NCBI GenBank assembly: GCA_016867375.1
Contig: VGJQ01000004.1
Span: 1-46,722, forward strand
Length of the DNA stretch: 46,722 bases
Direction of reading: 5' to 3'
Source: Candidatus Kaiserbacteria bacterium
GTDB taxonomy: Bacteria; Patescibacteriota; Minisyncoccia; Phycocordibacterales; UBA2100
Shown: in pieces, positions 1 through 46,722 of the stretch
How the letters are laid out: every line of letters begins with the position of its first letter
How positions within the stretch are numbered: the stretch's first letter is position 1
Translations under genes and position numbers: made by a program
The notes under the pieces: model-generated
What the model was told of the DNA's origin: nothing
Database searches by the model: none
What the model saw: the letters and a program-made list of their open reading frames with translations, nothing else

Positions 1-88
1 CCTAATGGAATCGAGAAGTGCTACCTCCCAACCCTAAGGTGAAGTGTATTTTTTTTGCCCTCCTTTCGAAAGCTGCTATGATGACACG

Positions 89-1822
89 ATGAATCTCGAA
101 TACATCCGCCACACCCTCGCGCATCTCATGGCAGCTGCTGTCAAGGAGCTTTACCCTGAGGCCCACCCGACTATCGGCCCCGCGATCGACAATGGCTTCT
201 ACTACGACTTTGATACGGAAAAACTAAAAGAAGACGACCTCAAAAAGATCGAAAAGAAAATGCGCCAACTCCTTCCCTCCTGGAAAGAGTTTACCCACGA
301 AGTCGTCACTGCCGACAAAGCGCGTGAAGTATTTGCAGGCAATCAGTACAAAATCGAACTCATCGACAATCTCGAAAAAGAAGGCGCGACGATCACGCTC
401 TACACGTGTGGTGGATTCACCGACCTCTGTCGCGGCGGGCACAGTGAGTATCCGTCCAAAGAAATCGCGCCGGATTCATTTCAGCTCGACAAGCTCGCTG
501 GCGCCTACTGGCGCGGCGACGAGAAGAACCCGATGCTTACCCGCATCTACGGCCTCGCATTTGAGAGCAAAGAGGCACTCGATGCATACCTGGCACAGCG
601 CGAAGAAGCCGAAAAGCGTGATCATCGCAAGCTCGGTGCCGATCTCGACTTATTTCATTTTGACGAATCGATCGGCAAAGGGCTCCCGATCTGGCTCCCC
701 AAAGGAAATATCATCAAAGAAGAGCTTGAGAACTGGGCAAAGGAAATTGAGCAACAGTGGGGCTATAGCCGCGTGACGACTCCGATTATCACCAAAGAAG
801 ACCTCTTTTACACATCGGGTCACCTCCCGCTCTACAAAGACAGCATGTACGCACCCATCCAGATTGAAGGGGAACAGTACTACATCAAGCCGATGAATTG
901 TCCGTTTCATCACAAGACGTTTGCTGCGCGACCCAAGAGCTATCGCGATCTCCCCGTGCGTCTCGCAGAATACGGCTGGTGTCATCGCTATGAAGATTCC
1001 GGCAGTCTCTTCGGTCTCATGCGCGTGCGCGGCATGCAGATGAACGACGCACATATTTACGTTGCCAAGGAAGATGCAGTGGAAGAGTTCGTCAACGTCA
1101 TCAAGTTGCATGAATACTACTATCAGGCGCTTGGTATCACAGACTACCACATGGAGCTCGCGCTGCGGGACCCGGCCAAGATGGACAAATATCATGGCGA
1201 CGAGGATGACTGGAAAGATGCCGAGCGCATGACGATCGAAGCGATGGAAAAATCCGGTGTGCCATATGTCGTCGTCAATGAAGGTGCAGCATTTTACGGT
1301 CCGAAGATGGATTTTCAGATCAAATCGATCACGGGGCGCATGTTTACCGCATCGACTAATCAGCTCGATCTCTACATGGGCAAGCGCTTCGGACTCGAAT
1401 ACACTGGCAAAGACGGCGAAAAGAAAACGCCTGCGATCATTCACCGAGCACCTTTGGGGACGCACGAGCGATTTATCGGATTTCTCATAGAGCATTTCGC
1501 CGGTGCGTTTCCGACGTGGCTCTCCCCTGTCCAGGTGGCGATTCTCCCGGTGTCCGAAAAACACGCGGACTATGCCGCGCACATTCGTGAGCAGCTGCAG
1601 GGTGCTGGTGTGCGCGTCGAAGTGAGCGACACCGACAGCCTCGGCAAGCGCATCCGCGCCGCCAAGATGCAGAAAGTCCCGTATGTGATCGTCATCGGCG
1701 ACAAAGAAGTCGAACAACAGAATCTCACCGTCGAGAGTCGTGTGGGCAAATGGGATACGACGCCGTCGATAGAAGAATTCGTCACATCGATCACCAAAGA
1801 GATCAAAACGCGGTCTCTCTAA
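89..1822 (+). CDS. thrS: Threonine--tRNA ligase (short form, no N-terminal TGS domain)
   Basis: Motifs RHTLAH, IGPAIDNGFYYDFD, DLCRGGH, RDHRKLG, KPMNCP, GAAFYGPK. ATG at 89 lies 6 nt after a TATGAT -10 box. Confidence 0.97.
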   Translation: MNLEYIRHTLAHLMAAAVKELYPEAHPTIGPAIDNGFYYDFDTEKLKEDDLKKIEKKMRQLLPSWKEFTHEVVTADKAREVFAGNQYKIELIDNLEKEGATITLYTCGGFTDLCRGGHSEYPSKEIAPDSFQLDKLAGAYWRGDEKNPMLTRIYGLAFESKEALDAYLAQREEAEKRDHRKLGADLDLFHFDESIGKGLPIWLPKGNIIKEELENWAKEIEQQWGYSRVTTPIITKEDLFYTSGHLPLYKDSMYAPIQIEGEQYYIKPMNCPFHHKTFAARPKSYRDLPVRLAEYGWCHRYEDSGSLFGLMRVRGMQMNDAHIYVAKEDAVEEFVNVIKLHEYYYQALGITDYHMELALRDPAKMDKYHGDEDDWKDAERMTIEAMEKSGVPYVVVNEGAAFYGPKMDFQIKSITGRMFTASTNQLDLYMGKRFGLEYTGKDGEKKTPAIIHRAPLGTHERFIGFLIEHFAGAFPTWLSPVQVAILPVSEKHADYAAHIREQLQGAGVRVEVSDTDSLGKRIRAAKMQKVPYVIVIGDKEVEQQNLTVESRVGKWDTTPSIEEFVTSITKEIKTRSL

Positions 1823-1828
1823 TTTCCA

Positions 1829-1867
1829 ACTCCAGTAAACTCACCAATTGGTGAGTTTACTGGAGTG
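1829..1867. repeat. Palindrome (ACTCCAGTAAACTCACCAATTGGTGAGTTTACTGGAGT)
   Basis: Perfect inverted repeat immediately after the thrS stop. Confidence 0.75.
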
Positions 1868-1892
1868 TCCGAATAGAGTTGTCTGTTCACAC

Positions 1893-1930
1893 AAAACGAA
1901 AACTCCCTGTTTTAGGGAGTTTTCGTTTTC
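1893..1930. terminator. Bidirectional intrinsic terminator
   Basis: AAAACGAAAACTCCCT-loop-AGGGAGTTTTCGTTTT between convergent genes. Confidence 0.75.
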
Positions 1931-1976
1931 ACTTTGGAGCGCCTATAGGAAGCGGGCGGCGGCAGTCGATTACTTT

Positions 1977-3557
1977 TTAGGCGCGGTTGATGAAGATGCG
2001 CGGCATCTCATCGGCATTGTGAGCCTGTGCGATCACCATGGTGTCGCTCGTCGCATTGCGGACTTCGCGTGTCGGGAGATCGGTGAGTACCGTGCTCGGA
2101 GTGCTTGAAGTCTTTTTCTCTGCGACTGCTGTTGCCGCGGTCTGCGTCTTTGCGGGCTGTGCGCGGCGGCTGCCTGCAGTCCCGAGAGCCAGTGCGAAGC
2201 CTCCCTTGTAGTAGACCGCGAGGTAGGCTGCGGCGATCGCGAAGGAGAGAAGAGCTGCCCAGTAGAGTCCGTTGCCGACAGGGCCGAAGTCAAAGCCAGT
2301 GTACGGGATCTGCGAGAGCGAGACGTACGGCTTCACAGGGACCTGCGGCGGTACATATACCGGCGGCTGAGGCACATAGACAGGTGGCTGGTATACCGGC
2401 TGAGCCTGATAGACCACTTGGGTCTGGCAAGTGCCGGTGCCCCCTTCGCCGTAGACGGTCATCGTGTAGATCGTCGTGCCACTCACGGGATAGACCGTCG
2501 TCGAACCGTTGGGATTGACCGAGCCGACATTTGGGCTGATCGATGCGGTGTATGCATTGGTCGAGGACCATGAGAGCGTCACCGGGCTATTGCTGTAGCT
2601 GTTGTAGTAGGAGCTTGAGACCGAGATCGTGCAGGTCGGTGCCTGGCGATTTGCCGGGAAGGTGTAGTTGATCAGCTGTTGGATCGGGGTCTGGAAGACC
2701 GGAGCCGGGTTGTTGTTGATGTTGGTGTTGGTGATAGTGATCGGCTGGCCGTTGACCGTGATCGTGTTGGTGTTGTTGCCTGTCGTATTGGTGTTGGTCG
2801 TCGTATTTTTGATCGGACCGACGGAAGTGCTGTTGTTGATCGGACCTGTCGACGCCGATGCAGTCGTGTTTTGAGTCACCGTCTGATTGCTCGGGATGCC
2901 CGGAGTTGACGGTGTGATGGAGATGGAGATCGGGTTTGACTGCGTCTGAGTGTTGCCCTGTGACTGAGACTGAGTCTGAGTCTGGCCCACCGGACCCGAA
3001 GGGGTGCCGACGACCACAGGACCTGCCATAGAATGTCCGAAGCCGGAGGGCCAGCCCGTATTGATCGGCCAGGTCGGGATCGGGCCGCTGTCTACAAAGT
3101 AGCCGCCGCCAGTCGCATATCCACCGTATCCGCCATAGCCTCCAAATCCGCCTATGCCACCGTAGCTTGGGGTGTAGGAGTACATCGGGGAAGCATAGTT
3201 TCCGTAGTTATAACCACCAAAGCCGTAATCCGGGTACGAGGTATCGTAATAGTCGTTGTACGCAGAGGTGTCGTAATAATCGTAGTTGTATGCGGACGTA
3301 TCGTAATAGTCGTTGTACGCAGAGGTGTCGTAATAATCGTAGTTGTATGCGGACGTATCGTAATAGTCGTTGTACGCAGAGGTGTCGTAGTAGTCATAAC
3401 TGCAACATCCGCCGTCGTATGAGCCGCCGTCGTAGCCATACGCGGAGGTATCATAATAATCGTATTGCGCGAACGCGACCGAAGGAATCATGCCGCCAAG
3501 GGCAAAAATCGCTCCGACAGACATGATCGCAATTTTCTGTGAGTAAGTATTGTTCAT
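1977..3557 (-). CDS. Secreted Tyr/Asp-repeat surface protein with Ig-like domain and C-terminal IPYTG sortase-type sorting signal
   Basis: Signal peptide ending VAFA, YDYYDTSAY repeats, T/N-rich linker, PKD/Ig-like segment (VTLSWSSTNA...TTIYTMTVYG), then LSQIPYTG, a TM helix and basic residues. Confidence 0.8.
   Translation of the reverse strand: MNNTYSQKIAIMSVGAIFALGGMIPSVAFAQYDYYDTSAYGYDGGSYDGGCCSYDYYDTSAYNDYYDTSAYNYDYYDTSAYNDYYDTSAYNYDYYDTSAYNDYYDTSYPDYGFGGYNYGNYASPMYSYTPSYGGIGGFGGYGGYGGYATGGGYFVDSGPIPTWPINTGWPSGFGHSMAGPVVVGTPSGPVGQTQTQSQSQGNTQTQSNPISISITPSTPGIPSNQTVTQNTTASASTGPINNSTSVGPIKNTTTNTNTTGNNTNTITVNGQPITITNTNINNNPAPVFQTPIQQLINYTFPANRQAPTCTISVSSSYYNSYSNSPVTLSWSSTNAYTASISPNVGSVNPNGSTTVYPVSGTTIYTMTVYGEGGTGTCQTQVVYQAQPVYQPPVYVPQPPVYVPPQVPVKPYVSLSQIPYTGFDFGPVGNGLYWAALLSFAIAAAYLAVYYKGGFALALGTAGSRRAQPAKTQTAATAVAEKKTSSTPSTVLTDLPTREVRNATSDTMVIAQAHNADEMPRIFINRA
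3241..3389. repeat. 57-bp tandem repeat (about 2.6 copies) encoding YNYDYYDTSAYNDYYDTSA
   Basis: Identical units start at 3241, 3298 and 3355. Confidence 0.9.
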
Positions 3558-3598
3558 AAGGTTTTCGGAAACGCTTGTAATAATCAGATTATAAGACC

Positions 3599-3626
3599 AT
3601 TATATCAAATCAAATAGCTTTGTCAA
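3599..3626 (-). promoter_or_regulatory. Sigma70 promoter TTGACA-16-TATAAT for the surface protein gene
   Basis: Consensus hexamers on the minus strand upstream of ATG 3557. Confidence 0.7.
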
Positions 3627-3682
3627 CCCCCCCTCTAGTCAGCCTCTTAGTAAGGATGGTAGGGAGAAAAATTAGGGTGCGG

Positions 3683-4141
3683 CTACGGAGCCGCACCCCT
3701 GAGCGCCCCTTCGGGGGTGTGAGAATTGCACCACGCACTTCCCTTGAGACACAAAATCCAGCCCGGAGGGGCCCGGTTGAGGCCAGCCCCGATATCAGCT
3801 TCCGAAAGCACTGCTTTGTTGTCTGTGTTGCAGAGTTGGATCTCCACTGCATTGCGGTATCTAAACGCACCGTAGCAAAATCGGCCTCGTGTGGTGTGGA
3901 CCGGCTTTGGGTCCGTCCATTTGCGGCCACCCGCATATGTAATCGAGGCGACCACACTGTCAGGATGCCACTGGTCGAAGTTGATGGGTATGCATGGCAA
4001 GGGTTTTAGTGCGCGTGGCCTTGGGTGATGATACGCTCTGCATGCTTCATTCTTACAGCTACCGTCTTTTGCCGGAGCTTGCAGAATGGTGCACATGGAA
4101 GCGATCATTGCCGCACTGATGACAAAGATCTTTTGCAGCAT
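3683..4141 (-). CDS. Hypothetical secreted Cys-rich protein
   Basis: MLQKIFVISAAMIASMC signal-like N-terminus and several Cys; no recognised family. Confidence 0.55.
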   Translation of the reverse strand: MLQKIFVISAAMIASMCTILQAPAKDGSCKNEACRAYHHPRPRALKPLPCIPINFDQWHPDSVVASITYAGGRKWTDPKPVHTTRGRFCYGAFRYRNAVEIQLCNTDNKAVLSEADIGAGLNRAPPGWILCLKGSAWCNSHTPEGALRGAAP

Positions 4142-4315
4142 CCGGATGTTCTTTCTGTTGCAAGACCCTCTTCGTGAGAGTCTGAACACGTACGAAATTA
4201 ATCGTAGATATTCAGAATATCGCGAAGACATTAAAAAACGTGAAGAAGAAAAAATGAGGAGCGGTATAATATCTTGTCAGATACGATACCGCTCCATCCA
4301 TAAGTCCGTCACCAC

Positions 4316-4831
4316 TTAGTCATGGTGAGGGCAGGCCCAACGGGCGTGAATGCCGACCTTTTTGACGAGTCTCGCCCGCGAGCCATCAGGACAGGTAAAC
4401 GAGTTATTGTTCCCCACTACCTGATGATTCTTGAGAAAGCCGTCTTTAGGTGCCGGACCGAGCGACTCGTAGGCATCGGCAGCGATCTCTGCCGGAGATT
4501 TCCGATGAGGACCTTTTGCCCGCGGATCGCCTTGGGGATCCTGCTCTTCGCCTTCAAACAAGCCCGTGCCGGAGTCATTCAGCTTAGGCGCCGGAGGCGT
4601 CTGCGGCTGCCCGCCCTTTTCCAGCTTCTCAATGCGCTCGCCGAACGGCTTGAGCGCCTCAGTCAGCTGTTCGAGGGTAAGCGGTGTCGGTTTCGGCTCC
4701 TCCTGCTGGACGACCGGCGCCAGAGGCTTTTCAGCCGTCGGCGACGAGTGCCACCAGCGCCACCCGAGGCCGCCGAGCACGAGAAGTGCCGCAGCACCTA
4801 TTAGAAACTTCGAGTTTTTCCAGAAGTTCAT
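4316..4831 (-). CDS. Hypothetical membrane-anchored protein
   Basis: AAGGAGG SD before MNFWKNSK, then TM helix, Pro-rich linker, short coiled coil and C-terminal CPDG...WACPHHD. Confidence 0.7.
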   Translation of the reverse strand: MNFWKNSKFLIGAAALLVLGGLGWRWWHSSPTAEKPLAPVVQQEEPKPTPLTLEQLTEALKPFGERIEKLEKGGQPQTPPAPKLNDSGTGLFEGEEQDPQGDPRAKGPHRKSPAEIAADAYESLGPAPKDGFLKNHQVVGNNNSFTCPDGSRARLVKKVGIHARWACPHHD

Positions 4832-5079
4832 GAGTAGTTCCTCCTTGGTGTAGTACACCCCGGTGAGGGGGTGACGGATCATGTCGGTCACGGTGTTATC
4901 CATAACCATTCCCTTTTTTGAATGGGCTCTTCCGTCGTCCAAATACGTATGGCACGGAAGTGACACTATTGTATCACTGGTAAATATTTTGTCAATACCA
5001 TCGGTACTGTCATATACGGCCATGAAGTACAAACAAAAAAAGCGCGAAGAATGGGTACTTCGCGCTTATATATCCTGAG

Positions 5080-6138
5080 TTAGGTCCCCTCCTCATCAGA
5101 ATGTTCTTCATTGGAGGGTTTGTTGCTTCCATGAGGCTTGGAGCCAGCGGCTGCTGCCACATTGACCACAGGTATGGGGTTTGCACCACCACCCGACGAT
5201 TGGATGGTTGTTTCGTTTGCCTGGCCTCGGCCGACGTTTACCTGTCTCCGAGCCTTTTCCCTGAGATCATCGCGCTCCCCCTTCGGTAGCGCATTGAAGG
5301 TCTCTTTCGTGTATCCCATTGAATGGATCTGCATCCAAATGAGCTCGTTGACGGTCTCCATATCAGCCTTCTCGGCGACGCGCTGTAGGTGTTCACCCAC
5401 CGCGCTATCGGCAAATTTCTTGAGCTTGCCCTCCGGTCTGATGCCGGTGATATCGAGATTTACGATGCTCACGCCGAGTTGTTTGATATCCGCTTGACCA
5501 CTTTCAAGAGCAGAGTCAGTAAACTCTTTGAGGATCTCCTTGTCGGATGTGTATGGCGGTGTCAGGCCGGTGAGCATGGCGATGAGTTTTGCGGTAAACA
5601 CATATTTTGCGAACGCGATTTCTTCCCACGTCATTTCAGTGCCCTTATCGCGGATCTCTTTTGCCAAGAGCGCCAGGGCGCGTACAGCGACTTCTTCGCG
5701 TCCTCCGTTGTCGAGGAACAAGCGAAAGCGTTGTGCCTCATCGTAATCCGGCTTCATCACGAGGAGTCCCTCGACGATGACGGATCCTCCGGGGACCAAC
5801 GCGCCATCATCGCTTTTGAGCGAGGTGCGGACGTCGTCGATCGCAAACGGTACTTTGATCGGCTCGATTTTCTCCTGACGCATATCCTCAATGTACGGCG
5901 CCAAAAACACAGGGCCTTCTCTGAGAATGACCGGATACCGATATTCGAGAATATCTGGCATCGCGACCATGGGAGATGGCTTTGATGGCACCTCTCGATA
6001 TGAGGCAATGCCGATGAAGACTATAAGCACGACAAGGCCGAGAGCAATCAGAATCATCCATGACATGCCGGTGGCGAAGCAAAAGATCGCTGCGCCGCCA
6101 AGAACTGCCATGAACCATTCCGTCACAGTGCGTGGCAT
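5080..6138 (-). CDS. SPFH/Band 7-like membrane protein
   Basis: N-terminal TM helices, EGPVFLAPYIE, LGVSIVNLDITGIRP followed by an A/E-rich helix; GGGAGG SD. Confidence 0.6.
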   Translation of the reverse strand: MPRTVTEWFMAVLGGAAIFCFATGMSWMILIALGLVVLIVFIGIASYREVPSKPSPMVAMPDILEYRYPVILREGPVFLAPYIEDMRQEKIEPIKVPFAIDDVRTSLKSDDGALVPGGSVIVEGLLVMKPDYDEAQRFRLFLDNGGREEVAVRALALLAKEIRDKGTEMTWEEIAFAKYVFTAKLIAMLTGLTPPYTSDKEILKEFTDSALESGQADIKQLGVSIVNLDITGIRPEGKLKKFADSAVGEHLQRVAEKADMETVNELIWMQIHSMGYTKETFNALPKGERDDLREKARRQVNVGRGQANETTIQSSGGGANPIPVVNVAAAAGSKPHGSNKPSNEEHSDEEGT

Positions 6139-6281
6139 GAAAACCTCCCTATGTTGTTAAGAGCGAGCGGCCAGGTGGCCACGGCTGTGAATATCTTTAC
6201 CACGAAGTAATGAAAAAAGCAAGTCCCTGACCAACAAGAAGCCCCGGACCTAAGGATCCAGGGCTTGAAGGAATCGTTCCC

Positions 6282-6524
6282 TTATTTTTTGATCACACGC
6301 CAGAGCACGTAGCCGATCACGGCTATAATGACGTACTGGCCGAAATCATACCAGAGCTGGTGTATAAATACTTTGAATTGCCAGCTCGTGAGGTGCATGG
6401 CGGGTTGCACGTGCTTATGCATGATATCGCGTGACGATCCCGGTTCTACCTCGACGTCGTAGATCGCGATGATGAGCATAAGCAGGAGCACGGTACCCGC
6501 GCAGAGCAGGATTTTCTGCAGCAT
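6282..6524 (-). CDS. Small two-TM membrane protein
   Basis: Two hydrophobic segments; AAAGGG upstream; hairpin at about 6240-6268 downstream. Confidence 0.6.
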   Translation of the reverse strand: MLQKILLCAGTVLLLMLIIAIYDVEVEPGSSRDIMHKHVQPAMHLTSWQFKVFIHQLWYDFGQYVIIAVIGYVLWRVIKK

Positions 6525-6651
6525 GAGATGCTACCCTTTCTTAGAGAGGTACTAATGTAATTGTACCACATATTATTCGAAAAGGGAAGGTATTTACAAA
6601 ACTAAGATAGTATGGTAAACTCTTCGGCGGAGCTAAAATCGGAGGTGAGAA

Positions 6652-6993
6652 ATGTGGAAGAACCTTTTCAAGGGCAAGATCGCCGATGTCATTATCGCCA
6701 TTTTGATCGTCGCGGCTGCCCTGGGTCTCATAGCTGAAGTGAGTCGGACTCATTTCACTTTCTTGCACGCACCGGTCGTCGAGGCATCACAGATGATGCA
6801 GCCGATTCTCGTCTATCTGGCCATGGCGCTTGTCATCTGGTTTTGCATCAGGGGCATGCTCTCCGCTCTCTGGGAGCCGTTTAAGGCCAAAGAGGAGCCA
6901 GCCAAAGGCGGCGGAGGTGGCGGAAGCAAGAAGGATAAAAAGCCTGACCAAAAGAAGAGTGATAATAAGAAAAAAGGCGAGGCGAAGCATTGA
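6652..6993 (+). CDS. Small two-TM membrane protein with Gly/Lys-rich tail
   Basis: GGAGGTG SD, two TM helices, GGGGGGSKKDKK tail, downstream terminator. Confidence 0.7.
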   Translation: MWKNLFKGKIADVIIAILIVAAALGLIAEVSRTHFTFLHAPVVEASQMMQPILVYLAMALVIWFCIRGMLSALWEPFKAKEEPAKGGGGGGSKKDKKPDQKKSDNKKKGEAKH

Positions 6994-6996
6994 TGC

Positions 6997-7084
6997 GGCG
7001 CCACACGATCACGAGTGATCGTGTGGCGCATTCTTTTTGCGTATTCAAAAAAGAATTGGCCGTCGCGTGAAAGCGACGGCCAAG
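6997..7084. terminator. Pair of intrinsic terminators between convergent genes
   Basis: GCGCCACACGATCAC/GTGATCGTGTGGCGC followed by a T-run, and TTGGCCGTCGC/GCGACGGCCAA. Confidence 0.7.
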
Positions 7085-7101
7085 GAAAGATCTGTCCGAT
7101 C

Positions 7102-7833
7102 TCAGAAGCACCCTGAGTGGAACGGGCACTGGACGTTGCCGGGCTTTCCCACTACCACGTCGGTGCCAGGATACACGCCATTACCGGGATCATAACCGTT
7201 ACCGGGGTAGTTTCCGTATCCGATATCTCTACCGGATCCGGCGATCCCCCCGTGACCGACGTCCCAGCCGTATCCGGCAGGTGCGCCGAATCCCGGCACT
7301 GCAGGAACCCCCGGATTTGAGGGTGTTCCTGGAGGCGAGCGAACTCCCGGATCTGAAGGACGTCCCGGGCGTGAGGGAACGCCAGCACGCGAAGGAACTC
7401 CCGGCATTGAAGGAGCGCCAACACGTGCAGGTGTACCAACGATTGCAGGCTTTCCTGCATCCATCGGTACTCCCACAGGTGCCGTCGGGAAGTGGAATGT
7501 TGTGTAATTCGGTCCCGAAGGCACGACATCATACCCAAACGGCTTGATCGGGCCGAAGCTGATGCGTAGTGGCTTTTCCCAGCCCTTGAAGTAGTCCGAC
7601 CAAGAGTATTGCTTCTCTTGTGATGGGCTCGTACGCGGCGGCTGTTGCTGCGTGAAGCCTTGCGGCTTCGGCGGCAACGGACGATCGATGTGCGGGATGA
7701 TCGGCAGATGACCCTGCCTCTCTTGCTGATCAAGATAGGCGGTGCCGACCAGACCGATCAGCAAAAGAATACCCACTCCTTTTGCCGGTGTTTTCCAATC
7801 CGCCATCGGCGGTTCTTTTTTCTTCTTGGCCAT
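7102..7833 (-). CDS. Membrane-anchored Pro/Gly hexapeptide-repeat protein
   Basis: GAAAGGAGGG SD, TM helix, (GxPSxP)n and (GNGYxP)-like repeats, C-terminal CPFHSGCF. Confidence 0.7.
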   Translation of the reverse strand: MAKKKKEPPMADWKTPAKGVGILLLIGLVGTAYLDQQERQGHLPIIPHIDRPLPPKPQGFTQQQPPRTSPSQEKQYSWSDYFKGWEKPLRISFGPIKPFGYDVVPSGPNYTTFHFPTAPVGVPMDAGKPAIVGTPARVGAPSMPGVPSRAGVPSRPGRPSDPGVRSPPGTPSNPGVPAVPGFGAPAGYGWDVGHGGIAGSGRDIGYGNYPGNGYDPGNGVYPGTDVVVGKPGNVQCPFHSGCF

Positions 7834-7877
7834 GCGGCCCTCCTTTCGTTTGTTTGAATCGGATATTGACTGTGTTA

Positions 7878-7906
7878 ATTATACACCATTATAGTTATAA
7901 AGTCAA
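7878..7906 (-). promoter_or_regulatory. Sigma70 promoter TTGACT-17-TATAAT
   Basis: Near-consensus hexamers with a 17-nt spacer upstream of ATG 7833. Confidence 0.75.
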
Positions 7907-7929
7907 TCGCACGGTGAGGTGACAGATGC

Positions 7930-8134
7930 GCGGCAAAAACCCTTGTCTTGCAAGGTTTTTTGCCGCCTTTGATTGAGGTCTAACACTTGATCACGTGGCG
8001 ATCAGATTTTCACAGATATTCCCTATCTGACGCTATAGCGTCAAATAGGGAATATGAGGAAGGCTCAACCTTCCTCAAGTACACAAGTCAGACTTGTGTA
8101 CTTGCTCCAGATATGTCGAGGTCAGACCTCGACA
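7930..8134. repeat. Cluster of five hairpins (REP-like)
   Basis: Hairpins at 7930-7966, 8016-8055, 8056-8076, 8077-8103 and 8114-8134; the middle three are back-to-back. Confidence 0.85.
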
Positions 8135-8189
8135 CTATTGTTTTGTGCGTAAAGTGAGTGGGTGCTTTCTTGGTGTTGGTCAATGATGG

Positions 8190-8891
8190 TCAATTGGTGC
8201 CGACAAAATCTGCTTCGAGGACGAAGCGTGCGCTTTTACCGGAGAGTGTGTCACAGGTGACGAGTGTGAGCTTCGGACTCATCTCGGGTGAGAGCTCGAC
8301 TTTTGCATCATCAGCATTGACTTGGCGTACCGATGAGACGCGATAGCGGTAGGTCCTGCCATTGTCGCCGGTGAGTGTGATCTCGTCTCCCGCTATGAGT
8401 TCGGGGATATCGTTGAATGCGCGGTACATCTGATTTCGTACGACAGGCAAGTGTGAGGTATGTGCGAAGATGAGGACGTTGCCCCGACCTCCGAGCATGG
8501 CCGAATCGACATAGCGCACCGGGCCCGAGGTGAGTATCGCATCGAGTGTTGCGATGTCGCGCGACAAAGGATTCTGTACAGGCAAATCGAGATCAATCGC
8601 GGAGATGGTGATGCGCGTCGGTCGTACGCCGGAGGCTGTAGTCTGACTCGGTATCGCCGCATTGGCGATGATGGGGGCAGACTGTTCCGGGGTGCGCTGC
8701 GTTGCTTTGGCGCGCGGCGATTCGGTGCTGCCTGTGGTGAGCGACGAAGGAGTCGAACCATCGATATAATACGGCACAAATCCGATCGAGTCGGCAGCCG
8801 AAAGCGTGCAGAAGAATACAAAGACGACCAATGCCACAAATACCGAAAACGGCGTCTTTTTCTCGTGGTGTGAAGAGTCGTGCTGACCCAT
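8190..8891 (-). CDS. Sortase
   Basis: N-terminal TM anchor, GNVLIFAH (His), LTLVTC catalytic motif and downstream Arg (SARF). Confidence 0.9.
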   Translation of the reverse strand: MGQHDSSHHEKKTPFSVFVALVVFVFFCTLSAADSIGFVPYYIDGSTPSSLTTGSTESPRAKATQRTPEQSAPIIANAAIPSQTTASGVRPTRITISAIDLDLPVQNPLSRDIATLDAILTSGPVRYVDSAMLGGRGNVLIFAHTSHLPVVRNQMYRAFNDIPELIAGDEITLTGDNGRTYRYRVSSVRQVNADDAKVELSPEMSPKLTLVTCDTLSGKSARFVLEADFVGTN

Positions 8892-8967
8892 AGAATTTAA
8901 TTATATATCAAATATACCATAGTGTCAACTATTGCAGCAGGGCTGTATTTGTGACACGATAATGCTC

Positions 8968-9657
8968 ATGGCAGACTTGAAATTACCATATGCCGAGGAC
9001 GATGGCGAGGATACACTCCCCCCTTCTCATACACCCCCCAAGAAGCGCTTGAGTGCCAACATCCCGGCCTTGGTCGGCTTCCTCGCCCTTGCGGTGATCG
9101 TCATCTGGGGTCTCTCGCACCTCGCCACACTCTCGCGGCCGTGGTTTGTCTCGCTTCTATACCCCAAGCGAGACACGACACACCGTGCGACGTCGACTCT
9201 TTCACGCCCTTCGCTCGGGACTCCTGTCGTGACGCAAAATCTCCAAAAGAAAAAGCCATCTGCGCCGGTGCGTTCGGCCTCTGCACCTGATCTCACCGTC
9301 TTCATCCTCGCTATCGGCGTTATCGATCCGATGACGGGTGTCTTCGTCAATCGTCCGCCGTCCTCCCCTGCTGATATCGTCGCCGCACAGTTTGACATCG
9401 TCAATAGAGGTGGGTCGTCCACGGGCGCATGGTATTTCAGCGCGCTTCTACCGACTGTGTATGGCGGCTACCCATACCTTTCGCCGGTACAGGAGCCACT
9501 GGGTCCGGGTGATCATGTCGTCAATACGCTGCGCTTCTCGCCGATCATCTCTGGCGGTGGTGTATTCAGCGTCGTCGTCGATTCTGAAGGAATGGTGCGT
9601 GAGTCCAATGAGACCAATAATACCGTCGCGGAATTCATTCCGATGATGATGTACTAG
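8968..9657 (+). CDS. Membrane-anchored CARDB/Ig-like domain protein
   Basis: TM helix, PDLTV...FDIVNRGG...VVVDSEGMVRESNETNN (CARDB pattern). Confidence 0.75.
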   Translation: MADLKLPYAEDDGEDTLPPSHTPPKKRLSANIPALVGFLALAVIVIWGLSHLATLSRPWFVSLLYPKRDTTHRATSTLSRPSLGTPVVTQNLQKKKPSAPVRSASAPDLTVFILAIGVIDPMTGVFVNRPPSSPADIVAAQFDIVNRGGSSTGAWYFSALLPTVYGGYPYLSPVQEPLGPGDHVVNTLRFSPIISGGGVFSVVVDSEGMVRESNETNNTVAEFIPMMMY

Positions 9658-9735
9658 AGTCTGGTACACAGTCAGTGCGACAGCTCTCACTCAATTACCA
9701 CCCCCATATATCTGCTTTGTCTTTTTTATCTTTCC

Positions 9736-10971
9736 TTATTGCCCCAGCTTTGCGTGGGTAGCCGGTGTGTTGAAGGATGATAACGAGTAGCACATCTGCT
9801 GACAGGTGTTTTCTATGATGTGCACCGACATAAAGCTGCCCAAGACGTGTACACGGTCCCATCCGGGTAGTGCGACGAGTGATCCAGATTCTCCACTGGC
9901 GCCGACCTGATCTACCTCACCCTTTTCATTACGATGACGTTCTCTTCCTGCGTGGGGCGGCTTTATCATAAAGAGTGCGTCTTTTTCGTACGGGTATTTC
10001 TCGTCAACATCATCCCCGTAGACGATCTTTCTCGTCACATCTGTCCATGGCATGGCGATCGAATAGTCGATCACGAGGTGGCCCGGGGATCCTTCGGATA
10101 CTTTGGGGTCGAAGCTCAACGAAACGACCGGCTGACCTGCGATGGTCTCCCTCGTAAGATGAGGATTGAGAACTGGCAGATCTTCGACCCGTTCTCTCGT
10201 AAGATTTTTAAACCATGAGTACTTGTCTGGAGTGACGAGCATAGTGGCTGCATCTACATCGGGGCTCGTGGTAAATTGATCTCTCAATGCAGGCGGCGCT
10301 TGGGCCAGGCAGTGCCGGGCTGTGCTGAAGCTTAGTGTGCGCACCGCATCTCGATACATAAAGCCATTGCAGTGTATGAAGCCCGGTACCGAAGATTTTA
10401 TCTTGAATGCGGCATTGCGGAGCGTGCGTAGGGTGGCGGGTGCGCAGAGAGATTCGAATTTGTCGATACTCTCTCCACGGGCGCATGCCCCCCTGATTTC
10501 TGTAGAGACGTGATCTGCGATCCTGATGATGTCCCAAAATCTCTGGGGATTGTAGCGCAGTCGTGGGTCATTGAATGCCTGCATGTAGGGGCCTTCGGAG
10601 GTAAAGGCGCGTTCCAAAAAGAGGATTTTGTCGGTCAGGGGTACGTCTTCGGAGAACATCAGGCGTTCGATATACGCGATCTCCTGATCGCTCAATGTCA
10701 GGGAGTTGATCGTCTCTTTGAACCATCGTGCGTATTCAGGATGAACAGATTTTCTAGGGATGGTCTCCGGTGTGTGCATGTGCGGTGTCTGATTATCGAA
10801 GTAGTACGTGTATGCCTCTTCTGCCGGTGCGGGTGCTGCCTGCAAAGCGCCGGCCATCGCGAGCGCGAGGCGGAGCGACTTTGTCGCATTGTCGCGCTTT
10901 TTGTCGTGCAGACGATCTCGCTGCTCTGTGTCAGGTCTTCTCTTGCGCTTCTCCATGCGGTCCATCGACAT
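9736..10971 (-). CDS. Putative trypsin-like serine protease
   Basis: STARHCL (His), DVDAA (Asp) and GESGSLV (Ser) in catalytic order; TATAAT 6 nt before ATG. Confidence 0.6.
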   Translation of the reverse strand: MSMDRMEKRKRRPDTEQRDRLHDKKRDNATKSLRLALAMAGALQAAPAPAEEAYTYYFDNQTPHMHTPETIPRKSVHPEYARWFKETINSLTLSDQEIAYIERLMFSEDVPLTDKILFLERAFTSEGPYMQAFNDPRLRYNPQRFWDIIRIADHVSTEIRGACARGESIDKFESLCAPATLRTLRNAAFKIKSSVPGFIHCNGFMYRDAVRTLSFSTARHCLAQAPPALRDQFTTSPDVDAATMLVTPDKYSWFKNLTRERVEDLPVLNPHLTRETIAGQPVVSLSFDPKVSEGSPGHLVIDYSIAMPWTDVTRKIVYGDDVDEKYPYEKDALFMIKPPHAGRERHRNEKGEVDQVGASGESGSLVALPGWDRVHVLGSFMSVHIIENTCQQMCYSLSSFNTPATHAKLGQ

Positions 10972-11168
10972 GGGATCATTATACCCTCCAGCACGGGTGT
11001 ATTTACTGGAGTATGTTCAAAACCCAGGCACGAGGCGCACCCTTTCGGAAACCGGATTTTTCTGCTGAAAAATAATATGCTATCTCTACCCTATAGCGTA
11101 GAGATAGCATATGTCGTGTCGCGATAAAAAATAAGCAGTCCTCAGATCAAACCAGCGTAAGGTACGCG

Positions 11169-13295
11169 TTAGATATCCAGTGTCGCTTCTTTGGCGTGCG
11201 AGGTGATGAATGATTTGCGGGCCGGGACGTCGGTACCCATGAGCATATCGAAGATGCGATCGGCATCCTGTGCATCGTCGATCGTGACTTGCTTGAGGAC
11301 GCGGTTGGACGGATTCATCGTGGTCTCGGAGAGTTCTTCGGGGTTCATCTCGCCCAAGCCTTTGTAACGCTGGACGGAGATTTTTGCTTGGCGCACCGGA
11401 GCTTTGGCGGAGGCGGCTTCTTCCTCGGTCTCCATCTCATCCGACTCCGCTAAAGCTTCGTCGGACACAGCGGGCATATCCTCGCCGACGTATTCGATGC
11501 GCTGCTCGTCGGTATATGCGTAGAAGACTTCTTTACCCTTCTTGATCTTGTAGAGTGGCGGCTGTGCGATGTAGACGTACCCGCCGTCGATCACGGGGCG
11601 GAAATGACGATAGAAGAGTGTGAGCAGAAGGGTGCGGATGTGCGCTCCGTCGACATCGGCATCGGTCGCGATGATGATCTTGTGGTAACGGAGCTTGGAG
11701 AGGTCGAAGATGTCGCCGATTGCGGTACCCATCGCGACGACGAGATTCTTGATTTGTTCGGAAGCGAGCATTTTGTCGAGGCGGGCGCGCTCGATGTTGA
11801 GGATCTTGCCGCGCAGCGGGAGGATCGCTTGCGTGCGGCGATCGCGACCCATCTTGGCGCTGCCGCCTGCCGAATCGCCCTCTACGATGAAGAGTTCGGA
11901 TTCTTCGGCCGACTTCGTCTGGCAGTCGGCAAGCTTGCCCGGGAGGGTCATGCCGTCGAGCGCTCCTTTGCGGAGGATCGAATCCTTGGCGGCTTTGGCG
12001 GCTTTGCGGGCCTTCATGGCGAGCGCTGCTTTGCCGATGATCTCACGCGCTTCGTCCGGATGCTCCTCGAGAAATGCGGCGAAAGCTTCGCTAAAGACAG
12101 TCTGTGTCGCGCTCAATGCCTCCACCGAGCCGAGCTTACCCTTGGTCTGTCCTTCAAACTGGATTTCGCGCATCTTGATCGAGACGACTGCCGTGAGGCC
12201 TTCGAGGACGTCGTCGCCGGTGAAATTATCGGAATCCTTTCCTCCGGAGGAGGATCCGCCTTTGGCGGAGCCGCTACCTTTTGCAGCGGTGTTGAGCGTG
12301 CGCGTGAGGGCTGTCTTGAAGCCGGTGATGTGTGTGCCGCCTTCGGGATTGTAAATATTATTTGCAAATGCACTGATGCGTGCGGTGATGTCGTCGACGT
12401 ATTGCAGAGCGATCTCCACCTGTACGCTGTCTTTTTCACTGCCGCCTGTTGGGATGAAGTCTTTTTCGACGTAGAAGATCGTCTTGTGAAGCGGGGTCTG
12501 ATGGCGGTTCTGGAAGCCGACGAGACTGCGCAAGCCACCCTCAAAGTAGAAGGTCATTGACGGTGCGTCGATCCCAAGATCGCGCATCCAGAAGGTGTCC
12601 TTCTCGTCGAGTTTGTCGATGTCGCGGCCTGAGAGATCGCGCATGTCGATGATGGTGATGCGTAGGTCCTTGACCAGATAAGCCTGCTGGCGGAGATGAT
12701 TGATGATGGTCTGGAAATGGTATTCGATGACGGAAAAGATCGACGGATCGGCATCGAAGGTGATGATGGTGCCGGTGCGATCGGAGGGGCCGACTTTCTT
12801 TACCTGCGCGACAGGCTTGCCGCCGTTTTTGTATTCCTGCACGTACTTGCCGCCATCGCGATGGACCTCGGCGCGCATGTAGGTGGAGAGCGCATTTACC
12901 ACTGATGCACCAACGCCATGGAGACCGCCGGAGACTTTGTAGCCCTCGCCGCCGAATTTGCCGCCCGCATGAAGCACGGTGAGGATGGTCTCGAGTGCGG
13001 AGACTTTTGTCTTGGGGTGGATGTCGACCGGGATGCCGCGGCCGTTGTCGGTGACGCGGATACGATTGCCCGGCAAGATCGCGACTTCGATGTCGTCGCA
13101 GAAGCCGCCCATCGCTTCGTCGCGTGAGTTGTCGAAGATTTCCCAGACGAGGTGGTGGAGGCCGTCGATTCCGGTGGTACCGATGTACATGCCCGGGCGG
13201 CGGCGCACTGCCTCGAGCCCCTCCAATACCGTGATGTCGGAAGCATCGTAATGACCCGCTTTTTTGGTCTCCTTTGCTGGTGCTTTCTTGGCCAT
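11169..13295 (-). CDS. gyrB: DNA gyrase subunit B
   Basis: LEGLEAVRRRPGMYIG, HAGGKFG, SGGLHGVG, EGDSAGG, LPLRGKILN, TDADVDG, QRYKGLGEM. Confidence 0.95.
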   Translation of the reverse strand: MAKKAPAKETKKAGHYDASDITVLEGLEAVRRRPGMYIGTTGIDGLHHLVWEIFDNSRDEAMGGFCDDIEVAILPGNRIRVTDNGRGIPVDIHPKTKVSALETILTVLHAGGKFGGEGYKVSGGLHGVGASVVNALSTYMRAEVHRDGGKYVQEYKNGGKPVAQVKKVGPSDRTGTIITFDADPSIFSVIEYHFQTIINHLRQQAYLVKDLRITIIDMRDLSGRDIDKLDEKDTFWMRDLGIDAPSMTFYFEGGLRSLVGFQNRHQTPLHKTIFYVEKDFIPTGGSEKDSVQVEIALQYVDDITARISAFANNIYNPEGGTHITGFKTALTRTLNTAAKGSGSAKGGSSSGGKDSDNFTGDDVLEGLTAVVSIKMREIQFEGQTKGKLGSVEALSATQTVFSEAFAAFLEEHPDEAREIIGKAALAMKARKAAKAAKDSILRKGALDGMTLPGKLADCQTKSAEESELFIVEGDSAGGSAKMGRDRRTQAILPLRGKILNIERARLDKMLASEQIKNLVVAMGTAIGDIFDLSKLRYHKIIIATDADVDGAHIRTLLLTLFYRHFRPVIDGGYVYIAQPPLYKIKKGKEVFYAYTDEQRIEYVGEDMPAVSDEALAESDEMETEEEAASAKAPVRQAKISVQRYKGLGEMNPEELSETTMNPSNRVLKQVTIDDAQDADRIFDMLMGTDVPARKSFITSHAKEATLDI

Positions 13296-13404
13296 AGAGT
13301 GCGGGAATTATAGCAGAAAATCGGACGGAATGGGTCATTGACAAGTGTATGCCAATGATGTATCATATACACTAGAAATGGGCTCACTAAGAAAGGTTGA
13401 TGCT

Positions 13405-13707
13405 ATGCGCTTTGTTCTCACTCTTGTCATGCTGTCCCTTCTTATGGGGACGACGGCGTATGCGGGCTACGTCCCAAATGACGATGATTTCTTTCACCCA
13501 TACTTCTCGCCTGTAGACTATGTGGCGATGGAAGCGGCGGCGAAGTGTCTCGAAAAGCATGATTTGTCACCGCTAGAGGTCGAGGGCGATGACGGCGAGG
13601 TGGTACTCGTCGCACCGGGCATGGCTCGGAAAACGAACGGCACAAAATGGTCGCCTGGTGATCTGGACCGCATGGTCGCGGCCAACGTATGTCTGTGGCC
13701 CCGATGA
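13405..13707 (+). CDS. Hypothetical secreted protein
   Basis: GAAAGG SD, signal peptide MRFVLTLVMLSLLMGTTAYA, downstream terminator. Confidence 0.65.
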   Translation: MRFVLTLVMLSLLMGTTAYAGYVPNDDDFFHPYFSPVDYVAMEAAAKCLEKHDLSPLEVEGDDGEVVLVAPGMARKTNGTKWSPGDLDRMVAANVCLWPR

Positions 13708-13718
13708 CGGTATTGATG

Positions 13719-13755
13719 GCCGCCGGAAGCGATTCCGGCGGCTTTTCTTTTTTTT
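13719..13755 (+). terminator. Intrinsic terminator
   Basis: GCCGCCGGAA/TTCCGGCGGC followed by a T-run. Confidence 0.75.
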
Positions 13756-13827
13756 CGTGCACATGATACTGTTTTGAGAGGATGGTATCGTCTGCAATCG
13801 TGCGGGCGAAAAAAGTGGGAGGAAGTC

Positions 13828-14409
13828 ATGGGTCCTCGCAGTAGCGATTCAAATGTGATGTGGCCGGATTCACGAAGGTCTTATAGGGTCGAAACTCGCA
13901 GGGTGGAGAGTGTGCCTGCGACACCGGCCACCAAAGAGACCCTCTTCGATGTTGTCGAATACGAACACTCGCAACTAAGGTCCGAGCGATGGAAGCGCAT
14001 ACGGGAAGCGTGGAAGATCTATGTGGTCGTCCAGATTTTCTTTTTGATTCTCGGGATCGTGTTTCCCGATGGATTCACCACCGGCGCGGTCTTCTGCTCT
14101 TCGTTTATCACCTGGCTCTGGTTTGGGCTTGATATCAAAAGCGTGATCTGGCGGGAATCCGATCTGCGGATGGAGACGCCGACCATGTGGTATTTTGCCA
14201 ACGGCGAGACACGCTATGTGCCGCCGGAAATCGTTGAGCTTGTCGTGAAAGCGAAAGGGTCGGATCCGGGACTCAAGAACTTCAAAGTTCGTTGGATCGG
14301 CCAGAACGATCCGATTGTCCTGATGTTCCGAACAGGTTCAAAGCCGGAAATCATCGCTGTCTACGACGTGGACGAGGACGGTACGGCGGTTATCAAATAT
14401 TCGCGGTAA
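13828..14409 (+). CDS. Hypothetical two-TM protein with C-terminal DPI motif (paralog 1)
   Basis: GGGAGG SD, two TMs, C-terminus similar to the next gene. Confidence 0.65.
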   Translation: MGPRSSDSNVMWPDSRRSYRVETRRVESVPATPATKETLFDVVEYEHSQLRSERWKRIREAWKIYVVVQIFFLILGIVFPDGFTTGAVFCSSFITWLWFGLDIKSVIWRESDLRMETPTMWYFANGETRYVPPEIVELVVKAKGSDPGLKNFKVRWIGQNDPIVLMFRTGSKPEIIAVYDVDEDGTAVIKYSR

Positions 14410-14422
14410 TGCTTTTGCATTC

Positions 14423-14457
14423 AAGACCGCCAAGCGCAAGCGCTTGGCGGTCTTTTG
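14423..14457 (+). terminator. Intrinsic terminator
   Basis: AAGACCGCCAAGCGC/GCGCTTGGCGGTCTT followed by Ts. Confidence 0.75.
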
Positions 14458-14543
14458 CTTGCAGTACCATGAGATGCGTATTAGAGTATTCATTGGAAAG
14501 ACCGATGTGTTTTCGGTCTCGATATAGAAATGGGAGAAGTAAG

Positions 14544-15125
14544 ATGAGTCAGCATGAATCTGTCGTCCTCGAAGGCAAACTCCTTTCGCCGACTGAGTTT
14601 CTCAAGGCAAACAATATGTATTGGCCTGCGTGGTGGGTGAGCGTGCATAAGTTGTGGGCTCTCGCGCGCTATGGGCTGGTGGATAGTCTCAACGGATTGA
14701 CGCTGATTTCTGCTGTCGGTTCATATATCGTCGCGGGAATGATAGTGTTCTGGGTATCGTTGTTCCAAAGCGTGTTTGTTCCTATCAACGCATGGGCGTT
14801 CTTCGGACAAATCGGACTTATCGGCACTGTCTTTTTTGTCACTTTCGGAATGAAAATGAAGTGCTTTCCCTTCTGGATGAGGACGGAGGTCAAGAAGAAG
14901 AATTGGTTTTCCCAGGGCCATAGAGGTGAAAGAGATCTCCCTTACGAAGCGAAACGTGTGCGCGACCTTATCGGAGCCGCATATCCAGATGCAAAGATCA
15001 CTGTCGAGGCGCTCGGCTATGATCCGATCATGTGGGTGCAAATCCCGGGTACGCGGCGGCGCCATGCGGTCTGCATCTGGGACTACGACAAGGTCGGCAA
15101 TGCGATCATGCTGCATCCTAAGTAA
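14544..15125 (+). CDS. Hypothetical two-TM protein with C-terminal DPI motif (paralog 2)
   Basis: GGGAG SD, two TMs, LGYDPIMWV...CIWDYDKVG. Confidence 0.65.
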   Translation: MSQHESVVLEGKLLSPTEFLKANNMYWPAWWVSVHKLWALARYGLVDSLNGLTLISAVGSYIVAGMIVFWVSLFQSVFVPINAWAFFGQIGLIGTVFFVTFGMKMKCFPFWMRTEVKKKNWFSQGHRGERDLPYEAKRVRDLIGAAYPDAKITVEALGYDPIMWVQIPGTRRRHAVCIWDYDKVGNAIMLHPK

Positions 15126-15166
15126 TCAATCCGCCGCCGAGCTTCGCGCTCGGCGGTCTTCTTTTT

Positions 15167-17044
15167 CTAGCGGATTTCAAAACCCTTTGCAGAGAGCACC
15201 GTTGATACTTTTTGCATGATCAGATTGACCTCTTCGTCGGTGAGGGTCTTTTCAAATGACTGGAAGATCAGTCGGAATGCGAGCGAAGTCTTGTCGGCCT
15301 TGGTGAAGGTGTCGAAGAGCGCAACGCGTTGCAGTAATTCCCCCGATTCTTTTTTGAACACGTCTGAAATGTAGGATCCGACGGATCCTACATTTGCTTC
15401 GTGGTGTAATGTTGACGGAGTCCAGAAGGCGATATCGCGGACGATATAGGGATAACGTGAATACGGTGCATAACGAATCGCGGCTGATGTGGGTAGATTA
15501 ATGTAGGACATCGGATGTCCTACATTTTGCGTGTGCTCGGAGAGAGGTTTTTCGGATGCTTTTCCTTTTTCGGTGATGGTGCCGACCATCTGTATTTCTT
15601 TGGCGTCAGGCCATACGGTCCCTATCTCGAAGAGTTTGATCTCTTTGAGTCCGAGCAAGTCCTTGTTTGGGATATTTTTCTTGAGCGCCTCGGTGAGTCC
15701 GTCGATGAGTGTCGTGCGCAGGTACGGGCGTACGCCGTCTACCTTGTTGGCGACGACGCGTTCGCCCTTTTCCGCAAAGACACTGGTGAAGACCTCGCTG
15801 TAGCCTTGCGCAATCAGGTCCTCGCGGATACGTTCGGCTGCCGCGAAGCTGTGATTGATCTCTGGTAGGGCGGTGCTCGGTGGTAAGGGTGTCGAGGGGA
15901 CTTTGTCGTAGCCTAGGTGGCGGCCAACTTCTTCGATGAGTTCTTCGGGAATCGTGAGATCGAGGCGCTCAAAGGGGGGTGTGACGGTGAAGACGGGAGC
16001 CGGTGATAAGTCTGACTTATCACCATGGTGATAAGTCTGACTTATCACCGGCTCTTGCACGAAAAGTAATCCGAGGCGGGTGAATACGTCGGACACTTCG
16101 TCGGTGGTGATGCTCATGCCAAGGGTTTTGTTGATATGGTCGAGAGTGACAGAGACCGGCTTGATCTCCTGCTTTACGGGATAGGCATCAGTGAAGCCGA
16201 CGATCTCCCCACCAGCGATCTGCTGGATTAGGAGTACCATGTCGCGCATGGCATAGGCTGGCCATTCGGGCGACATCCCCTGCTCGAAGCGTGCCGATGC
16301 ATCAGTGCGGAGCTTCATGTGTTGTGCGGCTTTTCGGACCGCAGCGCCATCGAAGCTCGCGGCTTCGATGATGATGTCTTTGGTGTCTTCGGTGATGGAT
16401 GCAGGCATACCGCCCTTTACTCCCGCGACGCCGATTGCTGTGCTGTCATTGGAGATGACGAGTATCGATGGATTGAGCGTGTATTCTTTCCCGTCGAGTG
16501 CCAGTAATTTTTCCCCTTCTCTTGCAGGGCGGATGTCTATTTGATATTTTTCGTTTTTTGTTTTTAATTTTCCTGCATCAAATGCGTGGAGGGGTGCTCC
16601 GATATTGAACATGACGAAGTTGGTCGCGTCGACGACGTTGTTGATCGACTTCTGTCCCATCTTTTCCAGGTATGAGACGAGCCACTGCGGCGAGGGTGCT
16701 ACCTTGACATCGCGGATGTATCCGGCGATGTAGCGATGGCAGCGCGGGTCGTCGATTGATACCGAGACCGCGTCTGTCTGCGGTGATAAGTTTAACTTAT
16801 CACCGAGTGGGTGATTTTTGAGGGGGATGTTCAAGATCGCCGATATCTCTTTGGCAATGCCACGATATGAGAGGCAATCGTGCCCCCTATTGGCGGTGAC
16901 CTTTACATCGAGGATATGATCATCGCCATGCTGCTCGATCCCGTCGATCTCAAAGACGTGGAAAGTGAGCGCATCGGCGAGGGTGTCCGCATCGGGAAGC
17001 GGAGTATCAAAGAAAGCCTGGAGCCATGCGCGTGAGATTTTCAT
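15167..17044 (-). CDS. pheT: Phenylalanine--tRNA ligase beta subunit (short, no OB/B2 domain)
   Basis: TANRGHDCLSYRGIAKE, INNVVDATN, PLHAFD, LRTDASARFE, RLDLTIPEELIEEVGRHLGY, C-terminal FDX-ACB domain. Confidence 0.95.
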   Translation of the reverse strand: MKISRAWLQAFFDTPLPDADTLADALTFHVFEIDGIEQHGDDHILDVKVTANRGHDCLSYRGIAKEISAILNIPLKNHPLGDKLNLSPQTDAVSVSIDDPRCHRYIAGYIRDVKVAPSPQWLVSYLEKMGQKSINNVVDATNFVMFNIGAPLHAFDAGKLKTKNEKYQIDIRPAREGEKLLALDGKEYTLNPSILVISNDSTAIGVAGVKGGMPASITEDTKDIIIEAASFDGAAVRKAAQHMKLRTDASARFEQGMSPEWPAYAMRDMVLLIQQIAGGEIVGFTDAYPVKQEIKPVSVTLDHINKTLGMSITTDEVSDVFTRLGLLFVQEPVISQTYHHGDKSDLSPAPVFTVTPPFERLDLTIPEELIEEVGRHLGYDKVPSTPLPPSTALPEINHSFAAAERIREDLIAQGYSEVFTSVFAEKGERVVANKVDGVRPYLRTTLIDGLTEALKKNIPNKDLLGLKEIKLFEIGTVWPDAKEIQMVGTITEKGKASEKPLSEHTQNVGHPMSYINLPTSAAIRYAPYSRYPYIVRDIAFWTPSTLHHEANVGSVGSYISDVFKKESGELLQRVALFDTFTKADKTSLAFRLIFQSFEKTLTDEEVNLIMQKVSTVLSAKGFEIR

Positions 17045-17451
17045 AGGAAGAAATTTTTAAATAGGGTGTCTAGATCTTCTACGGTATTGTATTTTTCAAC
17101 ACGGACGTTGCGGTTACCTGAAAGCATGGCCGAAAGCCTTCTCCCCTCCTGCTCGCGATATAAACAGATTATTTTTTTTCCATGGCTTTCAGCATGCCCG
17201 ATTTCGTAACCTACTCCGAGGCTAGGAATGGAAACTTCCGCGACAACTACGTCGCATTCTTGAATCCACGCCACATCGCGTGTATAAATGTCCTCGTTTG
17301 TTCGCTGTGTTTCTCCAAGATGACTTAAGTTCGTATCCCCAATATGTTCTGTGAGGACAGTACCATGCTTCCCCAAAAGCCTGATAGCGGTTAAATACAG
17401 ATCTTGATCGTCTCTACCTCCCCTAATTGCTCCCGCGAAGTAAATTTTCAT
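17041..17451 (-). CDS. Nucleoside 2-deoxyribosyltransferase / DNPH1 (Rcl)-like N-glycosidase
   Basis: KIYFAGAIRGGR, LTEH, IYTRD, AEVSIPSLGVGYEIG, LSAMLSGN. Confidence 0.9.
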   Translation of the reverse strand: MKIYFAGAIRGGRDDQDLYLTAIRLLGKHGTVLTEHIGDTNLSHLGETQRTNEDIYTRDVAWIQECDVVVAEVSIPSLGVGYEIGHAESHGKKIICLYREQEGRRLSAMLSGNRNVRVEKYNTVEDLDTLFKNFFL

Positions 17452-17454
17452 AAA

Positions 17455-18243
17455 TTAGAATTGGTTAACGAACCTGAGGTCGGCGCTGTGCATGTGGCGG
17501 ATGTCGTCGATGCCCCAACGCAGGAGTGCGAGGCGGTCGAGGCCCATGCCGAATGCGAAGCCGGAATAGGTGTGTGGGTCGACACCGGCGTTCTTGAGGA
17601 CATTGGGGTGGACGAGCCCCGCACCCATCATCTCGATCCAGCGATTACGCAGCTTTTCGGGGACATGTTCCCCAACCAAGCGCATATCGACTTCGACGGA
17701 AGGCTCAGTAAACGGAAAGAAGCTCGGACGGAAACGTATCTCGACGGATGCATCACGGAAGATGCCGGCAAAGAACGCTTCGAGTGTACCTTTGAGATGT
17801 GCGAGCGAAATCCCCTCCCCTACGACGAGGCCCTCGATCTGGAAGAACTCCGCTTCATGTGTCATGTCAGTCGCTTCGTTGCGGAAGACTTTGCCGGGGA
17901 CAATGATGCGATATGGCGGCTGTATACCCTTTTTGATCTGCTCTTCCATGTAGCGGATTTGCACAGGGCTGGTATGCGTGCGCAAGACCTCTGTCACAGC
18001 AAGGTCCGACCTTGCTGAACTCAGCAAGGTCGGACCTTGCTGTGATGCAATGTGCGGCTTGATGAAAAAGGTGTCTTGCATGTCGCGTGCGGGGTGATCT
18101 TGCGGCACGTTGAGTGCGTCGAAATTGTGCCACTCGTCTTCAAGTAAGGGACCTTCGGCAAAGGTGAATCCCATATCGAAAAAGATCCGGTTGGCTTCGC
18201 GGATCAGCGATGAAATAGGATGAATGTGTCCCCTCTCTGGCAT
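17455..18243 (-). CDS. pheS: Phenylalanine--tRNA ligase alpha subunit (lacks N-terminal coiled coil)
   Basis: GHIHP, NFDALN, HPARDMQDTF, LRTHTS, FPFTEPS, GFAFGMGLDRL. Confidence 0.97.
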   Translation of the reverse strand: MPERGHIHPISSLIREANRIFFDMGFTFAEGPLLEDEWHNFDALNVPQDHPARDMQDTFFIKPHIASQQGPTLLSSARSDLAVTEVLRTHTSPVQIRYMEEQIKKGIQPPYRIIVPGKVFRNEATDMTHEAEFFQIEGLVVGEGISLAHLKGTLEAFFAGIFRDASVEIRFRPSFFPFTEPSVEVDMRLVGEHVPEKLRNRWIEMMGAGLVHPNVLKNAGVDPHTYSGFAFGMGLDRLALLRWGIDDIRHMHSADLRFVNQF

Positions 18244-18299
18244 AAAAGCAGTATAACGTAGCGAGTCATGGATTGAAAACGGATGGAGCGAGTTGGTAA

Positions 18300-18388
18300 G
18301 GGCTCGTCCACAAATCACATACTCGTTATTTGTGGACTACACTTATGGGTCCGTTCATTTGGTGTTGAACTTATTTATGAACGGGACC
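18300..18388 (+). mobile_element. MITE-like double-hairpin element, copy 1
   Basis: GGGCTCGTCCACA...TATGAACGGGACC flanked by TAA/TAA. Confidence 0.8.
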
Positions 18389-18474
18389 TAAGTGTTTTGC
18401 CGTCTTCGCAGCCGCGACGGCGGCGAGATTGAGCGCTGGGCCAGCAGGCCCAGATAGCGACGGCAAAACACTTA
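18389..18474. repeat. Branched hairpin with 16-bp terminal inverted repeat
   Basis: TAAGTGTTTTGCCGTC ... GACGGCAAAACACTTA enclosing two GC-rich stems. Confidence 0.7.
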
Positions 18475-18508
18475 CCCCGAGCGGAAAAGCGTGGTATTAT
18501 GTGGTGCA

Positions 18509-19759
18509 ATGTTGTGGGCTACAGGCGTCGGCATCATGTATGTCTTTCTTTTTGTCTCCCTGTATTTTCAGGTGTTTATGCTCGTGTCGTTTATCGAGGT
18601 GCGGCGGCGTCCGCGTCATCCTGATCTCATCGGCCCTGCCGGATACGCAGATGATGATGCGCTCCCATCAGTGGCGGTCATCGTACCTTGCTTCAATGAG
18701 GAATTGACGGTAGGGGCGACTATCGAATCCTTGCTCGCGCTCGATTATCCCGAGGACAAGCTCGAAATCATCATCGTCGATGACGGCTCCAAAGACGACA
18801 CACTTCTGACAGCTCAAGGTTATGAAGACGATCCACGTGTGCGCGTATTCCATAAAGACAATGGTGGTAAGCACACGGCGATGAATTATGCGCTCGCGCA
18901 CACGAATGCCGATCTGATCGGCTGTCTCGATGCGGATTCAGTCGTCTCGCCCGACGCGCTGCGCCACATTACGCCGGTCTTTGCGGATCAGCGGGTGGCT
19001 GCCGTGACGCCGGGCATCCTCATCAAGAAGCCGGAAAACGCGCTGCAGCACATGCAACACGCCGAATACAGCCTGAGCGTGTTTAATCGTTTTACACTCG
19101 CGGGGCTGGGTTCGGCATTTATCACCCCGGGGCCGTTCTCTTTTTTCCGTACGAAAGTGGTGCACGAAGCAGGCGGCTGGCGGCATGGCCACTCGACCGA
19201 AGACCTCGAGATGGCGCTGCGTATTCAGGAAATGGGTTACCTCATCGCCAATGCTCCCGCAGCAAGCGTGCACACCGGCACGCCGCGTACCGTGCGTGCA
19301 CTCATCCGCCAACGCGTCCGCTGGACGTACGGATTCTTGCGCAACGCCGTCGAATATCGACATATGTTTGGGAGTCGCGCATATGGCAATCTCGGACTGA
19401 TCATCTTGCCGATGGCGCTCGCCTCGATTGGTATCGCGATTTTCTTCTTTTTGCGGATATTATTTTACCTGGTGCAGGAGATCGAGCATTTCTTGGTGCG
19501 GTATGAGGTGGTCGGCCTCTCGATCATGCCGACATTTGATCCATTCTATGTGAATACGAGCGCTTTGTGGTTTGTCATTTATGTGGCGATCGCGCTCGTG
19601 CTTGTGCTCATTGCGCTCGGTAAAGGGCTTGGCACTGGCAAGCGCGGACTTCCGGGAGGCACCCCGCTCTTCGTCTTTTTCTATAGCTTCCTGGTCCCGG
19701 TGTGGCTGACGATGGCTGTGATACGAGCTGTATTCAAAACCGGAGTGCGCTGGCGATAA
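18509..19759 (+). CDS. Processive GT2 glycosyltransferase (PgaC/IcaA/cellulose synthase-like)
   Basis: VPCFNEE, VDDGSKD, NGGK, LDAD, TED, QRVRW and C-terminal TMs. The start could be GTG 18491. Confidence 0.9.
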   Translation: MLWATGVGIMYVFLFVSLYFQVFMLVSFIEVRRRPRHPDLIGPAGYADDDALPSVAVIVPCFNEELTVGATIESLLALDYPEDKLEIIIVDDGSKDDTLLTAQGYEDDPRVRVFHKDNGGKHTAMNYALAHTNADLIGCLDADSVVSPDALRHITPVFADQRVAAVTPGILIKKPENALQHMQHAEYSLSVFNRFTLAGLGSAFITPGPFSFFRTKVVHEAGGWRHGHSTEDLEMALRIQEMGYLIANAPAASVHTGTPRTVRALIRQRVRWTYGFLRNAVEYRHMFGSRAYGNLGLIILPMALASIGIAIFFFLRILFYLVQEIEHFLVRYEVVGLSIMPTFDPFYVNTSALWFVIYVAIALVLVLIALGKGLGTGKRGLPGGTPLFVFFYSFLVPVWLTMAVIRAVFKTGVRWR

Positions 19760-19869
19760 GGATAGCCACTGGCCACTAGGGTTTAGTCACTAGAGACTGT
19801 CCACAACAGAGCGTCGATACCAGTAATTGCTTTTGTTCACTATTGGCTATACCCTAATAACTAATCACT

Positions 19870-20643
19870 ATGGATATCGATACTCAAGACCCGATCATCG
19901 CCGCGCGCAGTGCTCAGTGGAGCACGTATCTCATCGCATTTCTCATTACGTCATTCATTTTTGCTACCGCGTTTCTGGCGAGTAGCTATTTCAATAGCCG
20001 CCGCGTCGCCGACGTGCGCACCACCCAGGACGACATATCGACAGACATCCTTTCGCTCGAGACGCAATTTGATCTTCTCCAGGAATATTCATGCGCAAAC
20101 GTGGCTGAAAATACAATCCTCCCTTCCGCGCTGCAGACCTTGGCAAATCGCCTCGCATACCTCGAAGGTCAGCGCGCGAGCAATACCGATGAGGTCGTGC
20201 GCCTAAAGCGCCTCTACTCGCTCCTCGAGATCAAGGATTATCTCCTGATGAAGCGGATTGCCGCGAAGTGTGGTCTGAAGCCAGTCTTTATCCTCTACTT
20301 CTACTCCAATGAGGGTGATTGTCCGGACTGCGAAAAGCAGGGATACGCACTCACGGCGCTTGCACAGACGTACCCGCAGCTGCGCATCTATTCCTTCGAC
20401 TACCATCTCGGTGTCTCTGCTTTGCAGACGCTTATCGCGATCGCCGATGTCGAGGGTGAACTACCAGCGCTCTATATGAATGGTCAGACCCACTACGGAT
20501 TCAAAGATGTCGAAGATATCGAAAAGATCCTCCCGCAGCTCAAGACGCTCGAAAAGAGCGCGACTTCGACTCCGGCGACCCGTTCGACCCCCTCGACAAG
20601 TTCGGGGCGAGCAAGCTCAGGGCAAGCAACGAAGAAGAAGTGA
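19870..20643 (+). CDS. Membrane-anchored thioredoxin-like (CxxC) protein
   Basis: TM helix, helical region, ILYFYSNEGDCPDCEKQG, IYSFD, ELPAL. Confidence 0.7.
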   Translation: MDIDTQDPIIAARSAQWSTYLIAFLITSFIFATAFLASSYFNSRRVADVRTTQDDISTDILSLETQFDLLQEYSCANVAENTILPSALQTLANRLAYLEGQRASNTDEVVRLKRLYSLLEIKDYLLMKRIAAKCGLKPVFILYFYSNEGDCPDCEKQGYALTALAQTYPQLRIYSFDYHLGVSALQTLIAIADVEGELPALYMNGQTHYGFKDVEDIEKILPQLKTLEKSATSTPATRSTPSTSSGRASSGQATKKK

Positions 20644-20671
20644 TACCATCCCCAACTAACCTACCAATGGT

Positions 20672-20749
20672 GTCTTTGCGAGCGAAGCGAAGCAATCTAG
20701 GGTAAGTGGTAGCACTCTGGATTGCTTCGGCCAAAGGCCTCGCAAAGAC
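20672..20749. repeat. Palindromic element GTCTTTGCGAG...GAAGCAATC / GATTGCTTCG...CTCGCAAAGAC
   Basis: Nested inverted repeats in the intergenic region. Confidence 0.75.
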
Positions 20750-20832
20750 GGCAAAGACGGAATTTCCCATTGACGGACGATTAATGAGAGATGGTATTAG
20801 GAAGCTATAAATCTGGATAAGATGGATAAGAT

Positions 20833-20884
20833 TAATCCGTAAGGCGTCGCCTCACGGATTAGTAAGGCGTCGCCTTACGGATTA
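20833..20884. repeat. Tandem palindrome GTAAGGCGTCGCCTTAC (second locus at 38099)
   Basis: Two adjacent copies here; a related copy at 38099-38137. Confidence 0.8.
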
Positions 20885-20976
20885 CGCCTTTTAAAATTAC
20901 ACCAAAAACACAAAAGGCCAAGCGAGACCCGGTTTCTATATTAAGGACTCCTCGTCGATATATATTAAAGATTTTG

Positions 20977-21049
20977 AGCCGCCTCGCGGATTTGAACCGC
21001 GGACCTACTCATTACAAGTGAGTTGCTCTACCGACTGAGCTAAGGCGGC
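20977..21049 (-). tRNA. tRNA-Thr(UGU), CCA not encoded
   Basis: GCCGCCTTAGCTCAGTCGGTAGAGC, anticodon arm ACTCA-CTTGTAA-TGAGT, T-loop GTTCAAATCC. Confidence 0.97.
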
Positions 21050-21074
21050 TTCGGTATTGAGTATTGTGCCTCGG

Positions 21075-21707
21075 TCAGGTTTCTTTTTCAACCTTTCTCG
21101 ATCGGCTCGTTTTCTTGAACGATTTTTTTGCGGTCCCCTTGCGCTGCTCTGTGCCCAATACTTTTTTCATTTGAGAGCCGAGGGTAACGGGGTCGTGGGT
21201 TGTCGCAGGAGCTTCGATGATGTGGATTGGCTCGGATTCCTCTATGTCTCGCGTCTCCATCGGTGTGGCCGACATGTGGATGGCGGGATGATCATGTGTC
21301 GGCGAGGGTGATGCAGTGAAGGGAGTCGGTGCGGCATAGGACGTATTGCCTGCCACTTGCTTGAGGAATGTTGATCGGGGTGCTTGGCGTTCGAAGCGAT
21401 GTTTGTATGAGACAAAATCCGCGAGACGGTGCGCCTGTACGCCGGAAAAATGCGCGGCCCGTGCAAATCCGAGTGCGCCCTCGTGTATGAGGTAGCGGCT
21501 CAAGAGCCCCAAAAGCGGGACGATCTTGGCGGCTTCTTCGCGGCTGTTCATGAGGGAGGATTTGAGGCGAAGCGCTTTTTGGTCGGCTTTCTGGCGTAGG
21601 TTGGGTGCAAGTTCCAGGCCGCGTCGGATTTCCCATGCTTTGAATGCAAATAGGAATACGATACCGGCGAGTGAAAACGCGAAAATGATGGTGGCAAAAA
21701 CACCCAT
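21075..21707 (-). CDS. Hypothetical membrane protein
   Basis: N-terminal TM helix; 6 nt downstream of tsf. Confidence 0.75.
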   Translation of the reverse strand: MGVFATIIFAFSLAGIVFLFAFKAWEIRRGLELAPNLRQKADQKALRLKSSLMNSREEAAKIVPLLGLLSRYLIHEGALGFARAAHFSGVQAHRLADFVSYKHRFERQAPRSTFLKQVAGNTSYAAPTPFTASPSPTHDHPAIHMSATPMETRDIEESEPIHIIEAPATTHDPVTLGSQMKKVLGTEQRKGTAKKSFKKTSRSRKVEKET

Positions 21708-21713
21708 ACGCGA

Positions 21714-22295
21714 TTAGCGGACAGAGAGTCGTTCGAAGCGGACGAGCTCCACTTTCTCGCCGAATTTCTGGATGGCCTGATTGATCATCTCTGCGACGGT
21801 GATCGAGGGATCTTTGACAAATGGCTGTTCGAGGAGGACTTTGTCGCGCAGATAGCTGTCGATCTTGCCTTGGATCACTTGTTCGCGCTTGTCGGCAGGG
21901 ACTTTCGCGGCCTCTTCTTCAAACACGGACTTTGCGGCGGCGATGTCGGATTCTTGCACTTCTTCGCGGGATTTGAACTGAGGATTCATCGCGGCCACAT
22001 GCATGGCAATATCGTAAGCGAGCTTGCTGAATGCCTCATTTTTGGAGACGAAGTCCGTCTCGCTCGCGAGTACGACAGCGCCGACGACAGCGCCGCCAGC
22101 GTGGGTGTATGCGGCAGCGACTCCGGCACCGAGCGTGCGATCGGCCTTTTTGGCGGCTGCGCTCGCGCTGATTTTGCGGAGGATGACTTTCGCTTTTTCG
22201 ATATCGCCTCCGGCTTCTTCGAGTGCTTTCTTGCACTGCATGACCGAGACGCTCGTCTCATCTCGTAACTTTTTGATTTCTTCGGTTGTTACCAT
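21714..22295 (-). CDS. tsf: Elongation factor Ts (short form)
   Basis: IKKLRDETSVSVMQCKKAL, SETDFV, IAMHVAAMNP, LLEQPFVKD. Confidence 0.97.
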   Translation of the reverse strand: MVTTEEIKKLRDETSVSVMQCKKALEEAGGDIEKAKVILRKISASAAAKKADRTLGAGVAAAYTHAGGAVVGAVVLASETDFVSKNEAFSKLAYDIAMHVAAMNPQFKSREEVQESDIAAAKSVFEEEAAKVPADKREQVIQGKIDSYLRDKVLLEQPFVKDPSITVAEMINQAIQKFGEKVELVRFERLSVR

Positions 22296-22345
22296 AAGGA
22301 AAGTTTGTAGTTATTAGTTTTAAGTTTACAGTAAAAAATCCCTAA

Positions 22346-22428
22346 GGGCTCGTCCACAAATTAACGTACCCGTTATGTGTGGACTACACTTATGGGCCCG
22401 TTCATTAGTGAGCCTCATGAACGAGACC
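22346..22428 (+). mobile_element. MITE-like double-hairpin element, copy 2
   Basis: Same termini as copy 1, TAA/TAA flanks, between rpsB and tsf. Confidence 0.8.
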
Positions 22429-22489
22429 TAAAGATATATTCTCAACTGCGGCTGTAATTATACTACAGTCCGCTCGTAATTTCTAATTT

Positions 22490-23206
22490 TTAGGCGGTCG
22501 CCTTGGGGGTGGACTTGGAGGCGGCAGGTGCGCGTTTGCCTTCGGCGTAGCCTTCAGCAATCGCCTCGACGACGAGGCGCACGCTGCGGATCGAGGTGTC
22601 GTTGCCGGGGACTGGATAGGTGATGAGAGAAAAATCACAGTCAGAGCTCGCAAGACCGATGACCGGGATGCCGAGCTGGACGGCTTCCTGCACGGCGGTC
22701 GATTCATGGCGAGTGTCGACGACAAACAATGCAGCTGGAAGATCAGTCATCTTGGTGAGGCCGCCGAAGCGTCCGGCGAGCTCATTGATCTCGCGATCGA
22801 TGAGAAGGCGCTCCTTCTTGGTGTATTTTTCGAGCTCGCCCTTTTCGCGCTCTTCGGTGAGCTTTTCAAGGCGGTCGATGCGCTTGCGGATGCCTTTGAA
22901 ATTGGTCAGGGTGCCTCCGATCCAGCGGCCTGCCACGAATGGCATGCCGATAGCCTCGGCGCTGGAGCGCACGATGGAAAGGACTTCGTGCTTGCCACCG
23001 ACAAAGAGGATCTGCTTGCCACCCGCGGCGAGTGCCGAGGCAAATGCTATGGCTGCCGCGAGGCGCTTGCCGGTCTCTTCGAGGTCGAAGATATCGGTGC
23101 GGTCCTTGGTGCCAAAAAGGTAGGGGGCGGCAGAGGGGTGGCGGCGCGTGCGGGCATAGCCGAAGTGCGCACCAGCTTCAAAAAGGGTCTGAATATCGTT
23201 TGACAT
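22490..23206 (-). CDS. rpsB: 30S ribosomal protein S2
   Basis: [22 protein letters not shown]; upstream of tsf. Confidence 0.97.
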
Positions 23207-23275
23207 ATTGAGTGGTGGAATAGTAGCAGAAAGGACGGGAATGCGCAATAGATTAGCATGATTAGCATGCAAAAC

Positions 23276-23301
23276 AAAAAGGCCCGCGTAGCGGGCCTTT
23301 T
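23276..23301 (-). terminator. Intrinsic terminator
   Basis: AAAAGGCCCGC/GCGGGCCTTTT. Confidence 0.7.
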
Positions 23302-23305
23302 AGGC

Positions 23306-24091
23306 TTAGTGCCGGGAGGGATTAGCCGGCGAGTTCTTCTCGCTTTTTCCCTTTCCCCCTCCTGCGCTCCCAGGCGCCTTGATCCTATGATTCCAGACCT
23401 CGGGCCAAAGGGCATCGAGTTTGGCGAGGACTTTTTTCATGTCCAGGAAAAATTTCGCAGCCTCATGGGCGCGTTTGGTGTCGCCATCTCTTACTCCCAG
23501 TATAAGATCGTTGATGCCGGCGCGTCGGAGGCCGTGTACCTCCAATTCACCACAATGGAGATAGCGATCGCTGATGCGACGCGCGGTCTCCGCGAAGATA
23601 TCGTGGAGGATGAGCACCAACATCTGTCGCGGGTGTCGCTCGTAGTCATACTCCGAGAACATCCGCAGCTTTTCCTTATCCGTGCGGAAATGATCGAGGA
23701 TTACCTCGAGCACATGCTCGGCTCTCGGAATTCGTCGCATTCGCTTCAGCTCTTCTTTTTCGCGATATGTATCCCAGGCGTGCTGGGCCTGCCATCGCGC
23801 CTTGGACTTCGTCTCCTTGATCGCCCCGAGAATCTCGTTTCTCGAGATCCCGAATGCGTCTTGGAGGACGCCGTCATCGCGCACGATATTATTCTCGAGC
23901 GCCACGGTGATGAGGATTCCTCGAGCCTGGCGAGCCTTCTTCGAGAGCTTCGCTGCGAACAGATCGCTTGCCGAAAAAGGCTTTTCAAAAGCCAATATTT
24001 CTGCGAGCTTCCGGAGAGGTAGAGGTAGGTGCCTCTCGGGTAGATGTTCCTGTCCGATCATTTTTTTCAATTCCTTTCGATACACCGCCAA
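23306..24091 (-). CDS. Hypothetical basic helical protein (start uncertain)
   Basis: Long ORF bounded by an upstream TTGACT-17-TATCAT promoter and a downstream terminator. Confidence 0.6.
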   Translation of the reverse strand: MAVYRKELKKMIGQEHLPERHLPLPLRKLAEILAFEKPFSASDLFAAKLSKKARQARGILITVALENNIVRDDGVLQDAFGISRNEILGAIKETKSKARWQAQHAWDTYREKEELKRMRRIPRAEHVLEVILDHFRTDKEKLRMFSEYDYERHPRQMLVLILHDIFAETARRISDRYLHCGELEVHGLRRAGINDLILGVRDGDTKRAHEAAKFFLDMKKVLAKLDALWPEVWNHRIKAPGSAGGGKGKSEKNSPANPSRH

Positions 24092-24196
24092 CAGCAGCGG
24101 TGTTTCTGGGGCGTATGATACATTGTAAATATAAAAAAGTCAATACCCGCCGTTGTATGTCTGTCCCATCATCATAAAAAGCATGTCCGTCCCTAA

Positions 24197-24285
24197 GGGC
24201 TCGTCCACATATAACGTACCCGTTATTTGTGGACTACACTTATGGGCCCGTTCATTTTGGGTTGAACGTATGTATGAACGGGACC
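24197..24285 (+). mobile_element. MITE-like double-hairpin element, copy 3, inserted into the loop of a hairpin
   Basis: Flanks CATGTCCGTCCC-TAA [element] TAA-GGGGCGGACATG. Confidence 0.85.
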
Positions 24286-24326
24286 TAAGGGGCGGACATG
24301 TGTATATTTCTATCTGCTCGATCCTA

Positions 24327-24758
24327 TCACCATGAGCGAACAGGGTCTTTTCGCGCGAAAGGGGCGAGGACGCAGATACCGACGATGAGTCCTACGGTAT
24401 TACTTATCAGGTCCCACTCGGTGTCATAACGGTCGAATGTATACCGTGGATCGGTGATACCGAGCAAGAATTCGCCACATTCGTTGATCAGTCCGAGGAT
24501 GGACACTGTACATGTGGCGAGGGCGGCAAACCGCGGGACGCCGAGTCGAGGAGCACCCTCGCGCAGTGCACAGAAGCAGGCGAGTGTGACAGCGAGTCCC
24601 CCACCTACCACATGTCGTGCGCGGTCAGCCCACCAGGGGTCTGGTAGATACACACCGAGCGCATACCCGATGATGCATGTGGTCGTGATGATGAGTACAG
24701 ACCCAAAGGCGCGCGCATCGATACTGATAGAGCGCGTGAGATTGAAGAATCGTGGCAT
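24327..24758 (-). CDS. DUF2238/VanZ-like membrane protein
   Basis: WWADRARHVVGG, GLINECGEF, DTEWDLISNTVG pattern; multiple TMs. Confidence 0.65.
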   Translation of the reverse strand: MPRFFNLTRSISIDARAFGSVLIITTTCIIGYALGVYLPDPWWADRARHVVGGGLAVTLACFCALREGAPRLGVPRFAALATCTVSILGLINECGEFLLGITDPRYTFDRYDTEWDLISNTVGLIVGICVLAPFARKDPVRSW

Positions 24759-24911
24759 GAAGAGTCGCAGTAGGATATATGCAGTACAGATACCGATCGT
24801 CCGCAGGATGTCGACACACATTCCCCACCTCGTGAGCTTAATGTCCTATATAGAAATGAAGCATGAAAATCCGGCCGAATCAACCGGATCACATATGGCG
24901 GTGACAAGCTG

Positions 24912-25913
24912 CTACTCGTCTTCTGCGTCGTCTCCCGTTTGGATGGCATCGGGATTGGCGTCGGCTGCGGCGAGGGCTTCGAGGACGGGCTCGAGGCGGC
25001 CGCTCATGATGCCCGGGATATTAGACCAGGATTGCTTGATACGGTGGTCGGTGATGCGGTCCTGGGGGAAATTGTAGGTGCGGATCTTTTCGCTGCGATC
25101 GGCGGTGCCCACTTGCTGCTTGCGGTCCGCGGCGCGCTTGCGGGCGTCTTCCTCATCCTTCATCTGTTGGAGGCGGCTCATGAGGAGTGTCATGGCCTTC
25201 TCGCGATTTTGCTGCTGGCTGCGCTCGGAGGTGCAGCGGACGTCGATACCGGTCGGCTTGTGGATGAGGCGTACCGCTGTCTCTACCTTGTTGACATTTT
25301 GCCCCCCTGCCCCGCCCGAGCGGGAGAATTCGATGTCGATGTCGCCGGGATTTACTTCGATCTTGGTGCGTTTGTAGATCGGGAGGATGGCGACGGATGC
25401 GGTCGATGTGTGGATGCGTCCTTGCTTTTCGGTCGCCGGTACGCGCTGGACGCGATGCACGCCGGTCTCCCACTGGAGGATGCGGTAGCAGTCAGCGCCC
25501 TTGATTTCAAACTGCGCTTCTTTGTAGCCGCCCACGGCACCGCGGGATTCATCGAGCGCATGCCACTTCCATCCGCGCACTTCGGCGAAGCGTAGGTACA
25601 TGCTCGCGAGCTCCTCGGCAAAGAGTGATGCCTCATCGCCGCCGACGCCCGCACGGATTTCAAGGACGATTTCGTTGGGCCATTCGCGCTCCTCATCTGC
25701 ACCGACGATTGTGGCGATCTGCTCCATGAGTGCGTCTTTTTGTGCCGCGATCTCCTCGATCTCCTTTTCGGCGAGCTCTGCCATCGCAGGGTCGAGCTCG
25801 GTCAGGTCTTGGGCATCGCGCTCGGCTTGTGTGAGGCGCTTCCATTCTTGCACGAGGTACGAGACGCGGTGGTCATCGGCATAGTCGATGGGGTTTATTT
25901 TCTCTTCGGACAT
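24912..25913 (-). CDS. prfA: Peptide chain release factor 1
   Basis: [23 protein letters not shown] (PxT motif), [26 protein letters not shown]. Confidence 0.96.
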
Positions 25914-26032
25914 ATCGTAATTCTAAAGCATTTAATTAAAATACGCTCGTGATGAGTGATTAGCCACTCGTGTTTGGCCACTAGTGGAATACGGGGAGGA
26001 AATTCTAGTCGCCAGTGGCTAGGCCCTAGTGG

Positions 26033-26293
26033 CTACCTCTGCTTCTTTGCGGCGGCGGCGCGCTTTTTGAATTTGTCGACGCGGCCGGCGGTGTCGATGG
26101 TCTTGGACTGACCGGTGTAGAAAGGGTGCGATGCGCTCGAGATTTCCACCTGGTAGAGAGGATAGTCCTTGCCATCCGGACCCTTGCCGGTCTTAGTGGT
26201 CTTGATGGTAGAACCGATCAAAAAGCTCTTGCCCGAGGTAGAATCCTCGAACAATACGGTACGATACTCTGCGGGGTGCAAATCCTTTTTCAT
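26033..26293 (-). CDS. rpmE: 50S ribosomal protein L31 type B (Zn-free)
   Basis: [25 protein letters not shown]; no Cys. Confidence 0.96.
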
Positions 26294-26344
26294 GTGGCGA
26301 GATCATATCACACATAGGCCTGGTTCTGCAAGTATCACCAGTAG

Positions 26345-26434
26345 GGGCTCGTCCACATATACCGTACCCGTTATGTGTGGATTACGCTTATGGGCTCGTT
26401 TATTTATGTAATGAAGTTGTGTATGAACGGGCCC
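26345..26434 (+). mobile_element. MITE-like double-hairpin element, copy 4
   Basis: Same termini, TAG/TAA flanks. Confidence 0.8.
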
Positions 26435-26501
26435 TAAAGACAGGCGCTGTCATTCTGATACACGTACCTGTAGGCGACTTACCACCTTTTTGAAACGAAG
26501 A

Positions 26502-27848
26502 CTACCGCTGTTCGATGATGTCGATATTGGCCTGATATTCCTCGGCGTAGCCCATGACGCCATTGCCGTAGAAGGCGTAGGCGGGTTTTTTGGCATTGGT
26601 CCATCCGGCGAAATAGCGCAGCGCAGCAAGGCGTTCTGCGGCAGGGGTCCGACTGTCTGCACCATTGTCGGCCATGAGGAGCGCGGTCGCAAAGGTGGCG
26701 GTCCGCGGATCCCAAGGATTGGCGGGTCTCTGGCCGGTAGCACCCGCGATGCGTTCCTCATAGAGCACCCAGGTGGATGGGATAAACTGGGCGGGACCCA
26801 TGGCACCGCCATAGCCGCTGGATTGTGGACACGAGACGACCTGTGTCGTCGGGTCGAGCCCCAGATCGCTCGTGATCCGCATGAAAGGATCTACGTCGCG
26901 CGACCCCTTCATCACCTGTCTGAAGAAGGTGCCGGTGTTCTTGCCTTTGCCATCGCCTTTGTTGGGAGTATTCGTCACGAGGCATTGGCCGACGTTTTCT
27001 CCGAGGTTGGTCTCTTGGCGCAGTATTGCCAGTATGAGTGCCGGGCGTACGCCCGTCTTTGCCCCCGCCTCTTTGGCATACGCATATATGTCACCAAAGG
27101 AGACGGATTTTGTATCGCGCAGTGCGAAGAGTTGCGCTTCGATCTGTGCCGCACTCTTCTTCTTTGCGGTGATCATGGTCTGGTAGACGGTCTCCTTGCC
27201 TTTTGCAGCCGAGACGAGGTCCTTCTTTTCTTTCTGGGTATTTTTCAGTGATTGCTGTTGCAGATACTGGATGTGGCGCAGCTCTTCGGTCTCTTGCTTC
27301 TGGTCTTCGAGTGCCTGCTTGCGAGCGGAGAGATCGGAACGCTGTGTCGCCATCCGTATGAACGAGGCGTTCATCGCCTCCTGCACCTGTTCGAATTCGT
27401 CGAGATCCCGGAATATGTCGGTGAGCGATCCACCCAAGGCTATTTCGACGAGAGACATGTCGTCCATCTGATTGGTCGTCCGCAATATCTGCGCGAGCGC
27501 TGTCTGATCGCTCGCGACGCGTGCGTCGAGCTCGCTGATGCCGGATTGTTTTTGTGAGATGCCTGCACGGATCGCTTTGATGGTGAGATCGCGCTGCTTG
27601 ATCTGGAGCTGCGCTTCTTGGATCTTGTAGTCGAGGATGGAGACGTCGCGCTCATATGAGGTGCGCTGTTTTTGGGCATCTGCAAGCTGTGTCTGGTTCT
27701 GCTGGATTTCTGTCTGCACCTGTGCGAGCTGTGCCTGTAGGCGCGCGCGTTCTTCCGCAGCGCTTTCGGACTGAGCAAATGCCGATATAGGGGTGAGCGA
27801 CGTCAACGACGCAAGAAAAAAAGCAATACCAGATAGAGTGGCACGCAT
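26502..27848 (-). CDS. Coiled-coil lytic transglycosylase (PcsB-like N-terminus plus SLT/MltB-like domain)
   Basis: Signal peptide, long coiled coil, LAILRQETNLG, GAMGPAQFIPSTW. Confidence 0.88.
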   Translation of the reverse strand: MRATLSGIAFFLASLTSLTPISAFAQSESAAEERARLQAQLAQVQTEIQQNQTQLADAQKQRTSYERDVSILDYKIQEAQLQIKQRDLTIKAIRAGISQKQSGISELDARVASDQTALAQILRTTNQMDDMSLVEIALGGSLTDIFRDLDEFEQVQEAMNASFIRMATQRSDLSARKQALEDQKQETEELRHIQYLQQQSLKNTQKEKKDLVSAAKGKETVYQTMITAKKKSAAQIEAQLFALRDTKSVSFGDIYAYAKEAGAKTGVRPALILAILRQETNLGENVGQCLVTNTPNKGDGKGKNTGTFFRQVMKGSRDVDPFMRITSDLGLDPTTQVVSCPQSSGYGGAMGPAQFIPSTWVLYEERIAGATGQRPANPWDPRTATFATALLMADNGADSRTPAAERLAALRYFAGWTNAKKPAYAFYGNGVMGYAEEYQANIDIIEQR

Positions 27849-27895
27849 GCGGATTATTATAACGCATTTCTCGAAGGATCAATGCTTCATGATGA

Positions 27896-28204
27896 TCACT
27901 GTGCGGCGCGTGCGCGCTTGTCGGCGAGCGCGACGATTGCGTCGGCGCTATCGAGTGTATGGATCTTTACGCGGTGCGTATGGCCGCATCGCACGCATCG
28001 GTACAGGATAACGTAATTGGGTGTCGTGCCTTCGACGGCAGTCGGCTCCATAGCACCCGCACAAGTGCTCGCACGATCGCCGGGATGTACGTCGACATGC
28101 TTGCTCCACAGGCATGAGGGACAATGATCGGTGTATCCATCGCCAGAGACATGCGTGCCGCATTTTTCGCAGATAAAATCCTCGATGGTGCGTTTGAAGC
28201 TCAT
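27896..28204 (-). CDS. RNHCP domain protein
   Basis: FICEKCG, YTDHCPSCLWSKHVDVHPGDRASTC, RCVRCG. Confidence 0.9.
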   Translation of the reverse strand: MSFKRTIEDFICEKCGTHVSGDGYTDHCPSCLWSKHVDVHPGDRASTCAGAMEPTAVEGTTPNYVILYRCVRCGHTHRVKIHTLDSADAIVALADKRARAAQ

Positions 28205-28258
28205 AGGTAGATTATGCCACAAACTGAAATTACAAAGCGACGCTTTGTAATTTCGTAT

Positions 28259-28513
28259 TTACAAAAGTACGATTGCGCTGTTGTGGGAGCATTCGAGCAC
28301 ACCGTTGTCGATCGGGAAGGTATGCCTTTCGCCGCCCATGACGCGCACGGCGATGGTACCCTTTTTGAGCGTCGTCACAAGCGCTGCATGGTGCGGGAGG
28401 ATCGTCAGCTCGCCCTCGCTGCCGGGCACAGTCGCTGCAAGTGCAGGGCCGTCGAAATGCGTTTTGCTGACGCTCGCGATCACCAGATTGAATGTGGGGG
28501 GGTAGTTTTGCAT
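28259..28513 (-). CDS. atpC: ATP synthase epsilon subunit (N-terminal domain only)
   Basis: VPGSEGELTILPHHAALVTTLKKG; follows atpD. Confidence 0.92.
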   Translation of the reverse strand: MQNYPPTFNLVIASVSKTHFDGPALAATVPGSEGELTILPHHAALVTTLKKGTIAVRVMGGERHTFPIDNGVLECSHNSAIVLL

Positions 28514-28596
28514 AGTGATTAGCGACTAGCCAATAGTGATTAGATTTTTTGTAGGTATCTTTCTTAAGAATCTTACATTTCACGAATGGCTAAACC

Positions 28597-30054
<1,458 letters not shown>

Positions 30055-30069
30055 TTAAATATAAAAAGG

Positions 30070-30426
30070 CTAGGCTCTAACCTTCATGGTCTTTAGGCTC
30101 GCAAGAAGAATACGAATAAGTTCGTCGCTTTCATTCAAGAGTCGCTTAACCTCCTCACTTTCTTGAATGCCATACTCTGCTATGACCTCAAGCCAATACT
30201 TTGTCTCGTTTGCGGATTGAAGTGCTATATGGAAATAACGAACAAAGCCTGCTTTGGTCACTGCTCCATGAGCTTCTGTAATATTTGCGCCAACGGAGCC
30301 TGAACTTCGAATCACTTGATTGAAGACATGGTATAAAACTTTATCCGGAGCATGTTTGTGAGCGAGGCGCATGATTGCGACTGAAAACTGTATGAGCCGA
30401 GGCTTGAGTGGATTTTCGTTTTGCAT
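30070..30426 (-). CDS. Four-helix-bundle protein (23S rRNA IVP / bAvd-like family)
   Basis: QVIRSSGSVGANITEA, FVRYFHIALQSANETKYWL, ELIRIL; lower GC than neighbours. Confidence 0.9.
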   Translation of the reverse strand: MQNENPLKPRLIQFSVAIMRLAHKHAPDKVLYHVFNQVIRSSGSVGANITEAHGAVTKAGFVRYFHIALQSANETKYWLEVIAEYGIQESEEVKRLLNESDELIRILLASLKTMKVRA

Positions 30427-30463
30427 ATTTTATATTTTTGATTTTTAGTTTTATATTTTTCCC

Positions 30464-31420
30464 CTACCTCATCGCCTCCATGCCCGATGTGATCTCGGAT
30501 ACTTCGCGGGTGATGGCTGCTTGGCGGGCTTTGTTGAAATGGCGGGTGTAGGATTTGACCATGTCTTTGGCCTTGTCGGTCGCGCTCTTCATGGCGACGC
30601 GGCGTGCGCTGTGTTCGGACGCTTTTGATTCGATGAATGCGTGGAAGACCATGATGTTGATGAGGCGCGGAAGGAGCTCTGCGAGGACCTGATCGACGGA
30701 GGGTTCGACGAGATAGATCGCTAGGGGTGGGACGGGTGCCTCGCTGCGGGGAGCGTAGCGTCCGCGCGCGGGGCGGATGCCGGCGACCGTCTCGCGGACT
30801 GCTTCCGGCGTGACGGGTATGACCTGGTGCGCGAGCGCCTCTTGCTCAAATGTCGAGATAAAATTCGTGTATATGACAAGGCATGTGTCGATCTCCCCGA
30901 CTGCATGCCAAGAGAGTAGTTCATCTGTGATGGTGCGCAGGTCGGATTCGGAGAGATCATCGCTGACGTTTTCCCTGCGGATGCGGACATCGTAGCCGCG
31001 ATTGGCGAAGTGTTCGGCGCCACGGCGGCCGATCGCGATCATGATCGTCTGCTCGGGTCCTAGGTTGCGTGCGGCGATTTCGTGTTCGGCGCGGCGGATG
31101 ACGGAGCTGTTGAGCGAACCGGCAAGCCCTTTGTCGCTCGTCACTATGATAAGGCAGGTGCGAAATTTGGGTTTCGTAAACCCAAAATTTGGGTTTACGA
31201 AACCCAAATTTCGCACCATGAGGGGGTGATGCGAAGTGTCCAGGGATCTGGAGAGGTGCTCAAGGACGGAGAGAGCGGCGGCGGCATAGGCGCGGCCGGC
31301 GAGCGCGCGCTCTTGGGTCTTGCGCATCTTGACCGCGGAGACGGCTTCCATGGCGTGGGTCACCGTCCCCGTCTTGCGGTACGACTGGATTTTGATTTTT
31401 ATGTTTTTGAGGCTGGCCAT
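30464..31420 (-). CDS. atpG: ATP synthase gamma subunit
   Basis: VTHAMEAVSAVK, TSDKGLAGSLN, SEHSARRVAMKSATD, RQAAITREVSEI. Confidence 0.97.
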   Translation of the reverse strand: MASLKNIKIKIQSYRKTGTVTHAMEAVSAVKMRKTQERALAGRAYAAAALSVLEHLSRSLDTSHHPLMVRNLGFVNPNFGFTKPKFRTCLIIVTSDKGLAGSLNSSVIRRAEHEIAARNLGPEQTIMIAIGRRGAEHFANRGYDVRIRRENVSDDLSESDLRTITDELLSWHAVGEIDTCLVIYTNFISTFEQEALAHQVIPVTPEAVRETVAGIRPARGRYAPRSEAPVPPLAIYLVEPSVDQVLAELLPRLINIMVFHAFIESKASEHSARRVAMKSATDKAKDMVKSYTRHFNKARQAAITREVSEITSGMEAMR

Positions 31421-31424
31421 GATG

Positions 31425-31832
31425 CTAGTTGAAGTGTTGTCGTGTCAGCTCTTGGAAGTCAGCTTTATGTTTAATAAGTTCTTCCAGTATGTCTTGGTAG
31501 CGGGAGATGCTTTCTTCGCTCTTAGCGAGGAGCCCTTCGAATGTGCGTATATTGTCCTCGATCATCTTGATGATATTTTTTATGATCTTTTGAGTACTTT
31601 CCATGTCGGGATTTTCGCTCATGTCAAACGCTACTTGATGATCCTCCAACTCTTTTTTGTTTCGATCAATCTCTGCAAGCAGATCATCACGCTCCTTTTT
31701 CGCGACAACAATCCATTCACGGACCCTCTTGATCTGCATCTCGGTATCATTTGATTCATCCGACAATTCTTGCAGATCGGGCGCTTCTGGCAGCACTTGT
31801 TTTTTGTCTATGTGTCGGAATCCCTCTAGCAT
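31425..31832 (-). CDS. Hypothetical acidic coiled-coil protein between atpA and atpG
   Basis: Fills the gap with 3-4 nt spacing on each side; heptad-rich. Confidence 0.65.
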   Translation of the reverse strand: MLEGFRHIDKKQVLPEAPDLQELSDESNDTEMQIKRVREWIVVAKKERDDLLAEIDRNKKELEDHQVAFDMSENPDMESTQKIIKNIIKMIEDNIRTFEGLLAKSEESISRYQDILEELIKHKADFQELTRQHFN

Positions 31833-31835
31833 AGG

Positions 31836-33404
31836 TTATTTCGTCGCAAACAATTCCGGATGTGCGAGCTTGAATTCTTCCATTGCGCGGCCCAGGCTTT
31901 TTTGGGAGTCTTCGGAGACGAGGCCGGTCTCTTTGATCTCTGCCAGGGTCTTCGCGTGTTGGCCGTCTAGGTAGTCGATGAATTGTGCTTCGACGGCGGT
32001 CACCTCTTTGACCGCGACATCGGCGAAAAATGCGTGCGTGGCAGCGTAGAGGATGGCGACCTGCTTTTCAAACGGCAGCGGTTCGCCGTTTTTCTGCTTC
32101 AAGACTTCGACCATGCGCTGGCCGGATGCGATGCGCTCGGCGGTCGCCTTGTCGAGGTCTTGGGCAAACTGCATGAAAGCTTCGAGTTCGCGGAACTGTG
32201 CAAGCTCAAGCTTGAGCTTGCCGGCGACGGATTTCATAGCCTTGGTCTGCGCATCACCGCCGACGCGTGAGACCGAGAGACCGACGTCGATCGCCGGGCG
32301 CACTCCCTTGTTGAAGAGGTCGGTCATGAGGAATATCTGGCCGTCGGTGATCGAGATCACATTGGTCGGGATGTATGCCGAGATGTCGCCTTCGAGCGTC
32401 TCGATGATCGGAAGTGCGGTGAGTGATCCCCCACCCTTCTCTTCGCTGAGGCGACACGCGCGCTCGAGGAGACGTGAATGCAGATAGAAAATGTCGCCCG
32501 GATACGCTTCGCGGCCCGGCGGACGACGCAGGAGGAGCGAGAGCTGGCGGTAGGCGGTCGCCTGCTTGGAGAGGTCGTCGTAGATGACGAGCACGTCTTT
32601 ACCGGCGTCCATAAAATATTCGCCGATCGCCGCGCCGGTGAATGGTGCGAGGTATTGGAGTGTCGCCGGTGCCGAGGCCGAAGCATCGACGATGATGGTG
32701 TATTCGAGTGCGCCCGCGTCGCGCAGCTGCTGCATGATCCGCGCAGTCTTGGATTCCTTTTGGCCGATGGCGACGTAGATGCAGATGGGGCGTGTGTCTT
32801 CAGGACCATTCTTTTGATTGATAATCGTATCTATCGCGATAGTGGTCTTGCCGGTCGATCGGTCGCCGATCAGGAGTTCGCGCTGGCCGCGGCCGATCGG
32901 GATCATGGCGTCGATCGCCTTGATGCCGGTCTGGAGCGGGACGGAGACGTGTTTGCGGTCGATCACGCCGCTTGCCTGGCGTTCCACGGGCATCATGGTC
33001 GGATTCTTGAAAGGACCCTTGCCGTCGATAGGTTCGCCGAGCGCATTGACCACGCGGCCCAGAAGCTCTTCACCAGAGGGCACCATGAGCACCTTGCCGG
33101 TCGATTTGACCGTCATGCCTTCGGTCACGCGCGCGGTGTCGCCGAGGATCGAGGCACGGACACCATCCTCTTCGAGGTTGAGGATGAGGCCCAGTAGGGT
33201 GGACGTCTGATGCATCGAGTCCTCGAGCTTTTTGCCCTTACCCTCTTCGAATACGATGACTTCGCTCATCACCGCTTTGGACAAGCCATCAATCGCGACG
33301 ACGCCGTCGCCCACCGCCGTGACGCGACCGACGTGCTGGTGATCGTGCGTGGGCGTGTAGCCTTCGATTTCTCTGACGATTTTCTCTACGATTGATGGGT
33401 CCAT
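31836..33404 (-). CDS. atpA: ATP synthase F1 alpha subunit
   Basis: [45 protein letters not shown]. Confidence 0.98.
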
Positions 33405-33458
33405 AGGGGTAGTGATTAGTGAATAGTGGCTAGTGATTAGTAAAATGCAGAGGAATAC

Positions 33459-33860
33459 TTATGTGGTGGCGGCTTGGTAGATGGCGAGGAGGTGCTTTTT
33501 GTAACTGGCGTCGATGAGATGCCCTTGGCCCTCAAGACGCCATCCGCCGATGAGCGATGCGTCGATATGTGTCTCCCCTTCTTCGCCAAGGCTACGCAGG
33601 GCAGGGATGTTGAGTTTTTCAAGAGCAGCTAGTGCTTCTTTACGCGCATGCGCTTCGTCGCCTTTGTGCGCGATGGTAAGCGTCATGGTGCTTCGCGTGC
33701 GCTCGCGCGCGGCGAGCCGCTCAAATGCGCGGGCGATGCGCGGCATAAGCTCGGTACGGCCCTGGGCTTCTAACTGGGTGTGTATCGCATGCACGGCCTT
33801 CTCGGGCTCCATGCCGCCCTCGATCAGTTGCCACAAAGCTTGTGCGTACGCGTTTTGCAT
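33459..33860 (-). CDS. atpH: ATP synthase delta subunit (short)
   Basis: YAQAL, DASLIGGWRLEG...IDAS; between atpF and atpA. Confidence 0.9.
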   Translation of the reverse strand: MQNAYAQALWQLIEGGMEPEKAVHAIHTQLEAQGRTELMPRIARAFERLAARERTRSTMTLTIAHKGDEAHARKEALAALEKLNIPALRSLGEEGETHIDASLIGGWRLEGQGHLIDASYKKHLLAIYQAATT

Positions 33861-33946
33861 AGTGATTAGTGATTAGCCAATAGTGAATAGTGTCTCATAA
33901 ATCCTGAATGTTTTTTCGTATTTGTATTCATACCAGTGGCTATTCC

Positions 33947-34396
33947 CTAGTGGCTATTCCCTCTCAATATCTTCTCGGCGGCGAGCATCGCGGTGCGGGC
34001 GATCTGGCGCTCACTCTCTTGGAGTGCGAGGCGCTGGGCCTCTTCTGCGCGTGCCTGCGCCTCGCGCATGGTTGCCTCGGCTCGTGCTTCGGCGGCCTTC
34101 ATGATCTCGTTGCCCTTCTCATCGGCGCGTGCGCGAGCGGCAGCGGCGAGCGCTTCGGCATCGCGCGCGGCAGCACCGATGATCTGCTCCCCTTCTTCCT
34201 GGGCGGCTAGAAGATTGCGGTCCGCCTCCTCGGCTTTGCGCACACCCTCGGCGATCTTGGCGCGGCGCTCGTCGATCAGCTTCATCATCGGCTGATAGAG
34301 GAAATAGGTAAGTGCTCCAACAAGGATGCCAAAATTGATCCCCTGGATGATAAGGAGTCGCCAATCGATGCCGAATGCTGAGAAGAGTTGGTGCAT
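33947..34396 (-). CDS. atpF: ATP synthase b subunit
   Basis: QGINFGILV...LYQPMMKLIDERRAKI followed by an Ala-rich coiled coil. Confidence 0.95.
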   Translation of the reverse strand: MHQLFSAFGIDWRLLIIQGINFGILVGALTYFLYQPMMKLIDERRAKIAEGVRKAEEADRNLLAAQEEGEQIIGAAARDAEALAAAARARADEKGNEIMKAAEARAEATMREAQARAEEAQRLALQESERQIARTAMLAAEKILRGNSH

Positions 34397-34424
34397 AGTG
34401 GCTAGTGGCTAGTGGCTAGTGGCT
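34396..34424. repeat. Heptamer array (TAGTGGC)x4 abutting the atpF start
   Basis: Seen directly; related arrays at 33860-33891, 33410-33440, 28513-28543, 25954-26035 and 19762-19870. Confidence 0.85.
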
Positions 34425-34458
34425 AAAAAGCCGCAAGCCAAAAAGCCGCGCAGTACGG

Positions 34459-34686
34459 TTACACGAACATGATCACGAACGCCACGACGAGCGCCAAGAT
34501 GCCGAGCGCTTCCGCGAACGCGATCGCGAGTACCATATTTGGGGCGATCTTGCCGGCGGCGTCAGGATTGCGGCCCATGGCGTCCATGCCCTTACTGCCG
34601 ATCCAGCCGATGGCAATGGCCGGTCCGAGGATGCCAAAGGTTGCGATGAGTGCAGTGCCGATAACTTTTATTGCTTCGATGTCCAT
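34459..34686 (-). CDS. atpE: ATP synthase c subunit
   Basis: MGRNPDA loop, AIAFAEALGI with the proton-carrying Glu. Confidence 0.96.
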   Translation of the reverse strand: MDIEAIKVIGTALIATFGILGPAIAIGWIGSKGMDAMGRNPDAAGKIAPNMVLAIAFAEALGILALVVAFVIMFV

Positions 34687-34758
34687 ATGAATGTGATTAC
34701 ATAACCAATAAACATTTAATGTAGTCATTATAACACTCGTATTCCTAGGTATTGCATA

Positions 34759-34787
34759 TTGACAAATAATGCTTATGGTGATATCAT
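34759..34787 (+). promoter_or_regulatory. Sigma70 promoter TTGACA-17-TATCAT
   Basis: Upstream of the small ORF at 34841. Confidence 0.65.
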
Positions 34788-34840
34788 TGTACCGGATGGA
34801 GAATCGACATGATTCTCTTTTTATGTGGAGGAAGACGACC

Positions 34841-34948
34841 ATGATCGGGCAGAATGAAAAGGAGCCTTTTTTAGACTCGAAGTGGGGCGCGATTGTGCTT
34901 TTGGTTGCAATGATTGTGTGCGTCATTGTATCTGCAATCGCAGGCTGA
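34841..34948 (+). CDS. 35-aa single-TM peptide (MIGQNEKEPFLDSKWGAIVLLVAMIVCVIVSAIAG)
   Basis: GGAGG SD, own promoter and downstream hairpin; below the ORF-track cutoff. Confidence 0.55.
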   Translation: MIGQNEKEPFLDSKWGAIVLLVAMIVCVIVSAIAG

Positions 34949-34972
34949 CCCCCTGTGGTATTTCAACGCGTA

Positions 34973-35002
34973 AAAACGCCCCAACACTGAGTGGGGCGTT
35001 TT
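34973..35002. terminator. Bidirectional terminator between the small peptide gene and atpB
   Basis: AAAACGCCCCA/TGGGGCGTTTT. Confidence 0.7.
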
Positions 35003-35056
35003 GATTTTGTGCATTTTTACTGTGCCCCGTGAGGGTCGCCTACCCCGTGAGGAGAT

Positions 35057-35878
35057 TTAGTGTCCTTCTACGGGGGTGATCGCAAACTTGATGAAAAATA
35101 GCGTCAGGAGCATAAACACAGACGCTTGGACGAACCCGATGAACACTTCAAATGCCATGAATGGCACAGGTATGACATACGGGACTAAGAATGTGACAAC
35201 CGCAATCAAGACTTCCCCAGCAAAGATGTTGCCAAAAAGACGGAAGGAAAAGGATATGAAGCGTGTCATTTCCCCGATAAATTCGGTGAGGCCAAGTACG
35301 AAGTTGATCGGAGAGGAAAAGTTGAAAAACTTGCCTGCATAGCGCCAAAAGCCGACGGCGACGATACCCATGACTTCGATGAAGATGACGGCGACGACAG
35401 CAAGCGCGAGTGTGGTGTTGAGGTCGGTATTCGGGCCGCGCAAAAGCGATACCTCATGGCCGTCGTGCTTCACGGTAATGGATTTGATGCCAGGGACAAA
35501 CTCAAGCCAGTTGGATACAAGAATGAAGAGGAATAGGGTGATGAGGAGTGGAAATACACGCCGCGCCCACTTTGCGTCGTCGAGTGTCTCATGGACAAAG
35601 TCGTAGAGGAAGGTCAGGATGGTCTCGATAAAAGTCTGAAAACGCCCTGGTATGAGCGCGAGGCGCTTGCCGAGTCCGATGGCGAGGATGAGCAGGAGGA
35701 TGGCTGACATCCAGCTCGTGATGAGGGTATTGGTGATCGGTACACCGCCGATGGTGGTGACAACTTCCGGCGAGAGTGCTACGTGGATGCCATGGGAAGC
35801 CGCTTCGTGTGCGACAGCAGCCTCATGTGCGACCGCGTCTGCAGCGATCGGCATGTCGAAGGCAATCTGCTCGAACAT
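35057..35878 (-). CDS. atpB: ATP synthase a subunit
   Basis: PGRFQ, SFSFRLFGNIFAGE, FIGFVQASVF. Confidence 0.96.
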   Translation of the reverse strand: MFEQIAFDMPIAADAVAHEAAVAHEAASHGIHVALSPEVVTTIGGVPITNTLITSWMSAILLLILAIGLGKRLALIPGRFQTFIETILTFLYDFVHETLDDAKWARRVFPLLITLFLFILVSNWLEFVPGIKSITVKHDGHEVSLLRGPNTDLNTTLALAVVAVIFIEVMGIVAVGFWRYAGKFFNFSSPINFVLGLTEFIGEMTRFISFSFRLFGNIFAGEVLIAVVTFLVPYVIPVPFMAFEVFIGFVQASVFMLLTLFFIKFAITPVEGH

Positions 35879-35928
35879 AATGCAGAAAGTCTACCATGGC
35901 TTTTTTGAGGGCCAAAGTGCGCGGATTG

Positions 35929-36573
35929 TTATCGCTGTGGTGGGAGGAGGACGTTGTCGATCAGGTAGACGATACCGTTCTCTGCTTCGTATTTGTGGAT
36001 GAAGATCGCGCTGTTGACGAGCGGGATCTGGTCGGCGCCGAAGCTGAAATTGAGCATATCGCCCGACATGGCTTGGATGGTCCCCGCTCTTTGCGCTTGT
36101 GCATCGATCATGCGACCGTCGATGACGTGATATTGCATGAAGCGGAGCTTCTGTGCGTCGGTCATTTTTGTGATGGTGCCTGGCGGGAGCTGGCTGAATG
36201 CACCGTTGGACGGTACGAAGATGGTGTAGGGGCCTTTGCCGTCGAGTGCGGTGGCGACGCCGGTCGATTTGAAAAGTGCTTTGAATTGGGATGTGTTTGG
36301 GATCTTCTGCGCGACGGTCACGACGGACGAAAGTTTGCGCGCGGTACTCTGCGATGATGCGGTGGATTTTGAAGAGGCCTTTGCAGGGGCGCCGTCCCCA
36401 TTCTCTGCGCTCGTAAGTACGAGATTCTCGAAACTGAAATCTGATCCAGCGGCAGACCTCTCTTGATATACGAATATGGCGATGGCTGCGAGGACGGCGA
36501 GTGCGGCTACTATCCAGGTGGTGCGCGACGCTCTTCTCTCGCGCGAAGTCTTGGCCCCTTTGGCGAATGGCAT
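35929..36573 (-). CDS. Fasciclin (FAS1) domain protein
   Basis: GPYTIFVPSNGAF, YHVI, NGIVYLIDNVLLP; N-terminal TM. Confidence 0.92.
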   Translation of the reverse strand: MPFAKGAKTSRERRASRTTWIVAALAVLAAIAIFVYQERSAAGSDFSFENLVLTSAENGDGAPAKASSKSTASSQSTARKLSSVVTVAQKIPNTSQFKALFKSTGVATALDGKGPYTIFVPSNGAFSQLPPGTITKMTDAQKLRFMQYHVIDGRMIDAQAQRAGTIQAMSGDMLNFSFGADQIPLVNSAIFIHKYEAENGIVYLIDNVLLPPQR

Positions 36574-36670
36574 CTGCGGATTATATCACGCACAGGTCTC
36601 TCATGTGGGGATAAAGTAAGTATCGACAAGGCCACTCGATGATGCTATTTTCTGCGTAGACCACCCATAC

Positions 36671-37015
36671 ATGAAGTGGAGATTGAAGATGTCGGTCGTG
36701 ATACACGTCGGCTTCCAGCCGTTAACGTATGAAGAGATGCAGCGACTCGAGCCCGGACAGGTCATAGATGCGTATGTGGATACGGAATCTTATGAGAACC
36801 ACCATTCTGTGAAGAAAATTCCTCTTGAGATCACGATTCTCGAAGTCTTGAATGATGCAGATGATGGAGGTATGCGCATCAGATTTTCATATCCTGGCTG
36901 CAGTGTTCCAGAGGGAAGGGAATGTACCGCTTTGTATCGCAGAATATTTTCCAACGGCGCGCATGTAAAGAGTCCCGGCATGTTGGCTCGATGCGCCTCA
37001 TTTTTTGTCTCCTGA
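36671..37015 (+). CDS. Hypothetical protein
   Basis: ORF followed by hairpins at about 37048-37120; the start may be 36689. Confidence 0.5.
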   Translation: MKWRLKMSVVIHVGFQPLTYEEMQRLEPGQVIDAYVDTESYENHHSVKKIPLEITILEVLNDADDGGMRIRFSYPGCSVPEGRECTALYRRIFSNGAHVKSPGMLARCASFFVS

Positions 37016-37146
37016 GACGCGTCGGAATATACGCGTATTGACATACTTACCCCCCTCTCTCGTATGAGGGGGAGTTTTTTATGCGCCAAAAATCCCCGTT
37101 TACGGGGATTTTTGGCGCACCACATCATGTGTGTATCGGGACGAGG

Positions 37147-37539
37147 CTACTTCCGCATCGTGACATTGATCGTGTAGTCGGATGCTTCGAAGAATGCCTT
37201 GGCAAACTCTGCCGTCTGCACGGGATCGTAGAATTTGCACGAGAAGACGTCGAGATAGGTCGTGTTGGTGGCATTGGCAAAGTGTGCCGAGATGAGACTC
37301 GTCTCGATAAGCTGCGTCATCGAGAAGCCAGCTACGCGCTCGTCTTCGCCGAAGTCGACCACGACGGTGTCGCCGAATCGCTTCATACTAATACGGTCGC
37401 ACAAGGCGACCACGAATTCCTTGATTTTTTCTGCGTCGCGGATAGTCTCCGCTTTGCAGCCGTGCAGGTCGATGGCCGAAGCCAATCCCCATGCATCAGA
37501 ATGTTTGTAATCTGCCTCAATGCTTTGTATGTCGATCAT
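37147..37539 (-). CDS. speD: Pyruvoyl-dependent S-adenosylmethionine decarboxylase-family proenzyme
   Basis: IDLHGC, GFSMTQLIETSLISAHF, YLDVFSCK. Confidence 0.8.
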   Translation of the reverse strand: MIDIQSIEADYKHSDAWGLASAIDLHGCKAETIRDAEKIKEFVVALCDRISMKRFGDTVVVDFGEDERVAGFSMTQLIETSLISAHFANATNTTYLDVFSCKFYDPVQTAEFAKAFFEASDYTINVTMRK

Positions 37540-37647
37540 GAGCCATAAAATTAGTTGCTATTGATATACTGCAAATATACAACATTTGAAGGAAGTCAAA
37601 CAGGTTATCCACATGTTTGGTGCTGGAGAGATACAAGGCGCGGCGGC

Positions 37648-38064
37648 CTATTTTGCATCAGAGGGCGGACGATGATCGCCGATGCCGTGCTCGCGCTCTC
37701 GCTCGCGTACCTCGTGTTCGTCCATCCCAAAATGGTGCCCCACTTCATGCCAGATCGTATCGGCGATCACGTCGCGCACATCGAGCCTGTCTTCTTGCGC
37801 CACTTCGAGTATCGGCAGACGGAAGAGTGTGATCGTGTCGGGCATTGTCATCCCGATGCCGTATTCTTCTCCGCGCGCGGCAAGCGGAATGCCGTGGTAA
37901 TACCCCAGGAGTGTCTCGTCTTCATCGAGGCCTTCGAGCGCGCGTAGCTCCTCTGAGGGCCCGTCTTCGACGAGGAGCGCGACGTTTTTTATCTTGTCGC
38001 GCACCCATTGCGGCAAGCGCTCGTACCCTTCCTCGATGAGTGTCTCAAATTCGGACTGCTTCAT
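37648..38064 (-). CDS. Zincin-like metallopeptidase (DUF1025 family)
   Basis: LLGYYHGIP, PDTITLFRLPI, HEVGHHFG. Confidence 0.9.
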   Translation of the reverse strand: MKQSEFETLIEEGYERLPQWVRDKIKNVALLVEDGPSEELRALEGLDEDETLLGYYHGIPLAARGEEYGIGMTMPDTITLFRLPILEVAQEDRLDVRDVIADTIWHEVGHHFGMDEHEVREREREHGIGDHRPPSDAK

Positions 38065-38098
38065 GTTACTACGATATCACGTGCACAAAAGATGGCTC

Positions 38099-38137
38099 AA
38101 TCCGTAAGGCGTCGCCTTACGAGCACGCCTTACGAGC
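38099..38137. repeat. GTAAGGCGTCGCCTTAC palindrome copy
   Basis: Matches 20833-20884. Confidence 0.75.
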
Positions 38138-38144
38138 AAAAAGA

Positions 38145-38170
38145 AAAGGCGCGCCTGACGGCGCGCCTTT
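38145..38170 (-). terminator. guaB terminator
   Basis: AAAGGCGCGC/GCGCGCCTTT with an A-run. Confidence 0.7.
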
Positions 38171-38188
38171 GAATATGTCACCACTTCC

Positions 38189-39703
38189 CTACCTACTGTA
38201 GTTGGGTGCGGCGGTGATGTGAAGGAGATCGTGCGGATGTGATTCGCGCAGGCCGGCTGAACTCATCCGGAACGGAATCGCTTTTTCCTGGAGCTCGGCT
38301 ATCGTGTGTGCGCCGTTGTACCCCATGCCTGAGCGAATGCCGCCGACGAATTGATACAGCGATTCGGCAACTGGCCCCTTGTAAGGTACTTCGCCCTCGA
38401 TACCTTCCGGGACGAGCTTGCCTACAGTGAGCGCGCCCTGACCATACTTTGCGGCCAAGTCGGCGCTCTTACGCATGACAGCCACTGAGCCCATCCCTCG
38501 ATAGTATTTGACGATTCGTCCGTCCGGCTTTTCGATCTTTTCGCCGGGCGATTCGTCGGTGCCGGCAAGGAGACGGCCGATAATGAGGCCTGATGCGCCG
38601 ACCGCAAGTGCGATGACCATGTCGCCCGAATTGCCTACGCCACCATCTGCAATGACGGGGACATCATAGCCTTCGAGTGCGCGCACGGATTCGTAGACTG
38701 CAGAGACTTGCGGTTTGCCGATACCAGCGACGATACGCGTCGTACAGATAGAGCCGGGACCTTGTCCCACTGCGACGGCATCTGCGCCCGCATCTGCGAG
38801 GCGTCGCGCCGATTCGCCATTGGAGACATTGCCAGCGATGACGTCGATGTGCGGATAGCGGCGTTTGAGTTCGCGGATAGTGGCGATGCCTGTCTTAGTA
38901 TCGCCATGTGCCGTGTCGATCTGGAATGCATCGCATTGATTGGCGGCCAAGAGTTCGGCACGCTCAAACGCATTATCACCAGAGCCGACTGCGGCGGCGA
39001 CGCAGAGCTGTTTGTTGGCGTCGGTGTTGCGCATGAATTCGGATGGTTTCTTGAAGATATCTTTGAGATCGGAAAACAAGTACATGCCCGAGAGTTTGCC
39101 GTCGTCGAGCAGTAGAAGTACTTTTTTCTTGGTCTTGAGCATGACGCGATACGCCTCTTCGGGCGTCGTCTCTTTAGGTGCCGTCACCAGGTCCTTCTGA
39201 AACGTCATGATGTCGTTCATGCGCGCGCCCGGGTCGATACAAAAATCAAAATCGTTGCCGGTCACGAGACCGTCGACATCTCCGAAGTCATTGACGACGG
39301 GCAGTGTGCGAAACGATCGTTTGTTTTGCTCGAGCATGTTGAGCACATCTCTGACGACTGCATCGGGCGAGACGGTGGTAGGAGTCGCAATGCGTCCGTG
39401 GCGCTGGTTTTTGACGCGCCAGACTTTGCGTGCCTGCTCCTCGGGCGACATGCCGCGATGGATGATGCCGATACCTCCGGCTTCGGCCATGGCGATCGCC
39501 ATGCGCGCTTCGGTGACGGTATCCATTGCCGAACTCACGATCGGGATATTGAGTGTGATCCTTCGGGAAAGACGGGTCCGTACATCGGTATCCGGCGGTA
39601 GAATGTCGGAGTGTAGAGATTCTAAACGGATGTCTTCGAACGTAACACACATGAACTCTGCATCAAGCGTCTCGAATAATTTCACCATTCTGGGATGAGG
39701 CAT
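38189..39703 (-). CDS. guaB: IMP dehydrogenase with CBS pair
   Basis: [50 protein letters not shown]. Confidence 0.95.
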
Positions 39704-39838
39704 CTTGTCCTCTCCTTTTGTGTGACGAGATATGTGCGGAGCTGCGCCCCGCCTGTAGGCACAATATAAGAAAAGTGCGCATAAAACAAATATGAAAAGG
39801 CAGCACGAGCCTGAGGGCGCGTGCTGCTTCCGATTCTT

Positions 39839-40279
39839 TCAGAGCTCGAGTCGGAAACATCCAGTATCCCGCTCCTTAAATCCAAGGGATGTGTAGAGTG
39901 CTCGGGCCTCCACGCGAGAGGGATTGCTCGTGAGCTCGATATGCTTGAGTCCGCATCTGCGGCCGGTGTCGATGGCGCGTTGTACGAGTGCCCTGCCGAT
40001 CCCCTGTCTGCGATATGCTTGGTCGACGATCACATCTTCGATGATTCCGACGCGTCCTGTCGGCTTGTGGTAGTACGCGAGCATCGTCATGCCGACGATA
40101 TTATTCTTCCCCTCATTCCGTGCGACGAAGAGGAAGTTTTGCTGGACCATGGTGCGCAGGTCGACCATGGTGAGTGGCGCTGCTTTCGGCGAGAACTGCT
40201 TGAGCAAGGCATTGAGCTGCGTGAGCTCTCGCGGCTGTATCAGATGTGGCGAGAGTCTAGAAATAGTGATCTCGGTCAT
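39839..40279 (-). CDS. GNAT family N-acetyltransferase
   Basis: IEDVIVDQAYRRQGIG, LTSNPSRVEARALYTSLGF. Confidence 0.9.
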   Translation of the reverse strand: MTEITISRLSPHLIQPRELTQLNALLKQFSPKAAPLTMVDLRTMVQQNFLFVARNEGKNNIVGMTMLAYYHKPTGRVGIIEDVIVDQAYRRQGIGRALVQRAIDTGRRCGLKHIELTSNPSRVEARALYTSLGFKERDTGCFRLEL

Positions 40280-40363
40280 GACGACCCCCCTGATTTTTTT
40301 GTCTGTATCAAGCTTACTTCCGCGCACACGAACAGGCAAGTCAGAATTGCTTTATGAATTGCT

Positions 40364-40669
40364 TCACCTACTTATTACAAGCGCGCAGAGGAGAAGCAGT
40401 ACGATGCCGATGGCGAAGATGCCTATCGTTTGAAGAAAGAGCTTGACCGCCTTTTCGCGATACCCGTCGAGGAGCATCAGTATGGGCTGGTAGAAAAATA
40501 GGTAGGCCATTAGCGCGACGGAGAGCACGAGGAGCGAGAGCATTACCATCGGGTAGATGAAGCTTTCCTGCGGGAATCCGTGAAAATTAGTGCTCAAGAA
40601 TATCCCCGTCACCAGCACGACGATATAGGCGATCGCAAATAATGCGTTGTAGAAAGGGTTTTTGGTCAT
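40364..40669 (-). CDS. Small three-TM membrane protein
   Basis: MTKNPFYNAL..., hydrophobic; TATACT 6 nt before ATG. Confidence 0.75.
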   Translation of the reverse strand: MTKNPFYNALFAIAYIVVLVTGIFLSTNFHGFPQESFIYPMVMLSLLVLSVALMAYLFFYQPILMLLDGYREKAVKLFLQTIGIFAIGIVLLLLCALVISR

Positions 40670-40815
40670 GGATTGAGTATACATTCCATTCCAACATCCA
40701 CGTAGTCTAGTCCACGTAGTCTGACTACGTAAAGCGGCACCTGACACCTTTATTCACAAAGCTTTCAAGCGAATGTCGCAGAATGGCTCAAATACAAGTC
40801 ATTACAGAAGGAGGT

Positions 40816-41298
40816 TTAACCTCTTGTTTTGGATACATTACAGGTTTGTATAAACTCGAACAGTTGATCAAATCCCTGGAAATAATCCTCGTTATGCTTC
40901 CGCGCATCAATAAGGTATTTTTGTATTTCTTGGTTTTTGTAGGCCTTTTCAGTCAGATCAGAAAAGTTCGCGCATGTGGAATCAGAATCTAGCAAGTTTC
41001 TTGCTAAGTTAAATCCAACATCGTTTAAATCGTTAAGAAAATCATCTATCTCGTCGGACGTAAATTTTTTAAGGATGGGGTTATGGTGCTCAATAGCCAT
41101 TGAAATTTTCCTATTCGAACCTGAGTTGAGTCTATCGTAATACAGAAGGGATAATTGATTTTTCCGACTCAACTGATTATTGGCGATGTCGTTTATCTGA
41201 TATGCAGAAAAACCAACCCCGATAACAACAACAAATACTTGGAAGACATCAAGGAATCTTTTTATGTATTCCCACTTTAAGTATCTTTTGAGACTCAT
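40816..41298 (-). CDS. Low-GC hypothetical protein with N-terminal TM (DUF4760-like)
   Basis: AT-rich ORF starting just past the tRNA-Glu 3' end; FLNDLNDVGFNLARNLLD. Confidence 0.65.
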   Translation of the reverse strand: MSLKRYLKWEYIKRFLDVFQVFVVVIGVGFSAYQINDIANNQLSRKNQLSLLYYDRLNSGSNRKISMAIEHHNPILKKFTSDEIDDFLNDLNDVGFNLARNLLDSDSTCANFSDLTEKAYKNQEIQKYLIDARKHNEDYFQGFDQLFEFIQTCNVSKTRG

Positions 41299-41302
41299 GT
41301 TG

Positions 41303-41374
41303 TGACCTCACGGGGAATCGAACCCCGCTTTGATCCGTGAGAGGGATCTGTCCTAGCCGATAGACGATGAGGCC
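41303..41374 (-). tRNA. tRNA-Glu(CUC), CCA not encoded
   Basis: GGCCTCATCGTCTATCGGCTAGGAC, anticodon arm GATCC-CTCTCAC-GGATC, T-loop GTTCGATTCC. Confidence 0.96.
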
Positions 41375-41616
41375 TTTGTGTCGATTTTCTCAAATAAATC
41401 TTTGCGGGCACGAGCGGTTTTCTTGAGGAAAATCTCCCGTTTCCTTGCCATAGTTTTATCATTATATTGTTCTGTGTACAACAGGCTCCATGGTCGATAC
41501 CCCTTTGTCGACCGCACTTCCCCTCTATTATGTTCCTGCAGTCGATTCTCGACATCATGAGATATGCCGATGTAATGACGACTGCTTTCGTTGATGAGGA
41601 TGTAGAGATGCCACAT
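41353..41616 (-). CDS. Stand-alone GIY-YIG nuclease (UPF0213-like)
   Basis: LYILI...HYIGISHDVENRLQEHNRG..RSTKGYRPW...ARKREIFLK. The last codons (ASSSIG-stop) overlap the tRNA 5' end. Confidence 0.92.
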   Translation of the reverse strand: MWHLYILINESSRHYIGISHDVENRLQEHNRGEVRSTKGYRPWSLLYTEQYNDKTMARKREIFLKKTARARKDLFEKIDTKASSSIG

Positions 41617-41620
41617 AGGG

Positions 41621-41730
41621 AACCGTGTCCTCCAGAGGAGGATCCGCCTCCGGCGGAAGAGGGATCTGTCCTACTTGCCCGCCTTTGGCGGGGCCGATAT
41701 CCTCCGAAGGAGGACAGGGACGATGGGGCC
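41621..41730 (-). pseudogene. Duplicated 5' half of tRNA-Glu interrupted by three hairpin insertions
   Basis: Removing 41628-41657, 41674-41692 and 41700-41718 gives GGCCCCATCGTCTATCGGCTAGGACAGATCCCTCTCACGG, 39/40 identical to the tRNA 5' end. Confidence 0.9.
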
Positions 41731-42001
41731 CTTCTTCGCCAAGGCTACGAAGGGCACAGCCTTCCTCGCATAGCGAAATAAGAACTCTTGCAAAATAACA
41801 CAAAAAAAGAACGCGAGCACTCTGCCCGTGTTGTACATTGTAGAAAGTCAGACTTTCTACAATGCGTAAATATTGCAGAAAATGAAAGCGGCGGCGAAGC
41901 AAGCTTTGCTATTTGACTACTGGTTGCCTTTGCTGCATGCTGGGCGCAGTTTGGTATATCTGTGGTGACGTAAGGCTATCACAAGGGGCATCAAAGACAC
42001 C

Positions 42002-42223
42002 TTGGAACGCAGAGCTGCACGGCTCGGCGTGACTCTCGATCAGCTTCGTGAGTATGATAGAAAAGCGCTTCGCGAATCGGACTATCCGACCGCGGATTGT
42101 CTGGGTGAGCATGAGATCAGTGACGCACGCTTGCGGAAGATGATTCTCCATGTGCTGGAGTGTCCCATGTGTGCGGCACTCCTTGATGTCGCGGAGCAGG
42201 ATGCGAAAGCATCGAAAATGTGA
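42002..42223 (+). CDS. Small hypothetical protein with HxxxCxxC zinc motif
   Basis: HVLECPMC; TTG start uncertain. Confidence 0.4.
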   Translation: MERRAARLGVTLDQLREYDRKALRESDYPTADCLGEHEISDARLRKMILHVLECPMCAALLDVAEQDAKASKM

Positions 42224-42258
42224 ACGAGTGAAGCGTTCGATCCATCACGGGTCGGACG

Positions 42259-42516
42259 CTATTTTTCTTTGATCAGCCTGAATCGTGGACGGCCGTCGGG
42301 GAGGGCGGAGAAAAAATCCTTCTCGTGGCGATACCAAAAGTCATGATCGTGTGGCCACAGGTGCTCGTAGATTACTCCCCTCACCTCATGTTGCTCACAG
42401 TCCCGCACACCGCGCTGTACGAGCCGGTAGATGCCACCTTTGTAGTGCTCGTACACTTCGCCGGGTGCGGCGAGCGCTTCTTCACGGGTGGCACAGAGCG
42501 GGTGTTCGTCTGTCAT
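42259..42516 (-). CDS. DUF1653 domain protein
   Basis: GEVYEHYKGGIY, VIYEHL, WYR...FF, PRFRL. Confidence 0.85.
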   Translation of the reverse strand: MTDEHPLCATREEALAAPGEVYEHYKGGIYRLVQRGVRDCEQHEVRGVIYEHLWPHDHDFWYRHEKDFFSALPDGRPRFRLIKEK

Positions 42517-42552
42517 GTCGTGTGAATAATGTAGGACATCGGATGTCCTACA

Positions 42553-43857
42553 TTAGCGGTCGAGCCATTCGGGGTCTTGGCGGACGAGGAGCTCTGAAGC
42601 GCGGTCCGGCTCGGCCATGATCTCAAGGACGGTCTTTTCCATACGTATCCCTTGTGAGCCTTTAATGAGGACTATATCGCCTTCTTGTATTTCTGGTTCG
42701 AGCTCTTTGCCAGCGCGGACGGATTCGTTTTGCTCGTATTCACGGATATGGGTATCGGGCATACCGGCATCAAGCGCCGCCTCTCCTATCGCGCGTGCGC
42801 GGAAGCCGACGGTGAGAAGCATATCTGCGCAGGCGGCGGCACGTACACCTACGGTGCGGTGCGCATCGGCGCTGTATTTGCCCAGCTCAAGCATGTCGCC
42901 CATGATCGCGATCTTTCGCCCCTTGGTCTGTATCGAGGTGAGTGTGTCGAGTGCGGCGAGGGCGGCTGCGGGCGAGGAATTGTAGGTGTCGTCGATGATG
43001 GTGGAGCCGCGAATGCCGCGGAGGATGCGGAGTCTGCCTGGCGAAGGCTCCCAGTATGAGAGGTCTCCGGCTGCTGAGACGGCGTCGATACCTGCTGCTC
43101 CTGCTGTAGTGAGTGCAGCGAGCGCGGCATACACGCGCGGGCGACCCAAGGCGCCGGTGAGCGAGACAGGCACCGATACTTCCGGTGAGGGGGTCTTGGT
43201 GTGTACTTCGATGCGGAATCGGATTCCGATTGGCGCGCCATTCTCATACAAAATCTCTTCATGCGAGGCGCTGTATTCATTCTCTGGCGAGAGGCCGTAG
43301 GTCACACACAGGCCCGGGTATTTGGAGCGGAGATCACGAATGCGCGGGTCGTCGCCGTTGACGATAAATGTGCCGCCGGGCTTGAGGTGCTCGATGAGCG
43401 CACTCTTCTCGCGCAACAGAGCTTCAGGAGAATCGAAATACTCTACATGGGCGGGTATCTCAGGGATGCCTGTAATCAAAGCTATGTCGGGGCGCAGCCA
43501 CGATGCGATCGAGCGGATGTCCCCTGGCCGGTCGGCGCCTACTTCGAGCACGAGCCAATCGGGATAGCGTGCGGGGCGGATGACGACAAGGAGTCCGCGG
43601 ATGATATTCCACAGCCATTTCACGGGATTGTGCCAGGCATTGTCCAGGCCGAGGATGGTGAGCGGGACGCCGATCTCGCTGTTGAAGCTTTTTTCACTCT
43701 TGCGTACATGGAGATGATCCGAGAGTGCGGCGAAAATCGCGTCTTTGGTGGATGTCTTGCCGACCGAACCGGTGACGGCGATGATGCGTGGCTGGTGACG
43801 CTTCAAGACCGCACGCGCTTCCCAGGTAAGTATATGTACGATGATTTTTTTGAGCAT
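42553..43857 (-). CDS. murF: UDP-N-acetylmuramoyl-tripeptide--D-Ala-D-Ala ligase
   Basis: AVTGSVGKTSTK, FNSEIGVPLT, IDDTYNSSP, GDMLELG, IKGSQGIRME. Confidence 0.95.
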   Translation of the reverse strand: MLKKIIVHILTWEARAVLKRHQPRIIAVTGSVGKTSTKDAIFAALSDHLHVRKSEKSFNSEIGVPLTILGLDNAWHNPVKWLWNIIRGLLVVIRPARYPDWLVLEVGADRPGDIRSIASWLRPDIALITGIPEIPAHVEYFDSPEALLREKSALIEHLKPGGTFIVNGDDPRIRDLRSKYPGLCVTYGLSPENEYSASHEEILYENGAPIGIRFRIEVHTKTPSPEVSVPVSLTGALGRPRVYAALAALTTAGAAGIDAVSAAGDLSYWEPSPGRLRILRGIRGSTIIDDTYNSSPAAALAALDTLTSIQTKGRKIAIMGDMLELGKYSADAHRTVGVRAAACADMLLTVGFRARAIGEAALDAGMPDTHIREYEQNESVRAGKELEPEIQEGDIVLIKGSQGIRMEKTVLEIMAEPDRASELLVRQDPEWLDR

Positions 43858-43918
43858 ACTAAGAAAGTAGAATTACATTATACACTGCCGAAAAAATGCA
43901 CCATTTTCGTACACACGG

Positions 43919-45655
43919 CTATCGATCCGGTGGGATGTTGTAGTAATTGATCAAGAAATGGGCGATGTCCATGAAGGGGCGGGCCAGGGTCGCAGAGGCG
44001 TAGGTCTGTCCCTGCGGCTCGATCGCAAAGAGAAAGACGATGAATCGCGGATCGTGTGCAGGAAAATATCCGAAGAAGGAGTGTAGATAGGTGCCCTCTG
44101 GATAGTATCCCCCGCCCGGCTTAGGTATCTGCGCGGTGCCGGTCTTGGCGGCGATCGCATAGTGCTCTTGTTTGAGTGTGCCATGGAGGAGCTCGGTGTC
44201 GAAGACTTTGACGAGCATGTTGGTCACGGTGGCGGCGGTTTCGCTCTTGAGTACGCGCCTGCCCTCTGGGATGGATACTGCGCGCGTGATGCCACTGTCG
44301 TATTTGATCGCAGTCACGACGTGCGGTGTGGGCAGGATGCCGCCGTTGGCGAGTACGGCGAGCGCGCGGGTCATGGCAATGGGAGAGACCGAGATGCCTT
44401 GGCCGTACGCTGCGGTGTCGTAGTTGATGTTTGGACCCAAGCCATCACCCAGTGGAGAGAGATCGCCCGTGACTTCGCCCGGCAGATCGATACCAGTCTT
44501 CTCGCCGAGGCCGTAGGCGCGCATGTAGCGCGTGAATACAGGATACCCCATCTTATCGGCGATGAACGATACACCGAGATTGAGCGAAAAATTGAGAACG
44601 TCTTGCATGGTAGCGAGGCCGCGGGACTTCTGGTCGAAATTGCAAATGCGATAGGTGCTCACCGTGATGCATCCGCGATCTTGGTAGGTGGTCTCGGGGG
44701 TGATGGCGCCTGCATCGAGTCCGGCTGCTACGGTCAGCGGCTTCATGATGCTCCCCAACTCATAACGCCCGGCCACCATTGGATTGGAATAGACAGCCGG
44801 ATCAGACTCGAGATTGTACGTATTGGGGTCAAAGGACGGACGCAATGCCATCGCGATGATCTCGCCGGTATGCGGATCCATCACGATGCCGCCGGCGCGT
44901 TTGGGTGTGTAGGTCTTCATCACGATGTCGAGCGTCTCCTCCAGTTCGCGCTCGACGCTCGGTTCGATGGAAGTGATGATGTTGCCCGAGTGTGCCGCCG
45001 GGTCGCTGGTGATGAGGGTCTGTGCGCTCGTAAATATTTCCGCAAATGGATTGATGGATATGGATGCCGATTCATGAGCGAGTGTGTCTTGGTAGAAGTT
45101 TTCGAGGCCGTAGAGTCCGCGTCTGCGCTCGCCGCTGTACCCGACGAATCCGAGCACGTTGGCAGCGAGCTTTTGTGCAGGGTAGAAGCGCCACTGATCG
45201 CGTACGAGGATGACGCCGGGGATTCGGAGCGCGCGTACCGCTTTTGAGGCCGCGTCGTCAAGCCGGAAGGCGACCTCTTCATACGGATCATTCTTCTTTG
45301 CGGTGCTTTGCATGAAGCGATTGCGGTCTATTGGCACGATCGCATTGAGCGCTTTGTATGCAGCGTCGGCATCGACGAGGTGCGGGGGCTGTATCGCCAC
45401 ACGCCAGCCGTTTTGCATGACAGCCGCTGATACCGCTACTTTGTCTTTGGTGGTGAAATAAATCGAACCTCGGTCCACGAGGTCGGGATTCGTGTCGACG
45501 TATTGCCCCATCGCATTGCGTTGGTAATCTTCGCCGTGCACAATCTGGATGAAATAGAGCCGGATGGCGAGTAAAAGCGCCACGAGTATAAAAAAGGCGG
45601 ACAAGACGCGGGCGCGCAAACGGATACTGAGTCGTGATCGAGGAATGGCTGTCAT
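43919..45655 (-). CDS. ftsI: Class B penicillin-binding protein (FtsI/PBP3)
   Basis: TM helix, RGSIY, GLE, GSIMK (SxxK), SLN (SxN), KTGTAQ; dcw context. Confidence 0.92.
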   Translation of the reverse strand: MTAIPRSRLSIRLRARVLSAFFILVALLLAIRLYFIQIVHGEDYQRNAMGQYVDTNPDLVDRGSIYFTTKDKVAVSAAVMQNGWRVAIQPPHLVDADAAYKALNAIVPIDRNRFMQSTAKKNDPYEEVAFRLDDAASKAVRALRIPGVILVRDQWRFYPAQKLAANVLGFVGYSGERRRGLYGLENFYQDTLAHESASISINPFAEIFTSAQTLITSDPAAHSGNIITSIEPSVERELEETLDIVMKTYTPKRAGGIVMDPHTGEIIAMALRPSFDPNTYNLESDPAVYSNPMVAGRYELGSIMKPLTVAAGLDAGAITPETTYQDRGCITVSTYRICNFDQKSRGLATMQDVLNFSLNLGVSFIADKMGYPVFTRYMRAYGLGEKTGIDLPGEVTGDLSPLGDGLGPNINYDTAAYGQGISVSPIAMTRALAVLANGGILPTPHVVTAIKYDSGITRAVSIPEGRRVLKSETAATVTNMLVKVFDTELLHGTLKQEHYAIAAKTGTAQIPKPGGGYYPEGTYLHSFFGYFPAHDPRFIVFLFAIEPQGQTYASATLARPFMDIAHFLINYYNIPPDR

Positions 45656-45691
45656 GATGCTAAGCCCCTAGTGCGCGGCTTGTATCGCGCA

Positions 45692-46027
45692 TTATATCGC
45701 ACCTTGATCGAATGTGGCTGCGCCGACAGTGCCTGGGCGATATACGTATTCCTGATCATTCACAGCAGAAAGCCCTAGAAGCGCGCCTGTCTCGGGAGTC
45801 AGATTTTGTGAGAGGGCAAAATATTCGCGCTCGAGCTGCCCGATCGCAGTCTCCAGCTGCGCAGAGCGGACAGTCGCTTCTTTATGCGCGATGATGTTGA
45901 GTACGGATGCAGCGACAAAATAGAGATAGACGCACAGGAGGATACCAAGTACACCCAAAAGGACCCACAGGAGCGTGTGTTCCCACTGGTATTCGATGGT
46001 CAGGGCGTGTACTTGTTTGTTGATCAT
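45692..46027 (-). CDS. FtsL-like cell division protein
   Basis: TM plus short coiled coil ending LGL; located between rsmH and ftsI. Confidence 0.65.
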   Translation of the reverse strand: MINKQVHALTIEYQWEHTLLWVLLGVLGILLCVYLYFVAASVLNIIAHKEATVRSAQLETAIGQLEREYFALSQNLTPETGALLGLSAVNDQEYVYRPGTVGAATFDQGAI

Positions 46028-46100
46028 GTGGGTAAAAGCAAAACTTAAAACATTACATAGTAAACATGTATAGGATCCCGATCCTTAATTTTTATGTTTT

Positions 46101-46721
46101 TTATTTCATTTTTTCTATAACACGAAGCTTGGCGCTGCGGGCGCGTGGATTGTGTGCGAGCTCTTCGGGAGTCGGTACAATGGGCTTTTTGGTGATTCGC
46201 CTTCCCGTCTTTGCTTTTTCCCATTCCACGAAGGTCTGCTTGACGATGCGATCTTCGATACTATGGAAGGTAATGACAGCGATGCGTCCGCCGGGGGCGA
46301 GCATCTGATAGGCGCTTGCGATACCCTCTTGCAAGCTGCCGAGCTCGTCGTTGACGGCGATGCGCAGGGCCTGGAAGGTCTTGGTGGCGGGATGGATGCG
46401 CCCGTAGCGGTATACGCTTGGTACGCATGCTTTGATCACTTCCCCGAGATCGCGTGCGGTCTCAAACGGCTTTTGGTCACGCCTCTCTACGATCGCGGCG
46501 GCGATGCGGCGGGCGTATCGTTCTTCTCCCCATCCTGCGATGATGTCGATGAGAGATTGTTCTTCCCATTCGTTGACGATCTCGCGGGCGGTGAGTGTCT
46601 CGGACGTGATGTCTTTGACGTAGGTCATGAGGAGTGGCTCGTCGCTCAAGAATGAGAATCCCCTGCCGGCGGATAACTGGTATCCGCTCCAGCCGAGATC
46701 GAAGAGCGCTTTGTCGATTCG
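46101..46721 (-). CDS. rsmH: 16S rRNA m4C1402 methyltransferase RsmH (5' end beyond window)
   Basis: GFSF..DEPLLM, HPATKTFQALRIAVNDEL, ITFHSIEDRIVK, NPRARSAKLR. Confidence 0.97.
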   Translation of the reverse strand, partial: RIDKALFDLGWSGYQLSAGRGFSFLSDEPLLMTYVKDITSETLTAREIVNEWEEQSLIDIIAGWGEERYARRIAAAIVERRDQKPFETARDLGEVIKACVPSVYRYGRIHPATKTFQALRIAVNDELGSLQEGIASAYQMLAPGGRIAVITFHSIEDRIVKQTFVEWEKAKTGRRITKKPIVPTPEELAHNPRARSAKLRVIEKMK

Positions 46722-46722
46722 A

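Follow-up and report, generated by a model that had tools for sequence, protein, structure and literature searches.

The gyrB gene of Candidatus Kaiserbacteria, an ultra-small and uncultured bacterium, contains 30 bases that fold as two hairpins and are read in frame, and the locus raises the question of what these bases are, how they came to lie within a housekeeping gene and what that gene makes of them. The window analysed is the whole of contig VGJQ01000004.1 (46,722 nucleotides), and its relevant features are collected in the table below. The 30 bases are likely a copy of a miniature non-autonomous mobile element, made of two GC-rich hairpins joined at GGATCC, which is filtered by selection when it inserts within genes and is then translated as a flexible loop. 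Mobility is suggested by the presence and absence of copies at matching sites; neither the genome comparison nor the assembled contigs revealed a transposition event, an excision product or polymorphism within a population.

Table. Features of the window that bear on the gyrB insert
Feature	Position	Strand	Basis or remark
gyrB, 708 aa, host gene	11169..13295	(-)	Pfam DNA_gyraseB, HATPase_c, Toprim, DNA_gyraseB_C
30-nt double-hairpin element in gyrB	12240..12269	(-)	sequence, fold; in frame
atpD copy, perfect 30-nt palindrome	29950..29979	(-)	in frame; absent from the preliminary description
Intact tRNA-Glu(CTC)	41302..41374	(-)	ARAGORN; Rfam RF00005, 51 bits; downstream of the GIY-YIG gene, overlaps its 3' end
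GIY-YIG nuclease gene, 87 aa	41353..41616	(-)	Pfam PF01541, E 1.1e-14
tRNA-Glu 5' remnant (pseudo-tRNA)	41623..41730	(-)	sequence reading; acceptor stem to just past the anticodon
Non-coding copy of the element	41628..41657	(-)	between anticodon nucleotides 35 and 36 of the tRNA-Glu 5' remnant

The gyrB insert and its family

The gyrB element, TCCTCCGGAGGAGGATCCGCCTTTGGCGGA, is a perfect double hairpin. Its ten codons, TCC GCC AAA GGC GGA TCC TCC TCC GGA GGA on the coding strand, encode SAKGGSSSGG, which forms residues 343–352 of GyrB. The preliminary description had placed this peptide in the transducer loop before the conserved FTGDDVLEGL, and it does lie there, with KDSDN intervening. Within the transducer domain, the insert occupies a loop that is variable and lies about 30 residues ahead of the QTK motif, and the alignment of GyrB to PDB chain 8s7k_B has a gap at this position. 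Residues 341–355 are predicted as coil with pLDDT below 50 in an AF2 model that is itself weak (mean pLDDT 64.9, from a 34-row alignment). Folded as single-stranded DNA, the gyrB region has a minimum-energy structure of two adjacent 6-bp stems with 3-nt loops, while its folding energy is unremarkable (z -1.54; 17 of 200 shuffles fold equally well).

Within the window, the sequence is found once without mismatch, in gyrB, and once with three mismatches, in the tRNA-Glu remnant, against a chance expectation of 0.00 from 100 dinucleotide shuffles. The two copies agree at 27 of 30 positions and differ at base 7, in loop 1, and at bases 23–24, in loop 2, so that the match first noticed between gyrB and the pseudo-tRNA insert, with differences only in the loops, holds. 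Logan contigs of three sequencing runs reproduce the gyrB element without difference (X1, X3 record 22 and X4 record 32). Run X1 is possibly the source of the assembly, while X3 and X4 are independent, and the element is thus not an artefact of a single assembly. These Logan contigs show neither an indel variant nor a joint at the element, and as assembled contigs they drop rare variants.

The gyrB copy belongs to a family defined by the pattern TCCKCC-N3-GGMGGA, which occurs twice, joined at GGATCC, to give 30 nt. The 1.008-Mb genome has nine full copies, located in gyrB, atpD, typA, rplC, gltX, topA, the tmRNA gene and two tRNA-Glu remnants; six of the nine are thus in housekeeping genes. 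The atpD copy encodes ten residues after residue 17 of the beta-barrel domain. When the genome was scanned for structure only, 15 double hairpins of any sequence were found, compared to 1–4 in Markov controls. All 190 copies counted in this study match the one 30-nt pattern, in which 22 of 30 bases are fixed.

Variation among these copies indicates which structure is maintained. A variable stem position pairs with its partner within its own hairpin in 368 of 380 cases, whereas pairing with the base opposite it in the palindrome as a whole holds in 285 of 380. The distinction is sharpest where the variable base is T, which faces an A within the hairpin in 45 of 52 cases and across the palindrome in only 4 of 52. 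Stem changes are compensated within each hairpin, and not across the whole palindrome. Complementarity between the loops is at the level of chance (34 of 190, with 29.6 ± 4.8 expected). The flanks are also biased: of 188 copies, 114 have a T at position -2 or an A at position +2 on both sides, 68 have it on a single side and 6 lack it altogether, where the background frequency is 0.29.

Filled sites, empty sites and reading frames

The gyrB insert is missing in 27 of 29 orthologues, of which 19 are from the same genus and 10 from other families of the order. The gyrB gene of genome G011 carries it at 29 of 30 nt, and that of G004 has an unrelated 17-nt hairpin at the insert site. This hairpin is single-copy in the G004 genome and so gives no sign of a second family. 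A site-specific pattern finds the insert at this gyrB site in 6 of 101 genomes of the genus, and the palindrome is kept in every carrier. The clean ten-residue indel anticipated in the preliminary description is therefore seen, and neither the 29 orthologues nor the 101 genomes broadly encode the same residues with the palindrome disrupted. Where a relative reads N-G-G-G-K at the site, the alignment also allows an indel of eight codons, since the empty site is similar to the 3' end of the element; GGC GGN AAR is a frequent reading of empty gyrB sites. The event at this site may accordingly have been one of 24 nt, or the site may bear a deletion footprint.

Other loci offer less ambiguous comparisons. 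Four sites in G011 (L195:1242, 1803, 6141 and 13770), set against their empty counterparts in G024, G001, G085 or G000, are exact 30-nt indels with no target duplication. The clean empty sites, CTCTTT/CTGTAT, ACGCTT/GAAGCC and GGCTTT/CAATAT (slash at the insertion point), have no homology to the element beyond TT, which pre-exists in them. At the protein level, the AtpD insert corresponds to a clean ten-residue gap in all five same-genus orthologues, and the GltX insert to a ten-residue gap in all four that cover the site. The RplC insert faces a clean gap in three of five same-genus orthologues and a wider gap in one, and RplC of G099 has a degenerate hairpin at the same loop, encoding SAAVGSASGG. 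The TypA insert is missing in five of five same-genus orthologues, in a stretch that is variable, and the copy in the tmRNA gene faces a gap of 31–32 nt in three of three relatives.

Copy number varies widely within the genus, from 0 to 32 per genome, with at least one copy in 36 of the 101 genomes and none in 65; the reversed pattern, used as a control, has no match in any of the 101. Element-rich genomes include G011 (32 copies), G115 (27), G069 (25), G099 (23), G090 (18) and G085 (13), and other carriers include G003 (4) and G014 (2). The 32 copies of G011 compare with one each in G024 and G001, all within a single GyrB clade with 100% support. A scan of prokaryotes of all species gave at least 119 loci, in records labelled as many phyla.

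The reading frame of these copies suggests how they are received by the genes that carry them. The element and its reverse complement are almost the same sequence, and its three reading frames are therefore alike in either orientation. Among the matches listed for the all-species sample, 84 of 126 copies lie in ORFs of at least 150 aa, where the frames are divided 74/6/4 and 74 of 84 copies read SAxGGSAxGG; in ORFs shorter than 150 aa the three frames are equal (14/14/14). The bias is present both in records labelled as CPR (46 of 50) and in other phyla (21 of 25), and the same frame is used by all six full coding copies of this genome and by 19 of 21 G011 copies examined. This supports the early suggestion that an in-frame palindrome is tolerated in coding DNA as a Gly/Ser linker, and the frame bias argues that the element is translated as part of the host protein. 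Programmed translational bypass and a spliced insert, either of which would allow any frame and also internal stops, are contradicted indirectly by the same counts.

The genome comparisons themselves show a unit of exactly 30 nt that is present or missing in unrelated genes, in the tmRNA gene and in tRNA remnants. These observations can be joined in one sequence of events. The element would be recognised as folded single-stranded DNA; an enzyme from another locus would act in trans to copy or move it, and it would land directly 3' of a TT dinucleotide without duplicating its target. Insertions within genes would then be filtered by selection, and the survivors would be those that read Ser-Ala-x-Gly-Gly-Ser-Ala-x-Gly-Gly in surface loops. 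In GyrB, the outcome is probably a translated ten-residue flexible loop, neutral or nearly so, within a transducer loop that was already variable.

The gyrB site itself is harder to account for. Its copy is identical at 30 of 30 bases in G000, G099, G085 and G083, while at conserved four-fold codons elsewhere in these gyrB genes the third positions are only 0.40–0.53 identical. The flanks beside the insert diverge between carriers, and the carriers require at least five changes on the GyrB tree. Such a pattern would be expected if the insert is old, strongly constrained at the nucleotide level and repeatedly lost, or if insertion at this specific site has recurred; simple random transposition accounts poorly for both the identity and the distribution of carriers.

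Perfect conservation of the gyrB copy in four lineages, where nearby silent sites are near saturation, is what would be expected of a functional nucleic-acid signal kept by selection, whether bound by a protein or acting in mRNA stability, pausing or processing, and whose spread would reflect recruitment of a useful motif. The compensated stem changes, including variants in G003 and G056, and the placement upstream of a GIY-YIG gene in six of six orthologues (see the next section) would suit such a signal as well. However, a signal of importance would hardly be missing from 65 of 101 genomes of the genus and nearly so from G024 and G001, the near relatives of G011. The element is found in unrelated genes, in tmRNA and in tRNA remnants that are dead; non-coding DNA shows no preference among the frames, and the bias within genes is that predicted by filtering at the protein level. 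An intrinsic terminator was rejected specifically, since a T run precedes and an A run follows the hairpins on both strands. A selected signal is thus considered unlikely.

It has also to be asked whether any unit moves at all, as copies could arise by a mutational process at sites that already resemble the element, either through template switching at a quasi-palindrome or, after DNA uptake, through gene conversion of short patches from other copies. The empty gyrB sites that resemble the 3' end, and the other or degenerate hairpins at the same loops in gyrB of G004 and RplC of G099, are consistent with this, and self-correction of hairpins would yield compensated stems without selection. Yet such a process would have to produce 190 copies of a single 30-nt pattern in unrelated genes and many labelled phyla, including sites that share only TT with the element, and the differing flanks of the gyrB carriers indicate that no patch of gyrB was co-transferred. 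It is accordingly held to be improbable. A role as a DNA-uptake sequence was rejected by reasoning, as there are tens of copies rather than thousands and the insertions are clean. Finally, an artefact of assembly, binning or contamination comes to mind because GGATCC (Gly-Ser) resembles a cloning linker and all data are from metagenome-assembled genomes, but it is very hard to believe given the exact insert in the independent contigs of X3 and X4, the orthologous gyrB site filled in six species-level genomes with diverged flanks, the reading frames that remain open and a frame bias that extends across records from many projects.

A candidate partner at tRNA-Glu

If the element is moved in trans, the locus of its non-coding copy in the window may point to the enzyme. 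This copy lies 11 nt upstream of the start codon of the GIY-YIG gene, and its insertion point was read by comparison with the intact tRNA-Glu, in whose D arm the GIY-YIG stop codon lies. One hairpin is inserted in the D loop of the remnant and a second in its anticodon loop, and the remnant is not called as a tRNA by ARAGORN or Rfam. At gathering score, Rfam finds two tRNAs only, and between positions 41,000 and 42,200 at E up to 1 it gives only chance-level matches. A second copy of the remnant, 91% identical, is found at C8:2515-2622.

A double hairpin is located 9–40 nt upstream in six of six close orthologues of the GIY-YIG gene, in two different upstream contexts, and in G003 both stems of this upstream element are altered with compensation. 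Close orthologues (E ≤ 1e-25) are found within the genus only in G069, G099, G014, G011 and G003, all of which carry the element, and in none of the 65 element-free genomes, a 5-versus-0 association that is overweighted because the genomes are related. The same layout of gene and element is present in two distant records, L092 and L176. The element-rich genomes G115, G090 and G085 are without a close orthologue of this gene. Presence of the GIY-YIG family as such was rejected as a predictor of the element, as the family is present in 93 of 101 genomes and only the close-orthologue subset tracks it. This genome has three further GIY-YIG genes (on C27, C47 and C15), and the sequences upstream of them are not dispersed repeats in it.

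A transposase of the RAYT/Y1 type was rejected as the partner. In the five element-rich genomes searched, none of 20 Y1_Tnp loci (20 of 44 matches) adjoins the element; at two of them a copy lies about 500 and 1250 nt away. The GIY-YIG gene at tRNA-Glu, the only specific link, is the best candidate for a mobilising partner. A stronger proposal, put forward tentatively and with considerable doubt, is that the element is the passenger half of a two-part system of which the roughly 87-aa GIY-YIG protein at tRNA-Glu is the other half, a GIY-YIG/hairpin counterpart of RAYT/REP. A structure-specific nuclease would in that case move the folded single-stranded element to TT sites in many phyla. Were this so, no smaller element mobilised in trans would be known in bacteria, and essential proteins would recurrently gain new surface loops from it. 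The conserved pairing with the GIY-YIG gene also offers a candidate, open to testing, for a mobility enzyme of a new kind that handles hairpins.

The likely reading, that of a miniature mobile element filtered within genes, has consequences of its own. A 30-base mobile unit whose ends are not distinct from its body would be colonising the most conserved genes of already minimal genomes, and it would survive there by encoding one and the same harmless linker whichever way round it lies. Its copies would form a natural experiment on which loops of GyrB, AtpD, L3, TopA, GltX, BipA and tmRNA tolerate ten residues or 30 bases, and could serve to trace the history of strains and lineages in unculturable groups. 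Annotators and phylogeneticists should be warned that such indels differ from ordinary length variation.

Comparison with known systems

No published description of this element was found in the openly accessible literature. In kind it joins a known class, that of small palindromic repeats tolerated within genes. It is not a MITE, as its filled and empty pairs are exact 30-nt indels without target-site duplication. Single-strand transposition of the IS200/IS605 type relies on ends defined by hairpins, inserts 3' of a short specific motif and makes no target-site duplication. The likeness is one of manner only, as the element has no linked Y1 transposase gene and no distinct left and right ends. 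To our knowledge, 30 nt is far below the size of any IS or of the known miniature IS derivatives.

The REP/RAYT system is comparable in several respects. As described by Di Nocera et al. 2013 (PMC3733652), REPs are likewise short (20–40 bp), GC-rich palindromic repeats whose copy number varies between related genomes, and they are similarly thought to be non-autonomous and handled as single-stranded hairpins. In the GTAG/CGTC-tagged superfamilies, single and dimeric REPs also occur within genes for replication and repair proteins, to which they add short peptide segments. REPs are nevertheless predominantly extragenic, whereas the element is mostly intragenic. The tag described there is missing from the element (it is within 8 nt of an end in 25 of 188 copies compared to 24 of 188 control windows), which has TT and AA flanks instead. 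The element also has a constant length, exactly 30 nt made up of two hairpins, and, with none of the 20 Y1_Tnp loci adjoining it, lacks a counterpart of the RAYT gene flanked by REPs.

Rickettsia palindromic elements (RPEs), to which the preliminary description had likened the insert, are also palindromic repeats found in frame in many unrelated housekeeping genes, where they create new peptide segments compatible with function (PMC10969869). In the same text, RPEs are about 100–150 bp long, fall into ten families, encode a longer conserved peptide and are reported in Rickettsia. The 30 nt of the element specify ten residues of low complexity, and it is present in records labelled as many phyla; these descriptions of RPEs set it apart. 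The likeness thus stands as an analogy, as both are in-frame palindromes, and fails as membership, given an RPE size there of about 150 bp.

A further parallel is offered by the fungal mitochondrial double-hairpin elements (DHEs) of Paquin and Lang, which are described in PMC10085805 as found in chytrids and Schizosaccharomyces and as mostly intergenic. In that description, DHEs are, like the element, small, GC-rich and composed of two adjacent hairpins; they are thought to be mobile, and have no coding capacity and no known enzyme. DHEs occur in rnl and rns, as the element occurs in tmRNA and a tRNA remnant, and both are also found between genes. In both cases copies are identical across species, and for both it has to be asked whether purifying selection or recent spread is the cause. 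Compared by this description of DHEs, the element differs in residing on a bacterial chromosome and in having most of its copies in frame within protein genes.

The gyrB insertion and its site in relatives

The gyrB copy of the element, TCCTCCGGAGGAGGATCCGCCTTTGGCGGA (12240–12269), encodes residues 343–352 of GyrB, SAKGGSSSGG. With up to three mismatches allowed, one further match is found in the window, at 41628–41657 in the pseudo-tRNA, where none is expected (100 shuffles). The two sequences agree at 27/30 positions and all 3 differences lie inside the two 3-nt loops, which bears out the preliminary description in treating them as the same element. Folded as single-stranded DNA, the gyrB copy has an adjacent pair of 6-bp stems as its minimum-energy structure. 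The fold energy by itself is ordinary (z −1.54), so the case for the element is built on its recurrence. The element is covered with zero differences by independent Logan contigs of sequencing runs X3 and X4, as it is by those of X1, the run that is probably its source.

In the protein, the insert falls in the loop preceding the conserved TGDD motif, where the alignment with the best PDB match, gyrase B chain 8s7k_B, is gapped. A weak AlphaFold model (mean pLDDT 64.9, from a shallow alignment of 34 rows) places residues 341–355 in a low-confidence coil between two helices. Among 29 GyrB orthologues (19 from same-genus genomes and 10 from other families of the order), 27 are missing the segment, and the alignment thus agrees with the earlier view of SAKGGSSSGG as an insert. 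The gyrB of G011 carries the element at the same codon with 29/30 bases identical. In G004 (L011), the same GyrB loop holds an unrelated in-frame 17-nt hairpin with a 7-bp stem (CTTCGAC/GTCGAAG) and a 3-nt loop, which is single-copy within that genome.

A site-specific pattern finds the gyrB element in 6/101 genomes of the genus: the window's own genome (G000), G011, G085, G083, G099 and G056. A GyrB tree inferred after masking the insert columns (quick IQ-TREE run, LG+G4, support by SH-aLRT only) separates the carriers into three positions: G000 by itself, G099 together with G056 (support 94), and G011 with G085 and G083, within a clade of support 100 to which G024 and G001, both lacking the insert, also belong. 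This distribution requires five or more state changes. The insert is identical at 30/30 positions among G000, G099, G085 and G083; the remainder of gyrB is 71–73% identical between G000 and the other three, and identity at the third positions of conserved four-fold codons is 0.40–0.53. Perfect conservation of the gyrB copy thus goes together with saturation of silent sites elsewhere in these lineages. The codons flanking the insert vary from carrier to carrier, so no patch of gyrB was carried along with it. The G056 copy differs at 5 positions; its second hairpin has a compensated stem change (TCCGCC/GGCGGA vs TCCTCC/GGAGGA in the others), and the first carries a T-C mismatch that is not compensated. 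Many empty gyrB sites read AAY GGN/GGC GGN AAR and resemble the 3′ end of the element. Given this resemblance, the event could, at the gyrB site only, also be drawn with a length of 24 nt; alternatively, the empty forms could be footprints left by deletions.

Copies in other genes and their reading frame

The G000 genome (1,008,099 bp, 50 contigs, 53% G+C) contains 15 adjacent pairs of 6-bp/3-nt hairpins, compared to 1–4 in five Markov controls, and 9 of the 15 belong to the 30-nt element family. Six copies occur in Pfam-confirmed housekeeping genes (gyrB, atpD, typA/bipA, rplC, gltX and topA), all six in one common frame. The three non-coding copies are found in the tmRNA gene and in a near-identical pair of tRNA-Glu 5′-half remnants, one in the window and one on contig C8. 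The tmRNA copy is a 31–32-nt insertion after the conserved GTCATAAAAT, and it is missing from 3/3 relatives' tmRNA genes (G018, G011, G099). The ten residues are missing from the same-genus orthologues of AtpD (5/5), TypA (5/5, in a variable stretch), GltX (4/4 of those covering the site) and RplC (4/5, the exception being G099 with SAAVGSASGG at the site). Half or degenerate copies exist on C18 and in a XerC-like integrase gene on C7, where they suggest decay of old insertions.

Because the element and its reverse complement are almost the same sequence, it offers the same three frames from either orientation. These include SAxGGSAxGG and (F/S)PP(K/E)ADPPxAE, and in most copies all three are free of stop codons. 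Among the prokaryote-wide matches listed (126 copies), those in ORFs of ≥150 aa split 74/6/4 over the three frames, vs 14/14/14 in shorter ORFs. The bias holds among the matches listed both in CPR-labelled records (46/50) and in other labelled phyla (21/25). Of the 32 copies in G011, 21 were examined: 19 read as SAxGG within ORFs of 139–1246 aa, and the other 2 lie in short ORFs and use a different frame. Splicing or bypass of the insert would leave no such filtering by frame, and the bias therefore indirectly favors translation. The simplest reading of these sequences is that the element would be translated and that only the flexible linker would be tolerated. The frame split also supports the earlier interpretation that the palindrome is tolerated in coding DNA as an in-frame Gly/Ser linker.

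The pseudo-tRNA and the GIY-YIG gene

Features of the window and of G000 contigs, and empty sites in relatives
Feature	Position or genome	Strand	Remarks
gyrB	11169–13295	minus	708 aa; Pfam DNA_gyraseB, HATPase_c, Toprim, DNA_gyraseB_C
tRNA-Glu 5′ part (pseudo-tRNA)	41730–41623	minus	acceptor stem to just beyond anticodon
D-loop hairpin-pair insert of pseudo-tRNA	within 41658–41718		~45 nt; CCCGCC-TTT-GGCGGG and TCCTCC-GAA-GGAGGA, spacer between; also in C8 remnant
Small CCCTTC...GAAGGG-type hairpin	~41729–41756		just 5′ of pseudo-tRNA; similar hairpin at equivalent place in G069
Near copies of small hairpin	33576–33603; C12:4365–4386
GIY-YIG gene	starts 11 bases beyond element	minus	87 aa; PF01541, E 1.1e-14
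Intact tRNA-Glu(CTC)	41374–41302	minus	D arm contains stop codon of GIY-YIG gene
Module	41302–41730	minus	tRNA-Glu 5′ remnant, double hairpin, GIY-YIG gene, intact tRNA-Glu
tmRNA gene with element	C20:11273–11691 (L181 1774–2192)	minus	Rfam RF00023, 109.9 bits
XerC-like integrase gene	C7:26547–28499 (L187)		two degenerate half copies, GGGSASDG and SAGGGSLSS
~96-nt repeat family	18297–18392, 22339–22406, 24194–24289, 26342–26437		two internal hairpins; three to four copies in 8 kb; looks MITE-like
23-nt perfect palindrome GGTGATAAGTCTGACTTATCACC	16002–16049, 16782–16804		three copies, two tandem; look operator-like
Tandem repeats	3238–3464		spacing alternates 27 and 30 nt; probably a repetitive coding segment
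Decamer arrays, TAGTGATTAG / TAGTGGCTAG-like	28505–28543, 33402–33440, 33852–33890, 34388–34426, nearby		several intergenic places
Empty site CTCTTT/CTGTAT	G024		filled in G011 and G085
Empty site ACGCTT/GAAGCC	G024		filled in G011
Empty site GGCTTT/CAATAT	G024, G000, G085		filled in G011
Empty site GAATTT/CTTTGT	G001		filled in G011

In the pseudo-tRNA, the element separates anticodon nucleotides 35 and 36. Five more genomes of the genus show the arrangement of a GIY-YIG gene with tRNA-Glu, in most cases close to tRNA-Ser(CGA). The GIY-YIG family is found in 93/101 genus genomes, so its presence does not discriminate. Close orthologues (E ≤ 1e-25, identity ≥56%) are found only in G069, G099, G014, G011 and G003, all five of which have the element, and in 0/65 element-free genus genomes. 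A double hairpin lies 9–40 nt upstream of 6/6 close genes, the window's included, and of 0/24 more distant paralogues. Both stems of the G003 hairpins are changed and compensated; in G014 one stem is changed and one loop has 4 nt. The tRNA remnant is present at three of the six genes and missing at three. Five of the six extend into a tRNA-Glu gene, and the other stops 13 nt short of one. In G014, ARAGORN reports the tRNA gene as a tRNA-Gln, 93 nt long and internally duplicated. The distant records L092 and L176 from the prokaryote-wide scan likewise have the element followed by a GIY-YIG gene.

The association is statistically weak because the genomes are kin. The element-rich genomes G115 (27 copies), G090 (18) and G085 (13) have no close orthologue, which argues against strict dependence of the element on GIY-YIG. 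Element-rich genomes commonly carry Y1/RAYT-like genes: five such genomes give 44 matches, and at none of the 20 loci examined among these does the element lie beside the gene.

Anatomy, probable movement and comparison with known systems

Among 190 non-redundant copies, the one stem position that varies (G or T) forms a pair with its same-hairpin partner in 368/380 cases and with its partner across the 30-nt palindrome in only 285/380. Where this position is T, the partner is A within the hairpin in 45/52 cases and across the palindrome in 4/52. The loops are complementary in 34/190 copies, compared to 29.6 ± 4.8 expected under independence. This means that the conserved unit is two separate hairpins and not one long palindrome, which points to DNA in single-stranded form. 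A is the last base of loop 1 in 95% of copies, and T is the first base of loop 2 in 94%. The flanks are T-rich on the 5′ side and A-rich on the 3′ side: among 188 copies, T at −2 or A at +2 marks both sides in 114, a single side in 68 and neither side in 6 (background 0.29). The element has no GTAG/CGTC tag, such a tetranucleotide being about as frequent at its ends (25/188) as in control windows (24/188).

In two syntenic regions of 15.5 kb, G011 (32 copies) and its close relatives differ at four sites by exact presence or absence of the 30 nt, with the target not duplicated. The empty sites already have TT, which is therefore part of the target and not of the element. Across the genus, the pattern (≤1 mismatch) occurs in 36/101 genomes, with 0 to 32 copies per ~1-Mb genome, and the reversed control pattern matches in none of the 101. 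A prokaryote-wide scan for exact matches, with one genome per species, finds at least 119 loci. By the records' own labels, the matches listed include, within the CPR, Saccharimonadota (at least 17), Doudnaibacteriota (at least 6), Kaiseribacteriota (at least 4) and others, and outside it Omnitrophota and Gammaproteobacteria (at least 11 each), Kiritimatiellota and Lentisphaerota (at least 4 each), Ignavibacteriota and Planctomycetota (at least 3 each), and more. These are metagenome-bin labels and may be wrong, yet one Ignavibacteriota match lies on a 1.63-Mb contig. In L095, L110 and L143, labelled Ignavibacteria, the element occupies one common place in a C-terminal domain ending ...SGVYFYRL, presumably akin to a type IX secretion sorting domain; here it may spread with the paralogous domain rather than by insertion. 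In L065 (labelled Kiritimatiellae), two copies share longer identical flanks, ...ARNDNKDGL and KFLCIE..., and there the element belongs to a longer repeated unit.

The finding is real and the preliminary interpretation holds: the most fitting description is a miniature double-hairpin repeat, probably mobile and probably translated as a ten-residue linker. Its insertion signature of hairpins, a short T-rich target and no duplication recalls IS200/IS605-type single-strand transposition. No description of the element was found in a full-text search of mostly open-access articles.

Insertion without target duplication sets the element apart from MITEs. RPEs are ~150 bp long, with 44 in-frame insertions in Rickettsia conorii (PMC10969869); the likeness proposed in the preliminary description stands for an in-frame palindromic repeat and fails on size, the element being 30 nt. 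In several species, genes for replication and repair contain GTAG-/CGTC-tagged REPs, single or as dimers (PMC3733652); the element differs from the REP/RAYT system in having no tag, in having no RAYT gene beside it at the loci examined and in being mostly intragenic. Fungal mitochondrial double-hairpin elements (DHEs) have a two-hairpin design, also lie in structural RNA genes, and have identical copies across species (PMC10085805); the element shares the design, the structural RNA gene sites and the same puzzle of cross-species identity. Intragenic palindromic repeats are a class already on record, of which the 30-nt element is a variant, and by analogy it would work most like a REP or a DHE.

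Follow-up and report, generated by a model that had tools for sequence, protein, structure and literature searches.

REP-like palindromic repeats, probably of a multi-family REP/RAYT system, in the pheT gene of a Kaiserbacteria-like bacterium

The hairpin-forming palindromes in the pheT gene of an uncultured Kaiserbacteria-like bacterium of the candidate phyla radiation are, very probably, REP-like palindromic repeats of a multi-family REP/RAYT system. REP/RAYT systems and intragenic REPs are already in print, so that the elements described here would be selfish DNA of a known kind. The gene lies on the minus strand at positions 15167-17044 of the window (the whole stretch of 46,722 nucleotides that was analysed) and encodes the 625-aa phenylalanyl-tRNA synthetase beta chain, as identified from the open reading frame, its translation and Pfam matches to the B3_4, B5, tRNA_synthFbeta and FDX-ACB domains. 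The genome examined comprises 1.0 Mb and is about 87% coding. Five palindromic units occupy four sites in pheT, exactly where the original prediction had placed them, and translation yields the peptides quoted there, GDKLNLSP (residues 81-88), PVISQTYHHGDKSDLSP (332-348), NVGHPMSYI (507-515) and NVGSVGSYI (551-559). The inverted repeats at these sites are perfect, except for the 58-nt doublet, which is near-perfect overall.

The original prediction held that pheT contains at least four insertions. Comparison with orthologs bears this out clearly for two sites, leaves a third in a linker of variable length and contradicts it for the fourth. The closest pheT relatives show at best 65% protein identity in scans of genome contigs and 72% in scans of metagenome contigs, and are too distant to fix the exact DNA boundaries of the insertions. 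At 15367-15395, a 29-nt perfect palindrome with the core ATGTAGGATCCG-A-CGGATCCTACAT (14-nt arms, 1-nt loop), which encodes NVGSVGSYI, forms a clear insertion of 7-8 residues in the FDX-ACB domain; all 10 orthologs of one alignment have an 8-residue gap here, and the second alignment (19 orthologs) gives 7-8 residues. The other clear insertion falls within a B5-domain loop; it is the 58-nt near-perfect palindrome at 15997-16054, which contains a REP doublet of two 23-nt units, GGTGATAAGTC-T-GACTTATCACC (16002-16024 and 16027-16049), and encodes PVISQTYHHGDKSDLSP. It adds 13-17 residues compared to the orthologs, namely, 17 relative to nine of the 10 sequences in the first alignment and 15 relative to the tenth, and 13 to 17 in the second alignment (19 orthologs). 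The Pfam profile of the B5 domain, 67 positions long, is stretched over 83 residues of PheT.

At 15500-15526, a member of the ATGTAGGACATC-S-GATGTCCTACAT family, perfectly palindromic over 27 nt (13-nt arms, 1-nt loop), encodes NVGHPMSYI and is located in the linker ahead of the FDX-ACB domain. The length of this linker differs among orthologs, with about five additional residues in comparison with the closest one, L060. The ortholog L029, the PheT of which is 65% identical, carries the same REP in the same place, and the 25-nt core is identical in the two species. The fourth site, 16781-16805, is a 25-nt perfect palindrome, CGGTGATAAGTT-T-AACTTATCACCG (12-nt arms, 1-nt loop), encoding GDKLNLSP. 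Here, no indel was found relative to any of the 29 aligned orthologs (19 and 10 in the two alignments), and a codon-level comparison shows that the peptide LGDKLNLSP is native-like, resembling LADKPNLSP in L046. This palindrome does not change the length of the protein; it would be a copy of old date or else native sequence that conversion from a REP copy has overwritten.

In the AlphaFold model of PheT, all four sites map to coil or linker regions. Model confidence (pLDDT) is below 50 at residues 550-552 (the 15367 element) and at residues 336-345 of the 15997-16054 insert, where coil spans 332-350; the 15500-15526 block has values of 64 and 54, and the 16781-16805 block has 85. Among 49 distinct orthologous pheT genes of other species, 19 contain a perfect palindrome with a stem of at least 9, mostly of other families; at the sites of the palindromes described here, most orthologs lack any palindrome.

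The pheT units are more fairly assigned to three sequence types than to the two families originally proposed. What the 15367 element has in common with the 15500 family is limited to the outermost 8 nt of either arm, the inner stem being different, and its sole similar copy in the genome, on contig C37, has 3 mismatches. The GGTGATAAGT family accounts for three of the five units in pheT and is represented by 10 copies at 6 loci in the genome; palindrome-flank comparison and tblastn detected no cognate RAYT-like gene for this family in the genome. The ATGTAGGACATC-S-GATGTCCTACAT family has seven copies in the genome, two of which (3926-3950 and 4631-4655) bracket the RAYT-like gene C31:3945-4625, and also brackets RAYT-like genes in two more genomes of the genus (G076:C41:23257-23484 and G095:C39:19952-20266). 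The exact recurrence of the 27-mer from 15500-15526 at 42528-42554 was confirmed; there, it is part of a 29-nt palindrome (42527-42555) that overlaps the stop codon of the minus-strand gene at 42556-43857, which codes for a Mur ligase (Pfam Mur_ligase_M and Mur_ligase_C). Copies of this family overlap the stop codons of at least four genes: in two, the stop codon is supplied by the ATGTAG of the repeat, and two others, among them the Mur ligase gene of the window, have a stop codon that the repeat overlaps.

The families are tied to a set of Y1/HUH transposase-like genes. The 1.0-Mb genome contains 13 matches to PF01797 (Y1_Tnp), 12 of them above the curated cut-off, and a 14th transposase-like gene was detected by tblastn (C1:38401-38865). 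All 13 Pfam-detected genes have palindromes of the same family on both sides: for ten of these genes, the flanking copies are perfect on both sides, those on C27 and C31 have a copy with one mismatch on one side, and the gene on C22 is flanked by 7-nt stems only. The open frames encode proteins of 226-276 aa, and in their alignment the HUH histidines (H113 and H115) and the tyrosine Y173 are invariant in 13/13 sequences, with a HUH-to-Tyr spacing of 58 residues in the first sequence of the alignment. Every one of the 13 proteins matches the NCBIfam profile NF047646 ('REP-associated tyrosine transposase') at E <= 0.01; the one score seen, 43 bits, is below the curated cut-off of 80 bits. A search of solved structures with a profile of the 13 sequences yielded E. 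coli TnpA_REP (4ER8) as the only match (E = 0.024), and the same search with a single RAYT-like sequence produced nothing meaningful and did not reach 4ER8. At least five of the 13 genes contain their own REP in frame, inserted outside the HUH-Tyr interval.

Genome-wide, we identified 364 perfect palindromes (stem >=10, loop <=4), of which 130 have a 1-nt loop. Five simulated genomes of the same size (Markov-1) contained 6, 6, 4, 9 and 2 palindromes, with 1, 0, 2, 1 and 0 of the 1-nt-loop kind; hence, chance does not explain the palindromes. Coding and intergenic copies could be counted as originally suggested: of the 130 one-nt-loop palindromes, 62 are inside ORFs (the host ORF being at least 200 aa long for 51 of these), 19 at ORF edges and 49 between ORFs. 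The units are 21-29 nt long and the doublets 50-61 nt, and family copy numbers range from 2 to 37, as estimated by fuzzy matching with overlapping family definitions. Identical cores of 21-25 nt recur at 6-13 unlinked loci and also in other genomes. In 8 families with aligned flanks, no conserved asymmetric flank or target motif was seen beside the repeats, and the centre base of singletons showed no bias with respect to the strand of the host gene (15 A vs 12 T), leaving strand-specific insertion unsupported. In some families, complementary flanks that differ from locus to locus lengthen the palindrome by as much as 4 nt. The predicted RNA hairpins are stable, with free energies of -15 to -50 kcal/mol and z-scores of -6 to -11 (-45.8 kcal/mol for 15997-16054).

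The possibility that the repeats are selected peptide motifs, that is, repeats at the protein level, or else assembly artefacts, is so slight that we all but dismiss it. The repeat units do encode stop-free peptides in two of the three frames, as a peptide-level origin would have it, but the same repeat DNA occurs between genes, at stop codons and within unrelated genes in different reading frames, one unit being read as GDKSDLSP and VISQTYH and another as QQGPTLL and ARSDLA. Together with the transposase-like gene bracketed by the 15500 family, this upholds the earlier view of dispersed DNA elements rather than protein motifs. As for the assembly, nine lake-water sequencing runs are on record, none of RNA, and contigs from samples X1-X4 were compared. 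The sites at 15367, 15500 and 16781 showed no differences in contigs from the three further samples (X2-X4) and are, therefore, not an artefact of a single-sample assembly. Presence/absence polymorphism was not detected among the X1-X4 lake-water contigs over positions 15167-18318, where all alleles were filled and no contig skipped any palindrome; mobility is, thus, something that we infer from the between-species comparison and did not observe. The single joint in X1 that links 15395 to 16781 has a side of just 24 letters and allows no interpretation.

The units consist of perfect arms around one central base, and each of the 13 genes is placed between copies of its own family, which is the layout of a REPtron. 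Judging by E. coli TnpA_REP and the IS200/IS605 transposases, the enzyme probably recognises the folded single-stranded hairpin, cuts and rejoins it and spreads copies. In such a gene-dense genome, many copies would land in genes, and the survivors would be those that keep the frame and lie in tolerant loops or linkers; pheT, pheS, atpG, atpD, tsaD and mnmA appear to hold such survivors. The doublets are pairs of inverted units, similar to REPINs, that form hairpins of 50-60 nt. The net insert sizes in the pheT and pheS alignments (+24, +51 and +54 nt) are multiples of three, as any intact ORF requires. For the units themselves, the suggested regularity in length modulo three fails: they are 23-25 nt long, not a multiple of three, so that the in-frame state reflects selection together with small flank adjustments. 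If the REP/RAYT interpretation is correct, several selfish inserts that form hairpins, and that are tied to 13-14 transposase-like genes, can persist in a housekeeping enzyme of a bacterium with a minimal genome. Repeats of this kind would account for odd insertions and C-termini in many proteins of these bacteria, which matters for annotation, and the many enzyme/repeat pairs in one genome would offer a compact natural system for studying how RAYT-type enzymes move REPs.

Two other explanations leave the sequences in place but account for them differently, and we consider both improbable. The palindromes, above all the one at 16781-16805, could have originated in place and without transposition, either by intrastrand template switching (quasi-palindrome correction) or because a similar REP copy overwrote native sequence by gene conversion. 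The lack of an indel at 16781 is in line with this, as is the agreement of LGDKLNLSP with native peptides at most positions (LADKPNLSP in L046, LGKKPELVP in L041); the complementary flanks that extend some families and the larger palindromes formed by the doublets themselves fit as well. However, identical 21-25 nt cores are shared by 6-13 unlinked loci and by other genomes, which independent events cannot bring about; length has clearly been gained at the other pheT sites and in pheS; and the RAYT-like genes are bracketed by the families. The alternative that the hairpins are maintained for a host function, as mRNA or DNA structures involved in translation pausing, transcript stability or protein binding, with the RAYT link reflecting only their origin, draws on the very stable RNA hairpins, the location of 15500-family copies over the stop codons of at least four genes and the preservation of the 25-nt core at the 15500 site between species with 65% identical PheT. 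Turnover from an active master copy accounts for that interspecies identity equally well, and a host role has little to say about host genes and positions that are unrelated, with both orientations present, or about the absence of a palindrome from the pheT sites of most orthologs.

A further reading builds on the REP/RAYT interpretation itself and is offered tentatively, as possible rather than likely. In ultra-small, gene-dense bacteria, REP/RAYT elements might have left intergenic DNA and made the loops of essential genes their niche; palindromes that are kept stop-free in two frames on both strands, and are renewed by ongoing RAYT action or conversion, could even replace a native stretch without altering its length, 16781-16805 being a case in point. 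Such renewal would explain why the 25-nt core in the PheT linker is identical in two species with 65% identical proteins. If true, equal-length overwriting would amount to conversion-like spread, which would be new for REPs.

Several known systems resemble the one described here. The Rickettsia palindromic elements (RPE) reported by Ogata et al. in 2000 are said to be about 100-150 bp long and to lack a known transposase. Like RPE, the repeats appear to be palindromic selfish DNA that is in frame in still-functional genes of a small genome; unlike RPE, they are 21-29 nt units or 50-61 nt doublets and are tied to RAYT-like genes. The Y1 transposase TnpA of IS200/IS605 elements acts on hairpin-shaped DNA ends as single strands. 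The enzymes described here belong to the same Pfam family (PF01797) but, unlike in IS200/IS605, the transposase gene is not carried with the repeats, which far outnumber the genes.

The closest parallel is with the REP/REPIN sequences and RAYT (TnpA_REP) genes of E. coli and Pseudomonas, known as REPtrons (Nunvar 2010, PMC2817692; Bertels & Rainey 2011, PMC3116915; Quentin 2018, PMC6006769). Shared features include families of short palindromes, each with a single Y1/HUH gene that lies between repeats of that family, inverted doublets with long hairpins, the conserved HUH motif and tyrosine, and NF047646 and 4ER8 as the best or only matches. Unlike classical REPs, the repeats of this genome have perfect arms around a single central base, and in most families the GT[AG]G foot is missing: the 15500 family (ATGTAGG...) and TGTGGAGGTC have this motif within their arms, and GGTGATAAGT and the majority of the other families do not have it. 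REP types without GT[AG]G are reported in the accessible part of Quentin 2018 (PMC6006769). Classical REPs number hundreds of copies, compared to 2-37 per family here; 13-14 REPtrons in 1 Mb, with about half of the copies intragenic rather than extragenic, also differ from the classical arrangement. For TnpA_REP subclass 2.4, the same source, in the portion available, gives REP insertions within tnpA_REP genes and a median HUH-to-Tyr spacing of 88. The in-frame REPs in at least 5/13 RAYT-like genes resemble this subclass, whereas the spacing of 58 residues (first sequence) and the position of the insertions outside the HUH-Tyr interval do not.

Intragenic REPs have precedents, too. The available text of Di Nocera, De Gregorio & Rocco 2013 (PMC3733652) describes REPs, single or as dimers, that lie in frame in genes whose protein products are known, among them tRNA synthetases, with GTAG/CGTC REP dimers encoding 20-30 residues and some copies located at ORF ends. 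According to that text, GTAG/CGTC REPs are mostly intergenic and intragenic copies the exception, in contrast to the 62 of 130 found inside ORFs here; and it mentions, in the part available, no host from the candidate phyla radiation, the group to which the present bacterium belongs. Literature searches turned up no paper that links RAYT or REPIN to candidate-phyla-radiation taxa; such a paper may nevertheless exist.

Additional palindromes of this kind lie elsewhere in the window. Inside pheS (17455-18318, minus strand), a 52-nt perfect palindrome at 17994-18045 is a doublet of CAGCAAGGTC-S-GACCTTGCTG units and forms an 18-residue insertion, seen as a gap in 16/16 aligned orthologs; the free energy of its RNA hairpin is -49.6 kcal/mol, and its family brackets the RAYT-like gene C5:42482-43237. 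The indels at 18015-18021 trace back to short contigs whose match is confined to this doublet and which presumably represent other genomic copies of the repeat. The other two REP-like palindromes, GTACACAAGTC-A-GACTTGTGTAC (8076-8104) and TGTCGAGGTC-A-GACCTCGACA (8114-8134), are intergenic and belong to families other than those in pheT.

The pheT gene (15167-17044, minus strand) is an ORF of 625 aa with the Pfam domains B3_4 (residues 102-278), B5 (297-379), tRNA_synthFbeta core (388-481) and FDX-ACB (529-625). It contains four palindromes, denoted here by their start coordinates: 15367-15395 (14-nt arms; residues 551-559), 15500-15526 (13-nt arms; residues 507-515), 15997-16054 (58 nt, near-perfect, holding the 23-nt units 16002-16024 and 16027-16049; residues 332-348) and 16781-16805 (12-nt arms; residues 81-88). 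The original prediction, that pheT carries at least four hairpin insertions from two families of dispersed DNA elements, quoted palindromes that are all present, including an exact second copy of the 27-mer of site 15500 at 42528-42554. The pheS gene (17455-18318) lies upstream of pheT, and between the two is an ORF of 136 aa resembling nucleoside 2-deoxyribosyltransferases (17041-17451, minus strand; PF05014, E = 2.7e-17), the end of which overlaps the start of pheT by 4 nt; at most related loci, only a few bases separate the end of the pheS match from pheT, leaving no room for such a gene.

The alignment and structure mapping proposed along with the prediction were performed using 19 PheT orthologs from related genomes, 10 further, partly closer ones, and an AlphaFold2 model from an alignment of 33 sequences (mean pLDDT 83.9). 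All four sites are modeled as coil or linker, with indels at part of them. Site 15997 adds 17 residues relative to nine of the 10 further orthologs and 15 relative to the remaining one (13 to 17 in the set of 19), spreading the B5 profile of 67 positions over 83 residues; the model has residues 332-350 as a loop joining two strands, and pLDDT is below 50 from 336 to 345. Site 15367, within the FDX-ACB domain, adds 8 residues relative to all 10 orthologs (7-8 in the set of 19), and pLDDT falls below 50 at residues 550-552, just ahead of a helix. Site 15500 lies in a length-variable linker: between the anchors KPL and LP, there are 15 residues, compared with 10 in L060, the closest ortholog (72% identity), and 20 in L029 of genome G077 (65% identity), which has an identical 25-nt core at this site in the same frame; residues 507-515 were modeled with low confidence (block means of 64 and 54). 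Site 16781, in the coil before B3_4 (residues 81-88, block mean pLDDT 85), shows no indel in any of the alignments with the 19 and 10 orthologs and, by the refutation criterion given with the prediction, is not an insertion. Its peptide, LGDKLNLSP, is akin to native peptides, such as LADKPNLSP in the ortholog L046; the palindrome may be a copy of old date, or a copy may have overwritten native sequence here. The count of four insertions from two families was an overstatement: two are clear (15997 and 15367), one lies in a variable linker, one comes without an indel, and the sequence types are three. Perfect palindromes (stem of at least 9) occur in 19 of the 49 distinct pheT orthologs; these mostly belong to other families of like build, and the few within conserved motifs could be due to chance. 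The pheT analyzed here has more of them than any of the orthologs.

The number of palindromes in the genome (1,008,099 bases in 50 contigs, of which the window is C4; 53% G+C, 96% complete) exceeds chance: 364 perfect ones (stem of at least 10, loop of at most 4) were detected, 130 with a 1-nt loop, whereas five genomes simulated with identical dinucleotide transitions contained 2-9 each, 0-2 of these having a 1-nt loop. The 130 palindromes form families of about 21-25 nt that differ in their outer arms and have common centres (GTCWGAC in 53, GCGWCGC in 19, GTCSGAC in 13, GCCWGGC in 9 and ATCSGAT in 8). Most adjacent units lie in inverted orientation and have complementary bases at their centres, which makes doublets long palindromes in their own right; the pheT doublet departs from this rule, with T at both centres. 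With crude gene calls (longest ORFs of at least 80 aa; 1047 ORFs covering 87% of the genome), the coding versus intergenic count that was also proposed placed 62 of the 130 wholly in ORFs (51 of these in ORFs of at least 200 aa) and the rest at ORF edges (19) or between ORFs (49). The palindromes are thus enriched in intergenic DNA (38% of the copies vs 13% of the genome), yet about half of the copies are intragenic. The same repeat unit is read in differing frames in different genes, which excludes a peptide motif as the object of selection, and no bias of the centre base relative to the sense strand of the host gene was found.

Site 15500 belongs to the ATGTAGGACATC-S-GATGTCCTACAT family, represented by 7 copies: one in pheT, two around a RAYT-like (Y1/HUH transposase-like) gene on contig C31 (3945-4625), the TAG stop codon of which lies within the repeat, and four located at the stop codons of other genes or overlapping them, including that of the Mur ligase gene 42556-43857. 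The family is present in 6 of the 101 genomes of the genus, and in G076 and G095 its copies bracket a RAYT-like gene too, so that such bracketing is observed in three genomes for this pheT family. What the element at site 15367 has in common with this family is limited to the outer 8 nt of either arm; elsewhere in the genome it has a single similar copy, with three mismatches. The GGTGATAAGT-Y-W-R-ACTTATCACC family, found in only 2 of the 101 genomes, comprises 10 copies spread over 6 loci. The crude calls put 9 of the copies within ORFs; three are in pheT, and there are doublets in an mnmA-like and a tsaD-like gene. No RAYT-like gene adjoining any copy of this family was found in the genome, tblastn included. 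Because the assembly is incomplete and several RAYT-like genes are near contig ends, the respective gene may lie in unassembled DNA; another possibility is that a related enzyme acts on these repeats.

The Pfam profile PF01797 (Y1_Tnp; E <= 0.001) had 13 matches in the genome, 12 of these over the curated cut-off. This threshold missed a 14th RAYT-like region, C1:38401-38865, for which only tblastn gave a match (E = 1e-22; 33% identical to the protein of C23). At a distance of a few hundred bases, this region is accompanied by palindromes of two families. Each of the 13 Pfam-detected frames (226-276 aa) is flanked on either side by copies of a single palindrome family, which are at most tens of bases away or overlap the start or stop. 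The copies are perfect on both sides in 10 of the 13 cases, on C27 and C31 one of the two sides has a copy with a single mismatch, and the stems on C22 are only 7 nt. The HUH histidines H113 and H115 and the tyrosine Y173 are invariant in all 13 proteins, all of which match the NCBIfam model NF047646 (REP-associated tyrosine transposase), with a score of 43 bits seen, below the cut-off of 80. Among solved structures, a profile of the 13 proteins reached only E. coli TnpA_REP (4ER8, E = 0.024), which was not reached with a single RAYT-like sequence. RAYT-like genes between their own palindromes represent the REPtron layout of REP/RAYT systems. At least five of these genes (on C5, C10, C6, C11 and C25; L021, L022, L024, L028 and L090) carry their own palindrome in frame, encoding peptides such as HKSDLCL (C10) and QQGRTLL (C5), and several have the repeat over the start or stop. 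Relatives of the genome are MAGs labelled Kaiserbacteria, Adlerbacteria or Paceibacterota; its 13 RAYT-like genes compare with 0 to 10 in 30 relatives.

With repeat families at unrelated loci and RAYT-like genes bracketed by their copies, the original reading of the palindromes as dispersed DNA elements holds. The repeats form families, with one RAYT-like gene containing the catalytic motifs per family and in-frame insertions in loops. By analogy with the TnpA_REP and IS200/IS605 enzymes, the RAYT-like enzyme would act on a folded single strand, cutting and rejoining it and so spreading copies. Because the units are 23-25 nt, a lone insertion would shift the frame, and intragenic copies presumably survived where pairing or minor changes in the flanks rescued them. 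Rescue by flank changes is consistent with altered residues next to the inserts, as in pheS, where a 52-nt doublet yields an 18-residue insertion relative to all 16 orthologs and is flanked by PHIA...VTEV vs DEPGMV in the orthologs. As RNA, the inserts have predicted folding energies of -15 to -50 kcal/mol.

This is a REP/RAYT system in a minimal genome, and the proportion of its copies that are intragenic is unusually high; the REP/RAYT kind itself is already known. REP/RAYT systems and REPINs are well established (Nunvar 2010, PMC2817692; Bertels & Rainey 2011, PMC3116915), and Di Nocera et al. 2013 (PMC3733652) describe in-frame REPs and REP dimers within genes, tRNA synthetase genes included, as well as species with several REPtrons per genome. 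For TnpA_REP subclass 2.4, Quentin et al. 2018 (PMC6006769) report REP insertions within tnpA_REP genes and a median HUH-to-Tyr spacing of 88, which the spacing of 58 residues in the first of the aligned proteins of this genome does not fit. Our literature search found no paper that links RAYT or REPIN to Kaiserbacteria, Adlerbacteria or Paceibacterota.

Contigs from four lake-water sequencing runs have the same filled alleles in the pheS-pheT region, and none skips a palindrome. In one contig of run X1, position 15395, where the 15367 palindrome ends, is joined to 16781, where the 16781 palindrome begins, so that 1385 bases are skipped; this joint has only 24 letters on its shorter side and may derive from another repeat-rich locus.

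A separate family, GTCCACA[CA]ATAACG-NNNN-CGTTAT[GT]TGTGGAC, which has arms of 14 nt and a loop of 4 nt, occurs in at least nine places in the genome (for example, C1:41430-41461, C10:21415-21446, C11:24608-24639 and C2:445-476), and no gene in the genome was tied to it. Long perfect palindromes lie between genes at 1829-1866 (38 nt) and 6998-7029 (32 nt), and another of 38 nt (37082-37119) is at the start of the crude ORF 37081-37548, which has no Pfam match; none of the three was placed in any of the 17 repeat families examined.

Other host genes in the window are atpG, with a 61-nt nested perfect palindrome in frame (31157-31217; 318 aa vs a 285-position profile) from the TTTGGGTTT-CGT-AAACCCAAA family, which brackets the RAYT-like gene on C35, and atpD, with a 30-nt palindrome in the N-terminal barrel (29950-29979). 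A tsaD-like gene (L109, C37:2834-4192, minus strand, 452 aa), matched by its Pfam profile in three stretches, contains palindromes from four families, located at 2977-3001, 3303-3350, 3603-3625 and 3885-3907.

What the first reader, a model, noticed from the sequence alone, without database searches (positions are those of the whole stretch)
41303..41756. GIY-YIG nuclease cassette between tRNA-Glu and a duplicated tRNA half carrying three clean hairpin insertions
Seen: on the minus strand the locus reads GGCCCCATCGTC[19 nt]TATCGGC[19 nt]TAGGACAGATCCCTCT[30 nt]CACGG, then the GIY-YIG ORF, then intact tRNA-Glu. The ORF stop codon lies inside the tRNA. Removing the inserts (41700-41718, 41674-41692, 41628-41657) restores 39/40 nt of the tRNA 5' end, so the intact tRNA serves as the empty-site reference. 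Against it, the hairpins inserted with no target duplication and no deletion. All three share a (T/C)CC(G/T)CC-N3-GG(C/A)GG stem. A fourth repeat abuts the copy at 41729-41756. Inference: this is a tRNA-targeting mobile GIY-YIG cassette linked to a transposase-free process that writes short hairpins into DNA, analogous to REP/RAYT but with a GIY-YIG nuclease. It is the best candidate for an undescribed system in this window.
Basis: partly seen in the sequence, partly recalled or inferred. Interest (0 to 1): 0.92.

Follow-up and report, generated by a model that had tools for sequence, protein, structure and literature searches.

The report
tRNA-splitting nuclease cassette with hairpin inserts
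A tiny nuclease gene sits wedged into a tRNA gene next to a spare copy of the tRNA's front end, and the leftover tRNA piece is studded with short palindromes that this bacterium also carries, exactly in frame, inside essential protein genes.

Summary
On the minus strand, 41730..41620 is nt 1-40 of tRNA-Glu(CTC). It matches the intact tRNA at 39/40 once three clean inserts are removed. An 87-aa GIY-YIG ORF follows, and its TAG stop lies inside the intact tRNA (41374..41302).

The layout recurs. It is found at tRNA-Ala in the same genome and at 82 non-redundant tRNA-linked GIY-YIG loci from Patescibacteria, Bacteroidota and others. Of these, 63/82 keep a 5' tRNA fragment, and 58/63 fragments carry hairpin inserts. 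ORF clades track tRNA identity. tRNA-Glu(CTC) is empty in all four congeners examined.

The hairpins belong to a dispersed family with a 15-nt unit, TCCNCC-N3-GGNGGA, often paired to 30 nt. In this genome and a congener they sit inside long ORFs, always read S-A-x-G-G; in the window these are atpD and gyrB. Seven orthologue comparisons show exact 10-residue gaps, with no target duplication.

So both a tRNA-associated mobile GIY-YIG cassette and a process that inserts hairpins are supported. That the nuclease drives the hairpins is not shown. Co-occurrence is no more specific for GIY-YIG than for RAYT-like Y1 genes, of which this genome has 13. My searches found no description of this in print.

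The parts
41302..41374 (-). Intact tRNA-Glu(CTC), the functional copy. Its first 22 nt also encode the last residues and the stop codon of the GIY-YIG ORF.
   Evidence: ARAGORN; Rfam RF00005, 51 bits.
41353..41616 (-). Stand-alone GIY-YIG nuclease ORF, 87 aa, made of the catalytic domain only. The residues Y5, Y15, G17, R25, H29, E61 and K65 are invariant among 20 tRNA-linked relatives.
   Evidence: PF01541 E 1.1e-14 over residues 1-71; alignment A2; no NCBIfam match.
41620..41730 (-). Displaced 5' copy of tRNA-Glu(CTC), nt 1 to about 43, interrupted by three inserts. It ends 3 nt before the ORF's ATG.
   Evidence: 39/40 identity after removing the inserts; gapped alignment. Its nt 5 (C) is the state seen in four congeners, whereas the intact gene has T5-A68.
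41700..41718 (-). Insert 1, after tRNA nt 12: a 4-nt tail (CCTG) plus a TCCTCC-TTC-GGAGGA hairpin.
   Evidence: -7.8 kcal/mol. The same insert sits at the same place in the ORF-less tRNA-Glu(TTC) fragment on contig C8. A similar 19-mer lies at the same site in the opposite orientation in L136.
41674..41692 (-). Insert 2, after tRNA nt 19: a CCCGCC-AAA-GGCGGG hairpin plus a CAAG tail.
   Evidence: -10.7 kcal/mol. A near-identical insert sits at the same place on C8.
41628..41657 (-). Insert 3, between anticodon nt 35 and 36: a 30-nt double hairpin (TCCGCC-GGA-GGCGGA followed by TCCTCC-TCT-GGAGGA).
   Evidence: -17.4 kcal/mol. A double hairpin occupies the same anticodon position in L006, L136, L140 and L143, and orthologous loci L002-L004 keep one about 20 nt upstream of the ATG. 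Arm changes are compensatory.
41728..41755 (-). A further hairpin abutting the fragment's 5' end, with a 7-bp stem. It is not of the TCCNCC family.
   Evidence: RNA fold.
29950..29979 (-). A member of the same 30-nt double-hairpin family inside atpD, read in frame as [10 protein letters not shown].
   Evidence: A 9-residue gap falls at this spot against PDB 7xkh_D. The insert is absent from 23 of 29 related AtpD N-termini.
12240..12269 (-). A member of the same family inside gyrB, read in frame as SAKGGSSSGG.
   Evidence: The E. coli GyrB alignment has gaps of 5 and 2 residues in this linker, which is consistent but not an exact match.

Best explanation
The locus is a small mobile cassette of the free-standing homing-endonuclease type.

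Anatomy (shown): a catalytically intact 87-aa GIY-YIG nuclease gene lies between a displaced, truncated 5' copy of tRNA-Glu(CTC) and a complete tRNA-Glu(CTC). All three are co-oriented.

Inferred:
- The tRNA stays functional because its 5' part is present twice.
- The ORF is most likely read from the tRNA transcription unit, since no promoter-like site was found.
- Because the stop codon lies inside the tRNA, 5' processing of the tRNA would cut the message before its stop.
- By analogy with the mobile ORFs of fungal mitochondria that carry a duplicated gene end, the nuclease probably cuts an unoccupied tRNA gene, and repair copies in the ORF plus the adjacent tRNA 5' part.

The hairpins (shown): they are not random decay. 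They belong to a dispersed family of GC-rich mini-palindromes, with a 15-nt unit often paired to 30 nt. These units insert precisely, without target duplication, usually next to T-rich/A-rich flanks (about YTK|...|MAR). Copies survive in tolerant places, namely the redundant tRNA fragment and surface loops of proteins, where they are read as S-A-x-G-G.

In these cassettes the hairpins occupy fixed tRNA positions (after nt 9, 12, 21-22 and 35-36), and their arms change by compensatory substitutions. They are therefore conserved companions of the cassette.

What they do there is open. Candidates are insulating or attenuating structures, interruption of the direct repeat, or marks at nuclease cut sites. 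Which enzyme inserts them is also open; I put about 25% on the GIY-YIG nuclease itself.
For: Anatomy.

Recurrence:
- A second cassette sits at tRNA-Ala on contig C47. Its ATG lies in the fragment's anticodon loop and its stop lies inside the tRNA.
- 14 of 30 best loci in 41 related genomes have a tRNA directly downstream, as do 63 of 80 loci from the species-wide collection.
- Pooled, among 82 non-redundant loci: the stop lies inside the tRNA in 42/82, a strict 5' fragment is present in 63/82, and 58/63 of those fragments carry hairpin inserts.

Catalytic residues are invariant.

Mobility:
- tRNA-Glu(CTC) is unoccupied in G004, G011, G014 and G022. In G004 and G014 (L251) a murF homologue lies beside the tRNA as in the window, ending 23 nt upstream in G004.
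- ORF clades follow tRNA identity: 21 label changes on the tree, against 44-57 in 200 shuffles.

Hairpin family:
- 30 motif hits against 0-5 simulated.
- 13 units at 8 long-ORF loci in G000, all at codon offset 0.
- G011 has 27 double units and 0 controls. Of 15 sites examined there, 13 lie in frames of 235-873 aa, all at offset 0.
- Of 9 sites with an orthologue alignment across the insert, 7 show an exact 10-residue gap and 2 a 7-8 residue gap in G000.
- AtpD comparisons.
- Flank bias: T at position -2 in 39/50 half-sites.

Compensatory arm changes between orthologous sites: the L001/L002 upstream hairpin, and the atpD insert in G000 against G022.

Analogy: fungal mitochondrial mobile ORFs with a duplicated C-terminal gene part (PMC3630166, passages read).
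Against: - No cleavage, transcription or transfer was observed; all of this is comparative.
- The ORF has only the catalytic domain (residues 1-71 of 87). It lacks the separate DNA-binding domain that gives classic GIY-YIG homing enzymes their site specificity, so sequence-specific homing is not obvious.
- The regenerated intact tRNA should still carry any target site, so how the occupied allele escapes cutting is unexplained.
- The fragment and the intact tRNA are nearly identical here (39/40), so a foreign origin for the restoring copy, the hallmark of the mitochondrial examples, is not shown.
- Contig C8 has the same hairpin-laden tRNA-Glu(TTC) fragment with no ORF, inside a tandem duplication that includes about 120 nt of upstream flank. 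So fragments and hairpins can exist, or persist, without the nuclease gene.
- The two fragments each match their own neighbouring tRNA at the sites that distinguish the TTC tRNA from the CTC tRNA, yet share inserts 1 and 2. No simple history explains this.
Confidence: 0.7

Rival explanations
1. One reading: the GIY-YIG nuclease is the enzyme that mobilises the hairpins. On this view it is a REP/RAYT-like pair in which a GIY-YIG nuclease takes the place of the HUH transposase. One version has the enzyme cutting at the palindrome ends and at T-rich/A-rich target sites, so that host ligation moves the 15/30-nt units.
For: - Hairpins lie directly 5' of these ORFs in 58 of 63 fragments.
- G025 has only two units, both at its GIY-YIG locus.
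- In G011 the 30-mer at the GIY-YIG locus is identical to the most common genomic variant, with 6 copies.
- Congeners with the window-type ORF have 22, 10, 72 and 12 units, against a median of 3 in the other 21.
- A similar 19-mer (hairpin plus 4-nt tail; TCCTCC arms in the window, TCCGCC in L136) is inserted at the same tRNA-Glu position in both orientations in different lineages, which points to site-specific cutting of tRNA-Glu DNA.
- None of the 13 RAYT-like genes has this palindrome in its flanks.
Against: - Co-occurrence is not specific: 24/27 hairpin-rich genomes have GIY-YIG, but 25/27 have Y1 genes.
- About 40 of 114 hairpin-free genomes have GIY-YIG (hand count).
- G064 has 9 units and no GIY-YIG candidate.
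- In Bacteroidota, 0 of 20 palindrome sites examined lay next to a GIY-YIG ORF.
- GIY-YIG enzymes form no covalent intermediate, so they cannot carry out strand transfer on their own (recalled knowledge).
Confidence: 0.25
2. The hairpins are moved by something else, such as RAYT-like HUH enzymes acting in trans or a replication or repair process. They accumulate in the tRNA fragment only because it is dispensable, highly transcribed and structured. The GIY-YIG cassette is a bystander that supplies a tolerant landing pad.
For: - Insertion next to a short T-rich target with no duplication resembles single-strand HUH transposition (mechanism recalled).
- There are 13 RAYT-like ORFs in G000, and Y1 genes are as enriched in hairpin-rich genomes as GIY-YIG.
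- Hairpin-laden tRNA fragments occur without an ORF (C8; L235).
- Most genomic copies lie far from any GIY-YIG gene.
- Different genomes carry different dominant palindrome families, as with REPs.
Against: - Most of the RAYT-like ORFs have their own flanking palindromes, with central GTCNGAC or GCGACGC, and none resembles TCCNCC.
- G025 has no Y1 match yet has the double hairpin at its GIY-YIG locus.
- The occupancy (58/63) and the fixed positions in fragments across phyla are hard to obtain from passive accumulation.
- The double hairpin at the anticodon position persists across Patescibacteria lineages (Kaiserbacteria, Taylorbacteria, Saccharibacteria) with covarying arms.
Confidence: 0.35
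3. The arrangement is not mobile. A tandem duplication of the tRNA 5' region arose by slippage, an ordinary small GIY-YIG gene happens to lie there, and the hairpins are generic terminator- or attenuator-like structures selected in place.
For: - C8 shows a plain tandem duplication with no ORF.
- Some motif hits are ordinary terminators, for example C13:22171, which is followed by a T run.
Against: - The same three-part layout occurs at at least 19 tRNA anticodon types in several phyla.
- All four congeners examined have empty sites.
- ORF clades track tRNA type.
- Exact 30-nt insertions inside conserved proteins show that the hairpins move.
Confidence: 0.04

Closest known systems
Mobile endonuclease ORFs of fungal mitochondria that carry a duplicated gene end (Allomyces atp6; Glomus atp6, atp9, cox2, nad3)
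   Same: An endonuclease ORF (GIY-YIG in Glomus atp9) sits inside a gene next to a second copy of that gene's terminal part. One copy keeps the gene whole and the other is left as a fragment (PMC3630166, passages read).
   Different: - Here the host gene is a bacterial tRNA, not a mitochondrial protein gene.
- The 5' end is duplicated, not the 3' end.
- The ORF is only 87 aa.
- The two copies are nearly identical, so a foreign origin is not shown.
- The fragment carries conserved palindromic inserts.
GIY-YIG ORFs in rRNA insertion sequences of CPR bacteria (Tsurumaki et al. 2024, PMC11270868)
   Same: Small GIY-YIG ORFs in Patescibacteria sit inside structured-RNA genes and are not embedded in group I or II introns (passages read). 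One relative here (L018) sits in a 16S rRNA helix.
   Different: That paper has no occurrence of 'tRNA', 'hairpin' or 'palindrom'. [quoted passage not shown] The tRNA layout with a restoring 5' copy is not described there.
REP elements and their RAYT (Y1/HUH) transposases
   Same: Both involve a short GC-rich palindrome family dispersed through the genome with copies next to a nuclease gene, and family-specific expansions that differ between genomes.
   Different: - The neighbouring gene is GIY-YIG, not HUH.
- The palindromes lie on the 5' side only.
- Many copies are inside genes rather than extragenic.
- The units lack the GTAG/CGTC tag, which I know only from the abstract of PMC3733652 in a search listing.
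- True RAYT-like genes with their own REPs coexist in the same genome.
Rickettsia palindromic elements and mitochondrial hairpin-forming repeats (GC clusters, double-hairpin elements, RHE)
   Same: These are palindromic elements that also land in RNA genes and, in frame, in protein genes. PMC2800124 (passages read) covers mitochondrial RHE. The Rickettsia case is recalled, not read.
   Different: - The elements here are far smaller (15/30 nt).
- They insert exactly, and all were found in one reading frame, giving a Gly/Ser/Ala linker.
- They occur in free-living-type bacterial genomes of about 1 Mb and are tied to tRNA-linked nuclease cassettes.
Integrase-borne islands and prophages in tRNA genes
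   Same: A partial tRNA copy at one end and a complete tRNA at the other (bioRxiv 10.1101/2022.07.05.498093, passages read).
   Different: - The insert is about 260 nt with no integrase.
- It is the 5' part of the tRNA that is duplicated.
- That paper attributes tRNA fragments only to integration and CRISPR activity; 'endonuclease' and 'hairpin' have 0 occurrences in it.

Membership tests
GIY-YIG nuclease superfamily (PF01541) | Profile match above the curated cut-off | tested here: met
   55 bits against a cut-off of 22.6, E 1.1e-14.
GIY-YIG nuclease superfamily (PF01541) | Conserved catalytic Tyr, Tyr, Arg, His and Glu | tested here: met
   Y5, Y15, R25, H29 and E61 are invariant in 20 tRNA-linked ORFs. 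Assigning them catalytic roles relies on recalled I-TevI work.
GIY-YIG nuclease superfamily (PF01541) | Nuclease activity | not testable with these tools
   Needs purified protein.
Free-standing homing endonuclease gene | Present at a conserved site in some genomes and absent from it in close relatives | tested here: met
   tRNA-Glu(CTC) is unoccupied in all 4 congeners examined. A murF homologue lies beside it in G004 and G014 (L251), as in the window.
Free-standing homing endonuclease gene | Enzyme lineage tied to a particular target gene | tested here: met
   21 label changes on the tree against 44-57 in 200 shuffles. Related genomes share labels, so this overstates independence.
Free-standing homing endonuclease gene | Site-specific cleavage of the empty allele, followed by copying of the gene | not testable with these tools
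   No biochemical or cross data are available.
Free-standing homing endonuclease gene | A DNA-binding module that gives site specificity (as in I-TevI) | tested here: not met
   The catalytic domain covers residues 1-71 of 87, and no further domain was found in Pfam or NCBIfam.
Mobile ORF with duplicated gene end (fungal mitochondrial type) | Endonuclease ORF flanked by a functional and a displaced copy of one gene end | tested here: met
Mobile ORF with duplicated gene end (fungal mitochondrial type) | The copy that restores the gene is foreign, and the displaced one is native | tested here: inconclusive
   The copies differ at 1 of 40 nt. The fragment keeps the ancestral C5, while the intact gene has T5-A68.
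REP/RAYT system | Y1 (HUH) transposase as the associated gene | tested here: not met
   The ORF is GIY-YIG. The RAYT-like ORFs in the genome have other palindromes in their flanks.
REP/RAYT system | Palindromes are extragenic | tested here: not met
   13 units in G000 and 13 of 15 sites in G011 lie inside long ORFs.
REP/RAYT system | Specific co-occurrence of the palindrome family with its enzyme | tested here: inconclusive
   24/27 for GIY-YIG against 25/27 for the Y1 control.
Group I intron in a tRNA anticodon loop | Intron ribozyme fold around the ORF | tested here: not met
   An Rfam scan of 41100-42100 at E<=1 finds only the tRNA and two sub-threshold chance hits. In addition, the downstream tRNA is complete.
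Integrase-type integrative element in a tRNA gene | Tyrosine or serine integrase, and an att duplication of the tRNA 3' part | tested here: not met
   Only an 87-aa GIY-YIG ORF lies between the repeats, and the repeat is the 5' part.

The most novel reading that the evidence does not exclude
Small stand-alone GIY-YIG nucleases and their companion mini-palindromes may form a previously unrecognised mobile system, found in Patescibacteria, Bacteroidota and other phyla. On this reading the nuclease keeps itself in tRNA genes by carrying a restoring tRNA 5' part. The same enzyme cuts at palindrome ends and at short T-rich/A-rich targets, so that 15/30-nt hairpin units are copied into new sites, including essential protein genes where they become Gly/Ser-rich loops. 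This would be a REP/RAYT-like partnership built on a different nuclease fold, and one that reshapes proteins.
Probability: 0.22. Interest if true: 0.92.

Novelty: new variant of a known kind. Interest (0 to 1): 0.8.

Why it matters
Three points stand whichever enzyme proves responsible.

1. tRNA genes in many bacteria host a compact class of nuclease cassette. It explains many 'partial tRNA' calls and small 'GIY-YIG family protein' genes, and my literature searches found no description of it.

2. It shows a way for a selfish gene to sit inside an essential RNA gene without an intron, by carrying a replacement for the part it displaces.

3. Exact 30-nt palindromes inserted in frame into atpD, gyrB and other core genes are a source of protein-loop insertions in ultra-small bacteria. 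They are also a clean natural record of insertion events, with empty sites available in sister species.

Several carriers are cultured Bacteroidota, such as the Winogradskyella and Gaetbulibacter records. The question of which enzyme inserts the hairpins can therefore be tested directly.

Tried and rejected
- **Group I intron or other known RNA.** The Rfam scan found only the tRNA.
- **Integrase-type element.** There is no integrase, and the wrong end of the tRNA is duplicated.
- **Promoter scan.** No sigma-70-like site was found in 41200-42050. This is uninformative, because promoters in this lineage may differ.
- **RNA fold of the fragment.** z = -2.1. The hairpins can also pair with each other, so the fold decides nothing about function.
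- **Co-occurrence tests.** Spearman correlations of hairpin count with GIY-YIG (0.62) and with Y1 (0.60) in 41 genomes, and the 301-genome tables, do not separate the two candidates. Related genomes are not independent, and I read the presence/absence tables by eye.
- **Broad alignment for locus search.** The 20-sequence alignment A2 was too diverse. I used the four closest ORFs instead (A3), so the 80 loci are biased towards relatives of the window ORF.
- **Careful tree.** The careful search of 179 ORFs did not finish. I used FastTree on the 82 tRNA-linked ORFs, where many forks are unresolved.
- **History of the two tRNA-Glu fragments (C4 and C8).** Descent with gene conversion and independent site-specific insertion were both considered; neither could be excluded.
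Full report
**1. The observation**

ARAGORN places tRNA-Glu(CTC) at 41302-41374 on the minus strand, and Rfam agrees. Upstream on the same strand, 41730..41621 reads as tRNA nt 1-12, a 19-nt insert, nt 13-19, a 19-nt insert, nt 20-35, a 30-nt insert, then nt 36-42. With the inserts removed the copy matches the intact gene at 39 of the first 40 positions. Nothing is duplicated or lost at the insert borders.

The ORF 41616..41353 encodes 87 residues that match the GIY-YIG catalytic domain (PF01541, E 1.1e-14). Its TAG lies at tRNA nt 20-22.

The 30-nt insert is two adjacent 15-nt hairpins, so four units of the TCCNCC-N3-GGNGGA type are present. The further hairpin at about 41728-41755 is real but of another kind. 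The motif is far above chance in the genome: 30 hits against 0-5 in simulated sequence.

**2. The layout recurs**

The window's genome is 50 contigs and 1.008 Mb. It has three more GIY-YIG paralogues.
- The one on contig C47 repeats the design at tRNA-Ala(TGC). It has a 5' tRNA fragment with a 35-nt hairpin in the D loop, an ORF whose ATG lies in the fragment's anticodon loop, and a stop inside the intact tRNA.
- The one on C15 is flanked by repeats of a tRNA-like 3' end.
- The one on C27 has no tRNA nearby.

In 41 related genomes, 34 carry homologues. Of the 30 best loci, 14 have a tRNA immediately downstream on the same strand. Of 108 ORF hits in 106 loci, 23 do.

A scan of one genome per species, using the four closest ORFs as query, found 248 relatives. 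Of the 80 kept, 63 have the downstream tRNA. The carriers include candidate Kaiserbacteria, Taylorbacteria, Saccharibacteria and other Patescibacteria. They also include many Bacteroidota (Flavobacteriaceae, Saprospiraceae, Chitinophagaceae, Bacteroidales), Ignavibacteria and WOR-3.

Pooled and made non-redundant, there are 82 tRNA-linked loci:
- The stop codon lies inside the tRNA in 42/82.
- A fragment that starts at tRNA nt 1-3 with at least 85% identity is present in 63/82.
- 58 of those 63 fragments carry at least one hairpin-forming insert.
- Insert positions peak after nt 9, 12, 21-22 (30 cases) and 35-36.

**3. The ORF looks active and target-bound**

Twenty tRNA-linked ORFs share invariant Y5, Y15, G17, R25, H29, E61 and K65.

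On a FastTree of the 82 ORFs, the tRNA amino-acid label changes 21 times, against 44-57 in 200 label shuffles. Clades for Ser(GGA), Glu, Arg(TCT), Arg(CCT) and Met span different phyla. The tree is poorly resolved and related genomes share labels, so this is an association, not a rate.

The window's ORF groups with Glu-linked ORFs of Taylorbacteria and other Patescibacteria.

**4. It is an insertion**

The tRNA-Glu(CTC) genes of four congeners (G004, G011, G014, G022) have no ORF and no fragment upstream. In G004 and G014 (L251) a murF homologue lies beside the tRNA as in the window, ending 23 nt upstream in G004. In the window, about 1.2 kb separates murF from the tRNA.

The fragment shares the window genome's own anticodon-stem sequence, so the duplication post-dates the split from those species. 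Its single difference (C5) is the state seen in the relatives, while the intact gene has moved to T5-A68.

**5. The hairpins are a mobile family of their own**

*In G000.* The perfectly paired units number 24. Thirteen lie at eight loci inside open frames of 246-712 aa, and every one starts at codon position 1, giving S-A-x-G-G. Two of these loci are in the window:
- atpD (29950-29979, [10 protein letters not shown])
- gyrB (12240-12269, SAKGGSSSGG)

*atpD.* Against a solved ATP synthase beta chain the atpD peptide is a 9-residue gap. Among 29 related AtpD N-termini, 23 lack any insert at that spot. G022 has a double hairpin at the same place whose first unit differs by a compensatory T>C / A>G pair. 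G004 and G031 have other hairpins there.

*G011.* This congener has 27 double units and no hits to the reversed control pattern. Of 15 sites examined, 13 lie in frames of 235-873 aa, all in the same reading frame. One is the GIY-YIG locus and one lies in a 149-aa open frame at a different codon offset.

*Empty sites.* For nine of those sites an orthologue in the window's genome spans the insert. Seven show an exact 10-residue gap and two show a 7-8 residue gap. The Lys codon that follows the insert is present in the empty site. The insertion is therefore exactly 30 nt with no duplication.

*Target preference.* Pooled flanks show T at position -2 in 39 of 50 half-sites and A at -1 in only 2. 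This gives a roughly symmetric YTK|...|MAR preference. The anticodon-loop sites (CTCT|, TTTT|, CTTG|) fit it too.

**6. Hairpins are conserved companions of the cassette**

- A double hairpin sits between anticodon nt 35 and 36 in the window, in a tRNA-Ser(TGA) cassette of another family (L006, a perfect 30-nt palindrome), and in Glu cassettes of Taylorbacteria, Saccharibacteria and others. The arms covary: TCCGCC/GGCGGA, TCCACC/GGTGGA, TCCGC/GCGGA, CCCTCC/GGAGGG.
- In Bacteroidota the usual companion is a 20-nt palindrome, CCTGCCTGCCGGCAGGCAGG, placed between the D loop and the 3' D stem of Arg and Met fragments. It also occurs in Patescibacteria cassettes at Leu, Asp-like, Ser and Glu genes.
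- A similar 19-mer (hairpin plus 4-nt tail; TCCTCC arms in the window, TCCGCC in L136) lies after tRNA-Glu nt 12 in the window and, in the opposite orientation, in L136.

**7. What weakens the nuclease-hairpin link**

- G000 has 13 RAYT-like Y1 ORFs of 223-261 aa. Most are flanked by their own palindromes of a different type, and one such palindrome lies at 41836-41864.
- Contig C8 holds a tRNA-Glu(TTC) fragment with the same three insert positions but no ORF. It lies within a tandem duplication that includes about 120 nt of upstream flank.
- In five Bacteroidota genomes the 20-nt palindrome family gives 15-52 hits against 0-6 control hits. None of 20 sites examined there lay beside a GIY-YIG ORF.
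- Different congeners carry different dominant families. G011 has 72 TCC-type and 1 CCTG-type; G037 has 1 and 20.
- Across 301 genomes of the order, 27 have at least 9 TCC-type units. GIY-YIG (profile A3, E<=1e-12) is present in 24 of the 27, against 154 of 301 overall. The Y1 control is present in 25 of the 27, against 175 of 301 overall.
- G064 has 9 units and no GIY-YIG candidate at all.

**8. Literature**

- Searches for GIY-YIG together with tRNA genes, tRNA fragments, Patescibacteria or CPR found no description of this layout.
- Tsurumaki et al. 2024 describe GIY-YIG ORFs in CPR rRNA insertions that are not intron-like. The paper does not mention tRNA or hairpins (passages).
- A preprint on prokaryotic tRNA gene fragments attributes them to integrating elements and CRISPR only (passages).
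- The closest analogue is the mitochondrial mobile ORF that carries a duplicated gene end (PMC3630166, passages).
- Hairpin-forming repeats that enter rRNA and protein genes are known from mitochondria (PMC2800124, passages).
- A search for palindromic insertions in Patescibacteria found nothing relevant.
- Supplements were not seen.

**9. Verdict**

The anatomy, the recurrence, the empty sites and the precise mobility of the hairpins are shown. Homing by cleavage and repair, expression from the tRNA promoter, and any role for the hairpins within the cassette are inferred. Which enzyme inserts the hairpins is open: about 25% GIY-YIG, about 35% another enzyme such as the RAYT-like proteins, and the remainder unknown.

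Noticed in passing
G000 contig C8, about 2290-2745 (minus strand): An ORF-less tRNA-Glu(TTC) 5' fragment with hairpin inserts at the same three positions as in the window. It lies within a tandem duplication of about 120 nt of upstream flank plus tRNA nt 1 to about 55, and a further hairpin sits at the junction. In congeners the orthologous locus (next to tRNA-Ser(CGA)) holds the GIY-YIG ORF.
   Followed up: partly
G000 contig C47, 2028-2400 (also L104): A second cassette. It consists of a tRNA-Ala(TGC) 5' fragment with a 35-nt hairpin, a GIY-YIG ORF whose start codon was created in the fragment's anticodon loop, and the intact tRNA-Ala containing the stop codon.
   Followed up: partly
G000 contig C15, 7500-8100 (also L106): A GIY-YIG ORF flanked by direct repeats of a tRNA-like 3' end and preceded by a tandem repeat of about 95 nt. 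Here the 3' side of an RNA gene seems to be duplicated instead. L076 and L091 look similar.
   Followed up: no
window 41836-41864 and about 40705-40740; 13 loci in G000: Thirteen RAYT-like Y1 (HUH) ORFs of 223-261 aa. Most are flanked by their own palindromes with central GTCNGAC or GCGACGC, and solo copies of such palindromes lie beside the finding. This is a classic REP/RAYT-type population in a 1-Mb genome.
   Followed up: partly
L018 (G033:C2, about 6900-7300): A GIY-YIG ORF inserted in the loop of a helix near the 5' end of the 16S rRNA gene. The helix arms (CCACACCTC / GAGGTGTGG) flank it.
   Followed up: no
L021, L026, L039, L047, L049, L022, L024, L013 and about 12 more loci: Another subgroup of these small GIY-YIG ORFs is enclosed by a 10-21-nt inverted repeat, in which the 5' flank pairs with the ORF's 3' end. 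In L021 and L026 the element sits exactly at the start codon of the next gene, with TATG on both sides. In L026 that gene begins MCGI, which I recall as GlmS-like.
   Followed up: no
L002 / L137 (G014:C2, about 60650-60750): The tRNA downstream of the ORF is 93 nt long because of an internal 21-nt tandem duplication. ARAGORN calls it Gln(CTG). It is probably a damaged tRNA-Glu(TTC).
   Followed up: no
L007 (G006:C35) and L009 (G037:C16): Nested or serial events. In L007 the restored Asp-like tRNA is interrupted again after its anticodon loop, and a second GIY-YIG remnant lies downstream. In L009 there are two successive 5' fragments of tRNA-Ser(GGA) before the intact gene.
   Followed up: no
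window about 29860-29900 (atpD) and the same loop in L108, L115, L123: A second AtpD surface loop carries different lineage-specific insertions whose DNA also forms hairpins in several congeners. This suggests that hairpin-derived loop insertions are common in this genus.
   Followed up: no
L235 (G042:C1, about 620500-620760): In a Cytophagales genome, a tRNA-Ile 5' fragment with the 20-nt CCTGCC palindrome lies upstream of the tRNA-Ile/tRNA-Ala pair. That pairing is typical of an rRNA operon spacer (recalled). No GIY-YIG ORF is present.
   Followed up: no
window 41375-42552: In G004 murF ends 23 nt upstream of tRNA-Glu(CTC). In the window the same interval is about 1.2 kb. It also holds a DUF1653 ORF (42259-42516, -) and an unassigned 73-aa ORF (42002-42223, +), so the interval has taken up more than the cassette.
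   Followed up: no
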